Virus record (IMG/VR): IMGVR_UViG_3300046542_000168
Location: 43,408-107,407 of that record
Length of the DNA: 64,000 bases
Source of the DNA: a virus
Strand: one strand, 5' to 3'
Part shown: piece by piece, positions 1-64,000 of the stretch
How the letters are laid out: every line of letters begins with the position of its first letter
Position numbering within the stretch: the first letter of the stretch is position 1
Notes under the pieces: model-generated
Seen by the model: the letters and a program-made list of their open reading frames with translations, nothing else
Database searches by the model: none
Told to the model about the DNA's origin: nothing
Translations under genes and position numbers: made by a program

Positions 1-21
1 ACACTTTCTCAACTTTCCCTG

Positions 22-49
22 TTGACAGGAGTTGAAAGTCGTGTAGTAT
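22..49 (+). promoter_or_regulatory. sigma70-type promoter
   Basis: TTGACA(22-27)-N16-TAGTAT(44-49), inside an imperfect inverted repeat (3-39). Confidence 0.7.
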
Positions 50-130
50 GGCGTCTCCAGTTTGCTCAAGGGCAGACTGACGTAAGAACAGAATTTATTT
101 CAGTAAGTCAGTAAGACAGGAAGAACTAAA

Positions 131-745
131 GTGACCCAGATTTCCGTAACTCGTGCTCTCGCCCAGGTTAAGAGCCTGAATGACCGCATTCAACGTGGCA
201 CCGTAGCACAGTTCATCGCAATTGCCGTAGGTGGTAAGGTTTCCGGTAAGTCCTCTGTTCAAGAGGCAGAGCAAACCGTTACTAGCAACCTACAGTCCGT
301 CCAGGGCCTAATTGCCCAGCGGAACACCCTCAAATCAGCCATCGTCAAGAGCAACGCGACCACTACGGTGTCGATCGCCGGTAAAGTCATGACTGTGGCT
401 GAGGCCATCGAGCGTAAGTCCTCGATCATCCTCGAACACAACCTACTCCAGCAGATCCGTGGCCAGCAGAATCAAGCCATTGCTGCTGTAGATCGCCACA
501 ACGTCGATGTACGTCAACGCTGTGACAATCTCCTGGCCCAGGCTTATGGCCGTGACGTGAAGATCAGCGAGGCCGACAGTCAGGCTATCACCGGCCCATA
601 CGAAGAGAAGCACAAAGCTGCTCTGGTAGATGCGAACAAGCTGGACACTGTTATCGAAAAGATGCAGGCCGAGTTGGACGCTTTTACCCTGGAAGTAGAC
701 TTCGCCCTGAGTGAAGTAAACGCTAAGACTCTGATCGAAGCGTAA
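131..745 (+). CDS. conserved coiled-coil phage protein, DIP1984-like
   Basis: 204 aa helical ORF with RBS; motifs TRALAQVK..RI, SNATTTV..G..MTVAEAIERK and DFALSEVNAKTLI resemble DIP1984-type proteins by eye. Confidence 0.6.
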   Translation: MTQISVTRALAQVKSLNDRIQRGTVAQFIAIAVGGKVSGKSSVQEAEQTVTSNLQSVQGLIAQRNTLKSAIVKSNATTTVSIAGKVMTVAEAIERKSSIILEHNLLQQIRGQQNQAIAAVDRHNVDVRQRCDNLLAQAYGRDVKISEADSQAITGPYEEKHKAALVDANKLDTVIEKMQAELDAFTLEVDFALSEVNAKTLIEA

Positions 746-760
746 CACAGTTCAAACAAG

Positions 761-1070
761 TTTTCTCTTGTGACAGCGAGTTGTCTTAACTTAGCTGGGC
801 TTCTAGGGGTGAGCCTATCACCTCTAACAATTACTGGCATGTAATCATAAACGACCAGTCCCGCCATTTCTGGGACATATCCTTCGTAGGGATTTTAAGC
901 AGTGACTAAGTTCATCGCTCAACGTTTAACCAGTAAAGATGCAACGCTCAACGAAGAAACTTTTAAACAGGTAACTTCTAAAGGCCAAAGCTTCTAAAAT
1001 CCCAGAACAAGGTTGAGTAGTGGTTAGCTATCGACTCTGACGACGCCCTGGGCTGCTGTTCACAAGAAAC
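761..1070 (+). ncRNA. putative ~310-nt structured ncRNA with periodic A-rich loop
   Basis: 766-777 pairs with 1055-1067; GGGATTTTA(889-897)/TAAAATCCC(995-1003) closes a 97-nt loop of AA(A/C)-initiated 7-8-nt units; hairpin 804-826. Confidence 0.65.
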
Positions 1071-1077
1071 CCATTAT

Positions 1078-1153
1078 AGAGGATTGGCGAAGTGGGAACG
1101 CTACGGGCTTTGATCCCGTCATTGACTAGGTTCGATCCCTAGATCCTCTTCCA
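1078..1153 (+). tRNA. tRNA-Gln(UUG)
   Basis: cloverleaf, anticodon TTG, TTCGA T-loop, CCA. Confidence 0.9.
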
Positions 1154-1315
1154 CATTCGAAGTATCGTTGAAAACTACGGTTGTCTACGCGCAAACGCCG
1201 GACTTCGAACTCTACATACCTGGGAACTCAAGCGCCTTGGTTTGTACAATCCACTCGACCAACCGGATGGATTCAGACGCATGGGATCGTCTCTAACTTA
1301 TCCCTACCTATTTCT

Positions 1316-1391
1316 ACCCAGGTAGCTCAACTGGCAGAGCAGCGGCCTCCAAAGCCGTTGGTTGTAGGTTCGACTCCTACCCTCGGTGCCA
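1316..1391 (+). tRNA. tRNA-Trp(CCA)
   Basis: cloverleaf, anticodon CCA, CCA end; one C.C acceptor mismatch. Confidence 0.9.
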
Positions 1392-1395
1392 CTTC

Positions 1396-1471
1396 GCAGA
1401 TATAGATTAAACGGATAAATCACGCGGCTTTCAACCGCACGTTCCGAGTTCGATGCTCGGTATCTGCACCA
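1396..1471 (+). tRNA. tRNA-Glu(UUC)
   Basis: cloverleaf, anticodon TTC, CCA. Confidence 0.88.
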
Positions 1472-1493
1472 TTATTCAAGTTAAGGAAGACTC

Positions 1494-1637
1494 ATGGCTC
1501 AGAAGCCTTACGATGCAACTAAAGAACACACCCCGTTCGACCGTACCCGTAAAACAGATGGGAAAGGTCGTCACCCTAATAAGGGGTTGAGTTCGAAGCA
1601 CCCGGTGTCGGGCAAGAAGAACCGATACTTCGAATGA
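1494..1637 (+). CDS. small basic protein (47 aa, MAQKPYDATK...NRYFE)
   Basis: ATG with AAGGAAG RBS, fills an inter-tRNA gap; below the ORF-track cutoff. Confidence 0.55.
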   Translation: MAQKPYDATKEHTPFDRTRKTDGKGRHPNKGLSSKHPVSGKKNRYFE

Positions 1638-1642
1638 TTCCA

Positions 1643-1763
1643 CCAGGGAGGCTATAGGGGTCTTATGACCGCTCCCCGCTGCTGAGGCTACTCAGTTGTC
1701 CCGATGACAGGCAACAGCGTCCTACCCGCTCCCTGGAGCGCTGAGGCACTAGAGAATAGTGCC
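1643..1763 (+). ncRNA. putative multi-stem ncRNA
   Basis: CCAGGGAG(1643-1650)/CTCCCTGG(1729-1736) encloses several perfect hairpins; GGCACTA/TAGTGCC hairpin follows. Confidence 0.5.
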
Positions 1764-1773
1764 GTTTATATTC

Positions 1774-1849
1774 GCATTCTAAGCTAACCCGGTGAAAGCG
1801 ACGGATTGAAAATCCGTAGAGACTGGTTCGACTCCAGTAGATTGCACCA
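1774..1849 (+). tRNA. tRNA-Phe(GAA)
   Basis: cloverleaf, anticodon GAA, CCA. Confidence 0.9.
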
Positions 1850-1850
1850 T

Positions 1851-1980
1851 AACAATGAGAACCAGGGTACTGGTTGAGTAGCAGCCCATGGAGCCGCCAA
1901 AGGCGCTGGGCCCGGTTCATTGTTGTACTGTACGCACTGGCCAGCGTACTTCGCGTTTACGGTAGAGGTCGCAAACCGCT
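1851..1980 (+). ncRNA. putative structured ncRNA
   Basis: AACAATGA/TCATTGTT closing stem, AACCAG/CTGGTT and GCCCA/TGGGC arms, then GTACGC/GCGTAC hairpin. Confidence 0.45.
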
Positions 1981-1991
1981 TTATTTTCCCT

Positions 1992-2068
1992 ACTGGTATA
2001 GTTCAACTGGAAAGAGCATCCGCCTTCTAAGTGGTTAGTTGGGGGTTCGAATCCCTCTACCAGTGCCA
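1992..2068 (+). tRNA. tRNA-Arg(UCU)
   Basis: cloverleaf, anticodon TCT, CCA. Confidence 0.9.
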
Positions 2069-2116
2069 GATATGCAAGAAAGTTGTAGAAAGTTCGAACT
2101 ATTTTCATATTGCCTA

Positions 2117-2145
2117 TTGACAAAATAGAAAAGTGTGAGAATATT
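2117..2145 (+). promoter_or_regulatory. internal sigma70-like promoter of the tRNA array
   Basis: TTGACA-N17-AATATT in an AT-rich gap. Confidence 0.5.
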
Positions 2146-2203
2146 CACGGACTCGAAGTTACCTTCGACTGAATTACCCCTCTTGTATGTAGTTCCCCTC
2201 TTA

Positions 2204-2279
2204 GCCTAATGATTCCTCTGGGAAGGAAGACGCACTGTCGATGCGTTCGCTGCGGTTTCGAATACCGTATTAGGCGCCA
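2204..2279 (+). tRNA. tRNA-Asp(GUC)
   Basis: cloverleaf, anticodon GTC, G73, CCA. Confidence 0.88.
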
Positions 2280-2284
2280 TATTT

Positions 2285-2362
2285 GCCCTTGTAGCTCTTA
2301 ACTGGCAGAGCAGCCGCCTTGTAAGCGGACGGTTGGGAGTTCGAATCTCTCCTGGGGCACCA
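2285..2362 (+). tRNA. tRNA-Thr(UGU)
   Basis: cloverleaf, anticodon TGT, CCA. Confidence 0.9.
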
Positions 2363-2369
2363 TATTCTT

Positions 2370-2445
2370 TCCGGTATAGCTCAGTTGGTAGAGCAGCGGC
2401 CCGATAAGCCGTTTGTCACTAGTTCAAGTCTAGTTACCGGGACCA
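2370..2445 (+). tRNA. tRNA-Ile(GAU)
   Basis: cloverleaf, anticodon GAT (loop CC-GAT-AA, so C33), CCA. Confidence 0.88.
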
Positions 2446-2450
2446 TCTAT

Positions 2451-2524
2451 GGGCTGTAAGAATTACGACAGTTCGCCTGCCTTGCACGCAGGAAGCCAGG
2501 GTTTGACTCCCTGACGGTCCACCA
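2451..2524 (+). tRNA. tRNA-Ala(UGC)
   Basis: cloverleaf, anticodon TGC, G3:U70 pair, CCA. Confidence 0.88.
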
Positions 2525-2592
2525 TTACAAATGCAGAGACTTACGGCTTATGTCGTTACAAGTCAAACCGGGGATATGCACCCCTTTACAAT

Positions 2593-2674
2593 AGCGAGAG
2601 AGTTAAGACTGTCTGGTGATGTCGCCCGGCTCATAACCGGCTGCTTTGTGGTTCGATTCCACCTCTCGCCACCA
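2593..2674 (+). tRNA. tRNA-Met/Ile2(CAU), atypical
   Basis: anticodon CAT, GCGAGAG/CTCTCGC acceptor, unpaired top position (initiator-like), long acceptor-D linker, CCA. Confidence 0.7.
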
Positions 2675-2678
2675 TATT

Positions 2679-2767
2679 TGAAGAGAGAACCTGGGTTCAA
2701 GTCCCTTGTCTCGGAAGGCCCGCCTGTATAACAGGGCTGATAGCTTAGTGGATTAAAGCGCTCTTCA
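2679..2767 (+). ncRNA. circularly permuted tRNA-like element (YrlA-like topology)
   Basis: T-arm (GGG TTCAAGT CCC) precedes D-arm (TAGCTTAGTGGATTAAAGC); ends pair as TGAAGAG/CTCTTCA. Confidence 0.6.
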
Positions 2768-2838
2768 TCTCACACACTGGGTTGCTCCCCATGTGAACAC
2801 TCGCCACAGAGTGTATAAATAAGTGTGGCACGATCAAT

Positions 2839-2915
2839 TGGACATAAGCTAACTAGGCGGAAGCGGGTGGCTGTTAACCACCAGATGCTAGGTTCGAATC
2901 CTAGATGTCCAGCCA
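2839..2915 (+). tRNA. tRNA-Asn(GUU)
   Basis: cloverleaf, anticodon GTT, CCA. Confidence 0.9.
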
Positions 2916-3031
2916 ACTTTGCGACGTGAGGTTTTATGCCCACGATCCTTCCAGGGCTTACCTGGGAGAGATGAGAGTCGCGCATTAAGCTGTCTGCTAG
3001 GCCCGGACGTTAAATGGGCGACAAGATCAAT

Positions 3032-3107
3032 ACCCCGATGGCTGATCGTCTTAGGCAATCGCCTGCAAAGCGATATCAGGCTGGTTAGATTCCAGCTCGG
3101 GGTTCCA
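3032..3107 (+). tRNA. tRNA-Cys(GCA)
   Basis: cloverleaf, anticodon GCA, U73, CCA. Confidence 0.88.
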
Positions 3108-3115
3108 GTTATAAA

Positions 3116-3201
3116 GGTCGTTGTAGAGTCAGATGGCTACTGACAGGGCGCTGTAAACGCCCCGCTTCTGCTAGAGGTTCAATTCCATCCTTCGACCACC
3201 A
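3116..3201 (+). tRNA. tRNA-Tyr(GUA), atypical
   Basis: GGGCG-CT-GTA-AA-CGCCC anticodon arm, long variable arm, CCA; imperfect acceptor and T stems. Confidence 0.75.
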
Positions 3202-3287
3202 ATTTGCCGTATAGGTGCCATACCCGAAAGCATTCGTGCAGTGAGGGCAGGTTATCGTCCCCTTCCCAGGGCGGCAGACGCGAGAAT

Positions 3288-3364
3288 GAGACGTTGGCCG
3301 ACCGGCGCTAGGCAACAGGCTTTTAACCTGTATTAATCTGGTTCGATTCCAGAGCGTTTCACCA
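3288..3364 (+). tRNA. tRNA-Lys(UUU)
   Basis: cloverleaf, anticodon TTT, CCA. Confidence 0.9.
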
Positions 3365-3369
3365 ACAAT

Positions 3370-3436
3370 GGAGGGTCCGCTGGGACGGGACTACTGAAGA
3401 AGTAGAGAGTGTGGTTAGAATCCACTACCCTTCGCC
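3370..3436 (+). ncRNA. non-canonical tRNA-like RNA / pseudo-tRNA
   Basis: GGAGGGT/ACCCTTC acceptor, short D-arm, CTAC-TGAAGAA-GTAG arm, GTGG-TTAGAAT-CCAC T-arm, no encoded CCA. Confidence 0.55.
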
Positions 3437-3442
3437 TTATAT

Positions 3443-3530
3443 AGTAGATTGACCGAGAGGCCGATGGTAGGGGATTGCTAATCCCTACGGTGTAACAGCC
3501 GCACAGGTTCGAATCCTGTATCTACTGCCA
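3443..3530 (+). tRNA. tRNA-Ser(GCU)
   Basis: cloverleaf, long variable arm, anticodon GCT, CCA. Confidence 0.92.
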
Positions 3531-3635
3531 TATTCCAGGCAAACAAAAGCCGCCTTAGTAGGGCGGCTCTTGACAACGAACTCTACCGTTCATTGTAGGT
3601 GGGATGCACTGGCGTACTCCGAGGGGAATCCTATC

Positions 3636-3941
3636 ATGTGGACGAATGGCCGACAAGGCACCGGGTACGCGAAACTAACGCTCCTAGCCACCTCCAGGCT
3701 CGACTGTCACGTTTTACGATATATGCCTGGGGATAGCATTCCATCTCACACAGATAAGCTTGTGGACGGCAGGAAGCACTTCAGGATGAACATCCGGCTA
3801 GCCGGTGAAGACACTTTCAAGTGCTGCAAGGTATTGTTTAGATTCTGGCGGGTTACGATCTTCCGACCGGACCTCTATGAGCACTCAGTACCGGCAGTAA
3901 AGAGAAAACGATACATGCTCAGCATCGGCTGGGTAATATGA
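3636..3941 (+). CDS. small 2OG-Fe(II) oxygenase-like protein
   Basis: HTD...H...R arrangement (IPSHTD, YEHSV, RYMLSIGW); RBS GAGGGG before ATG 3636. Confidence 0.65.
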   Translation: MWTNGRQGTGYAKLTLLATSRLDCHVLRYMPGDSIPSHTDKLVDGRKHFRMNIRLAGEDTFKCCKVLFRFWRVTIFRPDLYEHSVPAVKRKRYMLSIGWVI

Positions 3942-3946
3942 TACAA

Positions 3947-4031
<85 letters not shown>

Positions 4032-4083
4032 TTTACAACGATTGAAGGTTGAGCCTATCGCTCCCTCTCGTTACAACGAATAC

Positions 4084-4171
4084 GGCGTGTAGGCTCCATG
4101 GGGAGATGCGGTCTTGAAAACCGTCCCATTGCAGAGATGTGGTGAGGGTTCGATTCCTTTATGCGCCTCCA
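4084..4171 (+). tRNA. tRNA-Ser(UGA)
   Basis: long variable arm, anticodon TGA, CCA. Confidence 0.85.
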
Positions 4172-4272
4172 ACTTAACGCACGAGACTGGAGGCTGAAAT
4201 GCCCGTGCGATCCGGCCGATACGGCTCCCAGCCTTGAGCGGGTATGAAAGGATAATGCCTGTAACGCACAAA

Positions 4273-4296
4273 CAAAAACACCGCCTTTCGGCGGTG
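4273..4296 (-). terminator. intrinsic terminator of the mvaT-like gene
   Basis: CACCGCC-TTTC-GGCGGTG with A-tract on + (U-tract on -). Confidence 0.7.
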
Positions 4297-4316
4297 CTCA
4301 GGAACGCAAGTGAAGA

Positions 4317-4706
4317 TCAGCCCAGGATAGTTACCCAGCTCTCTACGGACTCATTACCCCACTTCGCTTTCCACTCTTTCAGAGTCTTGTGGTTGCCACC
4401 TTTCGTCTCGATGACTTCGCCGTTGTGCGGGTTTTTGTACTGCTTAACGTGACGCTGACGACGAGTAACGGAAGAGGATTTATCAGAAGCCTGCTTCGAA
4501 GACTTACCGCCGTGGCGACCGTCTGGGTCCATAATACCCAGGATGTCTTTCAACGACTTGCTATATTCGCCCATCAAGCTACGCAGCTTACCTTCGAATT
4601 CCAGTTCTTCTTGCAATTTACCGTCCGACTGGAGGGTAGCCATGCGGGCCTGGAGTTCTTTAATTGCGGCTTCTGTAGCGCGGTATTCAGCAATAACTGA
4701 CGACAT
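4317..4706 (-). CDS. mvaT: MvaT/MvaU-family H-NS-like nucleoid protein
   Basis: N-terminal EYR..E..IKELQ..LEFEGKLR.LM.EY and C-terminal YKNPHNGEVIETKGGNHKTLKEWK.KWG...VESW signature. Confidence 0.93.
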   Translation of the reverse strand: MSSVIAEYRATEAAIKELQARMATLQSDGKLQEELEFEGKLRSLMGEYSKSLKDILGIMDPDGRHGGKSSKQASDKSSSVTRRQRHVKQYKNPHNGEVIETKGGNHKTLKEWKAKWGNESVESWVTILG

Positions 4707-4800
4707 ATTTGCGTTCCCCATGGGATGTCTGTGTGATGTGTCAGAGGATATACACGGCTTATTATTATGTAAAGCCCTTAGTGTAAAAGTTTTTTAAAAT

Positions 4801-4877
4801 CTCGCTGTAGCTCAGATCGGTAGAGCGCCTGCTTTGGGAGCAGGAGGCCGGGGGTTCGATGCCCTCCAGCGTGACCA
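4801..4877 (+). tRNA. tRNA-Pro(UGG)
   Basis: cloverleaf, anticodon TGG, CCA. Confidence 0.92.
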
Positions 4878-4892
4878 TATTAAGATGTAGTC

Positions 4893-4967
4893 GTGGGGCC
4901 GTGCTGCCTGGATGTAGCCATCAGGTTGTGACCCTGTTGTCGGAGTTCGAATCTCCACCTCACCCCA
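4893..4967 (+). tRNA. tRNA-His(GUG), atypical
   Basis: anticodon GTG, C73-CCA, TTCGAAT loop; 5' boundary approximate. Confidence 0.75.
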
Positions 4968-4972
4968 ATTTA

Positions 4973-5049
4973 GCGTGCTTCGTATAGCCAGGTTATTACC
5001 TCCGGCTTCCACCCGGATGACAACAGTTCGAATCTGTTAGCCCGCACCA
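4973..5049 (+). tRNA. tRNA-Gly(UCC)
   Basis: cloverleaf, anticodon TCC, A73, CCA. Confidence 0.87.
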
Positions 5050-5053
5050 ATTC

Positions 5054-5127
5054 GCTCGATTAGCTCAATGGGAGAGCAGAGCCCTTACAAGGCTTTTACG
5101 GTGGTTCGATTCCATCATTGAGCACCA
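5054..5127 (+). tRNA. tRNA-Val(UAC)
   Basis: cloverleaf, anticodon TAC, CCA. Confidence 0.9.
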
Positions 5128-5187
5128 TATTACGGATGAATGAGGTACATGCCCTCAGCCCTTACGGGTGCCGTAACCCCACCTCTG

Positions 5188-5213
5188 AAACCCAGCCCTC
5201 TGCTGGGTTTTTT
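5188..5213 (+). terminator. intrinsic terminator ending the tRNA array
   Basis: AAACCCAGC-cctct-GCTGGGTTT followed by T-tract. Confidence 0.75.
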
Positions 5214-5230
5214 CGTTCCTGAGAAAAGAT

Positions 5231-5641
5231 ATGGCCGGAAACCCGAACCTACAAAAAGGTGGTGCCTCGCTGAATCCAGCAGGACGCCCGAAAGAAACCC
5301 CCGAACAGAAAGCCGCGAAGCTGAAGCAAAGTAAGCTGCGGAAGACTGAGAAAGCCCTACTTAACCTCAATGCGGCTGCCCTGGAGAACATCCGGCGAAG
5401 TGTAGAGGGTGAAGACATCGATAAAGAAGTGGTTAACACCAGTAAGTGGGTTGTAACGACAACTGTAACCGTTTCTAAGGCCGCAATGACCGAAGAGATG
5501 GAGTTGAACGGCCTGAAGGACAAAGCGGGCAGAGAGGCCCTAACAGAGGCCCAGGCAGATGAAGATGACGCCAGTGATGCTATCGCTGAGTTCTCGCTTC
5601 ACATGCTCCCTACCCCAGCCCAGTTGAAAGGCGTTAAGTAA
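5231..5641 (+). CDS. putative terminase small subunit
   Basis: N-terminal GNPNL.KGG.SLNP.GRPK motif; lies upstream of TerL. Confidence 0.65.
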   Translation: MAGNPNLQKGGASLNPAGRPKETPEQKAAKLKQSKLRKTEKALLNLNAAALENIRRSVEGEDIDKEVVNTSKWVVTTTVTVSKAAMTEEMELNGLKDKAGREALTEAQADEDDASDAIAEFSLHMLPTPAQLKGVK

Positions 5642-5931
5642 TGCCAGCAGGTTTACAAACCTGGGATGAATACGGACGCCTCCGATTAGATACCAGTGTG
5701 CGTATGGCAAACATCGTTGGCCTAGTTTATACAAACGGGACAAACGGTAGTATTGCTACTGACACATCTAAGGGCACACCGTTCTTCTATGTAACCCTTC
5801 CCTTCGACCCCTCCATTAGTACGCTTCTCCCGACTGTATATTTCAGTGGTAACACACTTATCTGGCAGTACATAGGCGGTACTGGGTATACCGCCCCAGT
5901 CGGTGTCTACATAACATATGGATTCTTTTAA
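5641..5931 (+). CDS. small virion/tail-tip protein
   Basis: MPAGLQTWD..G...LD N-terminus typical of small genes following gpJ-like fibres. Confidence 0.55.
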   Translation: MPAGLQTWDEYGRLRLDTSVRMANIVGLVYTNGTNGSIATDTSKGTPFFYVTLPFDPSISTLLPTVYFSGNTLIWQYIGGTGYTAPVGVYITYGFF

Positions 5932-5933
5932 CC

Positions 5934-6611
5934 ATGCCAGCAGGGTTTCAATCTATCAACGATAGCGGTACGGTCCAGATTGATGAAAACTACTCGACTC
6001 TGACCCTTATCGCTGCACCGACGATCACAATCAATGGTGCAGGCCCAGGGTCAGCGTATCCTGGCACAATGTGGGCAAGTTACACGGTTAACAGCCCCAA
6101 CCCCCAACTTTTTATCGGCAACACCTCCGGCGTATATGTAGCGGTTGTTAGCCGAACAAACCCCAGTGCTGGAGTCTGGACCTACACGTTCGCAGCAGGC
6201 GCTGCGGTTTCTGTACGGTTATTTATTTATTCACAAGCAGTAATGACTGCCGGTAACTGCGGAATGCAGGTATTTAATTCCGGTGGTGGACTCGTCTTCG
6301 ATAGTTCTGCTCCATTCCTCCGTATGTCTGCGGTATATCAGATTGGTGGTGCAGCGGGCAGTAGCTCCTTCGGTATTCCGCAAGACGGTCGGGCCTACGC
6401 TGCCGCTCTCTCATATAGTCGGTGCTCGATCACTGGCCCAGGTGCTGGTTATTACTACTGGATGGCTGAGTGGATTAACGTCAGCGGGACCACGATTACA
6501 ACATCTACTCAGGGACCAATCTACCGGTTTCCTGCAAACAACCCGTATGCCTATCCCCCTCTTGCTAACGCACCCCCGCAAGTGTTGATGGTCGATGTGA
6601 CATATATTTAA
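5934..6611 (+). CDS. virion/tail-tip protein
   Basis: G/T/S-rich beta protein with repeated G.Q..N.SG..V.D motif, ends PQVLMVDVT. Confidence 0.55.
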   Translation: MPAGFQSINDSGTVQIDENYSTLTLIAAPTITINGAGPGSAYPGTMWASYTVNSPNPQLFIGNTSGVYVAVVSRTNPSAGVWTYTFAAGAAVSVRLFIYSQAVMTAGNCGMQVFNSGGGLVFDSSAPFLRMSAVYQIGGAAGSSSFGIPQDGRAYAAALSYSRCSITGPGAGYYYWMAEWINVSGTTITTSTQGPIYRFPANNPYAYPPLANAPPQVLMVDVTYI

Positions 6612-6618
6612 AGGATTA

Positions 6619-7053
6619 ATGATGACCGAACAAGCAATCGCTGAAGTGGTGACTACCTCTGTAGTCAAGCCAACTAAAGCCACAAAGAAAGTAAAACTAG
6701 TCAAGCAGAAGATTACATTGTTCTCTGCTGACCCGATGACCCTTATCGCTAAGCTTGAGGAATACATCCTCGCAGGCGCTAAGGTAGACCCAACGGAATT
6801 CTCCTACCTCAAGACACTGCCGATGCGAATTGGCCTGTACGTCGAAGGTCCGGCAGATAAAGACGACTGGTTGTGGAAGAGCGATGCCCACCTTAATTGC
6901 TTCGGCATTGATGTAGCAGAGTTCACATATGATGCAAAGGCTCTTGATGCCCTGGAGTGGAACGACTTCCGTAAAGTCTGTGCTGCTGTGGACGTTAAAG
7001 GCCGGGACCGCGCCAAGATGACTAAAGAGTATCTGGCCGCGATTGCTGAATAA
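6619..7053 (+). CDS. hypothetical protein
   Basis: 144 aa ORF with RBS within the late operon. Confidence 0.7.
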   Translation: MMTEQAIAEVVTTSVVKPTKATKKVKLVKQKITLFSADPMTLIAKLEEYILAGAKVDPTEFSYLKTLPMRIGLYVEGPADKDDWLWKSDAHLNCFGIDVAEFTYDAKALDALEWNDFRKVCAAVDVKGRDRAKMTKEYLAAIAE

Positions 7054-7062
7054 GGTTGACCT

Positions 7063-8568
7063 ATGGCCAATCCTCCATTTCAGCAGAAGAAGGAGCTGAT
7101 TGGCCCCGCCTCAGCAAAGCAAGTAATGATGTTACAAGCCGCTGCATCTACCGCCGTTATCGGTGGAGCTGCTGGCTCTGGTAAAAGTCACATTGCCCTT
7201 CTATTCCCTCTCAAGTACAAAGATGACCCCTACTTCCGTGGCGTTATCTTCCGTAAGACTACAGGCGAACTTCAAGACCTGTGGGACCGTGCTTGCGAGA
7301 TGTATCCGAAGCTCTACCCGAAAGATGATCGCGGTAGAAGCCCCGTCAAGATCCACCAGCAGAAGATGCGTATTACCTTCCCTTCTGGTGCGACTGTTTT
7401 ATTCTCTTACCTCGATCACGAGAAAGATAAATACAAGCATCAGGGTAAGGAATACACCTTCATTCTTTTCGATGAAGCAACGCACTTCTCGCAAACTCAA
7501 ATTGAATACCTACGTGGTCGTCTGCGTAGTTCCCGCTCTGAAAATCCAATTCAGATGATCCTCACGGCAAACCCGGACCCCGACTCAATTTTATTTAACT
7601 GGGTTGAATGGTACTTGCACGAAGACGGGCTGCCTAATCTTGATAAAGATGGCGTTGTTCGTTACTACGTGATGGAAGGCGGTGAATACATCTGGGCAGA
7701 CACTCGTGAGGAACTAGAGGCCATTCACGGCACCGGTCATGAAAGTGGTATCCAGTCGTTCACGTTCATCTCTGCAACGTGTTATGACAATCCCGTGTTG
7801 CTCTCCAACGACCCTTCATATCCGAGTCGGCTTAAAGCGAACAACGAAGTGGACGTGCAGCGGTTGCTATATGGTAACTGGAAAGTACGCCCTTCTGCTG
7901 CCGGGATTATGAAGCGTGAATGGTTCCACGAACTAGAGCAAGAGCCCGCCTGGACAGAGATTATCAAGTCGGTACGTGCGTTTGATTTCGCAGGTACGTT
8001 AAAGAGTGATTCAAACCCCAGCCCCGATTACACCGCTTGCGTGAAGATGTCACGACTCAAGAGCAGTACTTACCACATTCATGAAGTTCGCCGTACACGT
8101 ATTCGTTACGGAGACTGGGTGAAGTGGATTCTACACTGCTGTGTCGATGATGGCCCGAAAGTCGATGTAATTATCCCTATCGACCCTAACCCTGCTGCCG
8201 CTGCTGCATCAATGATGCTGGCACGAACTCTCAGCGAACATGGGTTGTATGTTCGAAGGTTTAAAGCCTCCGGCAAAAAGATTGATCGTGCAAGGCCATT
8301 CGCCTCGATGCTGCTTAATGGTGGCGTCAGTATCTCTAAAGACTGTGCAGTCGATGAAGAGAACAAAATCAATTACGACAACACTTTCTATTTCAAAGAG
8401 TGCGAAGCATTCGATGGTGAAAAGAGGAAAGGCGAGAACGGTCACGACGATATGGTCGATGCCACTTCCGATGCCTTTATGGCCCTCGCTCAGAAAGCTG
8501 TTATCCCCAACGTTTCTCACGGATTGAAGCAATTCAATACCTCTTTCAGTAACCCATTCTCACGATAG
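7063..8568 (+). CDS. terL: terminase large subunit
   Basis: Walker A GGAAGSGKS, Walker B FILFDEATHF, TANP motif, nuclease HDDMVDA. Confidence 0.95.
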   Translation: MANPPFQQKKELIGPASAKQVMMLQAAASTAVIGGAAGSGKSHIALLFPLKYKDDPYFRGVIFRKTTGELQDLWDRACEMYPKLYPKDDRGRSPVKIHQQKMRITFPSGATVLFSYLDHEKDKYKHQGKEYTFILFDEATHFSQTQIEYLRGRLRSSRSENPIQMILTANPDPDSILFNWVEWYLHEDGLPNLDKDGVVRYYVMEGGEYIWADTREELEAIHGTGHESGIQSFTFISATCYDNPVLLSNDPSYPSRLKANNEVDVQRLLYGNWKVRPSAAGIMKREWFHELEQEPAWTEIIKSVRAFDFAGTLKSDSNPSPDYTACVKMSRLKSSTYHIHEVRRTRIRYGDWVKWILHCCVDDGPKVDVIIPIDPNPAAAAASMMLARTLSEHGLYVRRFKASGKKIDRARPFASMLLNGGVSISKDCAVDEENKINYDNTFYFKECEAFDGEKRKGENGHDDMVDATSDAFMALAQKAVIPNVSHGLKQFNTSFSNPFSR

Positions 8569-8580
8569 TAGGGAACATGA

Positions 8581-10077
8581 ATGGACGAAGATAATATCTC
8601 CCTGGAAACTGGGAGTAACGATACTCCTACGCTTACTATGGGTGAGATTGGCCGTTCTGGCTTGATCGTACTAGGTGGGAACATCTTCGAAGAGTGTCAG
8701 GATGAACTTCGGTGGCCACAAGCCGCTGAAACATATAAAGAGATGTCTAAAGACGCCTCTATTGCTGCCGCTCTCGATTATGTAGATAACAAAGTAGCCA
8801 CAGCCGAGTGGGAAGTAAAGATCCCAGAAGGCTATGACGAAAAGCTCAAGACTCATGCAATCTTCCTGAAGCAATGCATGAACGATATGGAACACACATG
8901 GACCGACTTCATTAAGCAAGCTGCTTCTTTCGGTCGATATGGCTTCGCTCCTATCGAGAAGGTTTACCGCTACAGAGACAAGACAAAGGGAAGCAAGTAC
9001 GGCGATATGCTGATTGCCCCCCGTAAGCTCGTTCTACGCTCCCAGGACTCTATTGATAGATGGAGATGGGGCACAAGCGGCAAAGACCTTCAGGGGTTCT
9101 ACCAGAACGTCTGGAGCATGACATCCAACCCGATCAACAGTGAAGGTTGGGGCTACATTGATGGCCCACGCGAATTAGCACAGAAGTTTATCCCGCGTAA
9201 AAAGTTTCTCCTGTTCCGCCATAACCCACAGAAGGATAGCCCTACCGGCACATCCCCTCTGGCAAGTGTATGGCAAGCCTGGAAAATGAAGCAGGCATAT
9301 CAAGAGGCTGAGGCCCTAGGTGCTGCTCAAGACGCAAACGCATTTAAGATCCTCTTCCTTCCGCCAGAGTATCTGGTATCGGACGCGGATGAAGATAAGA
9401 AAGAAGCCCTTAAGATTTTCCAGAAGGCTCTTTCAAACTCTCACAGAGCCCTGGAATCAGGAATCATCCTGCCTTACGTCACTGACGAACAAGGCAAGAA
9501 GATGTTCGACTTTGAAATTAAGAACATCGCCGGTACTTCCCGATATGACACTGACACCATTATTAATCGCTACAACCAAGAGATTCTTGTCGGCCTATTT
9601 GCCGACGTACTTGCTCTAGGAAGTGGTGGCGGTGGCGGTAGTTATTCACTCTCTGAATCGAAACTATCAGTTATCGACCTCGCTGTCCGGGCCCGCCTGG
9701 ACGAGATTCGTAATCAGATCAACCACGACCTAGTTCGACAAATCTTCGAACTTAACGGATGGGACACTGAGGTAATGCCGTACTTCGAATACAGGCTACC
9801 AGAAGCAGTCAACTTAGAAGAACTAGGTAAGTTCATCCAGCGTGTTAAAGCGGTTGGTATGTTGCCTATTACTCCGAAAGTTGTGAACTGGGTACTTAAG
9901 CTCGCTGAGATTCCTTATCAAGTTGATGAAGACGCCACTACAGAAGAACTTCTGAAGATGATGGGCGCCGATGAATCAGCATCTGGTGAGGGAATGAAGG
10001 AAGGGTTGAGTTCGGGAACTGGCAAATCGTCGGGAGGAAGCGGTGACGCCTCTACCGGCAATAAAGAAAATGCCTAG
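8581..10077 (+). CDS. portal protein
   Basis: 498 aa directly after TerL; YGFAPIEKVY and P.G.SPL motifs. Confidence 0.88.
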   Translation: MDEDNISLETGSNDTPTLTMGEIGRSGLIVLGGNIFEECQDELRWPQAAETYKEMSKDASIAAALDYVDNKVATAEWEVKIPEGYDEKLKTHAIFLKQCMNDMEHTWTDFIKQAASFGRYGFAPIEKVYRYRDKTKGSKYGDMLIAPRKLVLRSQDSIDRWRWGTSGKDLQGFYQNVWSMTSNPINSEGWGYIDGPRELAQKFIPRKKFLLFRHNPQKDSPTGTSPLASVWQAWKMKQAYQEAEALGAAQDANAFKILFLPPEYLVSDADEDKKEALKIFQKALSNSHRALESGIILPYVTDEQGKKMFDFEIKNIAGTSRYDTDTIINRYNQEILVGLFADVLALGSGGGGGSYSLSESKLSVIDLAVRARLDEIRNQINHDLVRQIFELNGWDTEVMPYFEYRLPEAVNLEELGKFIQRVKAVGMLPITPKVVNWVLKLAEIPYQVDEDATTEELLKMMGADESASGEGMKEGLSSGTGKSSGGSGDASTGNKENA

Positions 10078-10085
10078 GAGTAGAG

Positions 10086-11480
10086 ATGGCTCACACCCTT
10101 ATTAGACTCAGGGAGAAGTATTACAACACTCCCCTGTTGGTAGACACAGAGACATTTAACTCTGTGATGTCCTACCTAGATACACGCAACGACGGCAATG
10201 TAGAAATTAACGCTCGAAGCGGAGAGGACGAAAGCGGGCATTCCCGCATCCTCTACAACGAAGATACACAGACCGCTGTTATGCACATTGAAGGTCCACT
10301 GACATATCGTCCAGTTACTTTCATGGGCTTCGACTGCGGCGGAACTAACTACACCGATCTAAAGCAAGATGTTGAAACGGCCATTGATATGGGCGCCAAG
10401 ACAATTGCCTGGATGGTAGATAGTGGTGGTGGTGAAGCACATCAGATGTCGGACTCTGCGAAGTACATTCGCAAGCTACTTGATGAAAGTGGTGTTCGAC
10501 TCCTGGCGTATGTAGATGGCCGGTCGGCCTCTGCTGCTTACGGCCTTACAGCTATCGCTGATGAAATCATTGCCTCACGAGATTCCGAACTAGGAAGCAT
10601 CGGGGTACTTGTTCAACTCATCAACGATTCCCAGGCCATGAAGAAAGAAGGCTATGAACGCACGTTCATTACTGCCGGTGACGACAAGATCCCGTTTGCC
10701 GAAGATGGAAGTTGGCGTGAAGGATTCTTAGCTGATCTTCAGAAAAAAGTAGACATCACCTACAAAGACTTTACCGAGCATGTTGCTGACCACAGAGGCA
10801 TCTCAGTAGAAACAGTTAAGTCCACTCAAGCACGAATGTTCTTTGCAACAGATGCTATCGGGTTGGGCCTCGCTGACAAAGTAATGACTCCTGAAGAGTT
10901 CTATACATATCTGGCTGATGAAGCCCAATCAAACATGAGTGGAAACGCTGTGTTCAAACCACGCATTTTTAAATCTATGTCCGCACAGGATGACCCTATG
11001 AAACTAGCTGAACTGGAAGCTCAACTTACCGAGCTGACAACTAAACTAGCCGACGCCGAAGCAACTATCGCTGCAAGCGTAGAAGCTAACACATCAGCCG
11101 CTCAGGCTGTTGTCGAGGCTCTGGCAACTAATGAAACTCTGGCTTCGCAACTACTGGCTGCTCAAGACGAACTAACTTCGCTTAAAGCAGAGAAAGCAGA
11201 AGCTGCTCTAGCCTCTCGTAAAGCTTCCCTACTTGCTGCTGCTGTTCCGGCTGATCGTGTTGAAGGAATGATGACAAGTCTGTCGTCGCTTGATGACGCA
11301 ACCTTCCAGACTGTAGTTGATGGCTTCGCTGCCACTAAAGCAACTGTAGAACAATCTGCACTTATGACCGAACTAGGTCAAGACGCAGAAGTTGAAGCTC
11401 CTGCAAAAGCAACTGCTGATGCTGACGCAGCAGACGCTGCAACTCGTGCCGCTATCGCTCGTCGCGCTAACCGCAAGTAA
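10086..11480 (+). CDS. prohead protease (S49) fused to scaffold
   Basis: DSGGGE, ASAAY and GSIGV S49 motifs; Ala/Glu-rich coiled-coil C-terminus. Confidence 0.9.
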   Translation: MAHTLIRLREKYYNTPLLVDTETFNSVMSYLDTRNDGNVEINARSGEDESGHSRILYNEDTQTAVMHIEGPLTYRPVTFMGFDCGGTNYTDLKQDVETAIDMGAKTIAWMVDSGGGEAHQMSDSAKYIRKLLDESGVRLLAYVDGRSASAAYGLTAIADEIIASRDSELGSIGVLVQLINDSQAMKKEGYERTFITAGDDKIPFAEDGSWREGFLADLQKKVDITYKDFTEHVADHRGISVETVKSTQARMFFATDAIGLGLADKVMTPEEFYTYLADEAQSNMSGNAVFKPRIFKSMSAQDDPMKLAELEAQLTELTTKLADAEATIAASVEANTSAAQAVVEALATNETLASQLLAAQDELTSLKAEKAEAALASRKASLLAAAVPADRVEGMMTSLSSLDDATFQTVVDGFAATKATVEQSALMTELGQDAEVEAPAKATADADAADAATRAAIARRANRK

Positions 11481-11507
11481 TTACCCCCCGAACTTTAAGG
11501 AATAAAA

Positions 11508-11960
11508 ATGCCATTCCAAGCTATGCCTGTGCGTGAAAAACGCCTATCTGACCTAGTTGTTTTCGAAGGTTTCGAACCAACAGTTGGTTATAACCGTCGT
11601 GACATTAACGTCACCCCTCCTGCCGCTAGTGCTCCAGTAAAACTAGGGACCATCGTGTTCCGTGCTAAATCGACTGACGAAGCTGCTCCATTCGCAGTAG
11701 TTGCGGCTGTTGGTGACATTGCTCTGACTAACGAGTACGCAGTCGTTATTGGCGACCACTACGGCTACAAGCCTTCATTTGTTCCTGCCGCTATTGCTGC
11801 TGGCAAGTTCAACTCGATTGGTTACACAAGTGGTCCGATGAAAATCAAAGACTACCTGCCTAAACAAATCCACTCCGCCCTCAACCCTACTCAGTTTGCT
11901 GCCCTGGCACAAGCACTAGAGAAGCAGGGCATCGTCGTAGTTGACCACGTAATCGTTTGA
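11508..11960 (+). CDS. head decoration protein
   Basis: size and position between protease and MCP (lambda gpD slot). Confidence 0.75.
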   Translation: MPFQAMPVREKRLSDLVVFEGFEPTVGYNRRDINVTPPAASAPVKLGTIVFRAKSTDEAAPFAVVAAVGDIALTNEYAVVIGDHYGYKPSFVPAAIAAGKFNSIGYTSGPMKIKDYLPKQIHSALNPTQFAALAQALEKQGIVVVDHVIV

Positions 11961-12010
11961 TTACGTGTTTCACCACAACTAACTAATATCATAGGACATA
12001 GAGACTTATT

Positions 12011-13096
12011 ATGGGTATCACTCTTAACCGTAACAACCTTGGTAAGGTTGTTGACCGTACCGACGTACTGGTAGATGTACCGTACACAGCGGACATCACC
12101 GAAGCACTGGGTCTGTTTACTGACCACTACAGCACACAGAAGACTGTTGAAATTGTTCGTAAGAGCAGCAACCAACAAATTCTGACCGACAGCAACTGGG
12201 ATAGTGGCCGTGGGCAAACACTGACTGTAGAACCAACTCGTGAATTCGTTCACGCTAGCATCCCGCACATCAGTGCATCGGACGCTATCTACCCGCACGA
12301 CCTAGACGGCGTAGTGCAGATCGACGACAGCGTTGAAATCATGAATCTCGCTCAGGTAGCGGACATTCGTGCAGAGAAGATGCTGACTCTGAAAGATGCT
12401 CACAACCTGACTCAGGTTGCAGCTCGTTTCCAACTTCTGCGTGACGGTACTGTTTACGCACCGAACAAAACCCTGCGTACAAGCTACGGCGACACCATCA
12501 ACTTCTACACAGAGTTCGGTGTTACACGTCAGTCTATCGCAATGGACTTCGGCAACACAGTAGACCCGCGTGCTCAGTCCCGCGAAGTACTGGCCAACCT
12601 GCGTAAAGACCTGCGTGGAACAACTGGCGCCCTTCGTGGTGTAGTTGCACTAGTAGGTAGCGAGTTCTTCACCAAGGTGATTATGAACCCGTATGTAACA
12701 GAAATGCTTAAGAGCCTGCCGACTTCCCAGTCCCTGGCAACTCTTCTGGGTGTTAATGCTGATGACCCGCGCTTCGCTGGTCTGAATGAGCGTTTCCCTA
12801 GCATCAGCCTGTTCGGTATCACCTATGTAGACGTAGGTGTTTCGGGTTACGACGTAGGGAACTCTTTCGTTCCGTTCGTTGCTGATGACGAAGGTATTCT
12901 GCTGCCAGTAGGTCTGACCAACTTGGCGAAGACTTACTACGCTCCAGCTAACCGCTTCAGCTCGGTTAACAAGAAGTCGCAAGGTAGCTACTGGTTCGAA
13001 TCCGCTTCTGACCAGAAGATCACCATCGACACAGAACAGAACTTCATGAACGCCCTGCTATGGCCAGCGGCTGTGAAGACTCTGACCCTGGCGTAA
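12011..13096 (+). CDS. major capsid protein (lambda gpE-like)
   Basis: 361 aa, strongly biased codons, followed by terminator. Confidence 0.88.
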   Translation: MGITLNRNNLGKVVDRTDVLVDVPYTADITEALGLFTDHYSTQKTVEIVRKSSNQQILTDSNWDSGRGQTLTVEPTREFVHASIPHISASDAIYPHDLDGVVQIDDSVEIMNLAQVADIRAEKMLTLKDAHNLTQVAARFQLLRDGTVYAPNKTLRTSYGDTINFYTEFGVTRQSIAMDFGNTVDPRAQSREVLANLRKDLRGTTGALRGVVALVGSEFFTKVIMNPYVTEMLKSLPTSQSLATLLGVNADDPRFAGLNERFPSISLFGITYVDVGVSGYDVGNSFVPFVADDEGILLPVGLTNLAKTYYAPANRFSSVNKKSQGSYWFESASDQKITIDTEQNFMNALLWPAAVKTLTLA

Positions 13097-13102
13097 TTGA
13101 AC

Positions 13103-13127
13103 TGGGGCGGTCTTGTGCCGCCCCATT
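13103..13127 (+). terminator. hairpin/terminator after MCP
   Basis: TGGGGCGG-N-CCGCCCCA. Confidence 0.6.
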
Positions 13128-13147
13128 CTGCCTTCTAGGAGAAGTAT

Positions 13148-13354
13148 ATGAAACTTGATGACTTGTTCATCCAGGCTGGCTGGATTGCTACTTGCCGCCA
13201 ACTTGCCGCTACGCTGCCGAATAAGGCTGGTATTACCGCTCTTACTCCAGTGTCAGTTGCAAACGCTACAGACGCTACAACTGCTGCAACCCTGGCTAAC
13301 GCTAATAAGGTTGCTATCAACGCAATCATTGCTGCACTAAAGAACGTGGCGTAA
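13148..13354 (+). CDS. small head-fibre-like protein
   Basis: RBS AGGAG; ATDATTAATLANANK..INAIIAALK motif. Confidence 0.6.
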   Translation: MKLDDLFIQAGWIATCRQLAATLPNKAGITALTPVSVANATDATTAATLANANKVAINAIIAALKNVA

Positions 13355-13360
13355 ATAAAG

Positions 13361-13999
13361 ATGGCGTATCAACTCCCTAACGGATCTACTTTTGAATTTG
13401 CTAGCGGGTATACGCCGTTTTTAACAATCACGGCGATTTCTCGTGCTGCAAACGCTGTATGTACCGTATCAAGTCACACCCTAACAATCAACCAGATCGT
13501 AATGATTAAGTCTGGCTGGTGGGACATTGACGGACGCGCATTTAGAGTTTCAGCAGTTACGGCTACAACATTCACGTTGGCCGGTGCTGATACTACAGAT
13601 ACAAAGAGGAACGTTGGAACTAACTACGGCACAGCCCGTGGAGTTACCGCATGGGTACAAGTACCCCAGATCCTCAATCTCACTCTCTCCGGTGGAGAGC
13701 AGCAATACACAACATTTAGCCCCTCACGTTCCGGCAAGGAAGTCAGTCGCCCCACTATAAAGAGTGCAGCGGTCATGACACTTGAGGTAGCTGATGACAA
13801 ATCCCTCCCCCTGTTTTCCACAATTGAACTTGCATCGGAAACAGAAGAGATTCAGGTGCAACGCCTGACACTTATTAACTCCGATTACATCTTGTACGCA
13901 AGCTTAGCCTCGATGACTAAGACGCCTAAGATGCAACGCGATCAGTTAATGACAAGAACAATTTCCCTGGCTCTCCAGGGAGACAACACCCGATATTAA
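13361..13999 (+). CDS. tail tube protein paralog 1
   Basis: MAYQLPNGSTF...VPQI...SGGEQQY; clearly homologous to 15678-16319. Confidence 0.8.
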   Translation: MAYQLPNGSTFEFASGYTPFLTITAISRAANAVCTVSSHTLTINQIVMIKSGWWDIDGRAFRVSAVTATTFTLAGADTTDTKRNVGTNYGTARGVTAWVQVPQILNLTLSGGEQQYTTFSPSRSGKEVSRPTIKSAAVMTLEVADDKSLPLFSTIELASETEEIQVQRLTLINSDYILYASLASMTKTPKMQRDQLMTRTISLALQGDNTRY

Positions 14000-14008
14000 G
14001 GAAGCAAG

Positions 14009-14443
14009 ATGGCTGCAACAACTGAAGAAAAGATTGCTTTTATCAAGCTCCGTATCGGTGATGTAACTAGTAACCCTATCTTCCCTATGTTTACCGATGA
14101 AGAGTACACAGTTGTACTTGATGGGAACAGTGGGAACATTGAACGAACTACCCGCATGATGGCTATCAGTGCCACGATGATTGTTGGCTCTGTTAGCACT
14201 AGGGAAATGGTTGGTGACATCGAAGTACAGAACGTCTTCGCTACGAACTACCTGAAAGCCCTGGACTACCTGATTAACGATCCGATGACCCGCATTCCAG
14301 CGAACCTAATGCCGTGGGTAGCAGGTATGGATAGCCAACCAACTAAGTTGGAACAGGCTTCCGACCTATCTTGTGGATGCCGCAACGGCCTAACATTCGG
14401 CGGATATCAGTCAAGTTATCACCTCTGCACTTGCGGAGGTTGA
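14009..14443 (+). CDS. head-tail adaptor
   Basis: LRIGD...FTDEE motif and gene order. Confidence 0.7.
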   Translation: MAATTEEKIAFIKLRIGDVTSNPIFPMFTDEEYTVVLDGNSGNIERTTRMMAISATMIVGSVSTREMVGDIEVQNVFATNYLKALDYLINDPMTRIPANLMPWVAGMDSQPTKLEQASDLSCGCRNGLTFGGYQSSYHLCTCGG

Positions 14444-14444
14444 T

Positions 14445-14834
14445 ATGGCCGATCTATTCGACCGACTGAGGAAGACAGTTGTTAAGCAACTGGCTCCCCG
14501 CTCTGTTGGTGGTAAGGGTATGGCTGGACTCCTTATTCGTAAGGAACGCACTTACAACCCCGATACTGACATGAACGAAGTGGTTGATACCACTTACGAC
14601 ATCTCCGGCCTCAAGGCTACTTACAAGCTCCACTACGTCGATGGCTCGCTTATCCGTATGAGCGATGTGAAGTTCGATCTTAGTCCGTCGCTGTTAGATG
14701 GCACCGTATGCCCTACCCCAACTACTTCCGATCAGATTCAACTTGATGGAAAGGTTTACACCGTCGTCACAGTTGCTAACTGGAATGGTGCTGGTGATGA
14801 CCTGGGCTGGGTCTTGCAACTGAGGACAGCCTAA
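14445..14834 (+). CDS. head closure protein
   Basis: gene order; YNPDT, DG..Y.V..V, LQLR end. Confidence 0.7.
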   Translation: MADLFDRLRKTVVKQLAPRSVGGKGMAGLLIRKERTYNPDTDMNEVVDTTYDISGLKATYKLHYVDGSLIRMSDVKFDLSPSLLDGTVCPTPTTSDQIQLDGKVYTVVTVANWNGAGDDLGWVLQLRTA

Positions 14835-15253
14835 TGGCTAATGGATTCGACTCTTTCACAAAAGACCTCGAAGGCTTTGTTAAGCGTACAGAGAAGGCTC
14901 TGACAGATTCATTCAGAGAGTTGGTAGTAGAGATTGGTGCAACAGTAATCAAGTTCTCTCCAGTCCTTACAGGCCGCTTTAAAGGCAACTGGCAGATGAC
15001 TGTCGGTTCACCTTCGACCCACAGTGTACCTAACTACGATCCTGAAGGGGCAGCAACACTCGCTCAACTCAAGATCATGGCTTCAACACTTACTCCAGGC
15101 GAGATTGCTTACATCGTCAATAACCTCTCCTACGCCTATAAGGTCGAAGTTGAAGGTTGGAAAGTTACACCCGCCTATCAGCCAGTGCTACGCACATACG
15201 CAGAGTTTGATGCTCTTGCGAATGAGGCAGTACTAAGGAACAGGGTGGGCTAA
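14834..15253 (+). CDS. HK97 gp10-like neck/tail completion protein
   Basis: SPV.TGRFKGNWQ and YI.NNL.YA motifs. Confidence 0.8.
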   Translation: MANGFDSFTKDLEGFVKRTEKALTDSFRELVVEIGATVIKFSPVLTGRFKGNWQMTVGSPSTHSVPNYDPEGAATLAQLKIMASTLTPGEIAYIVNNLSYAYKVEVEGWKVTPAYQPVLRTYAEFDALANEAVLRNRVG

Positions 15254-15663
15254 TGAGCGATAGTAAAATTCGCAAAGCTTTTAACGACATCGTTCGAGGA
15301 TATGGAACTTCGAAAGGTTGGGTAGTTGTTATTGAGAACTCAGTAGCCACGCCGCCGCCTAATCAACCATATCTGAAAACAACACTTGGCCCATCTACAC
15401 CTAGGGCCAGTACTTTAGCAGGTGATGGCAAGACTTACCGTGGAGCATTCCAGGTGATGGTTGTTGTTCCTGCTGGAGAAGGAACAGGACGTGTCACGAC
15501 CATCATTGATGAGTTGCAGGAACTCTTCCCGCTCTATGGGCGAGTAAGTTACGGCACTAATGAAGCCGTGATTATGACGCCGATTCAAACATTAATGGGC
15601 ATTACAGATGGTGGAAATTACTCCACCCCAGTCTCTTTTACCTACCGCTCTGATACAAACTAA
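15253..15663 (+). CDS. tail terminator protein
   Basis: G.FQV.V.VPAG.G motif, precedes tail tube. Confidence 0.75.
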   Translation: MSDSKIRKAFNDIVRGYGTSKGWVVVIENSVATPPPNQPYLKTTLGPSTPRASTLAGDGKTYRGAFQVMVVVPAGEGTGRVTTIIDELQELFPLYGRVSYGTNEAVIMTPIQTLMGITDGGNYSTPVSFTYRSDTN

Positions 15664-15677
15664 CGAGGAAACTCAAT

Positions 15678-16319
15678 ATGGCATATGCATTGCCGAACGG
15701 CAGCACCTTCGACGTGGCAAGTGTCCTTGCTGCTGCGAAACCAATTACAACCATCACTAACGCTACTACCCCGCTAGTTACATCGACAGCTCACGGTCTT
15801 CTGACTGGTGATTATGTTGTCGTTACATCGGGCTGGTCGAAGCTAAACAACCGCGTTTTCCGTATCACAATCGGTACTGCAAACGACTTCACACTTCAGG
15901 GTGTAGATACTACTTCTACTGCCAACTTCCCTGCTGGCCAGGGTGTAGGTACATACCAGAAAGTGACTACCTGGGTAAACATCCCACAGATCACTGAAGT
16001 ATCGTTCTCTGGTGGTGAGCAACAATTCATTAACTTCGCCTTCCTTGAAGATGTTGATGAGAAGCAGATGCCAACAAGTAAGTCGGCTATCTCGATGTCA
16101 CTGACTGTAGCGGATGACCCATCCCTTCCATACGTGACTATTGTTGAAGCTGCGGACGTTGACCTGAAACCTCGCCCAGTTCGCCTTAACCTAGTCTCTG
16201 GCTCGGTAATGGCTTACAACGCGATTGTCAGCATCACTGCAACTCCGACTGTTACCCGCGATGAACTGATGACCCGTGTTATCACCCTCTCGCTGCAAGC
16301 ACGTCCAACACGTCTGTAA
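15678..16319 (+). CDS. major tail tube protein
   Basis: MAYALPNGSTF...SGGEQQF; canonical position before chaperones. Confidence 0.88.
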   Translation: MAYALPNGSTFDVASVLAAAKPITTITNATTPLVTSTAHGLLTGDYVVVTSGWSKLNNRVFRITIGTANDFTLQGVDTTSTANFPAGQGVGTYQKVTTWVNIPQITEVSFSGGEQQFINFAFLEDVDEKQMPTSKSAISMSLTVADDPSLPYVTIVEAADVDLKPRPVRLNLVSGSVMAYNAIVSITATPTVTRDELMTRVITLSLQARPTRL

Positions 16320-16369
16320 GGACATAGCCGCCCTTCGGGGCGGCATTTTATAACAAGGAAAAAGTTATA

Positions 16370-16747
16370 ATGGCTAAATTTAAGATTGCCCAGAATCCAA
16401 CATTCACTACTACCGTATCTATTCCACGGGTTGGTGGTGATCCGATTGATGTACCGTTCACATTTCGCAACCTAGGCCGTACCCAGCTCGCTGCTGTTTA
16501 CGACAAGTGGAGCGATGCAGCTAGCCAATTCTCGCTAGATGACGATGACATTACATTTACATCGCTGGCTGATGCCGACAAGACCGTCCAGGCACAGCAA
16601 ATTAAAGATATCGTGCTGAGCTGGGGATTCGAAGATGACTTCAATGAAGAAAACATCCTCGCCCTTTGCGACACATGCACCCTTGCTGCACAGGCTATTG
16701 TTGAAGCGTACCGTAAAGAGTATGCCGAGGCCCGCCTAAAAAACTAA
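16370..16747 (+). CDS. tail assembly chaperone (gpG-like)
   Basis: MAKFKIAQNPTF...WGFEDDFNEEN; slippery site at the stop. Confidence 0.85.
   Translation: MAKFKIAQNPTFTTTVSIPRVGGDPIDVPFTFRNLGRTQLAAVYDKWSDAASQFSLDDDDITFTSLADADKTVQAQQIKDIVLSWGFEDDFNEENILALCDTCTLAAQAIVEAYRKEYAEARLKN
16738..16744 (+). other. programmed -1 frameshift site A-AAA-AAC
   Basis: the -1 frame is open (LRSAARALYD...) into the 16795 ORF. Confidence 0.8.
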
Positions 16748-16794
16748 GAAGCGCCGCCCGTGCGCTATACGACAGAGCCCCAGACGCTAACAAG

Positions 16795-17064
16795 ATGGCG
16801 GCCTGGGGCTTTTCTATGGGCGACTTGCTAGAAGAAGAGATTGAACTATGGCCAGACTGTTGGCCTGCATTCCTTATCTTCGAAGCAATGTCCACTCAAT
16901 GGAGAGTCGGTATGGGCGGTGCTATCGGTCTTGACTATCAGGCCCTTCCCGTCGTTGTGAAGTACCTCGAAGTCGATGAACAAGATATGCCCCTGGCGTT
17001 TAATGACATTCGCGTAATGGAAGCGGAAGCTCTGAAGAAGATGGCCGAGGGGAGAGATAAGTAA
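16795..17064 (+). CDS. tail chaperone frameshift extension (gpT-like, DUF1799-like)
   Basis: WP..WPA..F.AMSTQWRVGMGGA.GLDY. Confidence 0.8.
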   Translation: MAAWGFSMGDLLEEEIELWPDCWPAFLIFEAMSTQWRVGMGGAIGLDYQALPVVVKYLEVDEQDMPLAFNDIRVMEAEALKKMAEGRDK

Positions 17065-17078
17065 GACTTGGAGACACA

Positions 17079-20000
17079 ATGACATATATTGCTAATTTGC
17101 AAATCAAGGTTGACTCCACGGAAGTTGAATCAGCCACAGATAAACTTCATGAACTGATCCAGGCTTCTAAGGGCCTGGGCAACAGTCCTCTCTCGAAACC
17201 ACTTCCCCCTGTTAAGCCGCCTCCACAGCCGAAGCAACCTAAGAGTAGTCCAGATGATAAGTCTGCTGATAAGCTCCTGGCTCAGATTGATAAACAGACC
17301 GGTAGCCTACAGAAACTGACTAAGCAGCAGTCCATGCTTAATCAGGCCCGTGATGCTGGTACTGTATCTGATGATAGCTTTGCTAAATACAATCAGATTA
17401 TCGAGACAAACAAGAAGGCAGTACTCGACCGGGGTAATGTTGTAGAGCAAGCCAGCAAGAAGGAAATCGCTGCTGAGCAAGCCCGCCTCGATGCGTGGTA
17501 CAAAAGTGCTGATGGACGTAAAACGGTTGACTCAGAGTATCTAGACTCACTTGCAAAAGGCTCCCAGGCTCGCCAGAAGAGAGTTGCGGAAGAAGATGCC
17601 AGCGAGCGTCAGCGCCTTGATAGCTGGTTCGCTAACGCGGACAAACAAAAGAAGGCCGAAGCTAAGGATATTGAAGACCGGCATTCAGCTCTTGCAACAG
17701 CTTCGAAAGATCGAATTAAACAAGAAGCGGCTGCTCAAAAAGCCCGTGATGCTATTGACAAAGCGAAAAAGGATAGTACACTTGCGGCATCTAAAGCAGA
17801 TGATGATGCAGCCGCAAAAGCTGAACTAGCCTCGAAGAAACGTCAGAAGGCGTTGGACGATGAGGCTAAAGGTTTACAGAACCTTCTAGCAGCAATTGAC
17901 CCTGTTACAAAAGAGCGTCAACGCCTCGCTAAGCTAGAAGCTGAGTTAGAGAAAAATTACAGTAGCGGTAAAATCACTGAGCAACAACGCGGCCAATACC
18001 AGTCGGTAATTGACGAAGCTCGGCAGAAGACTGACCGCTATAAAAACTCCCTAGGCCGAACTGCCCTGACTGCTAAGCAGCTTCAGATGGCACAAGCTGG
18101 CCTCCCCGCTCAGTTTACTGACATTGCTGTTTCCCTTCAGGGTGGACAAGCGCCGCTAACTGTCTTCCTGCAACAGGGCGGGCAGATTAAGGACATGTTC
18201 GGTGGAACAGTCCCTGCAATTAAGGGTGTTACATCGGCATTTGTCGGTCTGATTAATCCTATTACTATCCTCGGCGCCACGGTCCTAGCACTTGGCGGTA
18301 TCTGGTATGACGCTGAGCGCCGGATGTCTGCTCTCAATGCGGCCATCTATAAAGGCAATGAATTGGTCGGAACTTCTAAGTTCGGGCTTGAGGTAATTGC
18401 TGAAGGTGCAACTGTTGCTGGCAACTCTGTTGCTGAAGCTCAAGAGGCCATCACGGCCCTGGCTGCAACTGGTGAAGTATCCTCTAGCCGTCTCGCTAAC
18501 TTCGGTAAGGCCGCTCAGGCTATCGCTGTAACGTCTGGTAAAGACATTAGTGCAGTAGCTGAAGAGATGGCAACCCTGGGCGACACGGCCACAGAGAAGG
18601 CTGAGAAGCTTAGTGAGAAGTACGCGATTGTAACTGCTGAACAGTATGAAACAATCCGTGCCCTGGAGAAGAAAGGCGAAACTGAAGAGGCAATGGACGT
18701 ACTTAGTTCAAGCCTCGCAGGAAACGCTCAGGAACGCTTGCAGCGCTACCGTGACTCCCTCTCCGACCTCGAAAGAGATTGGATGGATGTTAAGACCGCG
18801 ATCAGCAATGCCTATGGCGCAGTTCGTGCGGAACTCTTCCCCGACCTCAACGATGAGATTACCCAACTTCAGCGTATTATCAAGACGCGGAAAGAAGGTG
18901 GTGTAACTGGCACTATCTCTAGCTTCCTCGGCTTCGGTGATAATTCAGACGAAGCTCTGAGCCAGCAACTACAGTCGCTAATTAATCGCAGAGACTTTAA
19001 GAACAAGTATGATGCGGAAGTTGCTCGCCGCAATCAGGCCAACAAAGAAGTAGTTGAGTCTGAGAAAAAGCTATTCAAGGATCTTGAGAAAGCTGGCAAG
19101 ACCGTCAAGAAGAACGAATACCTTGAAGACCTCAATAAGGAATTCGATTCTCTTGTTGAGAATGCTAAGACTCTTAAAACTATCCCTAAACTGCTGGAAG
19201 GCGTCACATGGACGACAGAAGGTGGATACAAGGGTGGTGCCTACGATACCCTGAAAGCTGAAGCTGAGCGTAAGTTTAAAGAGAAACAGCCTAAAACTCC
19301 TAAGTCCGCTATCCTAGATAACACTGACGCTAACGAGTTCCAGAATCAAGTTAACGAAGTTAAAGCCCGCTATAAGTCGATGAATGAGGACATCATTCAG
19401 GCACAGAACGCTGGCACAATTTCAATGGCTGCTGGTGTAACTAAGCGTAAAGCTCTACTGGAGCAAGAAGCTACCCAGGTTAAAGATGCCTATGAGAAGC
19501 AGATTGCTTCCCTTGAGGCATTGAAGGGCAGTAAGAACATCTCTGCCAATCAGGTTATCTCGATTGATCGTCAGATTGCTGATGCTCGCTCGAAGATGGT
19601 TGTTGCCCAGGAAGAGTCTGAGAAGCAACTGAAGAAGCTTGCCGGTGATGAAGAGACTCGCCTTAAAAAGCAGAGTCAAGCAATCTCCGCATACGCTGAA
19701 AACCTCAATCAGATGGTGAAGAACCTCGAAGTTGCTGGCCAGCGTCAACGTGCTGCTCTATCAATGAGCAGTGGGCAGGCCGGACTTCAGGACCAACTTA
19801 GCTCGGAAGATGACCGTTACAACGAAGAGCAACGTACTCTTACCCTGCAACTGGGTGAGGCTGGACGCGACCAGACTGAAGTAATTGCTAACTTGCGGGC
19901 TTCTGCTGCCGCTCACACTGCTATGAAAAAGCAGATCGTTACCAACTACGAAGAGATGAAAGCCGCCCAGGCTGATTGGGGAGCCGGTGTTAGTAGCGCC

Positions 20001-20690
20001 TTCCACCAATATATCGAAGACGGTCAGAACTACGCTCAGATGACGAATCAGGCGTTCACAAGTGCCTTTACAGGTATGGAAGACGCACTGGTTAACTTCG
20101 TTACAACTGGCAAGCTCTCCTTCGCTGACCTAACTAAATCCATCCTCGCTGATATGGCACGTATTGCTGTCCGCATTGCTGCGTCTAGAGCGCTTATGGC
20201 GATCTTCCAGGTATGGGGTGGACCTAAGACTGCTGATACGGCTTCGATGAACAGTGCTACAGCTTATGGCGACGGCATCGCAGCGGCGAAAGGTGCGGCC
20301 TTCGACGGCGGTACTCAGTACTTCGCTAAAGGCGGATCGTTCACCAACTCAATCGTAAGTAAGCCTACATCGTTCGCTACCAACAAGAGCAACAACAATG
20401 TAATGGGTGAAGCTGGGCCAGAGGCGATTATGCCGCTGACTCGCTCTGCCGATGGTTCGTTGGGTGTTCGTGCTTCGGTCGATGTATCTGGCCTACAGCA
20501 AGGTGGAGGAAGTGGTGTACAGGTTTACATCACTGTTGACGGTCAAGGGAATACGAAAAGCTCAGCTACTGATTCTGGCTACTCGTCGTTCGGTAATGAT
20601 GTTGGTCAGTTTGTTGACCAGCGTTATAAGCAACTCATCAGCAAAGACCTACAACCCGGTGGCGACATCTGGAAGTCAATGCAATCTTAA
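17079..20690 (+). CDS. tape measure protein
   Basis: 1203 aa helical; LPAQFTDI..SLQGGQ.P..V.LQQGGQ and lambda-type C-terminus MGEAGPEAIMPL. Confidence 0.93.
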   Translation: MTYIANLQIKVDSTEVESATDKLHELIQASKGLGNSPLSKPLPPVKPPPQPKQPKSSPDDKSADKLLAQIDKQTGSLQKLTKQQSMLNQARDAGTVSDDSFAKYNQIIETNKKAVLDRGNVVEQASKKEIAAEQARLDAWYKSADGRKTVDSEYLDSLAKGSQARQKRVAEEDASERQRLDSWFANADKQKKAEAKDIEDRHSALATASKDRIKQEAAAQKARDAIDKAKKDSTLAASKADDDAAAKAELASKKRQKALDDEAKGLQNLLAAIDPVTKERQRLAKLEAELEKNYSSGKITEQQRGQYQSVIDEARQKTDRYKNSLGRTALTAKQLQMAQAGLPAQFTDIAVSLQGGQAPLTVFLQQGGQIKDMFGGTVPAIKGVTSAFVGLINPITILGATVLALGGIWYDAERRMSALNAAIYKGNELVGTSKFGLEVIAEGATVAGNSVAEAQEAITALAATGEVSSSRLANFGKAAQAIAVTSGKDISAVAEEMATLGDTATEKAEKLSEKYAIVTAEQYETIRALEKKGETEEAMDVLSSSLAGNAQERLQRYRDSLSDLERDWMDVKTAISNAYGAVRAELFPDLNDEITQLQRIIKTRKEGGVTGTISSFLGFGDNSDEALSQQLQSLINRRDFKNKYDAEVARRNQANKEVVESEKKLFKDLEKAGKTVKKNEYLEDLNKEFDSLVENAKTLKTIPKLLEGVTWTTEGGYKGGAYDTLKAEAERKFKEKQPKTPKSAILDNTDANEFQNQVNEVKARYKSMNEDIIQAQNAGTISMAAGVTKRKALLEQEATQVKDAYEKQIASLEALKGSKNISANQVISIDRQIADARSKMVVAQEESEKQLKKLAGDEETRLKKQSQAISAYAENLNQMVKNLEVAGQRQRAALSMSSGQAGLQDQLSSEDDRYNEEQRTLTLQLGEAGRDQTEVIANLRASAAAHTAMKKQIVTNYEEMKAAQADWGAGVSSAFHQYIEDGQNYAQMTNQAFTSAFTGMEDALVNFVTTGKLSFADLTKSILADMARIAVRIAASRALMAIFQVWGGPKTADTASMNSATAYGDGIAAAKGAAFDGGTQYFAKGGSFTNSIVSKPTSFATNKSNNNVMGEAGPEAIMPLTRSADGSLGVRASVDVSGLQQGGGSGVQVYITVDGQGNTKSSATDSGYSSFGNDVGQFVDQRYKQLISKDLQPGGDIWKSMQS

Positions 20691-20731
20691 AATAGGGGGC
20701 TCTCGGGCCCCTTATTCTTTCAAGGGTAGTT

Positions 20732-21070
20732 ATGGCAACTTCAACATTCACTTGGGTAGTAAGTACCCAGGCCACATCAACTATGGGCTACACCATCCGT
20801 TCTGCACAGTTCGGTGATGGGTATAGTCAAGATGTTGGTGAAGGCGTAAACAATAAAACTGAATCCTGGGAAGTCTCGTTTACCGGCAGTGACACTGAAG
20901 TGCTTGCCATTATGAGCTTCCTCGATTCCATGGCTGGATACAAGTCCTTCTTCTGGACAAATCCACTCGGCCAACTCGGCCTGTATAAGTGTAAAGACCC
21001 TAAGCCTACAGAACTAGGTGGGAATACTTTCAGCTTCTCAGGCACATTCACTAAAGCATACGCAGCTTAA
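20732..21070 (+). CDS. distal tail protein (lambda gpM-like)
   Basis: AQFGDGYSQ...G.NN, F.WTNP. Confidence 0.88.
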   Translation: MATSTFTWVVSTQATSTMGYTIRSAQFGDGYSQDVGEGVNNKTESWEVSFTGSDTEVLAIMSFLDSMAGYKSFFWTNPLGQLGLYKCKDPKPTELGGNTFSFSGTFTKAYAA

Positions 21071-21082
21071 CTAGGAGGGCCA

Positions 21083-21814
21083 ATGCCGATCAAGTTAGAC
21101 GTGCAGAAGCTCGAACCGGGGCAACGTGTCCGGCTAGTCGAAGTTGACTGTACAGAATTTAATGGTCCTGTGATGCACTTCCATAACTACAATGTGGAGT
21201 ACACTCAGGCAGAACTTCTAGCGGCTCAAACTGCTGGAACAGAACTAACCCCAAAGAAAATTACGTGGAAGGGTCAAGCATATGATTGCTGGCCTTACGA
21301 TATTGACGGGATCGAACTAGATGGTACTGGTTCAACCGCATCTCCTAACCTGACAGTCGCTAACGTTGATTCAACTATTAGCTCGCTCTGTCTGGCTCTC
21401 AATGACCTTGCACAAGCCAAGGTAACAATTCACATCACCTTCCAGCATTATCTAGATGGTGAGCCTGGGGCAGACCCGACACAAGAGTTTACTCAAGTCT
21501 GGTATATCGACCGCAAGACTAATGAAGATAACGTTTCCATCTCTTGGAGCCTATCTAACCCAGCGGACACTACAGGCAAACTTATCCCTGCTCGCCAGAT
21601 CCACGGTATCTGCTATTGGATGTTGCAGGGACAATACCGTGGTGCTGATTGCGGATATACCGGCACAGCATACTTCGATGCTGACGGGAACTCAGTAGCT
21701 AACCCAGCCCTGGACAGACCATCTGGTCTTCTATCCACATGCTGCAAGGTACGCTTCGGTGCAAGTAACCCCCTCCCCTTCGGTGGTTTTCCTGCATCAG
21801 CACTTATGAACTAA
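21083..21814 (+). CDS. tail tip protein (lambda gpL-like)
   Basis: IPARQI..C.W...YRG.DCGY, CC..RFG, PFGGFP. Confidence 0.9.
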   Translation: MPIKLDVQKLEPGQRVRLVEVDCTEFNGPVMHFHNYNVEYTQAELLAAQTAGTELTPKKITWKGQAYDCWPYDIDGIELDGTGSTASPNLTVANVDSTISSLCLALNDLAQAKVTIHITFQHYLDGEPGADPTQEFTQVWYIDRKTNEDNVSISWSLSNPADTTGKLIPARQIHGICYWMLQGQYRGADCGYTGTAYFDADGNSVANPALDRPSGLLSTCCKVRFGASNPLPFGGFPASALMN

Positions 21815-21822
21815 GGAAATAC

Positions 21823-22644
21823 ATGGAAGTATTTGATAACGAGAATTTGCGTGAGGATATTCGTCGTCACGCAGCCAGGGAATATCCACGGGAAAGCTGT
21901 GGCGTCATCGTGAGTATTCAAGGCGTACCTCAGTACTTCCCTTGCAAGAATATCTCTGAAGATCCTACGCAAGAGTTCCAGATGTGCCCAGAGGATATGA
22001 CTGATGCTATGGACCTGGGAGAACTGGAGGCCATTGTGCATTCACACCCAGACGCCACAAGCCAGCCTAGCACTTTCGACCTGGCCTTCATGGAGCGCTA
22101 TTACGCTCTTGAGCGCCTTCTAGACCCTGACGCACTACCTACTCCATGGATCATCGTATCGTGGCCTGACGGAGACTTCAGGCAGGTTGTAGCCCAGGGC
22201 GGCGTACCTCTCACCGGAAGAGAGTTTGTTCATGGCCTACATGACTGCTGGCAATGCTGTGCAGATTATTACCATCGGACATCCGGCCTCACCTTCCCCA
22301 ACTTCGAACGTGAAGATAATTGGTGGGAGAATAAAGAGGGAGTGTCGCACTATGAAGACAACTTCCTTTCTTGCGGATTCTATAAAGTACCGCTAGACGA
22401 AATTAAAGTAGGTGATCTAATAGTAATGCAAATAGGGCGAACTTATCACCCTAACCACGCAGCTATCTACCTCGGCAATACACCAAAGCTTCCTGATGAA
22501 GAGTTGGATGTATTCGGTCAAGGGCCATTCATCCTACACCATATGTATGCACGAAAATCTGCCGTTGAAATCTACGGCGGACAGTGGCTACACCGTACAT
22601 CATTTGTTTTAAGGCACAAAGATTATGTCGGAGAGACTAGTTAA
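21823..22644 (+). CDS. tail tip assembly protein (gpK-like, MPN + NlpC/P60)
   Basis: YPRESCG, VHSHPD, DCW, NHAAIY. Confidence 0.9.
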   Translation: MEVFDNENLREDIRRHAAREYPRESCGVIVSIQGVPQYFPCKNISEDPTQEFQMCPEDMTDAMDLGELEAIVHSHPDATSQPSTFDLAFMERYYALERLLDPDALPTPWIIVSWPDGDFRQVVAQGGVPLTGREFVHGLHDCWQCCADYYHRTSGLTFPNFEREDNWWENKEGVSHYEDNFLSCGFYKVPLDEIKVGDLIVMQIGRTYHPNHAAIYLGNTPKLPDEELDVFGQGPFILHHMYARKSAVEIYGGQWLHRTSFVLRHKDYVGETS

Positions 22645-23260
22645 AGTAAAACTCTACGGCCACTTGCGAAAGTTCGGGCGAGAGTTCGAAGTATCTGTTA
22701 AGAGCCCAGCGGAAGCTGTACACGCACTTAGTGTGATGCTTCCAGGCTTCAAGCACTTCATTGAAACATCAGAACATCGTGGAATGGCCTTTGCTATTTT
22801 CAATGGCAAAAGGAATATCACTGAGGAAGAACTTACGCTAGGTGCGAAAGACGAGATTCGTATTGCCCCTGTGTATGGTGGCCGTAAGAACAGTGGTGGC
22901 TTCGCCGTAGTTGTTGGTATCGCTCTGATGGCCATTGCCACAGTTATGACTGGTGGTATTGCTGGCCTTGCTTCAGCGGGTGCTTGGGGTGCTGCCCTGG
23001 GTGGTACTGGTGGAGCCTTCGCGGGTGCTATCGCTATGACAGGCTTCGCGATGGCAGTTGGTGGAGTCATTCAAATGCTCACCCCTACAGCTAACACTGG
23101 CTTGAAGACAAGTAGCGATAGCGAGAACACATCGGCCTACGCATTCGGCGGGCCAGTTAACACCACAGCACAAGGCACACCAGTCGGCCTCCTATATGGA
23201 GAGCGAGAAATTGGTGGGGCAGTGATTTCAGCCGGAATCTTCGCAGAGGACCGGACGTAA
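22625..23260 (+). CDS. tail assembly protein (gpI-like)
   Basis: LYG.L..FG, YAFGGPVNTTAQG.PV..YG. Confidence 0.9.
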   Translation: MSERLVKVKLYGHLRKFGREFEVSVKSPAEAVHALSVMLPGFKHFIETSEHRGMAFAIFNGKRNITEEELTLGAKDEIRIAPVYGGRKNSGGFAVVVGIALMAIATVMTGGIAGLASAGAWGAALGGTGGAFAGAIAMTGFAMAVGGVIQMLTPTANTGLKTSSDSENTSAYAFGGPVNTTAQGTPVGLLYGEREIGGAVISAGIFAEDRT

Positions 23261-23270
23261 GAGGAATATA

Positions 23271-26200
23271 ATGGAACAAGTTATCCTACAAGGCCACAAG
23301 GGCGGCGATAGTAAAGCTCACACGCCTGTCGAGGAAAAGAATACCCTGCTATCGAAGTCTTACGCTAAATTGCTTCTGGCAATTGGTGAAGGTGAGTTCG
23401 CAGGAACCCCAACCGCTGAAAACATCTTCCTCGATGGCACCCCTCTTAAAAGTGCTGGTGGTCTAGATAACTTCGGTGGAGTTAAGTGGGACTACCGTTC
23501 TGGTCGTTCTGACCAGACATACATCACTGGCTTACCAGACATCTCTAATGAGTTCGCCGTCAATCTAGCATTGACTGATGCAACTCCCTGGACACGCCTG
23601 ATTAGCACGCAGCAGATCGATGCCGTTCGTATTACCCTGGCATGGCCAGCAGTGTATGAGCAGAAAGACAACGGCGATGTCGTTGGATATAACATTGAGT
23701 ATGCTATCGATGTTTCCACTAATGGTGGAGCATATGCCGAGCAAGGTAAGTGGAGCACCAACAGCCAGAAGACTACTGTTGAGTACAACCGTACACACCG
23801 TATTAATCTACCTAAGCCTGGAACTTCATGGACAGTACGTGTCCGTCGTCTTACCCCGAACAAAAATAACGGTAAGTTCGGTGACATAATGTCCGTCAAG
23901 TCGGTTGCAGAAGTAATCGACGCCAAGCTTCGCTACCCTAACACAGCCCTTCTGTTCCTTGAGTTTGACGCAGAGGCTTTTGGTGGATCTTCAATCCCGA
24001 AAGTGTCTATCAAGACTAAGGGCCGATTGATTCAAGTACCATCTAACTATGACCCAGACACTAGAGTTTACTCTGGCGTGTGGAACGGTACTTTCAAATG
24101 GGCCTGGACTAACAACCCTGCCTGGGTTTTCTACGACCTAGTTATTAACGAACGCTTCGGCCTCGGTGCTCGCATTAAGCCAGACATGGTTGATAAGTGG
24201 ACCTTGTACCAAGTATCGCAATACTGCGACGTTATGGTATCGAACGGTAAAGGTGGCCAAGAGCCCCGTTACACTTGCAACATCTACATCCAGTCACGTA
24301 AAGAAGCGTGGCAAGTATTGCGTGACATTGTTTCCATCTTCAACGGTATGTTGCACTGGAGCGGTACACAGATTGTTGCAACGGCGGATATGCCTGTTGC
24401 AGTCAATACTCTGCGTACCTACAGCCGTAGCAACGTTGTCGAAGGTAAATTCATTTACGGATCTACATCAGAGAAAACAATCGCTACAACAGCCCTTGTC
24501 TCGTTTGACGATCCAGACAACCACTTCGAAACCGCTGTAGAGGCCGTTAACGACCTCAATCTAGTCCAGCGGTACAAGACGTGGAATCAGGCTGAAATCG
24601 CAGCCATGGGTGTTACAAGCCGTGGTCAGGCACAGCGTAAAGGTAAGTACACGATGCTTACCAACTCGTTGAACCGCATGGTTACATTCAAGCTCGGCCT
24701 GGAAGGTTATCTGCCACGCCCTGGTGAAGTAGTCGGAGTTGCTGACCAAGTGTTGGCAGGTTCTAACTTCTCCGGTCGTATCAGTGCTGCCACCATTAAG
24801 ACTGTGACCTGTGACCGTGTACCGAACGTAGTTGCCGGGGATATCCTGTACGTTAACAAACCTGATGGAACTACCGGCGAAGGTCGCACAGTCCAGAGTG
24901 TTAGCGGCAAGGTAATCACTGTTACAGCAAACTACTCTGCGATTCCTACTGTTGAACTCGGCTGGTATGTCGAGAAGACAACACTGAAGTCTCAGCTCTA
25001 TCGCATCACAAAAGTTACTTGGTCCGATAACGACGCTAAGTTCGAAGTTACCGGCGTGCAATACGAAGACAGCAAATATGCTGCCGTAGATAGTGGTGCT
25101 CGACTGGAGAGCCGCCCTATCACAACTATCCCGGCTGGTGGTCAGGCTGCTCCAACTGGTCTAACAATTTCAAGCTTTACTTACATTGAACAGACAATGG
25201 CTGTTACAACCCTTTCGGTTAAGTGGACTCCAGCAGTTGGGGCCATGAACTATGAAGGGCAATGGCGTAAGGATGGTGGTGACTGGAACAACGTTGGACT
25301 GACAGCAAGTACTGGGTTCGATGTTAAAGGTATTTATTCAGGAGCCTATCAGGCTCGTGTTCGAGCTATCAACGCCCTGGGCACTAAGTCTGTCTGGGTA
25401 GAGTCTACAAACACCCAGTTAACGGGTAAAGTTGGTGCTCCACCAACACTAACCGCCTTTACTACCCTACCGGAAATCTTCGGTATCCGCATCAACTGGG
25501 CATTCCAGGCTGGATCGGACGACGGCGCATTCATCCAGATTCAACAAGCAGACACCATCGCTGGTGGTAACACTACTGAGTTAACTCTAGTCGCCTACCC
25601 TGCTCAGACTTACGTTAAGTCCAACATGCTTGGTGGTGTAGTTAAGTTCTTTCGTGGCCGCTTGATTGACCGTACAGGAAACCAAGGCGCATGGACAGCC
25701 TGGACTTACGGTATCTCGGAATATGGTACAGATAAGATCCTTGAAGCGATTGTCGGTGAAATCAAAGAGACGCATCTAGGGCAAGAGTTGCTAACTGAGA
25801 TTGATAAGATCGAAGTAATCGAGCGCTCTAATGAACTGCTTGAAGCTCAACTTGGTGCAGCGGAAGCAAGTGTTGCGGAAGTTAAAGCTGCCGCTGATGC
25901 CGCTGTAGCTGACTTGAATAATAGTGTAACTCTGCTGAATGGCGACTTGTCGGCATTGCATACACAAGTAAACAACATCAAGGATGCCGCACTCTACGAC
26001 CCTACAAAGACATATGCGAAAGGAACTAGTGCCCGCGTTGGTGATCGCCTGTATCAAGCTAAGCAGGCTGTTCCGATTAACACTTCCCCACCTAACACCA
26101 CTTACTGGCTTGATGTCGGTCAAGTTATTGAAGAGGCAGGGGCTGTCGCTACACAGGTTGGATTGAACACCGTAGCAATTACGAATCAAGGTGGCACCCT

Positions 26201-29200
26201 TACTGCACAAGGCCAGAAACTTGACGCCTTCGATGTACGTCTCGTAGATGCTGAGGGCGATATTATCACTCAAGGTGATGCACTCACCAATCTTCAAACA
26301 ACAGTTACAACTCAAGGCAACACCATTACCTCTCAGGGTAATAACATCACTTCCTTGAACAACAACCTAACCACAACCAACAGTAACGTCACAGCCGCTC
26401 AGAATGCCGCTAACGCAGCAAACACTCTGGCTGGTGGTAAAGGTAAGGTACTTGTCCAATCGACTACTCCAGTCACTGCTGACCAGCTTGCACAGAACTT
26501 GTGGATCGATACAACAGGTGGTGCTAACACACCTAAGCGTTGGTCCGGTAGTGCATGGCTCGCTGTAACTGACAAGGTTGCTACGGACGCAGCAGCAGCA
26601 GCTTCAAGTGCATTGACGCAGGTAGCAACTAAAGCTGATTCCTCTGTTGTGTCTGCATTGACTGGCCGTGTTACAACAGCCGAAGGTTTGATTACTTCAC
26701 AGGGCAGCAGCATCACGTCATTGAACAACAGTTTAAGTGTACTTGGTGCATCTGGCGTAAACATTTTACCTGCTGAATATACAGTGTTTTCGGCAACACC
26801 ACCAGTAACAAACCTTGCAGCAGCGGTGACAACTGAGGTTGATACAGCGACATTACGTGGTTATGCATTGAAGATGGCAACAACCAATGGCACGTCTCAG
26901 ACTGCAACATTTGGTGCTGCACTTACAGCAGATTCATGTAACATTCCGTTCAAAGCACAGAAATACATCTTGTCGTATTGGGCAAAGGCTAACGTTGTTG
27001 GTCATCAGATTGCAAGTTATTTGCGTGTACTTCTTAGTGATGGTGTTACTTTCACAACAGGGCCAGCAACGCTTGTAACATTGACTGATACATGGGCACG
27101 TTATTCGGTGGTCATGGATGTATCGAACGCGACAACTTACAGCGGTATTAAAGCTCAATTGAGCTTCCAGTTTAACCGTTCTGCTGTTGCTGGTCGTATG
27201 GTGTGGTTTGATGGTATTATGCTTGAGGCTGCATTGAATAATGTGTCTACACCATCAAACTTTGTGATTGGACAAAGCTTTGACCAGAACTCAGCTACAA
27301 GCAATGCCGTATCAGCATTGACTTCAACTGTGACACAACAAGGTGACACACTAACCAGTCAAGGCAACAGTATTGTATCGCTGAATAACACGATTGGTAG
27401 TTTGGGTGGTGAAAACCTCCTGTACAACCCTTCGTTCGATAAGCCTAGTACCACTACCGGATTAGCCGATGGTTGGACATCAGGCGGAACAGCAGTTGTT
27501 GTACCTACACTCGTAGCCTCTACCTTAGACCCTGCCGGGTTCGCACAACGAGTTGATGCAACTAGCCTGAGTGCATCAGTCTATGCAGATGTGATCACCG
27601 CTGTAACTAAACGTCCAGCAGCAGTGACAGGACAGATTCATACCGTGTCGGCTTATGTTCGGGCAACGGCAGGGTGTAGTGTACGTCTTTATGTGCAGTG
27701 TGTTAACTCTGCTGGATCTGCAATTGGTACAACCACTGGGACACTAGTTACTACTGATGGAACTTGGCAGCGGATAGTTGTTACATCTAACGCAGCCCCA
27801 GCAGGTGTTGCTAAAATCTCCATTATTGCTCGTTTCTACGGAACAGCAGCAATCAATGCAGGGTTTGCGGAATGGGATCGGGCACAGCTTGAGATTTCTC
27901 CTGTAGTAACTGGCTGGAGAGATAGTGGACTTGCATTGTCGTCGGCTCAATCAGCAACTTCGACAGCAGTAGACGCTTTAACTAACCGTGTTACTGCCAC
28001 TGAAACCGCGATCACGGCATCGGCTCAAGATATCACGAGTCTAACAACAGAAGTTCACTTCCGTGAGTTGGAAGAGTTGTATGCCGGTGATGAAACAGAT
28101 GCTCAGATTGATGATACTTTGCGTATCGCAAGTGGGGCAGCAAATGCTACAACAGCCCTTACTTCAACTGTGACGCAAGTTGATGGGAAAGTTACCGCAC
28201 AAGCACAGCAAATCACTGACTTGACCGCAAGCCTTAGTACCACCAACGGCACTGTGGCAGGACAAGCACAAGCTGTATCTGATTTAACAGCGACGGTTAC
28301 GGCTCAAGGTAATACGCTGACTACACAAGCAGGCAGTCTCACTCAACTGCAAAGTACAGTTGGTGGTATTGCTGGTAACGGTTCTAACCTCCTACCGGAC
28401 ACTTATAGCTGGATCACTTCGACAACTCTACCAGCAACGGTTATGGGAACATCGATGACCCGTGTTGGTGTAGCTGTAGCAGGCTCGGTATCAGGGTTCG
28501 GCTACAAGATGACAACAGCCAGCACATCTACTGCTCAGTACATGATGCTGTCACCCACAAACGACGCCGCAGGCCGTAACGTATCACTTGAACCGGGTAC
28601 TTACCTAGTTTCCATGTTTGTGCAAGGTTCTGTCGCTGGCACTGCAAGAGTTTCACTGTTCGATGGAACGCACCGTAACTCACCAGTTCTGGATTTCACT
28701 ACAACAAGACAACGATTGACATTCATTTGTACAGTGACGAGTTCTACTCAAGCGAGTGTAATCATTTACTCGAACTTGTCTGGGCTGGCTGCTGGAGTTG
28801 ATATCACAGTTGACAGTGTGATGGTTGAAAAGCAGATCGGTACTTCCGTAGTTCCATCTCCGTTCGTAGCTGGTAGTTCGGCAGCAACATCGTCTGGACA
28901 AGCAACTGCTATTGACGCACTCAATACTTCAGTAACTCAGGTGAATGGGAAGATCGAATCAGTTGCACAGAGCGTTCAATCACTTACAGCTACGGCTCGA
29001 CAAGATGATGGCTCAGGTGATCTAGCTGACGCCCTAAACCTGTGGCAGAACACTGCTTCAATCCAGACCGAAAGTATTGCTCGTGCTGACCAAGACGGAG
29101 CAATGGCGGCTAAGGTTGAAACAATCATCGCCCAGGTGAACGACAACACTGCGTTGATTCAACAAGAGTCAGTAGCAAGGGCCACAGCAGACTCAGTAAA

Positions 29201-29738
29201 TGCTACGTACACTACGTCTGTACAGGCTAGTTTGAACAATACTAACGCAATGGTTCAAACTCAAGCAAGTGCAATCGCCACAACCGATGGCAACCTGAAT
29301 ACTCTAAACACCAAGGTAGCTGCCGCGTACAGTATCAAGTTGGGAGTTGCTTCTAACGGGCAATACTATGCTGCTGGGATGGGTATCGGGATTGAAAATA
29401 CCCCGGCTGGTATGCAGTCGCAAGTGATCTTCACTGCGGATCGCTTTGCGATCATGAACCAGACCAATAACGTAACTACATCTCCTTTCGTAGTTCAAGG
29501 CGGTCAGACAATCATCAACAGTGCAGTCATCGGTGATGCAACTATCGGCTTCGCTAAGATTGCGGACAACTTGCAATCCACCAACTTCGTTTCTAACTCT
29601 ACTGGGTGGGCACTAACTAAAGGTGGCTATCTGGAGCTAAACGGAAGTGGCGGACAGGGAAGAATCTCCATTACTAACAACGTCATCATGGTGTTTGATG
29701 CTGGTGGTGTTCTCCGTGTACGGCTAGGGCTTTGGTAA
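23271..29738 (+). CDS. central tail fibre / host specificity protein (gpJ-like)
   Basis: 2155 aa; WTNNPAW, FN3 domains, CBM-like inserts, C-terminal F.ADRFAI...LRVRLGLW. Confidence 0.93.
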   Translation: MEQVILQGHKGGDSKAHTPVEEKNTLLSKSYAKLLLAIGEGEFAGTPTAENIFLDGTPLKSAGGLDNFGGVKWDYRSGRSDQTYITGLPDISNEFAVNLALTDATPWTRLISTQQIDAVRITLAWPAVYEQKDNGDVVGYNIEYAIDVSTNGGAYAEQGKWSTNSQKTTVEYNRTHRINLPKPGTSWTVRVRRLTPNKNNGKFGDIMSVKSVAEVIDAKLRYPNTALLFLEFDAEAFGGSSIPKVSIKTKGRLIQVPSNYDPDTRVYSGVWNGTFKWAWTNNPAWVFYDLVINERFGLGARIKPDMVDKWTLYQVSQYCDVMVSNGKGGQEPRYTCNIYIQSRKEAWQVLRDIVSIFNGMLHWSGTQIVATADMPVAVNTLRTYSRSNVVEGKFIYGSTSEKTIATTALVSFDDPDNHFETAVEAVNDLNLVQRYKTWNQAEIAAMGVTSRGQAQRKGKYTMLTNSLNRMVTFKLGLEGYLPRPGEVVGVADQVLAGSNFSGRISAATIKTVTCDRVPNVVAGDILYVNKPDGTTGEGRTVQSVSGKVITVTANYSAIPTVELGWYVEKTTLKSQLYRITKVTWSDNDAKFEVTGVQYEDSKYAAVDSGARLESRPITTIPAGGQAAPTGLTISSFTYIEQTMAVTTLSVKWTPAVGAMNYEGQWRKDGGDWNNVGLTASTGFDVKGIYSGAYQARVRAINALGTKSVWVESTNTQLTGKVGAPPTLTAFTTLPEIFGIRINWAFQAGSDDGAFIQIQQADTIAGGNTTELTLVAYPAQTYVKSNMLGGVVKFFRGRLIDRTGNQGAWTAWTYGISEYGTDKILEAIVGEIKETHLGQELLTEIDKIEVIERSNELLEAQLGAAEASVAEVKAAADAAVADLNNSVTLLNGDLSALHTQVNNIKDAALYDPTKTYAKGTSARVGDRLYQAKQAVPINTSPPNTTYWLDVGQVIEEAGAVATQVGLNTVAITNQGGTLTAQGQKLDAFDVRLVDAEGDIITQGDALTNLQTTVTTQGNTITSQGNNITSLNNNLTTTNSNVTAAQNAANAANTLAGGKGKVLVQSTTPVTADQLAQNLWIDTTGGANTPKRWSGSAWLAVTDKVATDAAAAASSALTQVATKADSSVVSALTGRVTTAEGLITSQGSSITSLNNSLSVLGASGVNILPAEYTVFSATPPVTNLAAAVTTEVDTATLRGYALKMATTNGTSQTATFGAALTADSCNIPFKAQKYILSYWAKANVVGHQIASYLRVLLSDGVTFTTGPATLVTLTDTWARYSVVMDVSNATTYSGIKAQLSFQFNRSAVAGRMVWFDGIMLEAALNNVSTPSNFVIGQSFDQNSATSNAVSALTSTVTQQGDTLTSQGNSIVSLNNTIGSLGGENLLYNPSFDKPSTTTGLADGWTSGGTAVVVPTLVASTLDPAGFAQRVDATSLSASVYADVITAVTKRPAAVTGQIHTVSAYVRATAGCSVRLYVQCVNSAGSAIGTTTGTLVTTDGTWQRIVVTSNAAPAGVAKISIIARFYGTAAINAGFAEWDRAQLEISPVVTGWRDSGLALSSAQSATSTAVDALTNRVTATETAITASAQDITSLTTEVHFRELEELYAGDETDAQIDDTLRIASGAANATTALTSTVTQVDGKVTAQAQQITDLTASLSTTNGTVAGQAQAVSDLTATVTAQGNTLTTQAGSLTQLQSTVGGIAGNGSNLLPDTYSWITSTTLPATVMGTSMTRVGVAVAGSVSGFGYKMTTASTSTAQYMMLSPTNDAAGRNVSLEPGTYLVSMFVQGSVAGTARVSLFDGTHRNSPVLDFTTTRQRLTFICTVTSSTQASVIIYSNLSGLAAGVDITVDSVMVEKQIGTSVVPSPFVAGSSAATSSGQATAIDALNTSVTQVNGKIESVAQSVQSLTATARQDDGSGDLADALNLWQNTASIQTESIARADQDGAMAAKVETIIAQVNDNTALIQQESVARATADSVNATYTTSVQASLNNTNAMVQTQASAIATTDGNLNTLNTKVAAAYSIKLGVASNGQYYAAGMGIGIENTPAGMQSQVIFTADRFAIMNQTNNVTTSPFVVQGGQTIINSAVIGDATIGFAKIADNLQSTNFVSNSTGWALTKGGYLELNGSGGQGRISITNNVIMVFDAGGVLRVRLGLW

Positions 29739-29779
29739 TAAAGAGGGGCTACGGCCCCTCATTCTTTTAAGGAATTCAC

Positions 29780-30622
29780 ATGGCTTGGTACTCTACCGGG
29801 ACAATCACTGCCACTAACAATAGTGGCGCCATTACGGGTGTTGGTACACTCTTTATGGCAAACGTGAAGATTGGAGATGGTGTTACCATTGCTGGTAGCA
29901 CGTCGATTCACGAAGTTATTAACGTAACAAGCGATACGCAACTAACTGTATCGCCAGTTTATGCAGGAACTACCGGAAGTGGCAAGACTTTCGGAGTTGT
30001 TCCGGTCCAGGGGTATGTAAAGGACTTGGCTAATCAGGCTAAGTCACTACTCCTAACTTTCAGTACTGTTGGGGCAAGTGTAAGTGTAAATGCTTTAGCG
30101 GGTATTACCGGCGCGGCCAATCAGATTCCTTACTTTACATCTGGCTCCACGATGTGGACAACCCCACTGACAGCCGCTGCCAGGACGCTACTGGATGACG
30201 CAGATGTCCCAGCGATGCGTACAACTCTTGGGTTGAAGGCAGCCGCACTAGCAGACATCAAGGGTACTGTTTCTCAATCTGGGGGTGTACCTACGGGTGC
30301 GATTATTGAGACTGGAAATAATGCAAACGGTTACTACACAAAATTCGCAGATGGCACACTCATTTGCACCAACGCAGCAGGTGTTGCATCCCCGACGATT
30401 GTAGCCAATGGTTCAACTCAGTTCAACGTTAACCTTCCCTCTGCATTCGTTGCTGGAACAATCTCCGGCTGGGCTTGTGGCTACCCTATGGGATCTTGGG
30501 AGTATTACGGCACGCTCGTGGTAGTGGGTAGCGGCACTAGTGCCATGACCGTTTTCATGAGAAACGGCCCATACCCACAACAGTTCTTCGTCTATTACAA
30601 CGCCATAGGGAGATGGTACTGA
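29780..30622 (+). CDS. side tail fibre paralog 1
   Basis: MAWY..GT N-terminus; NANG.Y.KFADGT.IC C-terminal domain ending GRWY. Confidence 0.85.
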   Translation: MAWYSTGTITATNNSGAITGVGTLFMANVKIGDGVTIAGSTSIHEVINVTSDTQLTVSPVYAGTTGSGKTFGVVPVQGYVKDLANQAKSLLLTFSTVGASVSVNALAGITGAANQIPYFTSGSTMWTTPLTAAARTLLDDADVPAMRTTLGLKAAALADIKGTVSQSGGVPTGAIIETGNNANGYYTKFADGTLICTNAAGVASPTIVANGSTQFNVNLPSAFVAGTISGWACGYPMGSWEYYGTLVVVGSGTSAMTVFMRNGPYPQQFFVYYNAIGRWY

Positions 30623-31458
30623 TGGGCTGGTACAACGGCGGAACTGTCACCGCAACAAATAACAGCGGAACACTAACTGGAGTTAGTACAGCCTTCATTG
30701 CGAATGTTCGGGTTGGTGATGGCGTTACTATCACTGGAAGCACTTCCATTCATGAAGTTACAAACATCACCAGCGAAACACAACTAACTTTCTCACCAGT
30801 TTATGCTGGAACTACTGGGAGCGGTAAAGCTTACGCTATCGTTCCCGTTCAAGGGTATCCACAGGCCCTGGCCGATCAAGCAAAGTCGCTCATCCTTAGC
30901 TTCGGTAACGTAGCTGCTAACGCTTCAGTTAACGCTCTCATGGGCGTAACTGGTGCAGCAGATAGACTGCCGTATTACACCTCGGCTTCAGCAATGGCAG
31001 TAACTACGTTTACGGCTGCTGCAAGAACTCTGTTGGACGATACGACTGTTGCAGCAATGCGTACAACACTAGGTCTTAAAACATCCGCTACAGCAGACCT
31101 CATCGGTACTGTTTCTCAATCTGCCGGGGTTCCAACTGGGGCAGTAATCGAGCGTGGGTATAATGCGAATGGCCACTACACTAAGTGGGCGGATGGAACG
31201 ATGATATGTCGCCAATGGATGACATATACCAGTGTTGGTGCAGGAGCTGTTGCCACTGGAACGTGGACCTTCCCTGTAGGGTTCTCTGCCACGCCGAACG
31301 TCAATATCACAGCCGGTGGATCGGGTTGGGGGTATCTAACAACTGTAGGGTTTGAGGGCTTGCCCGGTACTACTGGAGTTGGCTACTCGTACCAAAACAC
31401 ATTCAGTTCGGCAAAGACGGTCTATCTCAGTTGTCAAGCGACTGGATTGTGGTTCTAA
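30622..31458 (+). CDS. side tail fibre paralog 2
   Basis: paralog of its neighbours; TGATG overlap start. Confidence 0.85.
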   Translation: MGWYNGGTVTATNNSGTLTGVSTAFIANVRVGDGVTITGSTSIHEVTNITSETQLTFSPVYAGTTGSGKAYAIVPVQGYPQALADQAKSLILSFGNVAANASVNALMGVTGAADRLPYYTSASAMAVTTFTAAARTLLDDTTVAAMRTTLGLKTSATADLIGTVSQSAGVPTGAVIERGYNANGHYTKWADGTMICRQWMTYTSVGAGAVATGTWTFPVGFSATPNVNITAGGSGWGYLTTVGFEGLPGTTGVGYSYQNTFSSAKTVYLSCQATGLWF

Positions 31459-31473
31459 CACAAGGATTAATAC

Positions 31474-32325
31474 ATGGCGTGGTATAACGCTGGCACATTA
31501 ACTGCCACAAACAACAGTGCAACTATTACAGGGGCTGGAACGCTGTTTCTTGCTAATGTGAGTGTTGGGGACGGTGTAACTATCGCGGGTAGCACGACTA
31601 TTCATGAAGTTACTAACGTTGCCTCTAACACACAACTTAGCATCTCCCCTGTTTACACCGGCACAACGGGATCGAGCAAGACTTATTCTATTATCCCTGT
31701 CCAGGGATATGTAAGAGACTTAGCCAATCAAGCTAAACAACTCATCCTCACCTTCTCTACCGTAGGCTCTAGTGTCAGTGTTGGTGCATTAGCTGGCATT
31801 ACGGGGGCTGCTGACATGATCCCCTACTTTACTTCCGGCTCGACAATGTGGACTACTCCACTCACATCTCAGGCACGTAGTCTATTAGCCAATACAACAG
31901 CAGCTAATATGCGTACAACTCTCGGATTAAAGGCTGCCGCTCTGGCAGACATCACTGGAACTGTCTCTCAATCTGGGGGCGTTCCAACTGGTGCGGTAAT
32001 TGAGTCTGGCACCAATGCCAACGGCTTTTATATCAAGTGGGCAGACGGGACGATGATCTGTCGTCAAATTAGTGGCTCGACAGTAACAAACAACGCTGGA
32101 GCAGGTGGCATCTACTATTCCAACGGAGTTGGATTCACCTATCCGGTAACATTCGCCGGTAACGTTCCGTGTGTGTCATTGAGCGCTCTAACCGCAAATG
32201 GTTACTTCTGCTCGACTGCTGTAGAGGGACCGACCACTACAAGCGGAATTGTCTCACGACTTACCTCGTATATTCCTACAGCCACAGGGTACGTGTGTTA
32301 CATCGCCGTTGGTCGCTGGTATTAA
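31474..32325 (+). CDS. side tail fibre paralog 3
   Basis: paralog of its neighbours. Confidence 0.85.
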   Translation: MAWYNAGTLTATNNSATITGAGTLFLANVSVGDGVTIAGSTTIHEVTNVASNTQLSISPVYTGTTGSSKTYSIIPVQGYVRDLANQAKQLILTFSTVGSSVSVGALAGITGAADMIPYFTSGSTMWTTPLTSQARSLLANTTAANMRTTLGLKAAALADITGTVSQSGGVPTGAVIESGTNANGFYIKWADGTMICRQISGSTVTNNAGAGGIYYSNGVGFTYPVTFAGNVPCVSLSALTANGYFCSTAVEGPTTTSGIVSRLTSYIPTATGYVCYIAVGRWY

Positions 32326-32342
32326 TAATTAAGGAACAAACA

Positions 32343-32633
32343 ATGAAACTAACATTTAGCCCGCAACGTCGGGACGATACACTCGCACTCATTAAAGCGA
32401 ACGATACGCTAATCATCAATGGCGAAGTTCTTGACTTCAGCCCACTACCAGAAGGTGCCACTCTACCAAGTAGCGCTGTTGGCAATGACTGGATTATCGG
32501 TGACATCACCCGCAAAGATGGACAGATTGAATTAACTCTAATTCTCCCGCACGGACCAGACGCCTCTGAAGCAGCTCGCTTCCCAGTGCCACTAATCCTA
32601 ACTGAGAATGGTGCAGTGGAGCTGCCAGTATGA
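32343..32633 (+). CDS. tail fibre-associated protein
   Basis: MKLTFSPQRRDDTL...LILPHG; RBS AAGGA. Confidence 0.7.
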   Translation: MKLTFSPQRRDDTLALIKANDTLIINGEVLDFSPLPEGATLPSSAVGNDWIIGDITRKDGQIELTLILPHGPDASEAARFPVPLILTENGAVELPV

Positions 32634-33028
32634 CTAGTATGATCGACTGGGGAAAACTGGTAACAGTTGAAGACAAGGCTGTAGAAGCCCTGGCTGCCCT
32701 AAAGAAACAAGTAGCGACAGTTCGTTACAATAATGAAGTAAAAGGAATCACCGTCTCTGGAATGTTGGTTGATACAGGACGTGACAGCCAGGGGCTCATT
32801 GCTGGAGCCTGTCTTGCAGCCGTAATTGATCCTGAATACTTGGTGAACTGGAAGTGTGTGAGCGGAGAATTCCTACCTCTTAACGCACAGCAAATCATTG
32901 GACTTGCTACGGCTGTCCGTGCTCATGTTCAAGCCTGCTTCAACAGAGAGAATGAATTGCTAACCGCCATCGAGGACAACACTTTCACAGAAAGTATGTT
33001 GACAGAAGGATGGCCGTCTAATGAGTAA
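32630..33028 (+). CDS. DUF4376-like tail fibre assembly protein
   Basis: TGRDSQ...WK...AVRAHVQACF.RE. Confidence 0.75.
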   Translation: MTSMIDWGKLVTVEDKAVEALAALKKQVATVRYNNEVKGITVSGMLVDTGRDSQGLIAGACLAAVIDPEYLVNWKCVSGEFLPLNAQQIIGLATAVRAHVQACFNRENELLTAIEDNTFTESMLTEGWPSNE

Positions 33029-33383
33029 CGGCTTTCCTCTTCCGCTTAACGTTCAATACATGAATACCGCTAAGAACTGGAAACTTCTTCAGCCTTTTAT
33101 CTTCGTTGATGAAGTTGAAGGACCGATAGACATCCCAGCTCGTTTTACCACCAATGGTCTTACCCTCCCCCGCATTCCTCTAGTGCTCGCCTTGTTCGAT
33201 AACTACGGCTTCCCAGCAGCGGTTGTACACGATTATCTGTACGACGCCTCTGGGGTAGGCCGTAAAGAATCCGATCAAGTCTTCTACCGGGCTCTCAGAG
33301 CCTCTGGTGTAGCAAGATGGCGGGCTAGCCTGATGTATGCAGGTGTAAGGGTCTTTGGCCGCTTTTACTACAAGGGGCTGTGA
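33021..33383 (+). CDS. DUF1353-like protein
   Basis: AAVVHDYLY...D.VFY.AL...MYAGVRVFG. Confidence 0.75.
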   Translation: MSNGFPLPLNVQYMNTAKNWKLLQPFIFVDEVEGPIDIPARFTTNGLTLPRIPLVLALFDNYGFPAAVVHDYLYDASGVGRKESDQVFYRALRASGVARWRASLMYAGVRVFGRFYYKGL

Positions 33384-33961
33384 TGGCTAAGGCAACTTAT
33401 ATCAACGCCACTACTGGCGGCAACTGGGTTGATATCGTAGCGGGTGAATGCACCATTGCATCGCTCGTTATGAACGCAACCTCTCAAGATACAATCGTCG
33501 CATTGCGGATTCTTAAGGGAGGTACAACACCGTCTCTGGTTATCCCGTGCAACCTGTTAAAGTATAACGCTCCGCACAGACCAGCAGTAGGTGGGATCGC
33601 TCTTAAGCCAACAGATAAGCTGCAATGCTTGTCTGAGTATCCTGTCGATTGGATTACCACGACCATTACTGGTACTGCTTACAACACCCTGGTTGCAATC
33701 TCCCCCGCTGGTAAGGCATGGACAACTCTTGTTAGCGGACCTATTACCGTCCGGGCAATATTTGCGTGCGTACCGAATGGCGGGGTTGTAGGAATTCGAC
33801 TCCACAAGACAGCTTCTGATGCAGCAGTTGTCCTGGCAGAGGATGTTGCAGCAGCAGGCTCTAAACGGCTAGTTACCCCCATCGTCCTAGCTACAGGGGA
33901 TTCAATTCAAGTTCAAAGTACAGAAAGCGCCCAGTGGATTGCGACCGGCGTGGGCACATAA
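33380..33961 (+). CDS. putative virion protein with internal two-fold repeat
   Basis: two similar ~95-aa beta halves (W..IV.G..TI...L...D.LQ..S..P..WI). Confidence 0.55.
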   Translation: MMAKATYINATTGGNWVDIVAGECTIASLVMNATSQDTIVALRILKGGTTPSLVIPCNLLKYNAPHRPAVGGIALKPTDKLQCLSEYPVDWITTTITGTAYNTLVAISPAGKAWTTLVSGPITVRAIFACVPNGGVVGIRLHKTASDAAVVLAEDVAAAGSKRLVTPIVLATGDSIQVQSTESAQWIATGVGT

Positions 33962-33976
33962 ACAAGGAATAATAAC

Positions 33977-36661
33977 ATGAGTGCAATGGGTCTTGTGACC
34001 ACACTTCCGGGTGTAGACAACACTGCTAACTTGAACCTAGACTTCATTAACCAGAAGTATTCGGTTAACGGGGTTAGCAAAAACTTTAACGAAGTTATTA
34101 CGTTCTCCCGTAATAGCACTGCAACTTACTTCGGCAGCGACGGCCTACTTAAAACTGCTGGAGTTAACACGCCAAGGTTTGAGTTCGATCCTGTCACTAA
34201 AGCTAATAATGGCTTTCTGGCCGAAGAGGCACGGACTAACTTCCTGACATACAGCGAACAGTTTGATAACGCTGCATGGGCCAAGGCAGGCAGCATCCTA
34301 GTGACACCCAACGCAACAGTTGCTCCAGACGGAACTGTATCTGCTGACAAGATAATCACACTAACAGGCGTGGCCACAGCATCATCCAGCGTGGTTCAAA
34401 CAGTTGCTAAAGCTGCAACACCTAATACCTATACCGCCAGTGTTTACGCAAAAGCTGGTGAGATGGATATTATTAGATTGTTCATGTATGGAGCAAACAC
34501 AACTACAGCCCGGTGCTTGGCCAACTACAACCTATCTACGGGTGTAACCAGCGCCTTGAACCAAGGAAGTGATGGCTTTAATAACGCCACTGTATCAATG
34601 ACTGCCGTTGGTGGTGGTTGGTACAGATGCACGATGACCGCCACTACTGACAGCGCTACTACTGTGGGTGTCCGATTCTATTCCATGCACACCACGATTG
34701 TGACTGGGGATAGCGTATCGGGTATGTATGTATGGGGTGCCCAACTAGAGGCTGGCCTATTTGCAACATCGTATATCCCATCTCAAGTAGGGTTTACGGG
34801 ACGGACTAGTACTGCTACTTACTTAGATAGCACTGGGGTATTGAGAACGGCTGCTGCCGGTGTTGCCCGCAATGGTTACAGCTTGAATGGTAGTACATGG
34901 ACTCCACAAGGACTGGTACTAGAAGCTGCTGCAACTAATATCACAACATACTCCGCCCTGAATCATGCTTCGTGGACAAGAGGGACAGGCGCTACATGGA
35001 CCGACGGGCAGGTATTTGTTGATGGCACTAATACAGCAATACTAGCTACAGGGCTTACAGGGAGTACCATCACAGGTACAGGTACAGCCATGTATCGTAC
35101 ACTTATTCCTGTGACTGCTGCTTCGACCTACACATTCAGTGTGTTTGCTAAGTTGAAGACTGCGAGCACTACAGGGATTAGACTGCGAGTACAGTCGAAC
35201 CCATCTGCCACTAACTTCAACGTTGATGTCCCGCTGATAACAACTGATTGGACCCGAGCCTCTATCACCGTGACGATTCCGGCTGGAGACACGAGTGTTG
35301 TACTCCTGATGGGTACTGCTACATCACCTATCGATGTCTACCTTGGCGGTGTTCAACTGGAGCTAGGAACATACCCAACATCCTATATTCCGACACCAGC
35401 AACTTTTACATCCCGCTCTAGTGTTGCCACCTACCAAGACTCCGCTGGAGTATTGCAGACAGCAGCAACTAACGTGGCTCGCAGTGATGCTTACAGCTAC
35501 GACTCGGCAGGCACTCTGCGTCCAATCGGACTGCTGCTGGAGACTGCTGCTGCAACCAATCTTCAAATATACAGCGAGCAGTTCGATAACGCTGCATACT
35601 CGAAGAGCGCTGCTACGATTGTTGCAAACTCTACAGCCGCCCCAAACTCGGCAACGACTGCTGATAAAATGGTTGAAACCGTGGCGACAGGTGTTCATTA
35701 CCTTGACTATGTATATAACGGTACATTTGCAACAGGGGATACATATACATACTCGGTATTTGTGAAGCCTGCTGGTCGTACTTTTGTTCGGCTTAACTTC
35801 TACTATGCAATCGGCTCGTCTGGCGGTGGTAACGCACTCTTTGATCTTACGAACAAGGCCATTACGTTTTCTGGTGGTGTTACAACTACACAGGGTATGG
35901 TCACTATGGCTAATGGCTGGGTTCGTTGCTGGATTTCTGGCGTGGTTGACACCCCGGCTGAAACGCGCCTTCTAACAAGGGTTCTGATTAGTGATGGTAC
36001 TTCTGGCAGTTCATATACTGGAGATGGTACATCTGGTCTTTATCTGTGGGGTAGTCAACTTGAGACTGGTAGGAACTTCACTAGTTACATCCCAACAGTA
36101 GCAACAAGTGTAACTCGCTCGGCGGATGTTGCTACCAGCGTAGCTGCCACAAGAGCTGCTGATGTATCCACTAGTTCTACTGCAACCCGTGCGAAAGACG
36201 CTGTATCTATCGAGACACTAACTCCTTGGTACAACCCATCGGCTGGGACTATCTCACTAAACTATACACCCCTTGGACCTAGAACTGGATCGGGCTTCAC
36301 TGCTTCGTTTTCGAGCGGCACTAACGACTACCTAGGGTTCTGTTATCAGAATACTAGTGCTACCGGCGCTGTTGGTAACACTTATTGGAGGAATGGAGGT
36401 AGCGGTATTATTTCCACTTTCATCAACGGGAACTTCGGTGCTCGACATAAAGTGGTCAACGCTTGGTCAGGAACTACGCTATCAACTTCTGCTGATGGGG
36501 CAACAACTGTTACAGGCACATCTGTTACAGCAATCCCTACCGCAACGAAGTTCGAACTTGGCGACAGATTGGGTGCCTACCCAACTTCGAACTACTTCAG
36601 TAGCGTTCAATTCTATGCTCGTAGATTGACGGACAGCATGATTCAAATACTGAGTTCTTAA
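33977..36661 (+). CDS. large virion appendage protein with three CBM-like modules
   Basis: 894 aa T/S/G-rich; repeated N.L.YSEQFDNAA and WG.QLE.G..TSYIP. Confidence 0.75.
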   Translation: MSAMGLVTTLPGVDNTANLNLDFINQKYSVNGVSKNFNEVITFSRNSTATYFGSDGLLKTAGVNTPRFEFDPVTKANNGFLAEEARTNFLTYSEQFDNAAWAKAGSILVTPNATVAPDGTVSADKIITLTGVATASSSVVQTVAKAATPNTYTASVYAKAGEMDIIRLFMYGANTTTARCLANYNLSTGVTSALNQGSDGFNNATVSMTAVGGGWYRCTMTATTDSATTVGVRFYSMHTTIVTGDSVSGMYVWGAQLEAGLFATSYIPSQVGFTGRTSTATYLDSTGVLRTAAAGVARNGYSLNGSTWTPQGLVLEAAATNITTYSALNHASWTRGTGATWTDGQVFVDGTNTAILATGLTGSTITGTGTAMYRTLIPVTAASTYTFSVFAKLKTASTTGIRLRVQSNPSATNFNVDVPLITTDWTRASITVTIPAGDTSVVLLMGTATSPIDVYLGGVQLELGTYPTSYIPTPATFTSRSSVATYQDSAGVLQTAATNVARSDAYSYDSAGTLRPIGLLLETAAATNLQIYSEQFDNAAYSKSAATIVANSTAAPNSATTADKMVETVATGVHYLDYVYNGTFATGDTYTYSVFVKPAGRTFVRLNFYYAIGSSGGGNALFDLTNKAITFSGGVTTTQGMVTMANGWVRCWISGVVDTPAETRLLTRVLISDGTSGSSYTGDGTSGLYLWGSQLETGRNFTSYIPTVATSVTRSADVATSVAATRAADVSTSSTATRAKDAVSIETLTPWYNPSAGTISLNYTPLGPRTGSGFTASFSSGTNDYLGFCYQNTSATGAVGNTYWRNGGSGIISTFINGNFGARHKVVNAWSGTTLSTSADGATTVTGTSVTAIPTATKFELGDRLGAYPTSNYFSSVQFYARRLTDSMIQILSS

Positions 36662-36699
36662 CAAACCGGGGCTTCGGCCCCATTCTATTGGAAAATAAA

Positions 36700-37122
36700 A
36701 TGACTAATGAAAAAGACTTAGACGTACTCGCCCGAACACTATGGGGGGAGGCACGCGGGGAAGGATTCAACGGCATGGTCGCTGTAGGCTGGACGATCCG
36801 CAATCGGGTATTCGACGGTAAGTCGAACTCGTGGTGGGGAGAAGGCTATGCGGGGGTTTGCCAGAAAGCCTGGCAATTCTCTTGCTGGAACAAGAGTGAC
36901 CCTAACTCTGCGTACTTGCGTGGAGAGAAGGCTATCCCGTTTGCTCAATTCGATATGGCTAAAGAAGCTGCAAAGGCTGTGTTGGAAACACTCATCCCAG
37001 ATCCTACTGGTGGAGCGACACACTACTACAGCACATCAATGAAGAAAGCGCCTGCCTGGGCTGCTGTAGGCACTCAGACGGTACAACTCGGAAGACACTT
37101 GTTCTACAAGGATGTCAAATAA
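36700..37122 (+). CDS. endolysin, SleB/Hydrolase_2 family
   Basis: LARTLWGEARGE, QFSCWN, DPTGGATHYY, GRHLFY. Confidence 0.9.
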   Translation: MTNEKDLDVLARTLWGEARGEGFNGMVAVGWTIRNRVFDGKSNSWWGEGYAGVCQKAWQFSCWNKSDPNSAYLRGEKAIPFAQFDMAKEAAKAVLETLIPDPTGGATHYYSTSMKKAPAWAAVGTQTVQLGRHLFYKDVK

Positions 37123-37131
37123 GGAGGCCGC

Positions 37132-37389
37132 ATGGCCATTCTATCCCCTGATAGTAAAAGACTACACAAGAGCAGCACAGTCGTCCTTAGTGTCCTGCTC
37201 TTCGTGATTACATTGCTGGAAATCCTCCAGCCCCAGGTAGAGATACTGGCGCCTCTTGTGCTGCCTCCAGGGACTTACCCTTATGTCTCTGCTGGACTGA
37301 GTATTGCAATCGGAGTAGGCCGCTATGTAAGCCAAGAGTGCCTACGCATTAAAAAGGAAGAGGACGCTTCAGATGACGGCGCTGTTTAA
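37132..37389 (+). CDS. putative holin
   Basis: 85 aa, two TM segments, charged C-terminus, next to endolysin. Confidence 0.65.
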   Translation: MAILSPDSKRLHKSSTVVLSVLLFVITLLEILQPQVEILAPLVLPPGTYPYVSAGLSIAIGVGRYVSQECLRIKKEEDASDDGAV

Positions 37390-37888
37390 TTTGTTTAGTT
37401 CCCTGCCGCTTACAACGGTATGGGGCAAAGTTAAAGTCGGCCTATTGGCCGGTGCTGTTGCCTTCATGGTATGGCAAGGATGGCAAATGACCGTCCTCCA
37501 GAAGGATGTAACTAAACTAGAGACGGTACAGAGTAGCCTCCAGGCCCAGGTTCAACAGATGTCTGTTGACTATTCAGTCCTCCGAGATAACTACAAGAAT
37601 AACGCTAAGACTAGCGAACAGTATGTGCTGTCCCTTAACCAGCTAAATGGTAAGTCAACAGAGCTGGAGAAAACCTTTACAGCCCTGGACAAGAAGGGCG
37701 TTGAGACGCAGCCAACGCAAACAGGTACTACCCCGAGGGTCTACCATGAAACAAGCTCTACACAAGCTCACACGAGCCCTGTCCGGGGTAATGGTGGTGG
37801 GGTTAGTAGCTCTGATGCTGAGTGGCGCCAGTTGCTCGACTCTACCTTCTGCTCCACCTTCCCCACCGACAACAAATGTTCTAAGTGA
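37373..37888 (+). CDS. i-spanin (Rz-like)
   Basis: N-terminal TM, coiled coil, C-terminal Cys residues. Confidence 0.7.
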   Translation: MTALFNLFSSLPLTTVWGKVKVGLLAGAVAFMVWQGWQMTVLQKDVTKLETVQSSLQAQVQQMSVDYSVLRDNYKNNAKTSEQYVLSLNQLNGKSTELEKTFTALDKKGVETQPTQTGTTPRVYHETSSTQAHTSPVRGNGGGVSSSDAEWRQLLDSTFCSTFPTDNKCSK

Positions 37889-38075
37889 CATTCAAGTCCC
37901 ACACTATCTTCTAGTGCCTTGCCAATATGAAATGGTCAACTGGGACGAAGAACGCGGCCTAGAGAAAGCATACACAAGAAACTTGCTTATCGGCAAAGGA
38001 TGTAACGATAAGATCGAGGCGTTTAGAGACTGGGTAGACGGTACGTTCCCTGTCGCGAAAGAAAAGAGTAAATAA
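37746..38075 (+). CDS. o-spanin (Rz1-like lipoprotein), overlapping
   Basis: signal peptide ending LSGASC, Pro-rich linker, LLVPC and CND motifs; overlaps i-spanin in +1 frame. Confidence 0.7.
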   Translation: MKQALHKLTRALSGVMVVGLVALMLSGASCSTLPSAPPSPPTTNVLSDIQVPHYLLVPCQYEMVNWDEERGLEKAYTRNLLIGKGCNDKIEAFRDWVDGTFPVAKEKSK

Positions 38076-38076
38076 G

Positions 38077-38370
38077 ATGGCCGAAAATGGAGAGATGAGT
38101 ACAGTAGGTAAAGCCCTGCTGGACTTCAGTAGTAAGTGGATGCTCCCTTTTGTCCTGGCCTTTGTATCCTGGCAATACACCGAGATATCGAAGCTAGAAG
38201 ATCGGGTGGGTGCCCTTCAACGTGAAGCAGTTACGCATTCGGAACTGCAACTTACAGAAAGCAGGATGGTCGGCCTGCTGGACCTTAGAATTAAAAACCT
38301 CGCAGATCAACAGAAGGTTACTAACGAGTATCTTCGTATTCTGATCGACCAAAAAGCAAGCCGCCCGTAA
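38077..38370 (+). CDS. membrane-anchored coiled-coil protein (holin/antiholin candidate)
   Basis: single TM plus coiled coil at the end of the lysis cassette. Confidence 0.5.
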   Translation: MAENGEMSTVGKALLDFSSKWMLPFVLAFVSWQYTEISKLEDRVGALQREAVTHSELQLTESRMVGLLDLRIKNLADQQKVTNEYLRILIDQKASRP

Positions 38371-38382
38371 GGGCGGCTTTTT
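38358..38382. terminator. terminator between convergent operons
   Basis: AAGCCGCCC-gtaa-GGGCGGCTT followed by T-tract. Confidence 0.8.
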
Positions 38383-38399
38383 ATTTGTCTGGAGAAAAG

Positions 38400-38624
38400 T
38401 TACATCCACGTCTCAACAAGTTGTGGCACGTCTGATTCGTCCCGTAGGAAGCATATCAACCCTGGAGGTACATCCTTACGAATATCTTCTAACGTCTTAG
38501 CAAACTTCGTGACTGGTGTGATGATTAGCCTGCCGTTCACAACGAGCCACAGCCTCATTACATAGTGCTCAGGGTAGTCTTGAGGCCGCTCATAGATCAC
38601 CCAGTTCTTCATATGCTCGCTCAT
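38400..38624 (-). CDS. hypothetical protein
   Basis: 74 aa, ATGA-coupled to the upstream gene. Confidence 0.7.
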   Translation of the reverse strand: MSEHMKNWVIYERPQDYPEHYVMRLWLVVNGRLIITPVTKFAKTLEDIRKDVPPGLICFLRDESDVPQLVETWM

Positions 38625-38872
38625 GATGGTTGCCTGAGTTGCTTATCTTCAGCTTCTCGCAATGCCCGCTTCAACTTCGCCCTAGTGTTCATGTACGCCC
38701 GGTGATCGCTTGGCGTCATCGATGACGAAACTAGTGGAGTATTAGGGCGACGAAACCTTATGTGGGAACCCCTGGTCCGCTCGCATTCAAATCCTAATTC
38801 CTTTGCCCATTCAACTAAGTCGCGCAATTCAGTACCAGCACGAACTACCTTACCAGTGTTACCCTTGTGCAT
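38621..38872 (-). CDS. HicA-like dsRBD-fold protein
   Basis: A.ELGF...RTRGSHIRF.RP...V....TPSD. Confidence 0.65.
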   Translation of the reverse strand: MHKGNTGKVVRAGTELRDLVEWAKELGFECERTRGSHIRFRRPNTPLVSSSMTPSDHRAYMNTRAKLKRALREAEDKQLRQPS

Positions 38873-39170
38873 TGGAGTCCTCCCGGTTGTAAGCCAGCAT
38901 TTCCTGATATTGGGCGTTCATATTGCTATACAAGCGAACATGCCGATATAACTTGTACATCATGTAGACAACAAATACTGCGTATGCACCGAACAGTCCG
39001 CTGGATGGCCACTGCTCGTCTAAGTAATTGGTGACTGCTAGATAAGCGAACACTACTAGCCCCACCACCATTGCGTACATCAGCCGCTTACCCCGGCGAG
39101 TCCACTGCAACGGAATACGCTTCTCGATATATGCCCCTGTCAAGGGACTTACGATCTTCATGCGGCTCAT
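38859..39170 (-). CDS. membrane protein (2 TM)
   Basis: hydrophobic segments, coupled overlap. Confidence 0.7.
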   Translation of the reverse strand: MSRMKIVSPLTGAYIEKRIPLQWTRRGKRLMYAMVVGLVVFAYLAVTNYLDEQWPSSGLFGAYAVFVVYMMYKLYRHVRLYSNMNAQYQEMLAYNREDSNAQG

Positions 39171-39598
39171 TTTCGCTCCAGTTTGATATCTTCGTCCTGG
39201 CCTTCAGGGAAGTGCTCAGCAAAGAAGGCAGCTAGCTTCGTGTCAAGCTCAACCGCTTCCTTGAACGTTTTCCGCTGCCTGTAGACAAGCCAGACGTTCA
39301 AGACCGCCAATGCTAGCCAGTATAGCATAGTTAAGTGCTTGCCCTGACCATAGTATTCATATGTAAGAACTGCGCCTACTACCACTATAGCCGTATTAGC
39401 ACAACTTGCTAACTGGATTGCTTTGTACTTACCACCATGAATACGCACTGCACGAATGAGGTCGAAGACAGCGAAACCCGCCATGAATCCCCATATAACG
39501 GCAAAGGGGGTTTCGCCTGTGCAAACGAAGTAGCCCAGGAACAGAACCGATATGCATAACCACGCTGACAAGAATACAACTGATCTAATTACTTTCAT
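39167..39598 (-). CDS. membrane protein (4 TM)
   Basis: hydrophobic segments, ATGA overlap. Confidence 0.72.
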   Translation of the reverse strand: MKVIRSVVFLSAWLCISVLFLGYFVCTGETPFAVIWGFMAGFAVFDLIRAVRIHGGKYKAIQLASCANTAIVVVGAVLTYEYYGQGKHLTMLYWLALAVLNVWLVYRQRKTFKEAVELDTKLAAFFAEHFPEGQDEDIKLERK

Positions 39599-39945
39599 TT
39601 CTGTTCTGCCTTAAGGAGCAATCTAGTCTTGTTCGCATACTTGGTAGCAACTAGCCAGACCACACAGACCACAGTTTGCCCCATAGCATTTATCCACTGC
39701 TCATCGAAAACGTATTCGATAGCACTGGCACAATGTACGCCTGAAATCAGGAAGAACGTCGGGACAACCCGCCACGGCTGCAAACCAATCTTTATTAACA
39801 TCACGGCAAGGTGGAAGAAAAGGAAGCTCGATGCTCCATTAAAAGCAACCTGGGAGTAGTTGTCAGTAGCAACAGATACTATCGTAGTTAATCCATTGCC
39901 AACGGCGACCAACAGTAATGCCAGGGTAATGATTGTCTTGCTCAT
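39595..39945 (-). CDS. membrane protein (4 TM)
   Basis: hydrophobic segments, ATGA overlap (start MSK). Confidence 0.7.
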   Translation of the reverse strand: MSKTIITLALLLVAVGNGLTTIVSVATDNYSQVAFNGASSFLFFHLAVMLIKIGLQPWRVVPTFFLISGVHCASAIEYVFDEQWINAMGQTVVCVVWLVATKYANKTRLLLKAEQK

Positions 39946-40259
39946 CTCTTGTTCACCCACAGAGCGACACCCAGGGATGCTATAAACGCCCCGCCATTAG
40001 TTGCAGCGAATAAATACTGTCCGTCAAGTGCGAAGTCTACGACGTTCATAAAATAAACAGCAGCGAGGGCTAGAAACAGCTTTACAATTGATTTCAATGA
40101 TGCCTCATTTTTCTTGAGCTTCTGAGCGACTAGAATCCACAGTACCACAAGGGCTGCTGCGTATGATGCACGGGAGTAGTCCCCTCCCCCGACGAAGATG
40201 CCGGAAGTGAGAGCCGCCCAGGCACCCAGGGCGTAGCAGCTAATGACAACGCCGTTCAT
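39942..40259 (-). CDS. membrane protein (4 TM)
   Basis: start MNGVV by ATGA overlap. Confidence 0.68.
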   Translation of the reverse strand: MNGVVISCYALGAWAALTSGIFVGGGDYSRASYAAALVVLWILVAQKLKKNEASLKSIVKLFLALAAVYFMNVVDFALDGQYLFAATNGGAFIASLGVALWVNKR

Positions 40260-40414
40260 TCTGGCTTCACAGGCTTCACGCTCGTCTTGTAGCAAGCCGT
40301 GTTGTATAGAGCCAGCAGGGCCCAGAACGCGCACCACATCTCCCTACCTACCCCCAGGGTCCACAGAGACATACCCGCACAGAACACAGCCGCCCCTACG
40401 CAATACCACCTCAC
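40256..40414 (-). CDS. small membrane protein (52 aa, MRWYCVGAAV...)
   Basis: GTGA/ATGA coupling on both sides, 2 TM; not in ORF track. Confidence 0.6.
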   Translation of the reverse strand: MRWYCVGAAVFCAGMSLWTLGVGREMWCAFWALLALYNTACYKTSVKPVKPE

Positions 40415-40584
40415 CCTCTCACCTGCTTAGAAGTGGTATACGCAAGCACGAACTCCAGGGCAGCAACAACAGCCATGAGAAGACCCACCCAGTAATTACC
40501 CCTTGAACAGTGGATAGCAGCAGTGATACCGAGGGCCACACCGACCCCGAAGAAAACCTTACCTGATGCACTTAACTGTCCCAC
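40411..40584 (-). CDS. small membrane protein (57 aa, MGQLSASGKV...)
   Basis: GTG start with AGGAAGG RBS, 2 TM; not in ORF track. Confidence 0.6.
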   Translation of the reverse strand: MGQLSASGKVFFGVGVALGITAAIHCSRGNYWVGLLMAVVAALEFVLAYTTSKQVRG

Positions 40585-40750
40585 TTGCTGCCTTCCTGAT
40601 CCATTTTTTAGTGTCAGAGATTCTACCTTACCCGGCCACTGGTCACCAGCAAGATCAGCCTTCAGGCGATGAACCGTGAGCCTCCAAGGCGCCAGGGCTG
40701 GACCTCCACTACAGGGGGGTAAAGTGTCGAAGAAAATTTCTCACGCACTA

Positions 40751-40778
40751 TTGACATAGGATTTCAGATCGATAGAAT
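40751..40778 (+). promoter_or_regulatory. strong sigma70 promoter
   Basis: TTGACA-N16-TAGAAT. Confidence 0.75.
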
Positions 40779-41250
40779 GCGGCCCATCGAGAGGAAAACA
40801 CCACGCTCGATACACAGATTCGCTACACAAGATCCCCGCCAGGGAGCTACCACCAAGAGCAACCGGCCCTGGGATCACACAATACGATTTTCTAGCCTGA
40901 TGGAGGTACTAACCATCAGGCTTTGTTGCGTCCAGAGTTTTTCAACCCAGTTTTAACCCGATAGCCGAGGTCCGCTTGCAGTGGGAACTTGAGTGGATAA
41001 GTACGCACATGCATTTGTATACCTCTCCTGAGCATGCAGAGGCTGTTAAACGGAACATCGAAAAGCGGTATCTGATTCTCTGCCTGCAAGCACGCATAAA
41101 GGAACTAGATCCTGGCCAAGAAGAAGAAGGGCAAGAAAAAGAAGTCCCTGCCCCGTAATTTCGTTGCAAAGAATTTGCCACTACAACATAAATCCGTCCC
41201 GTTTCGGGACAAGACAAAATATTCACGGAAAGACAGTAAGGAAGTAAGTC

Positions 41251-41826
41251 ATGATTTTGCCACAGCCGATTAACGAGTTTGCCCAGAAGTACTTTGCCGC
41301 TGAGTCCCGTGCCTCTTATAGCCACGATGGCCGTCGTCTCTCATTCCGTACAGTGGACAAGAAAGCCCTGGCCCGCGAATGTAAGGTTCTGTTGGAATCT
41401 GGTGCTGTAGAACATCTTCATCAGCTATCCACCGATTTGACCAGCTACAACCCAACAAACCCGCCTGAAACTCACACTTATCGGCTGAATGCTTTCGCTG
41501 AAGTAGTGGGCATCAAGTACCCACGCTACAAGCGTCCGTCTGCGTCTAAAGCAGAACCGAAAGCTTCCTCCCTGGCAACCCCTGCCCAGGTTGTACATCG
41601 TGCCCCCGCTCACGGCTTTGATATCCGCGAAGAACTGGGTGCCAGCTTCTCGAAGGCCCTGGTTAACGGCATGACCCTGAGCACTATCCAGGCTCACGCA
41701 AAAGAAGTATTGGTTGACTGCCACTACAAAGTGCAAGTGGGTAAGGCAACTACCGGCCTACAAGAGTTGATGCGCAACACTGGCATGACTGCATCGCAGA
41801 TTGCACAGATCGCACATCGCCTGTAA
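41251..41826 (+). CDS. hypothetical protein
   Basis: 191 aa, GTAAGG leader. Confidence 0.72.
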   Translation: MILPQPINEFAQKYFAAESRASYSHDGRRLSFRTVDKKALARECKVLLESGAVEHLHQLSTDLTSYNPTNPPETHTYRLNAFAEVVGIKYPRYKRPSASKAEPKASSLATPAQVVHRAPAHGFDIREELGASFSKALVNGMTLSTIQAHAKEVLVDCHYKVQVGKATTGLQELMRNTGMTASQIAQIAHRL

Positions 41827-41898
41827 TTCCAGGGCATCTCTTGAACCTATTTAACTTGAAGTCCGGGGGTATTCCCCTGGGCGAGATGTGGATAATTA

Positions 41899-42320
41899 TG
41901 ACTACTACTTCGCGTGACAAGATCGAGCAGCACCTCATTCAACAGAAAGCCCGTGCTGTACAGCCTGGGGAACTGATTGACGATCAAACAGCCGACCGTT
42001 GCCAGTATCGGACAGCCTCTGGCCTGATGTGTGCTGCTGGCTGCCTGATTCCTGATGAAAAGTACATCCCAGAAATGGAAGGTCTTACTGCTCACGGAGT
42101 GAAGAATAACTTCGGTGATATCTTCCCCCAGGATATCAGTGACCGGGAACTGAATCACTGGCAAGACTACCACGATAACTACTCGCTTATTGGTCACTCT
42201 TACTACTCCTACAAGAACTGGATTAATGGTGACGAAACTAATCACCCTAGCGAGTTCAAGAAGATCCTGGCCGAGACTCTTAAGCCAGTTGAACCATCTA
42301 TCGTGGTCTGCGAACCGTGA
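41899..42320 (+). CDS. hypothetical phage protein
   Basis: HL.QQ...CQYR..SGL.CAAGCLIPDE motif; start approximate. Confidence 0.7.
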
Positions 42321-42742
42321 GCTTCGTTAGCCAGCAAGGCCGGGTAGCCCTGGAGAAGGTGGCAGACTGGCTGGAGGCCGGGGCCCCACATACGACCCTG
42401 GACAATGGCCTGGCACTCGATGCGTTCGATATGTCTGTCGCGCTTGAGGTTGACCCTGACTGTGGTACGAGTTGTTGCATTGCAGGGGCTGTGTGCCAGT
42501 TTGAGGGGCTTGGGCTCAATAGCCGTGCAACAGACGGCAGTATGGGCTGGGTGCTCCCAGGCGGCGCCCTGGACCTCGCAGGGGCCTACCTGGGCATGGA
42601 GATGATGGATCAGATCAAGCTGTTCGAGCCCTGGCATCACTTCGAAGGCGGCGCCAGTTCGTTCAATAACCCGGCACGCGGTGCAGCGGTGATTCGCCAC
42701 TTCCTGGCAACAGGCAAGGTGGACTGGGACAACTTCGAATAG
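42317..42742 (+). CDS. hypothetical phage protein
   Basis: FDM...CGTSCCIAGA motif; GTGA coupling. Confidence 0.72.
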   Translation: MSFVSQQGRVALEKVADWLEAGAPHTTLDNGLALDAFDMSVALEVDPDCGTSCCIAGAVCQFEGLGLNSRATDGSMGWVLPGGALDLAGAYLGMEMMDQIKLFEPWHHFEGGASSFNNPARGAAVIRHFLATGKVDWDNFE

Positions 42743-42753
42743 AGGCAGAGTAA

Positions 42754-42906
42754 GTGACGTGGATTTATATCATCCCGATCTTCTTCCTCACTGATGCACT
42801 GTTATACATGAAGTACTGGCAGCAGTTTGCTAAGCGTTACTACTTCGTGGACTATGGCATCGGCATGGGTTGGATGATTGCTTACAAGTTAAGGAACAAG
42901 AAATAG
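42754..42906 (+). CDS. small membrane protein (50 aa)
   Basis: GTG start with GAGG RBS, hydrophobic; not in ORF track. Confidence 0.5.
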   Translation: MTWIYIIPIFFLTDALLYMKYWQQFAKRYYFVDYGIGMGWMIAYKLRNKK

Positions 42907-43025
42907 TGGCGACAGTATTAACTGTAGTTGGTGGTGTGGTAGTTACCTACTTAATTATAAGCGGGCTTTATTACCACTTCAGTAAGAAAGTAGGGGTGAA
43001 AGATGACAGTTCGATATCGGGTTGA
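42906..43025 (+). CDS. small membrane protein (39 aa)
   Basis: TAGTG coupling, single TM. Confidence 0.45.
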   Translation: MATVLTVVGGVVVTYLIISGLYYHFSKKVGVKDDSSISG

Positions 43026-43197
43026 TTTTATCGAGTCGGAGCGAGGCTGGGGGCAGAAGATCGATGATACTCGGTACTTCGATACTGCTGAAGAAGCCCG
43101 CCAGTTCGTCAAGGAATACAACGACAAGCACAACCCACCTGGGCCTGTGCCTGACTGGTACTACATGGCGAGCTATCGCGGCGCTGTACCAGCGTAA
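43003..43197 (+). CDS. hypothetical phage protein
   Basis: 64 aa, ESERGWGQKID...PDWY. Confidence 0.7.
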   Translation: MTVRYRVDFIESERGWGQKIDDTRYFDTAEEARQFVKEYNDKHNPPGPVPDWYYMASYRGAVPA

Positions 43198-43234
43198 TCT
43201 CACAAACACAGTAAGTAAGTAAGACAGGAAGACA

Positions 43235-44539
43235 ATGAACTTTATTAAGAAAGCAGGTATCGGTATTGCAGCCGGTGCCTTGGTACTGATCGGCACATTC
43301 AATAGTGTATTCGTATACAACGAAGCCGGTTATCAAACTCACATTCGTACAATCACGGGTGAAGAGAAAGTAGTTACCGAAGTTGGTTATGCCACTAAGT
43401 GGTTCGGTAAGGCCACGCCCTGGAAGCAGGCACAAACCCTCCAGTTCTCCATCGTTAAAGAAGGTGAAACAAGCCGTGAGGTTGATGACGGCGTAGGGAT
43501 CGACAACTACCGCGTTACCTTCCTGGGCAACGTTGATGGTGTTGTGGAAGCTTCCACACGATTCCGTATGCCCCAGGGCGAACAGTTCCTGAAGATTGCT
43601 CGTGAGTATCGCACTCCAGACAACTTCATGCAGACTGCTGTATTGCCAGCAGTGAAAGAGACTCTGCAAACTACAGCGTCCCTGATGACTGCCGATGAAT
43701 ACTTCGCTGGTAGCCGCTCTGAGTTTAGTTCGAACTTCGATGACCAACTTCGAAATGGCCAGTTCGCAGTTAAACGTAAGGAAGTTCAACAAGTAATTGA
43801 AACCAATCGTAGCGAAGGTGACAAGCTTGTTTCCGGTGCTGGTATTGACGGTGAACAGAAACGTACAGCGTTCGTAACTGAGAAAGAAACTGACGACAAG
43901 GGCCGTGAAGTTCGCAAGTCCCAGGTCTTCGTTGGTATGGGTGTAGACGTTGTAGAGGCTCGTGTCCCTAACATCCTGCCGAACCCTCAGTTCCTGGCTC
44001 GCATGGTCAAGGTGCAATCGGCCCAGGCGGATCTGGTAGTCGCTCGTGCGGATCGTCTGAAAGAGGAAGAGGCGAAGCTGCTGGCCATCGCTCGTGGTCA
44101 ACGCAACGTCGAAGAGAAGCGCCAAGAAACCTTGCGTAATCAGGTCGAGCAGACCACCAACGCAGAAACCACCAAGCTCCTGGCGATCACCGCTGCTAAG
44201 CAGGCTGAAGAGTCGGCAGCCATCTCTAAGCGTACCTCCGTCGAGCTGCTGGCAAAGGCTGAGATTGACGCCAAGGCGACCAAGACCACTGCTGATGCTG
44301 AGGCGTATGCGAAAAAGGCTCTGATCCTCGCTGACGGCGCTCTGACGCAGAAACTGGCTACCCTGGAGAACATCAACAGCGTGTGGGCCCAGGCTGCTGC
44401 TAACGCCCCTGTACCGAGCGTGATGATGGGTAATGGTGGTGGTCAAGGTTCTAGCCGTCAGAGTGAGATTGGTGAACTAATGTCGATCATGGCTGCAAAG
44501 GCTGCGAAAGACTTGTCGGTTGATCTTTCCACTAAGTAA
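43235..44539 (+). CDS. SPFH/Band-7 (flotillin-like) membrane protein
   Basis: N-terminal TM, Band-7-like core, long AE-rich coiled coil, VPSVMMG end. Confidence 0.85.
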   Translation: MNFIKKAGIGIAAGALVLIGTFNSVFVYNEAGYQTHIRTITGEEKVVTEVGYATKWFGKATPWKQAQTLQFSIVKEGETSREVDDGVGIDNYRVTFLGNVDGVVEASTRFRMPQGEQFLKIAREYRTPDNFMQTAVLPAVKETLQTTASLMTADEYFAGSRSEFSSNFDDQLRNGQFAVKRKEVQQVIETNRSEGDKLVSGAGIDGEQKRTAFVTEKETDDKGREVRKSQVFVGMGVDVVEARVPNILPNPQFLARMVKVQSAQADLVVARADRLKEEEAKLLAIARGQRNVEEKRQETLRNQVEQTTNAETTKLLAITAAKQAEESAAISKRTSVELLAKAEIDAKATKTTADAEAYAKKALILADGALTQKLATLENINSVWAQAAANAPVPSVMMGNGGGQGSSRQSEIGELMSIMAAKAAKDLSVDLSTK

Positions 44540-44542
44540 CTA

Positions 44543-44634
44543 ACTGCGGAAGATTCCGTTCCGTGGTAATTACTTACTGCGGAACATTTCTAAAACTAGT
44601 GCGGAGTATTCCTAAAATTACTGCGGAAGATTCC
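44543..44634 (+). repeat. iteron-like direct repeats
   Basis: A(C/G)TGCGGA.NATTYC at 44543, 44576, 44598 and 44620 (spacing 33/22/22), plus an inverted partial copy at 44558-44569. Confidence 0.75.
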
Positions 44635-44677
44635 AGTACGTCAAAAGCGAGTAATCAGTACAGTGGGTAATTCAGAA

Positions 44678-45073
44678 ATGTCGAAAGTCAGTAACACCGA
44701 GTTGACTGGAGAAGTTCGATATAAACATCTCCGACTGCAAGTCTGGGATCAGAACATGCAGGAACAAACTTACAACAAGGGCGGGATCACTATCGCGTAT
44801 CGCTACTTGACCGGCGATGAGGCCGAACGAGTCACTGGCCTGGATATTCAGCCAGCAATCTTGGTGGGGTTCGCGGGGTGTTCCTGGGCAGACAACTTCG
44901 ACCGGAAGGTTGGTCGTTCGATTGCCGAACAGCGATTGGCGAAAAGTCAGGTAGTCATCACCGGGGAGCGAACTATCAAGCGCCTGATGACGGCGACTGA
45001 TCCGATGCACGTTGCCGATATCCTGGGAGAACCGATGGCGACTCAAGGTCTTCGGATCGGACTCTGCGCCTGA
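44678..45073 (+). CDS. hypothetical phage protein
   Basis: GG.TIAY...CS..DNF.RKVGR.IA..RL motif. Confidence 0.65.
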   Translation: MSKVSNTELTGEVRYKHLRLQVWDQNMQEQTYNKGGITIAYRYLTGDEAERVTGLDIQPAILVGFAGCSWADNFDRKVGRSIAEQRLAKSQVVITGERTIKRLMTATDPMHVADILGEPMATQGLRIGLCA

Positions 45074-45316
45074 AACGGGCAGAGCTAAGTTACTGTTTTC
45101 GCTGATGAAATAATTCATCTAGTTTCCCTTCGACAACCCACCGAACAGGCGGATTGATCCCGTAAAAAGTTGTATCGAAGGGGGGCGAATCAGTAGACAT
45201 CCTAGGCTGGTAAGACCTATAATAGGGTCTGCTGAGTCGAGAATCCCAGGCGGCTAAACCAGGTATTCCCCTCGACTCCAGAACAGGTGGGTTGGTATCC
45301 CAGCCGGTTCACTTCA

Positions 45317-45347
45317 AGGCCCCTCTTCGTGAGGGGCTTTGTCGTTT
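45317..45347 (+). terminator. intrinsic terminator
   Basis: GCCCCTC-ttcgt-GAGGGGC followed by TTTGT. Confidence 0.65.
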
Positions 45348-45770
45348 CTGGGGCAGAGGTTAGTCCCGTTCGGAACACTTCGCAATACCCCATCGTAAAT
45401 AACCTTTTTCTTGACAATCAGCTCTGACTGGCGTAGAGAGCTGCGGCACGACGGATTGGCCACCCCAGCGAAGCGCCAGGGTGGACGATGCGTTGGGACG
45501 TAGCCGACAAGCGAAGCGCGTCAGTGTCCCAGGCACCGCGTTCCACCCCGCTAAAACACCCCCTATAAGATAAGAGCTTTTCCGAACTCCCGGTTTTATT
45601 ACCTTTCCCCGATTTTTCATACCGTTAAAGCGTATGAACACTTCCTTTTAAAATTATGACTTGTACCTCTTAAAGGTATAAAAGATAATGGCAAACGGAG
45701 GGTGAAAATAAGCATCCTCTAGTACCTTGATTTAGAAGATTTTATCGATCACTAGGGGAAGGCGAACGCC

Positions 45771-46268
45771 ATGGCTAGCGGCAAGAAAACGGTTAAAAAT
45801 CGTACAGAAATGACCGTCACCGATCACACGACTGGGGAGGCTCTATCGAGTGAAAAAACCGTCACGTACAGAGTCCCGAGAGAGCCGGACTTTGTAAAGG
45901 TGTACACCGGGGCCTTTAAGGAGGTAGTCACAAAGAAGGGTTGCCATCTGGCGATGTTTATGCTTCTGGTTGACAAGATGGGGTATGAGAATGAAATCGG
46001 CCTGACCCCGGCCGGTCGTGTCAGGATCTGCGAAGCCCTGGGTATCCAGGCACAGACCTTCCGAAACCATTTGAATGACTTGCTGGAGCGCGATGTTCTC
46101 CGTCGAACTAGTCACGGAGAGTTCATAGTAAACCCGACGTATATTGCCAGGGGTGAGTTCGAGAAAATTCTGCCCAGGATAGAGGCGTACAATAAGATCG
46201 GGAGGGTGAAAACTAAGAAGGGTCGGGCCCCGAAGCCTAAAGAATCCCTGGAAGAGTCAACTAATTGA
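45771..46268 (+). CDS. RepL-like wHTH replication/maintenance protein
   Basis: D..TGE, FVKVY, HTH (ICEALGIQAQTFRNHL..L), G.FIVNP.YI.RG. Confidence 0.7.
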   Translation: MASGKKTVKNRTEMTVTDHTTGEALSSEKTVTYRVPREPDFVKVYTGAFKEVVTKKGCHLAMFMLLVDKMGYENEIGLTPAGRVRICEALGIQAQTFRNHLNDLLERDVLRRTSHGEFIVNPTYIARGEFEKILPRIEAYNKIGRVKTKKGRAPKPKESLEESTN

Positions 46269-46274
46269 TACAAG

Positions 46275-46296
46275 AAAAGGGCCGAAAGGCCCTTTT
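46275..46296. terminator. bidirectional terminator
   Basis: AAAAGGGCC-gaaa-GGCCCTTTT. Confidence 0.8.
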
Positions 46297-46371
46297 TATT
46301 TGCCCGAAATAAGGGGCTAAAACAACTAAAGGGGCCATATGGCCCCTTGCTATATACGACTTTTTACTGCC

Positions 46372-46965
46372 CTACTGGGGTGGCTGGATAAATCCATGAC
46401 TAGTCAGCCACATATCCAGGGCCTCGGTCATAATGGCTTTCTGTGACTTCTTAGTAAACATCCCAGCCAGTTTCAACAACTGGGCGCGACGGGGATCTAA
46501 TGGGGTGCTGACGTTACACTCCTTTAGAAACTCCGGGTTGAGTCCCCCTGTTTCCATCATTCCAGTTAGCATAGCAGCCATAGCCGCCATTGGATTCTGA
46601 GGTGCATCGCTCACTGGTGCAGCTTCCTGTACTGGTTGCGGTTGAGTGGGTGCAGGCTCTACTACCTGGGCAACTGGTGCAGGTTCCGCTACTTGCTGCG
46701 GTTGAACTGGCGTTGGCTGTGGTGCTGCAACTGGTGCAGGGACAACTTCTTCAGCCTGGGCGATTTCAGTCTGTGCAACTAACACAGGCTGCGGGGCTGG
46801 CTCTTCTGTTACCTGGGGCTGAGCAACTACCGGCTCTTGTACCTGGGCTGCACCTACCGCCGAGATGTTATTCACCGGGGTCGGGTTCGTAAGCATATCT
46901 TGAAGAGATAGGCGATCAGCGGCACGGTCGGCGGCGCGATCTGTTCGAGTTTTCTTGGCGCTCAT
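46372..46965 (-). CDS. ribbon-helix-helix centromere-binding protein with long P/Q/A/V linker (type Ib ParB/ParG-like)
   Basis: C-terminal NVSTPLD..RAQLLK....TKKSQKAIMTEALDMWL; basic N-terminus; downstream of parA. Confidence 0.65.
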   Translation of the reverse strand: MSAKKTRTDRAADRAADRLSLQDMLTNPTPVNNISAVGAAQVQEPVVAQPQVTEEPAPQPVLVAQTEIAQAEEVVPAPVAAPQPTPVQPQQVAEPAPVAQVVEPAPTQPQPVQEAAPVSDAPQNPMAAMAAMLTGMMETGGLNPEFLKECNVSTPLDPRRAQLLKLAGMFTKKSQKAIMTEALDMWLTSHGFIQPPQ

Positions 46966-46980
46966 AATTGCATACCTGCT

Positions 46981-47420
46981 TAATTATTCAACCACTTCTT
47001 TAAGTGGCCGCGTGATGACGTGGTTGAGCCCTCACGTCACTGATGCAGCGCTTACCTGGGCAAGCGGTCACTATAGCAACCACTCCCCTGCGTAACCCCT
47101 CACGCGATTAGATGCCTAACTGACTGATTCGTCAAGCGATCAACCACGCAAGTGACCATTCAAGTAAGCGGACACTCGGTCAATTAGCCGAGTCATCACG
47201 CGGGTGATGAATCAATCGTTCAAGCAATTGATGGATCAATGGACCGATTGAACGATGGATCAATGAAGCCATTGATCCATCGGATGTATATACAACCCAT
47301 GGGTCAATGGATCACTCGTTCAAGCAATTGATTGATCACTCGTTTGCTTGGTCAGTCACTTCGCCGCCTGCTTGCCTGACTGGTCATCCAGTTTGATGCT
47401 TGCGTGCTTGCTCGGCTTCT
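46981..47420. repeat. degenerate 4-nt-period array (candidate centromere, part 1)
   Basis: in-register tetramers caat/tgat/cgat/caag/cact; extends into the 3' end of parA. Confidence 0.7.
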
Positions 47421-48135
47421 TCACCACCTTTGCCTTGCCCACTTCTTCATTAGTAAGTGGGTCGATGATTACTGGGTTTTCGACATGAATGCCCAGCTCC
47501 ATCAGGATGCAGTCGGTTAGGGCGGCAATCTCCCTGGCACCCTTATTACGCTTATCAATCTCGGCCAGGGTGCTACCAGTTCTCAGACAGTTCACGAAAC
47601 CTGCCTTGTAGTGGATGGTAGGGCCAAGCTTCCCGGCAGACGCCAGGGCAATCACTGCATCAGTTGCAATGTTGGTGGTCGGATGTACTTCGTTCAGTAC
47701 GAACAGCCGGGGAGTAGTGATTTCTTTCGAAGTGAGGTCGCTCAACGACTTGACCATCGACCACAGGTCGAAGTAGCTAGCCTTCGAAGGCATAACCAAC
47801 AGGTCAGCAAGTTTGAGCACGTTGAAGATATCGCTGTGGCCGAAACCTGGGGTGTCGATCACCAGGAAATCCAGGCCCCCCGCTTCCAGCTTCGGGATTA
47901 CTGCTTCTAGCTGATCGATGCCGATAGCCAGCAACTCTGGGTCGCCCAACTCGCGCTTGTCCAACCATGTAGTGGTGTTCGCAGTGGGGTCGATGTCCAT
48001 CATGCCAACGTGGTAGCCCTTCGATGCCAGGGTGCCGCCGAGTTGAACGCTGATGGTGGACTTACCACAGCCGCCCTTCTGGTTGGTGACACAGATGATC
48101 TTGAGCTTACGCTTGAACTGACTAGGGAGTTGCAT
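47356..48135 (-). CDS. parA: ParA-family partition ATPase (type Ib, no N-terminal HTH)
   Basis: deviant Walker A NQKGGCGKST, DIDP, VIDTPG, ADLLVMP. Confidence 0.92.
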   Translation of the reverse strand: MQLPSQFKRKLKIICVTNQKGGCGKSTISVQLGGTLASKGYHVGMMDIDPTANTTTWLDKRELGDPELLAIGIDQLEAVIPKLEAGGLDFLVIDTPGFGHSDIFNVLKLADLLVMPSKASYFDLWSMVKSLSDLTSKEITTPRLFVLNEVHPTTNIATDAVIALASAGKLGPTIHYKAGFVNCLRTGSTLAEIDKRNKGAREIAALTDCILMELGIHVENPVIIDPLTNEEVGKAKVVKKPSKHASIKLDDQSGKQAAK

Positions 48136-48160
48136 GGGTGCTTCCTCTATATATAGGTGC

Positions 48161-48980
48161 TCACTGAGTGAGCTATTCCTTGCTAGGTTGACCGCTTACG
48201 CGGCTGAGTGCGTCCGTGCGTGGGCAAGCTATCGATGGGGCAGTCGGTCACTCGCGTAACCCATCACTGCATCAATCGCCTGGGTAATCCCCTAAGTGCG
48301 CAATTCATCGAGCCATTCATTGGCCGATCATTTCACTGCTTGAGTCATCCATCGCTCGATTGGTCGGTAGCGTGCTTCTTCACTTAATCAATGCGTCAAT
48401 CAAGTGCTTCCGCACGCAACCCATCAAGCAAGCCATTAGTCCATCCATCGCTTCCGTAAGCACTCACTGGCGCGATTCACCACTTACTTGGTCGTTCGCT
48501 TGCGTGAGTGACTGGTTACGCGGTGAAGCAACTACTGGCTTGCTCAACCACTCCCTCGCTCGACTATCTGATTGCCCGACCGATTAAGGCAGGAATCAAT
48601 CAATGAGTCAGTCAACGAAGCAGTTGCTCGATCAACCGAGTCATCACTCGGTCAGGAACTCAATCACTTGCGCCCTTGAGGAACCATTTAAACACCCGCT
48701 CGATCCCTTGTCAAACTAATTGATAGCTTAAAGCCTTCATGAATTGATCGTGCGACTGACCGATAGATCGATAGGCTGATGAATTGAGTGACCAACCGAT
48801 GGAGCGATGATTGACTGAAGTAATTGATATCTCCATTCCTGAAGCAAGCAATGCCGCACTGATGTGTGTGAGGCAATGATGACAGGACCGAATGAACAAG
48901 CGTCCAATGGGTCAAGCAATTGATGGATCAATGGGTCGAGCGTTCAATGGGTCAATGGAACCATGGGATGTATATACAAG
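48161..48980. repeat. degenerate 4-nt-period array (candidate centromere, part 2)
   Basis: same tetramer register for ~800 bp; shares TCAAGCAATTGATGGATCAATGG and GGATGTATATACAA blocks with part 1. Confidence 0.7.
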
Positions 48981-49137
48981 TAACGGTCCTACGCCGATTC
49001 TGACCAGTTCACAGGAGCTAAGCCCCTGCCAGGGCACCCAGGGTCGGCATACCGCTATCCAGGCCAATACCAGGGCAGATACGCAACGTCGCTACAGGGG
49101 GCTCATAGGGGCTTCAGGCGGTAAATTCGCAGGAGGG

Positions 49138-49289
49138 TTGCAAGGATGGGAGGAAGTGGATAGAGTGCCGTCCGTCGAACGTTGCTGACCCTCATAATCT
49201 CCCCGGAATATGTTGGTCCGTTGCTTCCTTGCTCTGATCCGTGATTGGTGGCGTTCGATACTAAGCCGCTCCCTCGTGAGCGGCTTTTT
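49138..49289 (+). ncRNA. sRNA cassette 1 (promoter + ~115 nt + terminator)
   Basis: TTGCAA-N17-TAGAGT; terminator AAGCCGCTC/GAGCGGCTT-TTT; no + strand ORF with RBS. Confidence 0.55.
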
Positions 49290-49381
49290 CATGCCCGCAA
49301 TAATTGCCTCACAGGGGCTCTATCCCGCAAGGCCCATCGGTCAGATTGTCCTACACCTCAGATGAACGGTGCCATCACTCA

Positions 49382-49485
49382 TTGCGTCAGGTGCCATCAT
49401 TGGGTAAAATCCCTGGGTTGGTTGTACAGTTCGCCTACTCAGCAACAACATCGAGAAGCCGCCCACACCGGGGCGGCTTTTCTTT
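49382..49485 (+). ncRNA. sRNA cassette 2 (promoter + ~70 nt + terminator)
   Basis: TTGCGT-N17-TAAAAT; terminator AAGCCGCCC/GGGCGGCTT-TTT. Confidence 0.55.
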
Positions 49486-49517
49486 ATCTGATGGAATGGC
49501 TGGACAGGCGAACAGTA

Positions 49518-49533
49518 CTGTATATAATTACAG
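49518..49533. promoter_or_regulatory. LexA (SOS) box overlapping a -10 element
   Basis: taCTGTATATAATTACAG = CTGT-N8-ACAG; promoter TGGACA-N16-TATAAT. Confidence 0.85.
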
Positions 49534-49534
49534 C

Positions 49535-49626
49535 GTTAACCTCGGTAGGGACTCGTCATCCCTTCACCAGTCTTAGGGTGGATTCGTCGTCCACACTTTA
49601 GCCGCCTACCAGGGCGGCTTTTCTTT
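49535..49626 (+). ncRNA. sRNA cassette 3, predicted SOS-inducible ~90-nt RNA
   Basis: lies between the LexA-boxed promoter and terminator AGCCGCC/GGCGGCT-TTT; no credible ORF. Confidence 0.6.
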
Positions 49627-49704
49627 GCTCGATGGGGAAGGAGTAGAGGGAGGGGTAGAGCAGAAATGAAGAAGGGCCTCGATTGAGGCCCTTGCTTGTG
49701 TAGC

Positions 49705-50097
49705 TTATTCGTTGAGAGTGGCCCAACCTTTTACCGCTTCAACTCCCCACTTCTTCCTCCACTCATTGAGCACTGTGTGGTTGCCGTGAGAGCTAACAAT
49801 TTTCTCGTTAGTGTGAGGATTTACCCAGGTCTTTGTGGGCCTTCCTCCCTCTGTTGTAGCTGCTGCCTTAGCTACCTTAGCTGCACCTGTAGCTTGAGCT
49901 TTCGGAGCCTTATAGTTCTCATCAAGGATCTGATTCACATCTACCAGGGAGCGAGAGTGCTTAGCTAGGAGAGCACGTAGCTCACTCTCGAATACCTGTA
50001 GCGACTTAAGCTCAGGGTCATCCTGAAGAGCATCCAGTTGAGCTTTAGCCGCAGCTAGGGCAGCTCGTGCGAGACGGAGTTGAACGATCTTGGACAT
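49705..50097 (-). CDS. second MvaT-family nucleoid protein (divergent)
   Basis: FE.ELRALL..H..SL.DV..IL and W.NPHTNE.I....GNH.VL.EW..KWG.EAV.GW. Confidence 0.85.
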   Translation of the reverse strand: MSKIVQLRLARAALAAAKAQLDALQDDPELKSLQVFESELRALLAKHSRSLVDVNQILDENYKAPKAQATGAAKVAKAAATTEGGRPTKTWVNPHTNEKIVSSHGNHTVLNEWRKKWGVEAVKGWATLNE

Positions 50098-50205
50098 ATA
50101 GCTCTCTTGCGTGATTGGTGGAAAGTCTTACACTAGCAGTGCGTTAAGTCGCGCACTATAAGCTCAAGTAGCTCGCAACGGAAGAGAGTACTCAAGCTTA
50201 AGCTC

Positions 50206-50318
50206 AAAAATTCCATCACAGGGGCCTCTCAAAAACTCCATTACAGGGGGTACAGATTTCCTCACAGTGGGGTACTGAATTTCCCTACAGGGGCTAGCTG
50301 AGTTTCCTCACACGGGGT
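50206..50318 (+). repeat. five imperfect ~23-bp direct repeats
   Basis: YTCC..YACA.GGGG cores with ACA at 50218, 50243, 50264, 50287 and 50310. Confidence 0.7.
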
Positions 50319-50384
50319 AAGCTCGATCTACCCTGGCTCGATGCTGCATTGTGAGCGTCCCCATTCATTCCTGTCTTAGATAGG

Positions 50385-50471
50385 TAGCTAACTATCGATT
50401 TACTTGCATAGCTAGCTATCGATTTAGTTGATTAGCTAACTAAGCATTTAGATGCATAGCTAACTAACTAC
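50385..50471 (+). repeat. 24-bp tandem repeat, ~3.5 copies
   Basis: TAGCTARCTA....TTTA..TG.. at 50385, 50409, 50433 and 50457. Confidence 0.75.
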
Positions 50472-50552
50472 CTGAATAGCGCCCACACTCCCCCCTTGAA
50501 GTCCGGTATCCGGCCCAGGCTGGCAGTGGCTCTGCCTGGGCTTACGTTCCCG

Positions 50553-50581
50553 CTAATACAGCATAGTCTATGCTGTATTAG
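50553..50581. promoter_or_regulatory. perfect 29-bp palindromic operator
   Basis: CTAATACAGCATAG-T-CTATGCTGTATTAG; core matches the early-promoter operator. Confidence 0.7.
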
Positions 50582-50733
50582 AGTCAGGGGCAAGCCCTGG
50601 GAGCATTATTTTTTAACCTGGCGCCCCTAGCTTTTAACCTGGCTCGATTCGCCTCTATATAGTCGGAATGTCCAGGGGGCTAGCCTGGGGCCTGGGCCTA
50701 CCTGGGGAATGAAAAGAAAATGAAAAAACAGCT

Positions 50734-50762
50734 TTACAGCATGGGCCATGCTGCAATAGGAT
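50734..50762 (+). promoter_or_regulatory. early promoter with operator
   Basis: TTACAG-CATGGGCCATGCTGCAA-TAGGAT. Confidence 0.7.
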
Positions 50763-50807
50763 TAACCCCATCGGAAAGAAGCGGCCCAGTAGGGCAAAGG
50801 GGAGCAA

Positions 50808-51590
50808 ATGAAATACCGCATAGAAGTACAGCAAGTTTTCACGGCTCAAGGTTATGACCGTGGCGGGGAATGGTTGGCCCTGGGCGACAAGCCACGCGGC
50901 AAGGCCGCTGCAATCGCCCTGATGGAAACTATCCAGGCCGCTAGTGGTTTGGAGCCTCCTTACCGCGTAGTCTCGGTTGACGCCCTGGGGGATCGCGTGG
51001 AAGTGGCGAGGATCGAAAGCCCGCATAAACCGGCCCCTAAGTATGCAGTCGAAGTAACAGACGCCCAGGGCGAGAAACGCCAGGAATTCGAATCGCTCCC
51101 CCTGGCTATGCAAATGTATACCGCTTGTGTTGACGGTGCCGAGAATGACCCACGCAAGGGCTATACCCGTCGTGTCGCCCTGGTCGGGATTGAGTCCGGC
51201 GATACTTACTATAAATGGGAGTATCTAGTCCCCCAGGCCCAGACCGGCGCTAATAAACGCCCTGAAGGGTTGACCGGCTCCCAGCTCGACTGGGCCTGTA
51301 AGCAGCCATGGTTCCACGCTTGCGAATACTTTAATGAGTTGTCGCGTAACTGGATTGTCTGGGCAAAGGAGGGGGATAAGGTTCACCCCTTTGCTGACTT
51401 TGCGGAGTTGCAAGCCTGGGCAAAGGCTAAAGAAGCCCAGGCGACTAAGCCGGTACTTTATCAAGTTTTCGAAAAGGCAACCGGGGAGGCAGTTGGCAAG
51501 AAGTATCATAATAGGAACGGCGCGGAGAATTATTGCGACGGGTTCCACCCCTACGCCCCCGGCTGTTATGAGGTAAGGCAAGTTCAATAA
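50808..51590 (+). CDS. hypothetical early protein (multi-domain)
   Basis: 260 aa, RBS GGGGAG. Confidence 0.75.
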   Translation: MKYRIEVQQVFTAQGYDRGGEWLALGDKPRGKAAAIALMETIQAASGLEPPYRVVSVDALGDRVEVARIESPHKPAPKYAVEVTDAQGEKRQEFESLPLAMQMYTACVDGAENDPRKGYTRRVALVGIESGDTYYKWEYLVPQAQTGANKRPEGLTGSQLDWACKQPWFHACEYFNELSRNWIVWAKEGDKVHPFADFAELQAWAKAKEAQATKPVLYQVFEKATGEAVGKKYHNRNGAENYCDGFHPYAPGCYEVRQVQ

Positions 51591-51665
51591 TTGATTAACC
51601 GGGCTGGCCCCTACCTGGGGCCAGTCATTAAAGAATCGGCCTAGTAAGGCAAAGGAGTTATAAAG

Positions 51666-51941
51666 ATGTCGGACCAACAAAAGACCATAGCCCAGGTGGT
51701 TATGGCCCTGGTAAGCCAGGGGAAAGCCGCTGTAACGTTAGAAGGGGGCTATGCCGTCGATTATGCCGGAAAGCGTACTATGTTCGCCCCTGGTCACGTT
51801 GTATCTGAAAAGCGCAATAAAGCCGGACGTTGTACAGCCCTGGTCGTAAGCTATAAGGATAATTCTGTATTGTCCTTTACATGGTCGGAAAATGCCGGGG
51901 CCCGTTATCAGGTTAAACCGTCGATTAAGGGGAGCAATTAA
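51666..51941 (+). CDS. hypothetical early protein
   Basis: RBS AAGGAG. Confidence 0.75.
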   Translation: MSDQQKTIAQVVMALVSQGKAAVTLEGGYAVDYAGKRTMFAPGHVVSEKRNKAGRCTALVVSYKDNSVLSFTWSENAGARYQVKPSIKGSN

Positions 51942-51942
51942 A

Positions 51943-52212
51943 ATGCTAAAGGCCCATTTTATTCGCGACACTATAGACGCCGACAAAGGCGCCCCGCGTG
52001 TGGTCCGGGTTATCCTTTGCGATAATCATGGTTATCTAACGTATGCGGGGGAGTGTGGCTGCTCCCGCCAGCACGATTACCAACGCTTTGCAGTAGTCGG
52101 CACTTCCTACGGCTGGCTACATAATACCGCCGGTGATAAACGTTTCTGGCAATCTGAATCGGGCGCCCGCCATGCTCTTAAAAATTATCAGGGGGTTGAC
52201 CATGCCAACTAA
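51943..52212 (+). CDS. hypothetical early protein
   Basis: RBS GGAG, operon packing. Confidence 0.7.
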   Translation: MLKAHFIRDTIDADKGAPRVVRVILCDNHGYLTYAGECGCSRQHDYQRFAVVGTSYGWLHNTAGDKRFWQSESGARHALKNYQGVDHAN

Positions 52213-52543
52213 TAAACCTTTGCAGGCCGTCACCCTGTTACTTGATAGTAACCGTGGGGTTTATATCCCGCGTGACTTCCTGGCCCCTGGTACTAACTTG
52301 CCAGACTGGGACCACTGCCAATCCTGGGGCCTTACTTCTGAAAATCAGGGGCAATGGATAGCAGCTTGTCACCCTGGGAACGATGCCTACTGGGACGCCT
52401 GGACCTGGATTCTGGACAATGCCGAGTTTAAAGACGCAGACGGCAACTTATACCGCTTGCATCATGACGGGGATTTGTTCGGCTTGTGTTATGAGCGTAT
52501 GACGCCAGAAGAGCGTGCGAACTTCGGATTTGATGAGGATTAA
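52202..52543 (+). CDS. hypothetical early protein
   Basis: LLLDSNRGVYIP...YWDAW..ILD...DGDL. Confidence 0.72.
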   Translation: MPTNKPLQAVTLLLDSNRGVYIPRDFLAPGTNLPDWDHCQSWGLTSENQGQWIAACHPGNDAYWDAWTWILDNAEFKDADGNLYRLHHDGDLFGLCYERMTPEERANFGFDED

Positions 52544-52546
52544 AAA

Positions 52547-52780
52547 ATGGCTAGTACTTCAGCCCCTGGGCAGGCTCGCAAGCCGGTAAACGTCGATACT
52601 ATCAGAGTAGGCGACACCGTAGAAATTGACGGGGTTCTAAAAACCGTCTGCCCAGGTGACATTAAATCCGGCTTTATGGGAACTACTCTTTTCGGGGATT
52701 CTTACCGCCTGGGAACGGTGCCGGTTATTAAGGTTACGTTTGTTCTAGTTGAACCTGGGAGCGTTAAGCATGGCTCTTAA
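52547..52780 (+). CDS. hypothetical early protein
   Basis: IRVGDTV..DG..KTVC...GTTLFGDSY. Confidence 0.7.
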   Translation: MASTSAPGQARKPVNVDTIRVGDTVEIDGVLKTVCPGDIKSGFMGTTLFGDSYRLGTVPVIKVTFVLVEPGSVKHGS

Positions 52781-52979
52781 GTCTAAGGAACTTTGCCGCC
52801 GTATCCGGTTATCAGACGGGGCCGTAACTTTCCACGTTGTAACGTCCGAAGGTAAGTTAACCCAGGTTGCGGAATCAACTTTTCGCGATTATGAGGCGCG
52901 GGCATTCCGTACCGATTGTTTCCATGGTCGGCATGATAAGCAGTTCCAACGCTCTTTTAAAACCGTCTATTTCAATTAA
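52770..52979 (+). CDS. hypothetical early protein
   Basis: RBS GGAG, operon packing. Confidence 0.62.
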   Translation: MALKSKELCRRIRLSDGAVTFHVVTSEGKLTQVAESTFRDYEARAFRTDCFHGRHDKQFQRSFKTVYFN

Positions 52980-52989
52980 GGGGCCACGT

Positions 52990-53268
52990 ATGGCACGTAA
53001 TGAAGTTGTGCAAAAAGTTAAAGAATATATCCGCCAGCCTTACGCATGGCCGGGGGGTTATCCTGTTGTGTTGTTTATGGCTGATGGGGAGTGCCTTTGC
53101 TCCCAGTGTGCAAAAGAAAATTACCGCTTGATTAGCAAGGCCACGCGGGATAGTTTGCGCGATGGTTGGAAAGCAGCGGGAACCGATATCCACTGGGAAG
53201 GCGCTCCCCTGGTTTGTGCCAACTGCAATAAAGAAATCGAGTCAGCGTATGGGGAGCCGGAAGAGTGA
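52990..53268 (+). CDS. zinc-ribbon early protein
   Basis: YAWPGGYP, CxxC...CxxC. Confidence 0.72.
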   Translation: MARNEVVQKVKEYIRQPYAWPGGYPVVLFMADGECLCSQCAKENYRLISKATRDSLRDGWKAAGTDIHWEGAPLVCANCNKEIESAYGEPEE

Positions 53269-53537
53269 AAGAGAAACAAAAGGTTTTGAGGGGCCCGCGT
53301 GCCGGTAGTCGTCGGGCTATCTTAGAAGCCCTGGAAACGGGCGAAAGCGCTATTTTCTACGGTGAGCCAGGGGCGAGCCTGCAAAGCCTGCAATCGTCGG
53401 TAAGCTCGACTTACAGGGGCCCGGAAACCCTGGGGACGCAGGGGCTAGTCCAGACTGGCGGGGTTATGATGTTCGAGGGCGAATTGCCTACGCCAGTGAC
53501 CCGCGTTACGCGCCTGGGGCCCCCTGGGGCAGTCTGA
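53265..53537 (+). CDS. hypothetical early protein
   Basis: GTGA coupling. Confidence 0.65.
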   Translation: MKEKQKVLRGPRAGSRRAILEALETGESAIFYGEPGASLQSLQSSVSSTYRGPETLGTQGLVQTGGVMMFEGELPTPVTRVTRLGPPGAV

Positions 53538-53547
53538 AAAATAGTTA

Positions 53548-53576
53548 TTGCAGCATGCCGCATGCTGCTATAGAAT
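53548..53576 (+). promoter_or_regulatory. early promoter with operator
   Basis: TTGCAG-CATGCCGCATGCTGCTA-TAGAAT (17-bp spacer). Confidence 0.8.
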
Positions 53577-53624
53577 ACCTGGACACCACACGGAAACGCC
53601 CCGTAGGGCAAAGGAGTTATAACC

Positions 53625-54326
53625 ATGCAAGACATTAACGAATTGAAGGCTAAGCAAGCGCGTGAACTGGCAGACCTGAAGGCTATGCAGGACTTTGCCC
53701 AGTTGTTGCCCCTGGCGCCTTCCTATGTTCGCGCTAGCCTTGTGGCTGGCACTCCCCGCGCCACTATCAAGGTAGAGGGTATTGGCGGGGCCCTGGAAGC
53801 GCTCAAACTGTTTACAATCGTTCCGTTTACTGAATACCGCGACGGCTGCTTAAATCTAAAGCCTATCGCCTTCTGTAAAGGTATTGATGCGGATAAGCAC
53901 GCCGACCAATGGGCTGCTAGCCTTGTGGCCGAAACTACCTTTATCAGCGACCTGGGCCCCCATACTAAAGTTAAATTGAAGTTTTTCGCCCGTATACCTG
54001 GGGCGCTCCAGGCTAACGGCGTGGTACACATTACGCTAGCTATCAAGGGCCCGGACTATATCGGAATGTTTAACGCCCTGGGGGCAAGTTGCGAACTTAG
54101 CCCAGGGCGCAAGCAAGTTAGGCAGGGGACAAAGCGCCCTAACAATGCTTTGAATGGTTATTGTGATCGCGTTATTAGCTGGGCTAGTGACGATACAACG
54201 GCAAATTATGAATATTTAATTTGTTCTGATTATGCCGATCAAGACGCAACCGGCCCTAAAGAACTTTCGCACCTTTTCGGGCAGTTGCAGAATATGTCGG
54301 ACGAATTCGACAAAGGGGCTAAATAA
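53625..54326 (+). CDS. hypothetical early protein
   Basis: 233 aa, RBS AAGGAG. Confidence 0.75.
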   Translation: MQDINELKAKQARELADLKAMQDFAQLLPLAPSYVRASLVAGTPRATIKVEGIGGALEALKLFTIVPFTEYRDGCLNLKPIAFCKGIDADKHADQWAASLVAETTFISDLGPHTKVKLKFFARIPGALQANGVVHITLAIKGPDYIGMFNALGASCELSPGRKQVRQGTKRPNNALNGYCDRVISWASDDTTANYEYLICSDYADQDATGPKELSHLFGQLQNMSDEFDKGAK

Positions 54327-54682
54327 TGACTAATCGAATCGCTGTTAAAGTCTGCCTTTCCGATTCGCGTTATAATTATGTAACGGAAGTTAACGGCACT
54401 ATTGAAAACGCCCGCCGTTACTTTGTCGGCCAGGAAATAAACGTCGGCAGTGTTGAGGACCACGTACTTAAGTGCCTGGACGTTGTAGACGTTACGAATT
54501 ACAAACGTTTCCGCGTTAATTTCAACGGGCGTACAAAGGGCGCTATCGGTATCTGTTACAGCATTACCGACACCGTATGGGCCCCGGACGTGGAAGGGGC
54601 GCGGCTGGCCCTTTACGATAAGTACGAACATATTCACCGCGTTTATGAAACCGTCGAAGTTCCCCAGGAGGGCCAGCAATGA
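54326..54682 (+). CDS. hypothetical early protein
   Basis: TAATG coupling. Confidence 0.72.
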   Translation: MTNRIAVKVCLSDSRYNYVTEVNGTIENARRYFVGQEINVGSVEDHVLKCLDVVDVTNYKRFRVNFNGRTKGAIGICYSITDTVWAPDVEGARLALYDKYEHIHRVYETVEVPQEGQQ

Positions 54683-55017
54683 CTGCTTTTAATGTTTACA
54701 AAGGCCGTAAACTTATTGATACCGTTTTTTATAGCGGCCCAGGTAATACAGCGGAAAGCGTCAAAGCTTCCCTTATCGGCCACGATGGTTATGCTGCTGA
54801 TATCCGCGTAACTAAAGCCCGTGGCAAGCCTACCACCGAAGTGCAGCACGTTGTCCAGCTTGATTATGGTTATGGGCAACGCTGGGAGGACGTAACCGCC
54901 AGTACTGACTATAAAGAGGCAAAGGCCGATTTAAAGGCATACCGGGAAAATTCCCCGGAATATAAATCACGCCTGATTAAACGGCGCGTTAAAATTGAAC
55001 CGCAAGCAAACCAATAG
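54679..55017 (+). CDS. hypothetical early protein
   Basis: ATGA coupling; YG.G.WEDV...YREN. Confidence 0.72.
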   Translation: MTAFNVYKGRKLIDTVFYSGPGNTAESVKASLIGHDGYAADIRVTKARGKPTTEVQHVVQLDYGYGQRWEDVTASTDYKEAKADLKAYRENSPEYKSRLIKRRVKIEPQANQ

Positions 55018-55029
55018 TTAGGGGGCAAT

Positions 55030-55209
55030 ATGAAAGAGAAAACCGCTTATACAGTCGTGCTACAGGTTGAGAAATTCGCGGGCCTGGGGAAACATACCGT
55101 TAACATCCTGGCAAGCGATAAGGATAACGCCAGGACGGCGGCAATCGAAAAGGCCGAAAAGGACGGCCACAAAGTAACCAACTGCTTTACCGTGGAACTG
55201 GCGGGCTGA
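55030..55209 (+). CDS. hypothetical early protein (59 aa)
   Basis: RBS AGGGGG; just below the ORF-track cutoff. Confidence 0.62.
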   Translation: MKEKTAYTVVLQVEKFAGLGKHTVNILASDKDNARTAAIEKAEKDGHKVTNCFTVELAG

Positions 55210-55293
55210 ATAGTTTTTTAGATGGCCCTGGCTCCCAGGGCCATTTATAAAGACTGTTTATCAATGGCAAGTATGCTAAGCAAGGGGCAAGAT

Positions 55294-55578
55294 ATGAACG
55301 CAAGCGAACTCAAGGCAAAGGTAGAGGAAGCCGGACACGAACCGTATTTTTTCAGCCGTAAGACAATGAAAACCTTCGGCGATTCTATGCGGAATTACGG
55401 CGTGCGTTCTGCCGTCATTGTTAGCGAGTATGGCGCCGATGGTAATTACCTTGGCCAGGAAGGCGAGACGGTCGAAGTCTGGGAGCTGTACCGCAAACGT
55501 CCAGTTAGTGGCGGGCTTTCGGGTTCCTCCTATTTCCGTAAAGACAAGTTCAGTCAAGTTTTCCCGAAGGGGGAATAG
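55294..55578 (+). CDS. hypothetical early protein
   Basis: FFSRKTMK.FGD motif. Confidence 0.7.
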   Translation: MNASELKAKVEEAGHEPYFFSRKTMKTFGDSMRNYGVRSAVIVSEYGADGNYLGQEGETVEVWELYRKRPVSGGLSGSSYFRKDKFSQVFPKGE

Positions 55579-55583
55579 ACCCC

Positions 55584-55940
55584 ATGCATAAGTCTATCTG
55601 CTATCACACTCGGTTAGATGGTAACAATACCATTAAACTGACGGGGGGAAGTTTCAGCGGCTCTATCGATTCCGAAACGGTTAACCGGATTGTAAAGGCG
55701 TTCTTTACTGTTAAAGTAAAACCGTCCGGGCGCCTTGTTTTTGTCGATAAGCAGGAACGTGAAGTTAGTTTGTATCTCTCGATTAGTCCCGACGATACAG
55801 ACGCGGGGAAAGCAGCCCAGGCGGAATACCTGAAAGAGCGGGGCCAACTGCAAAAGGCAGAAGAGGAAAAGGAAAGGCAAATTAACGACCTAATGGGCAG
55901 TTTGTCGAGCGATGAAATTATCAGGCGTCTAACGGAATAA
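55584..55940 (+). CDS. hypothetical early protein
   Basis: RBS, operon packing. Confidence 0.7.
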   Translation: MHKSICYHTRLDGNNTIKLTGGSFSGSIDSETVNRIVKAFFTVKVKPSGRLVFVDKQEREVSLYLSISPDDTDAGKAAQAEYLKERGQLQKAEEEKERQINDLMGSLSSDEIIRRLTE

Positions 55941-55950
55941 GGGGGCTTTA

Positions 55951-56232
55951 ATGAAGTTGCCACCCTGGTTAAGACCTAGCCCCCCGCCACTTATCATAGG
56001 GGATAAGTTAGACTTTAACGCCCTATCCCCTGAGCTTGCCGCCATTCTCAAGGCGATTATAGGTAAGCTAGACCGGGAGGATTTAGGGGATCTAGAGCGG
56101 GCCCAGGTAAAGGCCCTATATCAGAAACTGGACGGCCCCACGTACAGGATAGTAACGCGGGGAATGTTCGACACATACGGGGCTCCAGTCGAGCATATAA
56201 AGGGCTTACCACCTGACCCCCGGCGAAAGTAG
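55951..56232 (+). CDS. hypothetical early protein
   Basis: RBS AAGGGGG. Confidence 0.65.
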   Translation: MKLPPWLRPSPPPLIIGDKLDFNALSPELAAILKAIIGKLDREDLGDLERAQVKALYQKLDGPTYRIVTRGMFDTYGAPVEHIKGLPPDPRRK

Positions 56233-56348
56233 CCTAGGCCCTGGGGAACGCTCCCAGGGGCCCAGGAAGCGGCCCAGGCTCCCCAGGTAAGCCCCTGGCC
56301 CTACGGCCTATCGGTTTTCTCTTACACTAGCGCCGAAAGTGGTATATT

Positions 56349-56376
56349 AAGCCCCGTCCCCTTGACGGGGCTTTTT
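56349..56376 (+). terminator. intrinsic terminator
   Basis: AAGCCCCGTC/GACGGGGCTT-TTT. Confidence 0.75.
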
Positions 56377-56397
56377 AATACACTTAGAATTCCTACC

Positions 56398-56416
56398 GCA
56401 GCATAAGACATGCTGC
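56398..56416. promoter_or_regulatory. operator copy
   Basis: GCAGCATA-AGA-CATGCTGC. Confidence 0.65.
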
Positions 56417-56454
56417 AATAACACAACGTAAAGCTAGGGTAAGGACGTAAGCTA

Positions 56455-56826
56455 GTGAAAAAGAAGTCAGATAATTATGAGCGGTTGCAGTTGGGGTTCC
56501 ACTTGTGGGAGGGGAGCGCTCCGCACCTGGGCCGGTCGCGTAAGGAATCGCAAGCCGACTTGCCTATCAGGGCGAGCGAGCACGATAAGAATTTTGACCT
56601 TTTCAAGCTTACTGACGTGTGGACCCACGACGGCTGGCTAATAACGTCGAGCAGCCTAACCGGGTGCATCGTCCGTTGTAATGTCCGCAAGGGTACTCAA
56701 GTCGGAATGTATGTCGTAGAGGATACCGAACTTTTTTACCACAGTAACAGCGGTTTGCCGCATGAAACTAAATTCGACGACGTACCGACCGCCCTGGGGA
56801 GCGGGCCCAGCATTAAAGCCGCGTAG
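56455..56826 (+). CDS. hypothetical early protein
   Basis: GTG start, TAAGGA RBS. Confidence 0.6.
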   Translation: MKKKSDNYERLQLGFHLWEGSAPHLGRSRKESQADLPIRASEHDKNFDLFKLTDVWTHDGWLITSSSLTGCIVRCNVRKGTQVGMYVVEDTELFYHSNSGLPHETKFDDVPTALGSGPSIKAA

Positions 56827-56967
56827 TAATTAATTGTAAAAACCTAGTCTAGTGGGGGTTGTCGGGGAGGCAAAAAGCCACTAGACTAGGGGCAAGCAAC
56901 AAAAAACGCCCCCAGGGGCACCGGAATTCAGTAAGTCAGTAAGCCACGCAAGAAAGGAGCTAGACCG

Positions 56968-57423
56968 ATGAAATTAACCCCCGTACAAGCCCGCAACAAA
57001 ATCCGCCAGGAACTGGACAAAGGCAACGGTGCATATATTGACGCCCGTTTCTATAACGTCCGCGTATCCGCTGGCGTTCTTCAGGTTAGCTATGATTTTA
57101 AAACCTGGACCGACGTGAAGCCTGGGAGCGAATTCCGTAACTACTGGGGTTCCGCTATGTTCACTTATGAGCTGGAAACTAACTACAAGGCTTTAACTGT
57201 AGTTTCGGCCAGCTTCTATAATCCTGATTCGGAGTTTGTTAAACCCTGGGCCGAAACTTTCCAGGCCGGGGCTATGATCGAAGTTGTACGCGAAACCGCG
57301 ACACTTTATGTCATAGCCCCCATGGGCTTCGAACAAAAGGTTAATAAGTCCACCGGCTTGTTGGTCGCTTATAAGGGTTCGAAAACTTCCGTACAGTTTC
57401 AGGCACCTGGGGCAGGGGTTTAA
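56968..57423 (+). CDS. hypothetical early protein
   Basis: RBS AAGGAG. Confidence 0.75.
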   Translation: MKLTPVQARNKIRQELDKGNGAYIDARFYNVRVSAGVLQVSYDFKTWTDVKPGSEFRNYWGSAMFTYELETNYKALTVVSASFYNPDSEFVKPWAETFQAGAMIEVVRETATLYVIAPMGFEQKVNKSTGLLVAYKGSKTSVQFQAPGAGV

Positions 57424-57425
57424 TC

Positions 57426-58022
57426 ATGGCTAAGACTAAAGCGTATTACCACCTTAAAGGCGTTAACGACTTCGAAGCCGGGAAGCCTTGCGCCCCTGCT
57501 AGCGAATCCTGGCAGAGTGTGGCTTATGTCACTGGCTACAAGTCCGCTCAAGTTGATAAAAAGAACCGTGAGCAAGCGGAACATATATACGCGACCACGG
57601 ACATTATTAAGCATGATGTCGAATCGTTCGTTAATGGTTATTTAGTCGCGGCTCTATGGTCCTCTAGCGATACGCTCCCAGGTAAAGACGGGGAGGAAGG
57701 CGAGACGGTTAACCTAGATAATTTCGATTGGGCAGACGGCCAGGAAGCAAAGTTAATGGGCGATTGTCTGGCGTTTATCCAGGCCAATGCAGCCGACTTA
57801 ATCCATTATGAACAAGTTAAAACGCATGCCCCTGGTTATGGTGCCTGGGAGTGTGCCGGCCACGACTTTTGGCTTACCCGTAACGGCCATGGGGCTGGAT
57901 TCTGGGATAGAGGGCTAGGGGAGCTAGGCCAACGCCTTACAGAAGCATGTAAAGCGTTTAGCGGGGTTGACCTGTACCTGGGCGACGATGAGCAAGTATA
58001 CGCTAGCGGCCTGGGGGGTTAA
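57426..58022 (+). CDS. hypothetical phage protein
   Basis: Y..AALWSS...AGHDFWLTRNGHGAGFWDR motif. Confidence 0.75.
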   Translation: MAKTKAYYHLKGVNDFEAGKPCAPASESWQSVAYVTGYKSAQVDKKNREQAEHIYATTDIIKHDVESFVNGYLVAALWSSSDTLPGKDGEEGETVNLDNFDWADGQEAKLMGDCLAFIQANAADLIHYEQVKTHAPGYGAWECAGHDFWLTRNGHGAGFWDRGLGELGQRLTEACKAFSGVDLYLGDDEQVYASGLGG

Positions 58023-58025
58023 GTT

Positions 58026-58586
58026 ATGGCTAAGTCTAAAGCTGATTTTGTCGCTGAAGGGCGGGCGTCTTATAATCACCCGTCGCGGGTTAGTGGCTCG
58101 ATTACAGATACAACGATGGCACTTTTCGGCCTGGGGCATTCCTGGCAAGCTAAAGCCTTTGCAGAAGGCTGGAAAGCGGCCCATGCTGAAACTAAGCAGG
58201 AAGGCGAGCAAGCCCCCCAGGCTGCCCAGGTAGTCGCCACACAAGGCGAGACTATTCAAGTCCCGACAACTAAAGGGAATACGCCCGTTGAGATCCTGGC
58301 GGAATACGTGTGGCCAGTTAATGGCTCTACTATCCGCTTTGTCTTACATATTGAGCCCAGCGGCCAGGACCGTCTAACTGTTAGCGAATATCGTACCGGA
58401 TTCGGGTTAGGTAATGTCCGCATGCAGTGGGATCTATTCCGGCGATTGTCGGACGGATACACGAAAAAAGACCTAGCCCGCTTTTGTGAGGCTCAAGTAT
58501 TGGAAGTTATCCTAAAGCATGGGACTGATAAGCTAGTCCAGGCCCTGGCGGATAAACCCACTATTAACTCCCAGGGGGGCAACTAA
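58026..58586 (+). CDS. hypothetical early protein
   Basis: N-terminus (MAK.K...G.....SWQ..A...G.K.A) resembles that of the preceding gene. Confidence 0.72.
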   Translation: MAKSKADFVAEGRASYNHPSRVSGSITDTTMALFGLGHSWQAKAFAEGWKAAHAETKQEGEQAPQAAQVVATQGETIQVPTTKGNTPVEILAEYVWPVNGSTIRFVLHIEPSGQDRLTVSEYRTGFGLGNVRMQWDLFRRLSDGYTKKDLARFCEAQVLEVILKHGTDKLVQALADKPTINSQGGN

Positions 58587-58904
58587 ATGCCCATCCTACT
58601 GTCACAAACTTATGAGATTGTAACCGAGGAAAGTGCCCAGGACGGGGAAGCGGCAGAAAACGGGTTCGACTTTGAAAACGTAAGTTACGGCTTTCGTGAA
58701 CTTGTGGACTATATCGATTCCGAAGGTTTTAACGTACCTTCTTGCTCCCCTGGCGTTCCTGGCTGGCTTTCAACTCAAGTTATAGAGGATCGCGCATACT
58801 TCGAACGGGGCGAGCATAGAACGCTTTCCTTGCATCCTGGGAAAGATAAGCGTTCCCAGAAGTACTGGGCTAAAGCTTGTCGGGCTGCTGGGGTTATCAA
58901 ATGA
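58587..58904 (+). CDS. hypothetical early protein
   Basis: TYEIVTEESA.DG motif. Confidence 0.72.
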   Translation: MPILLSQTYEIVTEESAQDGEAAENGFDFENVSYGFRELVDYIDSEGFNVPSCSPGVPGWLSTQVIEDRAYFERGEHRTLSLHPGKDKRSQKYWAKACRAAGVIK

Positions 58905-59095
58905 TAGAGCGTAACCGTAACCCCATTGGCCGCTTAGGTAATATCGTTTTCGGGCTGGCCACCCTGGCAGACGGGTTAATCCGGGTAATTAGCCTGGGTT
59001 ATTTACATACGCGCTTCCCGGTCAACCTGTCTAAAAGCCAAACAAAACGCTATTTAATGCGGATAAAAGCCGCTAGGGTAGTGGGCAAGCAATGA
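58901..59095 (+). CDS. hypothetical early protein
   Basis: ATGA coupling on both sides. Confidence 0.62.
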   Translation: MIERNRNPIGRLGNIVFGLATLADGLIRVISLGYLHTRFPVNLSKSQTKRYLMRIKAARVVGKQ

Positions 59096-59472
59096 CAAGC
59101 AAGGCGCTAGACCGGATAATGGGACGCCTAGATAAGGCGCTTGCAAAGGCTATGCAGATAGCCCTAACCGAGATTGAAAAGGAGGCCAGGAAGGCTATAG
59201 AGGCTAGCCCGGATACAGTTAAAAGCTTTTGTATGGCAATGGGGAGTGCATCTTTCCACGTTGTCTGGCTTGAAAACTGGGACGGGGAGCCGATGCCTAG
59301 GGATGAGCATATAAACCCGGATGAATTCGAAAAGTATGGGCATATAAACCGCCATGCTGGAAATATTGCAAAGCTGTTAAATGAATATAATTGTATGTTG
59401 CGGCTTACCGGCTATCCGATGAAAATAGTACGCGACGACGACGGCGAACTTATTAAACTTAAAGACTGGTGA
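59092..59472 (+). CDS. hypothetical early protein
   Basis: ATGA coupling. Confidence 0.7.
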   Translation: MTSKALDRIMGRLDKALAKAMQIALTEIEKEARKAIEASPDTVKSFCMAMGSASFHVVWLENWDGEPMPRDEHINPDEFEKYGHINRHAGNIAKLLNEYNCMLRLTGYPMKIVRDDDGELIKLKDW

Positions 59473-59476
59473 ACCT

Positions 59477-59755
59477 ATGACGACTCAATCAATTCCTTTA
59501 GATCAACTGCAAACTGTACTAGAACATAAGTTCCAGTTTCGCCATATTAAAAACGCCAGGACTGCTAAAGGCTTTTTTGTAAAATTGGAACGGTGCCCGC
59601 TCCCCATCTATAACGATAATGCGGAATATTCCGGGGCCGATCTATTGTCTATGCTGGGCAAGCTAACCGAGTGGGAAAAGACTATTGCAGAATGTAGGGA
59701 AGGACTCTATGACGCTCTAGCAGCCCAGGTAAAGGCCCAGCAAGCTAACCGCTAA
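59477..59755 (+). CDS. hypothetical early protein
   Basis: operon packing, followed by terminator. Confidence 0.68.
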   Translation: MTTQSIPLDQLQTVLEHKFQFRHIKNARTAKGFFVKLERCPLPIYNDNAEYSGADLLSMLGKLTEWEKTIAECREGLYDALAAQVKAQQANR

Positions 59756-59769
59756 GCTTTAAACCTATC

Positions 59770-59802
59770 GCCCCGCCTGGGCTTACCTGGGCGGGGCTTT
59801 TT
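59770..59802 (+). terminator. intrinsic terminator
   Basis: GCCCCGCC...GGCGGGGC-TTTTT. Confidence 0.75.
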
Positions 59803-59863
59803 ATTGCCCAGGCGTTAACGATCGTTTGACGGCCCCAGGGGGACTAAGTAGCATTCCGCTATC

Positions 59864-60091
59864 ATGGTAGGAGGTAGGCAAGTGAGGGCGTTTCAAACCG
59901 CGTTATTGACTATTTGTGTCGTGCTAGTGGGGGCTAGGCTAGCGGTTAGCTTTAAACAGTCTGTAGAGCCCCAGGAAGCGGCCCAGGTAAGGCCGGACAA
60001 TCCAGACCTATCCCAGGTAGCGGAAAGGGCGGGGACTGCCCACCTATGCCGGGAATCGCCATTCCTAACCGTGTGCAGCCAGATTTTCTAA
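59864..60091 (+). CDS. small membrane-anchored protein
   Basis: N-terminal hydrophobic segment; true start may be GTG 59882 after AGGAGGT. Confidence 0.5.
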   Translation: MVGGRQVRAFQTALLTICVVLVGARLAVSFKQSVEPQEAAQVRPDNPDLSQVAERAGTAHLCRESPFLTVCSQIF

Positions 60092-60108
60092 AGGATGAAA
60101 ATAAGCTA

Positions 60109-60137
60109 TTGCAGCATGCGGCATGCTGCTATAGAAT
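60109..60137 (+). promoter_or_regulatory. early promoter with operator
   Basis: TTGCAG-CATGCGGCATGCTGCTA-TAGAAT. Confidence 0.8.
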
Positions 60138-60200
60138 GCTAAGCACGGGGACGGCAAAGGGCCTAACCGCTAAGCCTAGTAAGGCAAAGGAAGCTAAAAA

Positions 60201-60695
60201 ATGAACATTATGAAATTCGCCCACTTTACCGCTAAACGTGACCGCGCCACCTATCCAACCCTGTACAAGTCCTATCGTGAGGCGCTTTCGTTCAAACTGT
60301 ATAAAGCCCATCAGATGGTTCGCCGTGGGGAATGCCTGGAAGCGGCAGTAACCGAACTTAAGAAAATCGACCGTCGCATTGCTGGGGAAAAGGCAGTTGT
60401 ACGCGCAGCCGTTCGCAATGCCATTAAGTTGGGCCACGCTGTTAGCTTGTACGATGGGGAAGAGTGGTGTGTTAAAGGTTCCACTAGTGAAAAAGAAGTT
60501 ATGGAAAACATATACGCGACCGATATGGAAACGTTGAGTTTCCGCAACTCTACAGGCGTAGTCGGAAAGGTTTATCTAGTTTACGGGAATAGCGCTAGTG
60601 AGGTTATTTCCGATCATACCGACTCTGAAGCCGTGGATATTATCCTGGCCCCTGCTAATCGTCGGGCTGATAAATATGCGGCCCTGGGCCTGTAA
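60201..60695 (+). CDS. hypothetical early protein
   Basis: V..YDGEEW...LVYGN...EVISDHT. Confidence 0.75.
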   Translation: MNIMKFAHFTAKRDRATYPTLYKSYREALSFKLYKAHQMVRRGECLEAAVTELKKIDRRIAGEKAVVRAAVRNAIKLGHAVSLYDGEEWCVKGSTSEKEVMENIYATDMETLSFRNSTGVVGKVYLVYGNSASEVISDHTDSEAVDIILAPANRRADKYAALGL

Positions 60696-60757
60696 GTAAA
60701 CAATCCAGCCCAGGCGAAAGCCTGGGCCCCCTGGTAAGTCAGTAAGGAAGCGCAATT

Positions 60758-61180
60758 ATGAATGCTATGTCTCTAGCCCATAACTTGACTAAGGCCCATA
60801 ACCTGGGCGCGGCAGTTCGCAACTATAAGGAAAGTTTTTCTAACTTCCTGGCCCATTCCCACAAAGTGGAAAAGCAAGTTGTAAAGCGTGACGCTAAGTA
60901 TCTAATTACTTACCCTGTAGCGCGTGGCTTCGCGATTGTCGATATCCGCAACTTGCCAGTGTTTAGCGCTTCCCGCGACGTTATCATGGTGGGGGTTGAT
61001 AACTGGACTATTAAGGGGAATGTTCGGACCCGCCACGGCTGGAATATTGAAAGCCATTCCGGTTATTACCTGGACTGGCTTAATGAAAGCCTGGGGCAGT
61101 TCGTTAACTTCGCCGGGGAATATCGGGAACTTTGCTTGCTACTTGAATTTAACGGCAATCTGTACCGCTTAACTAAGTAA
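60758..61180 (+). CDS. hypothetical early protein
   Basis: TAAGGA RBS. Confidence 0.7.
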   Translation: MNAMSLAHNLTKAHNLGAAVRNYKESFSNFLAHSHKVEKQVVKRDAKYLITYPVARGFAIVDIRNLPVFSASRDVIMVGVDNWTIKGNVRTRHGWNIESHSGYYLDWLNESLGQFVNFAGEYRELCLLLEFNGNLYRLTK

Positions 61181-61190
61181 GGGGCTTACT

Positions 61191-61385
61191 ATGGCACGCC
61201 GTGCGAATTATCTAACCCGTGGTCAATACTGCGCCCTGATTAGGGCCCAGCATGATGCAATAAACGCGGCAATAGAGTGCCGTCTGCCTGTTACGTGCCT
61301 AGACTCTATTTTTGATTGTGCAGTGACCTGGGATAGTGGTTATTCGTGCTACACTATCCACCACAAACGAAAGTACAATTTTTAA
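61191..61385 (+). CDS. hypothetical early protein
   Basis: RBS AAGGGG. Confidence 0.62.
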   Translation: MARRANYLTRGQYCALIRAQHDAINAAIECRLPVTCLDSIFDCAVTWDSGYSCYTIHHKRKYNF

Positions 61386-61396
61386 CCGAGGTTCAA

Positions 61397-61615
61397 ATGT
61401 CACTCCCAGTAGTTAAAGTTTTCGAAGGCGGCGAAGTGCAAGCCGTTGTAAAGCGCGATGCCAAGTGGGATGAATACGTTGTCGAATTCTGGATTCGCGA
61501 AAAGGTACAGGGCCGATTTGCCCACCGGCCCCAGGCTGATTACCGCACTAGTGATAAGCAGGACGCGCTAGACACGGCAAAGGCCGCTGCAAACTCCCGT
61601 GATTTACAGCGCTAG
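61397..61615 (+). CDS. hypothetical early protein
   Basis: GAGGT RBS; W.EYVV.F...DY.T.DK.DA..TA. Confidence 0.68.
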   Translation: MSLPVVKVFEGGEVQAVVKRDAKWDEYVVEFWIREKVQGRFAHRPQADYRTSDKQDALDTAKAAANSRDLQR

Positions 61616-61680
61616 CGTCTAACCCCTACAATCGAGCCAGGGCGGGAAGTGGCCCCCCTGGTTAGATGGTAAGGCAAGGA

Positions 61681-61890
61681 ATGGCACTTAGTAAGCTTGA
61701 TTCGATAGCCCAGGGCGTGACCCTGGCAATGGTTGCGGCCCTCAAGCAATACGCCCAGGACACGCAAGCGGGAAGCTTTAGCGATACAGAATTAACCGAC
61801 CTGCTAGCCCAGCACAGTGGGAGCATGGTTCTAGCCCTGGCATACCTGCAAGCCCAGGGGGAAAGGCGCCGGGGCCCATCTAGAAAATAG
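61681..61890 (+). CDS. hypothetical early protein
   Basis: ORF between neighbours; start uncertain. Confidence 0.5.
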   Translation: MALSKLDSIAQGVTLAMVAALKQYAQDTQAGSFSDTELTDLLAQHSGSMVLALAYLQAQGERRRGPSRK

Positions 61891-61904
61891 TTTATCTTTC
61901 CTTA

Positions 61905-61933
61905 TTGCAGCATGAGACATGCTGCTATAGAAT
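61905..61933 (+). promoter_or_regulatory. early promoter with operator
   Basis: TTGCAG-CATGAGACATGCTGCTA-TAGAAT. Confidence 0.8.
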
Positions 61934-61995
61934 GCTAAGCAAGGGGCAAGGCAAGGGCCAGCCCGGAAAGCCTAGTAAGGCAAAGGAAATAGAAA

Positions 61996-62388
61996 ATGAA
62001 TGCTCAAGACAAACAATCGATTCTGCTGGCTGCCCGTATCGCTAACTACTGCCGTAGCAATGCCCTTTCCCTGGGCGGTCTGGTTGACCGTATCGCTGAA
62101 GACTACCGTTTGACCCAGGCAAATGCAGACGCGGTAATCGAGTATTGCCAGGACCATTGCCTAACCCTAAACGGCCTGCTTAGCGAAATCGCCATCTACG
62201 CTAACGAACTTAACGAACTGGCTAGCGTAGCCAATGAAATTAAAGGCGTAGCGGCTGAATATATCGATGAGCGTTACGACGAATTAACCGAGGTAGAAAA
62301 AGCCTGCTTAGTTGAAATCACCACTAGCGTTTCAATATCTAACAGCCGAATTATTGAGCTGTTCAAGGCTAGCGGTCTGACTTATTAA
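61996..62388 (+). CDS. hypothetical early protein
   Basis: conserved leader plus RBS. Confidence 0.75.
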   Translation: MNAQDKQSILLAARIANYCRSNALSLGGLVDRIAEDYRLTQANADAVIEYCQDHCLTLNGLLSEIAIYANELNELASVANEIKGVAAEYIDERYDELTEVEKACLVEITTSVSISNSRIIELFKASGLTY

Positions 62389-62438
62389 CGCAACTTTTCA
62401 GGGGGAACTTTGTTCCCCCTTCCTGGGAGTAACTTGTA

Positions 62439-62729
62439 ATGACTATGACCGAATTTCTCGCTAATCCAATGGCCCCCGTCGCTATTACCTTTTTCGTTCT
62501 GATGGTCGGTTTTATTGTCGCCCTGGCTTGCCAGTCGAGCGAGCCAACCCCGGAATATCTCCGCATCATGGCCGAACATAACGCCCGCATGGCTGCCTGG
62601 GAGGCTGAAGCCCCGGCCAGGGCTGAAGCATATAAAGCCCAGTATGCCGCACGCCTGGAAACAATGCGCCAGGAATCAGAAGCCCGCCTAGCTTCCTGGC
62701 GTGCTGGCCTTGCGAACAAAGGGGAATAA
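62439..62729 (+). CDS. membrane-anchored early protein
   Basis: single TM plus coiled coil. Confidence 0.65.
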   Translation: MTMTEFLANPMAPVAITFFVLMVGFIVALACQSSEPTPEYLRIMAEHNARMAAWEAEAPARAEAYKAQYAARLETMRQESEARLASWRAGLANKGE

Positions 62730-62733
62730 GACG

Positions 62734-63111
62734 ATGAATAATAAACGCGCTTATGCCCCTTGCTCTAAATGCGGCGCTATTAACCACGGTGCAAGTAAGC
62801 ACCGCCCCGTTAAAGTAGAGGGCGGGGCCTTTTGTGGTCATTGCGGCTCTAAACTAAGCCTCCCAGGCGATGCCCAGGTTAAGCCCGTTACACGCTGGGA
62901 TAAGTTCCCCCCAGCTAATAAACGTTATGTCGTTCGTAAGTTCGAACGGGAATGGGTCGGGAACTATCGCCGGGAACAATGGGTTATTGTTTTCGAGTCT
63001 GATTCTAAAGAGGATGCATTTAATTATTATCAAGCTCAAGCTGGCGGGTATTATCAAGTTGCCGATGAGAGCGTAAGCCCGTTCGACGTTGTTTCAATAA
63101 CTTGTATTTAA
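62734..63111 (+). CDS. zinc-ribbon early protein
   Basis: CSKCG...FCGHCG. Confidence 0.68.
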   Translation: MNNKRAYAPCSKCGAINHGASKHRPVKVEGGAFCGHCGSKLSLPGDAQVKPVTRWDKFPPANKRYVVRKFEREWVGNYRREQWVIVFESDSKEDAFNYYQAQAGGYYQVADESVSPFDVVSITCI

Positions 63112-63151
63112 AGCCTGGGGGCATAGCCCCCAGATTTAAGAGGGTAGCACC

Positions 63152-63466
63152 GTGGTTAAACTTATTCGCTTTGTAGACGGTGTTTTCTTAAACGCTCAAA
63201 ATCCTAGAACTTTCGAGATTCCGTCCGAAGTTGAAAAGGCTAGTGTAGAGCCTGGGCACCATATCAAGGCTGGCGTATTAGTCGGCCTGGGGGATAAATA
63301 CCCTGAAGCCGAACGATTCTGGTTAGAAGTTATATCGAACGATACAGTTAAGCGGGTAGTAACTGGGCGTATTGATAATGACCTAGTTTTAACTGTGGGC
63401 CACGGCTTGCAGTGTGATAATGTGATCGAAGTTCCGTATAACGCTGTATTGGCAACTATGCCGTAA
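63152..63466 (+). CDS. DUF2314-like protein
   Basis: ERFWLEV...GRIDND motif. Confidence 0.6.
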   Translation: MVKLIRFVDGVFLNAQNPRTFEIPSEVEKASVEPGHHIKAGVLVGLGDKYPEAERFWLEVISNDTVKRVVTGRIDNDLVLTVGHGLQCDNVIEVPYNAVLATMP

Positions 63467-63480
63467 TAAGGAGTAAGAAA

Positions 63481-63744
63481 ATGGCAATGAATACAACCCC
63501 AGGCTATATAAAGGCTTTCGTCGATGTTTCTTATATGACGCATGCAGGCGTTAAACATCATATGATGTCGTTTCAACTTGCGACTGGTCGTAATGACGTG
63601 GCCGGTGATATTGACCGCGTAACGCAAAAGAAACTAGCTTGCGAAGCTGACCCTAGTAAAATGCAGGACTATATCAAGGCAGCTATTGCCACGGCTGAAG
63701 CTAACGATTATCAAATTACACTAGACTTCGGCCTTTCGTGCTAA
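63481..63744 (+). CDS. hypothetical early protein
   Basis: RBS TAAGGAG. Confidence 0.72.
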   Translation: MAMNTTPGYIKAFVDVSYMTHAGVKHHMMSFQLATGRNDVAGDIDRVTQKKLACEADPSKMQDYIKAAIATAEANDYQITLDFGLSC

Positions 63745-63798
63745 AGTCCCACCTATAGCCCCAGGGTAAGCCCTGGGGCAACTAAGGAGAGTAACAGC

Positions 63799-64000
63799 AT
63801 GTCTAAAGTTAAAACTATTACTACCGTCGCCCCCGTCAAAGTGGCGGGTATGGAAGTAGGCTCTATCATGCAAGATAAAGACGGTTATTTTTATCGTGCT
63901 AAAGGGCTAAGCGGCGCGCACGACTGGCGGAAAGATAACGACCATCGCCCGACTATCGATGACGTTAAGCAGGACTTGCCCCCAGGCGGTACTATCCCCC
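63799..64000 (+). CDS. hypothetical protein, truncated by window end
   Basis: RBS TAAGGAG, MSKVKTITTV..., open to the end. Confidence 0.6.
   Translation, partial: MSKVKTITTVAPVKVAGMEVGSIMQDKDGYFYRAKGLSGAHDWRKDNDHRPTIDDVKQDLPPGGTIP

Follow-up and report, generated by a model that had tools for sequence, protein, structure and literature searches.

The question raised by this locus is whether three short stretches of non-coding DNA, each lying between a promoter-like site and an intrinsic terminator, are genes for small RNAs (sRNAs), and what such RNAs might do for the virus that carries them. The window, by which we mean the whole 64-kb stretch of DNA that was analyzed, is the right-hand part of a virus record of 107,407 bp, which is complete and has 127-bp terminal repeats. 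Positions are those of the window unless the genome is named. The large terminase is 42% identical to its counterpart in Pseudomonas putida phage phiPMW. The record is probably the genome of a 107-kb Pseudomonas-type phage that lives as a plasmid (a phage-plasmid), a view that fits the gene content around the locus (RepL-like, ParA-like, and MvaT-like). The sRNA locus, 49138-49626, falls within a 1.57-kb gap without credible genes that extends from the parA-like to the MvaT-like gene, whose product has relatives at 60-87% identity; four close ones are encoded on contigs of 107,570, 46,979, 25,613, and 98,276 nt. The neighborhood is as follows.

45771-46268: RepL-like gene, 3 kb from the sRNA units
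47356-48135, minus strand: ParA-like ATPase gene, which borders the 1.57-kb gap on one side
49672-49693, minus strand: terminator that ends the convergent MvaT-like gene and bounds the locus
49705-50097, minus strand: gene for an MvaT-like (H-NS-type silencer) protein of 130 amino acids (Pfam MvaT_DBD, 28.1 bits; cut-off, 27)

Three plus-strand units lie in 49138-49626, each with a promoter-like site, a folded body of 65-117 nt, and an intrinsic terminator with a GCCGC stem. All of the promoter and terminator elements that a sequence-only reading had claimed for three cassettes were found, at the positions given here.

49138-49166, plus strand: P1, promoter-like site TTGCAA-17-TAGAGT, 8/12, weak by its hexamers alone
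49173-49289, plus strand: predicted RNA1, about 117 nt, a long closing helix around the exposed CU-rich stretch UUGCUUCCUUGCUCU, followed by T1
49263-49288, plus strand: terminator T1
49382-49410, plus strand: P2, TTGCGT-17-TAAAAT, 8/12
49417-49483, plus strand: predicted RNA2, about 67 nt, a 5' stem-loop that presents the core GTTCGCCTACTCAGCAACAACA, followed by T2
49429-49450, plus strand: the conserved 22-nt core of RNA2
49453-49482, plus strand: terminator T2
49501-49528, plus strand: P3, TGGACA-16-TATAAT, 11/12
49518-49533, plus strand: SOS (LexA) box CTGTATATAATTACAG, overlapping the P3 -10
49535-49624, plus strand: predicted RNA3, about 90 nt, two similar hairpins, a CCUUCACC stretch, and T3
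49544-49568: RNA3 hairpin 1, loop CUCGUCA
49575-49598: RNA3 hairpin 2, loop UUCGUCG
49600-49619, plus strand: terminator T3

The three promoters differ in how far their hexamers set them apart from the rest of the genome. P3 is among the top five sites, being one of 5 matches at 11/12 to sigma-70 on both strands of the 107-kb genome. Sites that score 8/12, as P1 and P2 do, number 430 across the genome, and the hexamers of these two taken alone therefore count for nothing. Support for P1 as a promoter of its own is geometric only and comes from the start of the helix relative to the -10. In both RNA1 and RNA2 the first helix starts 7-8 nt past the -10, and the closing helix of RNA1, at 8 nt, fits a transcription start near 49173. 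The predicted RNAs fold more stably than dinucleotide shuffles, with z scores of -4.8 for RNA1 (-42.8 kcal/mol), -5.6 for RNA2, and -2.9 for RNA3.

T1-T3 are real and related, as had been claimed; they share AGCCGC...GCGGCTTTT plus downstream letters, and the likeness of T2 and T3 runs on past the T-run. A strict scan of both strands of the 107 kb returned 21 terminators, and 3 of them (ending at 49284, 49477, and 49618) lie within 335 nt on the plus strand, a clustering with a p value of about 0.01 under uniform placement, which is a rough estimate. The idea of stand-alone units running from promoter to terminator was borne out, in that each appears to have its own promoter and terminator and no gene follows. 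We rejected a reading of the units as leaders or riboswitches, because they lie in a gene-free gap with no downstream gene and unit 3 is convergent with the terminator of the MvaT-like gene, 50 nt from its end. We also rejected recognizable duplication, since the units can be aligned to one another only at the terminators and at one upstream motif, CTCA(T/C)AGGGGCT.

Unit 3 carries a further element. The box CTGTATATAATTACAG is a CTGT-N8-ACAG palindrome with an AT-rich center; it contains the P3 -10 TATAAT (49523-49528), and its last letter is 2 nt upstream of the predicted RNA3 start. No other SOS box turned up in the 107 kb by the criteria used, which were CTG-N10-CAG and at most six mismatches to the 20-nt gammaproteobacterial consensus. 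In three Pseudomonadaceae genomes with mvaT, the operators in front of lexA read CTGTATATAATTCCAG or CTGTATATAATCCCAG, and CTGTATAAAAAGACAG; the 16-nt core of the phage box matches the lexA operator CTGTATATAATTCCAG at 15/16 positions. In the one relative that could be aligned in full, the metagenome contig L064, a box CTGGTTAAAATTACAG stands at the same place over the -10, and its CTGG half-site is also present in host lexA operators. P3 therefore reads as a putative promoter of the LexA (SOS) regulon type found in gammaproteobacteria. Since the third RNA gene stands behind the phage's only LexA binding site, its RNA may carry the phage's DNA-damage signal. No Peptidase_S24 domain was found in the whole 107-kb genome, which means that no self-cleaving repressor is encoded in it.

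L064 is 107,168 bp long, and its MvaT-like and RepL-like proteins are 69% and 36% identical to those of the window genome. Read in the orientation of the window, it has units 2 and 3 without unit 1, so RNA1 is lineage-specific. Its counterparts of P2 (TTGTGC-17-TAGACT) and P3 (TGTACA-16-TAAAAT) have unchanged spacing, and its version of the RNA2 core GTTCGCCTACTCAGCAACAACA keeps 20 of the 22 letters. Over P2 (68%), the RNA2 stem-loop, and the P3 region including the box, the window and L064 are 68-73% identical; in spacers and flanks the figure drops to 18-46%. The folds are also kept, with a z score of -5.1 for the L064 homologue of RNA2 and -3.8 for that of RNA3, which has one hairpin (GGUGAA-CUGGUCC-UUCACC) and a terminator where the window has two similar hairpins. 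In the basal stem of RNA2 a U-A pair has become C-G, changed on both sides, and RNA3 has one compensatory change from G-C to A-U, which amounts to one covarying pair per RNA in a comparison of two sequences. The L064 terminators retain their pairing with different letters.

Closer relatives came from contigs of four public runs, which match parts of the locus at about 88-93% identity; those of two runs (X2 and X4) span all three units, unit 1 included. Runs X2 and X3, both from the same organism, suggest that there are isolates carrying this phage or a relative. Among the listed runs that contain this DNA, none is recorded as an RNA run. Among the differences listed for these two, which are the best-supported ones and give a partial view, those common to both number 6 in the 92-nt spacer between T1 and P2 and 1 each in units 2 and 3, and none lies inside the RNA2 core stretch. 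Searches of other collections were negative. We found no relatives among GenBank phages (near and distant blastn) or PLSDB plasmids, nothing close in IMG/VR with the MvaT-like protein, its alignment, and three DNA patterns as queries, and only distant ParA genes (25-51% identity) with a ParA query. The RNA2 core pattern had 4 matches in GTDB genomes, in unrelated metagenome-assembled genomes and at about the number expected by chance. A comparison of the locus DNA with 401 Pseudomonadaceae genomes returned only chromosomal mvaT, terminator look-alikes, and one host-gene match. This last, TTCGCCTGCTCAGCAACAACATCGA, agrees with the RNA2 core at 24/25 nt and is found in 8 of the 401 genomes (loci L085-L089), some 80 nt from the start of a host gene whose product has a hydrophobic N-terminal segment. 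Because the match is in the same sense it is not a pairing site, and we judged it to be due to chance, with which the numbers are compatible.

Two further regulatory features of the genome were noted. A 99-codon open reading frame (ORF) at genome positions 43,021-43,320, about 90-390 nt before the window starts, matches HTH_3 weakly, at a sub-threshold 20.4 bits, and is the only candidate for an XRE-type regulator that we found. A 27-nt palindrome, TAATACAGCATAGACTATGCTGTATTA, lies at 50554-50580, between the MvaT-like gene and a rightward operon that starts at 50808; the corresponding position in L064 (about 3533-3549) is occupied by another palindrome, CAGTAA-N5-TTACTG. The palindrome at 50554-50580 is probably the operator of a phage regulator.

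The DNA around the units is also rich in repeats.

49101-49112, minus strand: iteron-like copy GCCCCTATGAGC, about 25 nt upstream of the P1 -35
49307-49318, minus strand: exact iteron-like copy GCCCCTGTGAGG, upstream of P2
49368-49399, plus strand: two exact copies of GGTGCCATCA, 22 bp apart, the second in the P2 spacer
50214-50317, minus strand: array of four GCCCCTGTGAGG copies with a spacing of about 23 bp, upstream of the MvaT-like gene

The iteron-like motif of the GCCCCTGTGAGG type has 14 matches with at most two mismatches, where 5.4 are expected, and the CTCA(T/C)AGGGGCT motif upstream of the units is a member of this family. L064 has an analogous array, of the CCCCTGTAGCGTAATTTG type, at 3758-3890. 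These arrays may represent an origin, or an operator array common to the MvaT-like promoter and the sRNA promoters. The GGTGCCATCA direct repeats are exact and 22 bp apart, as the sequence-only reading had described, and are the only exact copies within the window; the second is conserved in L064 as GGTGCCATCATTGG. An inverted match between RNA2 and the P3 spacer, also described there, is present in the window and is not clearly kept in L064. Beside parA, a word (G/C)GTATATACAAG at 48966-48985 forms the right edge of a repeat lattice, and the roughly 300 nt bearing unit 1 are inserted directly after it. The same word occurs on both sides of the parA block in L064 (about 4775-4790 and 6045-6065).

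Such repeats are one reason to ask whether the locus works as DNA rather than as RNA. T1-T3 could be a terminator stack that insulates the MvaT-like gene and the centromere and parA from stray plus-strand transcription, while the islands GGTGCCATCATTGG, the RNA2 core, and the SOS box would be protein-binding DNA sites and the short transcripts by-products. Sites of the kind that proteins bind do abound here (the iteron-like copies at 49101 and 49307, the array at 50214-50317, and GGTGCCATCA), P1 and P2 are weak promoters, and the conserved RNA2 core, for which no target was found, could be a protein's DNA site. However, a near-consensus, LexA-gated promoter that feeds only a terminator 70-90 nt away would be poor logic for an insulator. 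DNA sites also do not account for helices that begin at the predicted +1, for RNA2 and RNA3 stems that change on both sides with pairing retained, or for L064 terminators that still pair with different letters. We regard this regulatory-DNA explanation as unlikely.

The units might instead act in cis on minus-strand transcription running from the MvaT-like gene toward parA, either through transcriptional interference or by being antisense in cis to a long leader of parA. The arrangement invites this idea, as every unit is oriented opposite to the genes on either side and parA, whose promoter was not located, lies 1.5 kb from the MvaT-like terminator; the antisense strand folds as well (z scores from -2.1 to -3.7). 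Transcription of the MvaT-like gene, however, would meet a good terminator of its own at 49672-49693, a promoter scan of the gap found no minus-strand promoter, and interference would be limited by strong terminators after 65-117 nt. Taken together, these points leave a cis role decidedly improbable.

A third possibility is that at least one unit makes a small peptide, such as a type I toxin that is induced by SOS and countered by an RNA antitoxin, on the pattern of tisB/istR or dinQ/agrB. Among the small RNAs known to be linked to the SOS response, those of SOS-controlled type I pairs are the most common (PMC10907235), and RNA1 contains the start of a 51-codon ORF (49210-49365) whose first residues are hydrophobic. 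This ORF reads through T1 with no stop before the terminator, however, and is without a good Shine-Dalgarno site; it has no Pfam match and is absent from L064. Most of the differences that fall in it in X2 and X4 are non-silent: the 6 listed as common to both comprise 4 residue changes, 1 stop, and 1 silent change. RNA3, the unit under SOS control, has no ATG start, and neither has its L064 homologue before the terminator. The stretch from P3 to T3 contains no frame, and what follows T3 is a frame of just 6 codons and then sequence antisense to the MvaT-like gene. The claim that the units lack a credible ORF held for the other frames too: no ORF overlapping them has a Pfam match, a 66-codon antisense ORF has lost its start codon in relatives (49290 C>T), and all overlapping ORFs are absent from L064 or disrupted there by indels. 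A peptide product is thus very improbable. Least credible of all is a chance arrangement of function-less terminator-like hairpins and promoter-like hexamers in non-coding DNA, for although 8/12 promoter matches are common and a loose terminator scan of the region came near expectation (5 found against 3.2), the strict-scan terminators cluster at the locus, the unique SOS box sits on a top-five promoter, and units 2 and 3 are conserved in L064.

We compared the units with established classes of RNA and of SOS-linked loci. No Rfam family reached its gathering score, and the best sub-threshold matches (E values of 0.3-9) were to unrelated families. The C4 antisense RNA was rejected because its covariance model is not among the Rfam matches up to an E value of 10. 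A plasmid counter-transcribed RNA (ctRNA) was rejected on the distance of 3 kb to the RepL-like gene, the lack of antisense overlap, and an 8-bp match between RNA2 and the RepL start region that is not kept in L064; the match to the Rfam family ctRNA_pND324 scored 20.7 bits against a threshold of 45. A type I toxin-antitoxin locus was rejected for want of a conserved small hydrophobic toxin ORF, and a LexA-gated protein antirepressor of the AntC/Gifsy type for want of a small protein gene behind the SOS box.

To rank candidate targets, we scored pairing, with a simple correction for accessibility, at 192 predicted start regions of a single genome, with 14 shuffles per RNA as controls.

41222-41248, plus strand: candidate RNA1 site over the Shine-Dalgarno sequence of ORF 41251-41826; rank 1, -22.5 kcal/mol
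50100-50122, minus strand: candidate RNA1 site in the MvaT-like 5' untranslated region (UTR); rank 2 of the 192 start regions
59461-59487, plus strand: candidate RNA3 site in the start region of ORF 59477-59755; rank 1, -18.3
13998, 60187, and 60744: copies of AAGGAAGC before the starts at 14009, 60201, and 60758

None of the 14 shuffles reached the RNA1 score at ORF 41251. The predicted pairing of RNA1 with the MvaT-like message combines a 12-bp perfect match (50110-50121) with 5 bp over the Shine-Dalgarno site, and 0/14 shuffles reach it for second place. The AATCACG part of this site is missing in L064, which is without RNA1, an observation that would be consistent with the pairing and proves nothing. 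The MvaT-like 5' UTR itself (50098-50160, minus strand; 3940-4000 in L064) is well conserved, reading ...CTTAACGCACT.CTAGTGT..GACTTTCCACC..., which suggests that the silencer gene is controlled post-transcriptionally or by structure. RNA3 is predicted to pair with the ORF 59477 start region through a 12-bp perfect match at 59462-59473, which was likewise reached by none of the 14 shuffles.

Most of the pairing seeds proposed from the sequence alone were not supported. For the RNA1 seed CTCATAATCTCCCC, the only complement in the window is its own antisense strand. The suggestion that RNA1 targets ribosome-binding sites through AAGGAAGC at 60187 stood in part: this is a real Shine-Dalgarno-like site, and 3 of the 5 non-self copies of AAGGAAGC lie 4-7 nt before start codons, but the complementarity (RNA1 contains the exact complement, GCUUCCUU) is a generic 8-nt anti-Shine-Dalgarno one. 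Exact complementary words of 10-12 nt occur at chance level genome-wide, and plain duplex folding over the whole genome yields meaningless long duplexes. No local target common to the window genome and L064 was seen. The 401 Pseudomonadaceae genomes show no enrichment of sequences complementary to the RNA2 loop, which occur in 8 of them, with control patterns at least as frequent.

On balance, we lean toward the explanation that the locus holds three independently transcribed, terminator-ended, trans-acting sRNA genes in the maintenance region of a phage-plasmid, with RNA3 induced by DNA damage. It builds on the elements seen in the sequence, on how rare they are in this genome, on the fact that one relative conserves units 2 and 3, and on the resemblance between the box and host lexA operators. 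That the units are transcribed, that LexA binds the box, that the RNAs act in trans, and which targets they have are all inferred from these observations. The support is strongest for unit 3. Host LexA bound over the P3 -10 would keep RNA3 off, and DNA damage, by causing LexA cleavage, would release a burst of RNA3. Given that a second SOS box and a self-cleaving repressor domain are both missing from the genome, RNA3 is likely the DNA-damage output of the element. RNA2, the most conserved unit, may offer its 22-nt conserved loop and linker as a surface for base pairing or protein binding. RNA1 would be a recent, lineage-specific addition that most plausibly blocks translation of phage mRNAs through its exposed CU-rich anti-Shine-Dalgarno stretch, with ORF 41251 and the neighboring MvaT-like gene as its best predicted targets. 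The locus had also been read as an RNA switchboard in which each RNA answers a different signal; P3 can indeed be tied to a signal by the SOS box over its -10, whereas no signal was found for P1 or P2 and no linked targets emerged. Our more tentative proposal, which we put forward as a possibility, is that RNA3 is the RNA counterpart of a protein antirepressor, the only DNA-damage output of an element without a self-cleaving repressor. Once LexA was cleaved, RNA3 would act by pairing to move the element out of plasmid maintenance and into lytic growth (or to alter host physiology), with RNA1 and RNA2 as further inputs to that decision.

Known systems share parts of this design. Among the closest is DinR of Klebsiella pneumoniae, a LexA-controlled, Hfq-dependent, trans-acting sRNA that covers a ribosome-binding site (PMC10907235). 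Like DinR, RNA3 is non-coding and has a LexA box at its promoter, and coverage of a ribosome-binding site is predicted here; unlike DinR, it has its own promoter and terminator and is borne on a phage-plasmid, and the two have no common sequence. The SOS-linked type I toxin-antitoxin loci IstR-2/tisB and agrB/dinQ of E. coli (PMC2577331, PMC3567139) are also LexA-box loci with small RNAs. IstR-2 and agrB, however, pair with the mRNA of an adjacent toxin, whereas the present locus is without a conserved small toxin ORF. GfoA, GfhA, and GftA of the Gifsy prophages are small protein antirepressors gated by LexA (PMC3121763). As with these and with AntC of the phage-plasmid N15, there is no self-cleaving repressor here, and DNA damage would be sensed through one LexA-repressed promoter of a small product, but that product would be an RNA of about 90 nt without a reading frame, and its effect on induction is putative. 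Plasmid ctRNAs resemble the units in being small terminator-ended RNAs in a replicon maintenance region, but they overlap the rep leader in antisense, while the RepL-like gene here is 3 kb away. Finally, the c4 antisense RNA of P1 and P7 resembles the RNAs proposed here in being small and structured, in coming from the control region of a phage-plasmid, and in having hairpin loops as likely pairing surfaces (CUCGUCA and UUCGUCG in RNA3). The c4 RNA is processed from the operon that it controls and is not known to be under LexA control.

At its most modest, the finding is of three putative, uncatalogued phage sRNA genes beside an MvaT-type silencer gene and a partition system, regions for which RNA control has hardly been described. 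RNA2 would be a new RNA family with a surface under strong constraint, its core kept at 20/22 letters while the neighboring proteins drifted to 36-69% identity. In the cases of temperate phages known to us, DNA damage is sensed via proteins, either a self-cleaving repressor or a LexA-gated antirepressor. Here the sole SOS box of a complete 107-kb phage-plasmid that encodes no S24 domain sits on the promoter of a predicted non-coding RNA. If true, this offers a compact and testable model, one promoter and one 90-nt RNA, and if RNA3 is made and acts on the decision between maintenance and lysis, it would add an RNA route to prophage induction.

Follow-up and report, generated by a model that had tools for sequence, protein, structure and literature searches.

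Can an RNA alone tell a temperate phage that the DNA of its host is damaged? To our knowledge, all routes that lead from DNA damage to prophage induction are protein-based, relying either on self-cleaving CI-type repressors or on LexA-controlled antirepressor proteins; lambda OOP is the one phage RNA known to us with a LexA site in its promoter, and the LexA-regulated small RNAs of which we are aware make a very short list. The question is raised by a compact unit in an IMG/VR virus record of 107,407 bp that carries direct terminal repeats and was recovered from a rhizosphere metagenome assembly. The window, i.e., the whole 64,000-nucleotide stretch analysed here, comprises bases 43408-107407 of this record. 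The genome is that of a siphovirus-like, tRNA-rich phage (18 tRNAs in the window), and its large terminase finds its nearest counterparts, at 42% identity, in the Pseudomonas phages phiPMW and vB_PpS_SYP. The unit lies in a non-coding gap of about 1.5 kb between the genes for ParA and an MvaT-like protein. It was aligned pairwise with L140, a metagenome contig of 107,168 bp which encodes an MvaT-like protein 69% identical to that of the window and is the sole diverged relative readable in full. The features to be considered are the following (window positions unless stated otherwise).

Genome positions 2537-3031, outside the window: tyrosine recombinase (Pfam Phage_integrase, E = 1.4e-45)
45771-46268: RepL-like protein, in the plasmid-maintenance module around the small-RNA unit
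47356-48135, minus strand: ParA, in the same plasmid-maintenance module
49393-49490, plus strand: upstream cassette sRNA2, with a promoter TTGCGT-17-TAAAAT (recognised by eye) and a terminator at 49453-49482; not under a LexA box
49501-49506, plus strand: -35 hexamer TGGACA, from a consensus scan; the aligned position in L140 reads TGTACA
49516-49535, no strand: LexA (SOS) box, 20-mer TACTGTATATAATTACAGCG, with the core CTGT-N8-ACAG at 49518-49533
49523-49528, plus strand: -10 hexamer TATAAT behind a 16-bp spacer; L140 has TAAAAT, its spacer also being 16 bp
49535-49626, plus strand: predicted non-coding RNA of about 88-92 nt, with its putative start at G49535, 7 nt past the -10 box
49544-49568, plus strand: hairpin 1 of the predicted fold, GGTAGGGA, loop CTCGTCA, TCCCTTCACC
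49575-49598, plus strand: hairpin 2 of the predicted fold (GGGTGGAT...GTCCAC), missing from L140
49600-49627, plus strand: intrinsic terminator, its stem (49600-49619) of 8 bp, 6 of them GC, closed by a 4-nt loop and followed by the tail TTTCTTTG
49705-50097, minus strand: MvaT-like xenogeneic-silencer gene (Pfam MvaT_DBD), convergent to the small RNA

What kind of phage carries this unit, and in which host? ParA, the RepL-like protein, the tyrosine recombinase and an operator shared by the early promoters all point to a temperate phage that probably lives as a plasmid. The shared operator is a palindrome, CAGCATR-N3-YATGCTG, present in six copies in early-promoter spacers (window positions 50559, 50737, 53551, 56399, 60112, and 61908); one palindromic operator common to the early promoters implies one master repressor. 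A master repressor was not found in the genome: the Peptidase_S24 domain of self-cleaving repressors occurs nowhere in the 107,407 bp, and there is only one HTH_3-like ORF. The host is probably Pseudomonas-like, because the MvaT family is almost confined to Pseudomonas-like bacteria (in a tblastn search, relatives of the MvaT-like protein on plasmids came almost exclusively from Pseudomonas and its kin) and because the nearest terminase is that of Pseudomonas phages. Such a host would in turn probably have a LexA of the CTG-N10-CAG type; the Pseudomonas consensus is CTG-TATAA-ATATA-CAG (PMC13114513).

Is the palindrome at the start of the unit an operator for this LexA? The promoter itself, TGGACA-16-TATAAT, matches the sigma-70 consensus at 11 of 12 positions and is the sole promoter-like match that a consensus scan returned between 48500 and 50500; the same type of scan detected no minus-strand promoter at the palindrome. 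The core of the box, CTGTATATAATTACAG (49518-49533), overlaps both the -10 hexamer and the predicted +1, so that a bound protein would occlude the promoter, and a box over -10 and +1 is the usual position for repression by LexA. Of the 20 positions of the E. coli/Salmonella consensus TACTGTATATATATACAGTA (PMC8072944), the 20-mer matches 16; its core agrees with the P. aeruginosa consensus (PMC13114513) at 13 of 16. The match is also singular: CTG-N10-CAG with an AT-rich core occurs once in the entire 107,407-bp genome, CTGT[AT]8ACAG is expected 0.003 times per genome (300 dinucleotide-matched simulated genomes), and a weighted consensus scan of the genome places this box on top with 31 of 34, the next sites scoring 26.5. 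The second-best LexA-like site, at 50273-50292, was dismissed, its score being no higher than those of several other background sites. Elsewhere in IMG/VR, the exact 18-mer of the box is found at 76 loci; these are unrelated, and none resembles the RNA described here.

What does the promoter transcribe? The predicted RNA (49535-49626) folds with -31.3 kcal/mol (z = -3.15 against shuffled sequences), and its terminator is related to that of the upstream cassette sRNA2. A CU-rich stretch, CATCCCTTCACC, coincides with the 3' arm of hairpin 1, and the motif CCTTCACC (49561-49568) within this arm is kept in L140. No ORF of at least 20 codons starts with ATG, GTG or TTG inside the transcript, no ORF on either strand is conserved between the window and L140, and the short ORFs of the unit, on both strands, are neither hydrophobic nor conserved. 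When the window was searched against Rfam 15, tRNAs alone passed the gathering score; the small RNA matches no family, the best local scores staying far below threshold (Arrc14, 18.4 bits versus 99; suhB, 14.8 versus 41). The descriptive part of the earlier note, which had been written from the letters of this DNA, therefore stands, each element lying where that note placed it: the near-ideal SOS box over TATAAT is present, a predicted promoter and an intrinsic terminator delimit a transcript of about 90 nt, a credible ORF is lacking, and the CU-rich stretch is real and conserved in part.

Is any of this kept in other phages? In L140, a corresponding unit occupies the matching place, flanked by the par region on one side and by the mvaT-like 3' end on the other. 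Its promoter is TGTACA-16-TAAAAT with a CTG-N10-CAG box, TACTGGTTAAAATTACAGTG, over the -10 hexamer (the left half-site reads CTGG); the RNA has a single hairpin (GGTGAA, loop CTGGTCC, TTCACC) ending in CCTTCACC, and an 11-bp GC-rich stem followed by CTTTTG forms a terminator, again at the matching place. Promoter, operator and terminator can thus be read in both genomes, a coding frame in neither, and the layout is conserved. Identity is distributed very unevenly: the box block (49512-49535) is 83% identical and is the best-conserved intergenic piece, compared with 47% for the whole non-coding region, 33% for the -35 hexamer and spacer, 56% for hairpin 1 and 32% for the linker and hairpin 2. 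Within the transcript, what persists is GYGTYARCCT at the 5' end, the hairpin-1 loop CTNGTCN (CUNGUCN in the RNA) and the motif CCUUCACC; the poor conservation of the RNA body and the absence of hairpin 2 from L140 argue against a long conserved seed.

Closer relatives add to this picture. The segment recurs in related contigs from three further studies (four public runs): two soil-metagenome contigs match the window without a difference over 49421-49697, and identity is about 93-95% for the "organism A" contigs and about 87% for a wastewater contig of 46,979 bp; the unit is spanned by the longest organism A contig and by the wastewater contig. An organism A variant (run X2) keeps the hairpin-1 loop CTCGTCA with an altered 5' arm. 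Across window positions 46000-52000, relatives at 87-100% identity come from soil, from wastewater and from two runs labelled with a single organism (X2-X5); the two labels suggest that a related phage-plasmid may have a carrier in culture. Among the sequencing runs listed for this sequence there was no RNA run. At the protein level, the MvaT-like protein has six homologues in metagenome assemblies, 60-87% identical (among them P0002, 87%; P0003, 76%; P0005, 64%; and P0007, 60%). A blastn search with 49200-49700 against phage and plasmid records returned no related DNA, the MvaT-like protein, ParA, TerL and RepL retrieved no close relatives from phage, plasmid, IMG/VR and GTDB collections, and the LexA box is absent from L141, whose MvaT-like protein is 29% identical.

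Do these comparisons leave room for a palindrome that is no LexA operator at all, the promoter being constitutive or controlled by a phage protein, or the unit being a decayed remnant with an inert RNA? Some observations would suit such a reading: the -10 box itself imposes part of the AT-rich core, a second conserved palindrome extends into the left half-site, conservation of the RNA body is weak, and hairpin 2 is dispensable. It is nevertheless highly unlikely, given that CTG and CAG persist in L140 at the exact N10 spacing although the -10 hexamer has changed from TATAAT to TAAAAT, that the chance expectation is so low, that both genomes retain the terminator and hairpin 1, and that no remains of a degraded ORF are seen. 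Taken on its sequence, the unit is a real, conserved and probably LexA-repressed small-RNA gene.

The second palindrome, the 8-bp CAGTACTG at 49513-49520, deserves a mention of its own. It is kept in L140 and could reflect chance or a site for a second protein; its conservation and its overlap with the left half of the LexA box make use by another protein conceivable.

If the promoter is under LexA control, what would the RNA do? We lean, with moderate confidence, towards a stand-alone small-RNA gene under SOS control, carried by a temperate phage-plasmid of a probably Pseudomonas-like host; the product of the gene would most likely be a base-pairing riboregulator. In an undamaged cell, host LexA would sit on the operator that covers the -10 hexamer and the start site, keeping the promoter shut; upon DNA damage, RecA-stimulated cleavage of LexA would free the promoter, and a structured non-coding RNA of about 90 nt would be made and ended by its own intrinsic terminator. 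As a base-pairing riboregulator, this RNA would then relay the damage signal to the phage-plasmid. We infer LexA binding and SOS induction, together with base pairing as the mode of action and any influence on the choice between lysis and lysogeny. With no S24 repressor and no other LexA box, the RNA is the only visible SOS input of this genome.

Is the signal then passed to a repressor? That the only SOS-wired unit sits in a genome lacking a self-cleaving repressor is in keeping with how LexA-controlled antirepressors work (PMC3121763), and the earlier note had gone as far as to propose an RNA antirepressor that blocks repressor translation or otherwise triggers lysis. In its fullest form, this would mean that, in a phage-plasmid with neither a self-cleaving repressor nor a LexA-controlled protein antirepressor, a single LexA-derepressed RNA triggers the passage from plasmid prophage to lytic growth upon DNA damage by silencing a maintenance factor, for instance the master repressor or the MvaT-like silencer. 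The LexA-type promoter and the short non-coding RNA of that proposal hold up and have counterparts in L140, whereas the antirepressor role does not fare well and appears very doubtful. There is no S24 repressor to be silenced; a search of the genome revealed no significant complementarity between the RNA and repressor start sites, nor is any evident by eye at the start region of the HTH_3-like ORF; and the 5' UTR of the mvaT-like gene pairs with the LexA-controlled RNA over matches of 6-7 nt at most, which are not conserved (by eye), so that this candidate was set aside. The best target is marginal, and none among the orthologous genes compared is common to the window and L140. This best target covers the start of an early ORF:

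59462-59483, plus strand: best antisense match in the phage genome, from -15 to +7 of a 92-aa early ORF (59477-59755)

Could the RNA block translation of this ORF in trans? Nucleotides 19-40 of the RNA, which make up the hairpin-1 loop, the 3' arm and the linker, would pair with it through 12 bp, 3 mismatches and 7 bp, the last covering the start codon, and the match ranks first among 172 start regions. Its significance is marginal (blastn-short E = 0.16; 10 of 200 shuffled RNAs do equally well, i.e., p ~0.05 over the 172 start regions), the product has no known function and the pairing region is partly buried in hairpin 1; we regard regulation of this ORF as a weak lead and a long shot. Where the window (43-57.5 kb) and L140 have orthologous genes, none of these has a start region that pairs well, in each of the two genomes, with the RNA encoded there. 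Genome-wide RNAduplex scans were dominated by long, loopy duplexes and were uninformative. Two other modes of action were considered and rejected: a sponge for sRNA2, for which the window (p = 0.59) and L140 (p = 0.016) are inconsistent, and RsmA/CsrA-type GGA loops, as the GGA motifs lie outside loops and are absent in L140.

Must the RNA act through a distant target at all? The operator and promoter outconserve the RNA body and the unit converges on a silencer gene with a weak terminator, which makes cis action of the lambda OOP kind a serious rival: the SOS-induced RNA and its promoter would work against the convergent mvaT-like gene, pairing or polymerase collision lowering the silencer and helping to derepress the phage. 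The geometry is suggestive. Only about 45 nt separate the small-RNA and mvaT-like terminators, the latter (49693-49672) is weak, with the tail CTTCATTTCT, and no terminator was detected on this strand in L140, so mvaT-like transcripts that read through would be fully complementary to the RNA; moreover, a promoter and operator far better conserved than the RNA body are what one would expect if antisense position outweighs a trans-acting seed. The precedent is lambda OOP, a 77-nt RNA whose promoter pO contains a LexA-binding sequence (PMC5869508, citing Lewis et al. 1994); antisense to cII over the 3' end of that gene, it works via RNase III (PMC5869508, PMC2327240). Yet the RNA overlaps neither the mvaT-like coding region nor its predicted 3' end: it ends at about 49626, 78 nt short of the stop codon (49705), any overlap depending on read-through, and a strong terminator in both genomes keeps it short. 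The role of the MvaT-like protein in lysogeny is assumed, and even lambda OOP plays a minor role at most in SOS induction (PMC2327240). On this evidence we hold cis action against the silencer gene to be unlikely, its standing as a rival notwithstanding.

The mvaT-like gene has other small neighbours, the LexA-controlled unit being one of three tandem cassettes. The first contains CGTGATTGGTGG (49240-49251), 12 nt perfectly complementary to the mvaT-like 5' UTR at 50110-50121, just upstream of the Shine-Dalgarno sequence. L140 lacks both this cassette and the matching 5' UTR sequence, and the first cassette may regulate the silencer gene through a lineage-specific small RNA. In the middle cassette, sRNA2, a 22-nt body (GTTCGCCTACTYAGCAACRACA, 49428-49449) is almost the same in L140, where the LexA-controlled RNA is less well conserved; the 22-nt body has no complementary site in the phage genome, and pattern scans with the conserved 22-mer gave no matches. 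In or near the promoter of the middle cassette, GGTGCCATCA occurs twice, at 49368-49377 and 49390-49399, 22 bp apart; these are its only two copies in the genome, one of which is kept in L140 as GGTGCCATCATTGG, and the pair may be an operator for a phage protein.

A base-pairing riboregulator could also look outward. A trans-acting RNA aimed at host mRNAs (for instance of SOS, division or defence genes) would be a lysogenic-conversion or takeover small RNA made only under DNA damage. That no convincing phage target was found would agree with this, as would the U-tailed terminator hairpin and the short conserved CCUUCACC, which fit the usual shape of an Hfq-type small RNA, and prophage small RNAs acting on host genes are known, e.g., DicF (PMC10448788); the RNA body, however, diverges fast between relatives, and we think a host target quite improbable.

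How would a LexA-controlled riboregulator of a phage-plasmid, the reading that we prefer, compare with known systems? Temperate phages and phage-plasmids are familiar with control of antirepressor or immunity functions by small structured RNAs: P1 c4, P4 CI, and P22 sar. These RNAs maintain immunity instead of breaking it, are not known to be under LexA control and have evident complementary targets close by; here, by contrast, a LexA-type box is present and no such target was found. By analogy, lambda OOP RNA with pO would be the closest precedent. Like OOP, the unit would encode a phage non-coding RNA (about 77-90 nt for the two) with its own LexA-site promoter and intrinsic terminator, both predicted in our case, and it converges on its neighbour, which for OOP favours lysogeny, a role that for the MvaT-like protein is assumed. 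Unlike OOP, a true cis-antisense RNA on cII, the RNA here does not overlap the 3' end of the convergent gene, and the two are not similar in sequence; next to the unit stands an MvaT-type silencer instead of cII, and the setting is a plasmid-maintenance module. Because it lacks overlap with a target gene, the unit is not a member of the OOP type, though a similar action is possible.

The antirepressor precedent that the earlier note had invoked for 186 and N15 is genuine and extends to the Gifsy phages: 186 Tum, N15 AntC and Gifsy GfoA/GfhA are all LexA-controlled, and all are proteins (PMC3121763). In those prophages, whose own repressors are insensitive to RecA, the SOS signal enters through one small LexA-repressed unit, and the likeness is that the present genome, too, lacks an S24 repressor and has a single LexA box; the difference is that Tum, AntC and the Gfo proteins bind repressors, whereas the present unit has no ORF and its link to a repressor would be hypothetical. 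A short transcript under a LexA box also recalls the SOS-linked chromosomal small RNAs and type I toxin loci tisB/istR and dinQ/agrB (IstR is cited in PMC8072944); those loci, unlike this one, combine an ORF for a small hydrophobic toxin with an antisense partner.

What would such a unit mean for phage biology? It would add one member to the LexA-regulated small RNAs and, should the RNA act on the host, would represent a damage-specific small RNA of lysogenic conversion. The unit is compact (~130 bp) and easily tested. Its interest is moderate if it is seen as a small-RNA gene, and would be high if the RNA proved to be the trigger of induction: a phage-plasmid in which a non-coding RNA is the only SOS-wired transcript would offer a clean system in which to ask whether RNA alone can carry the induction signal.
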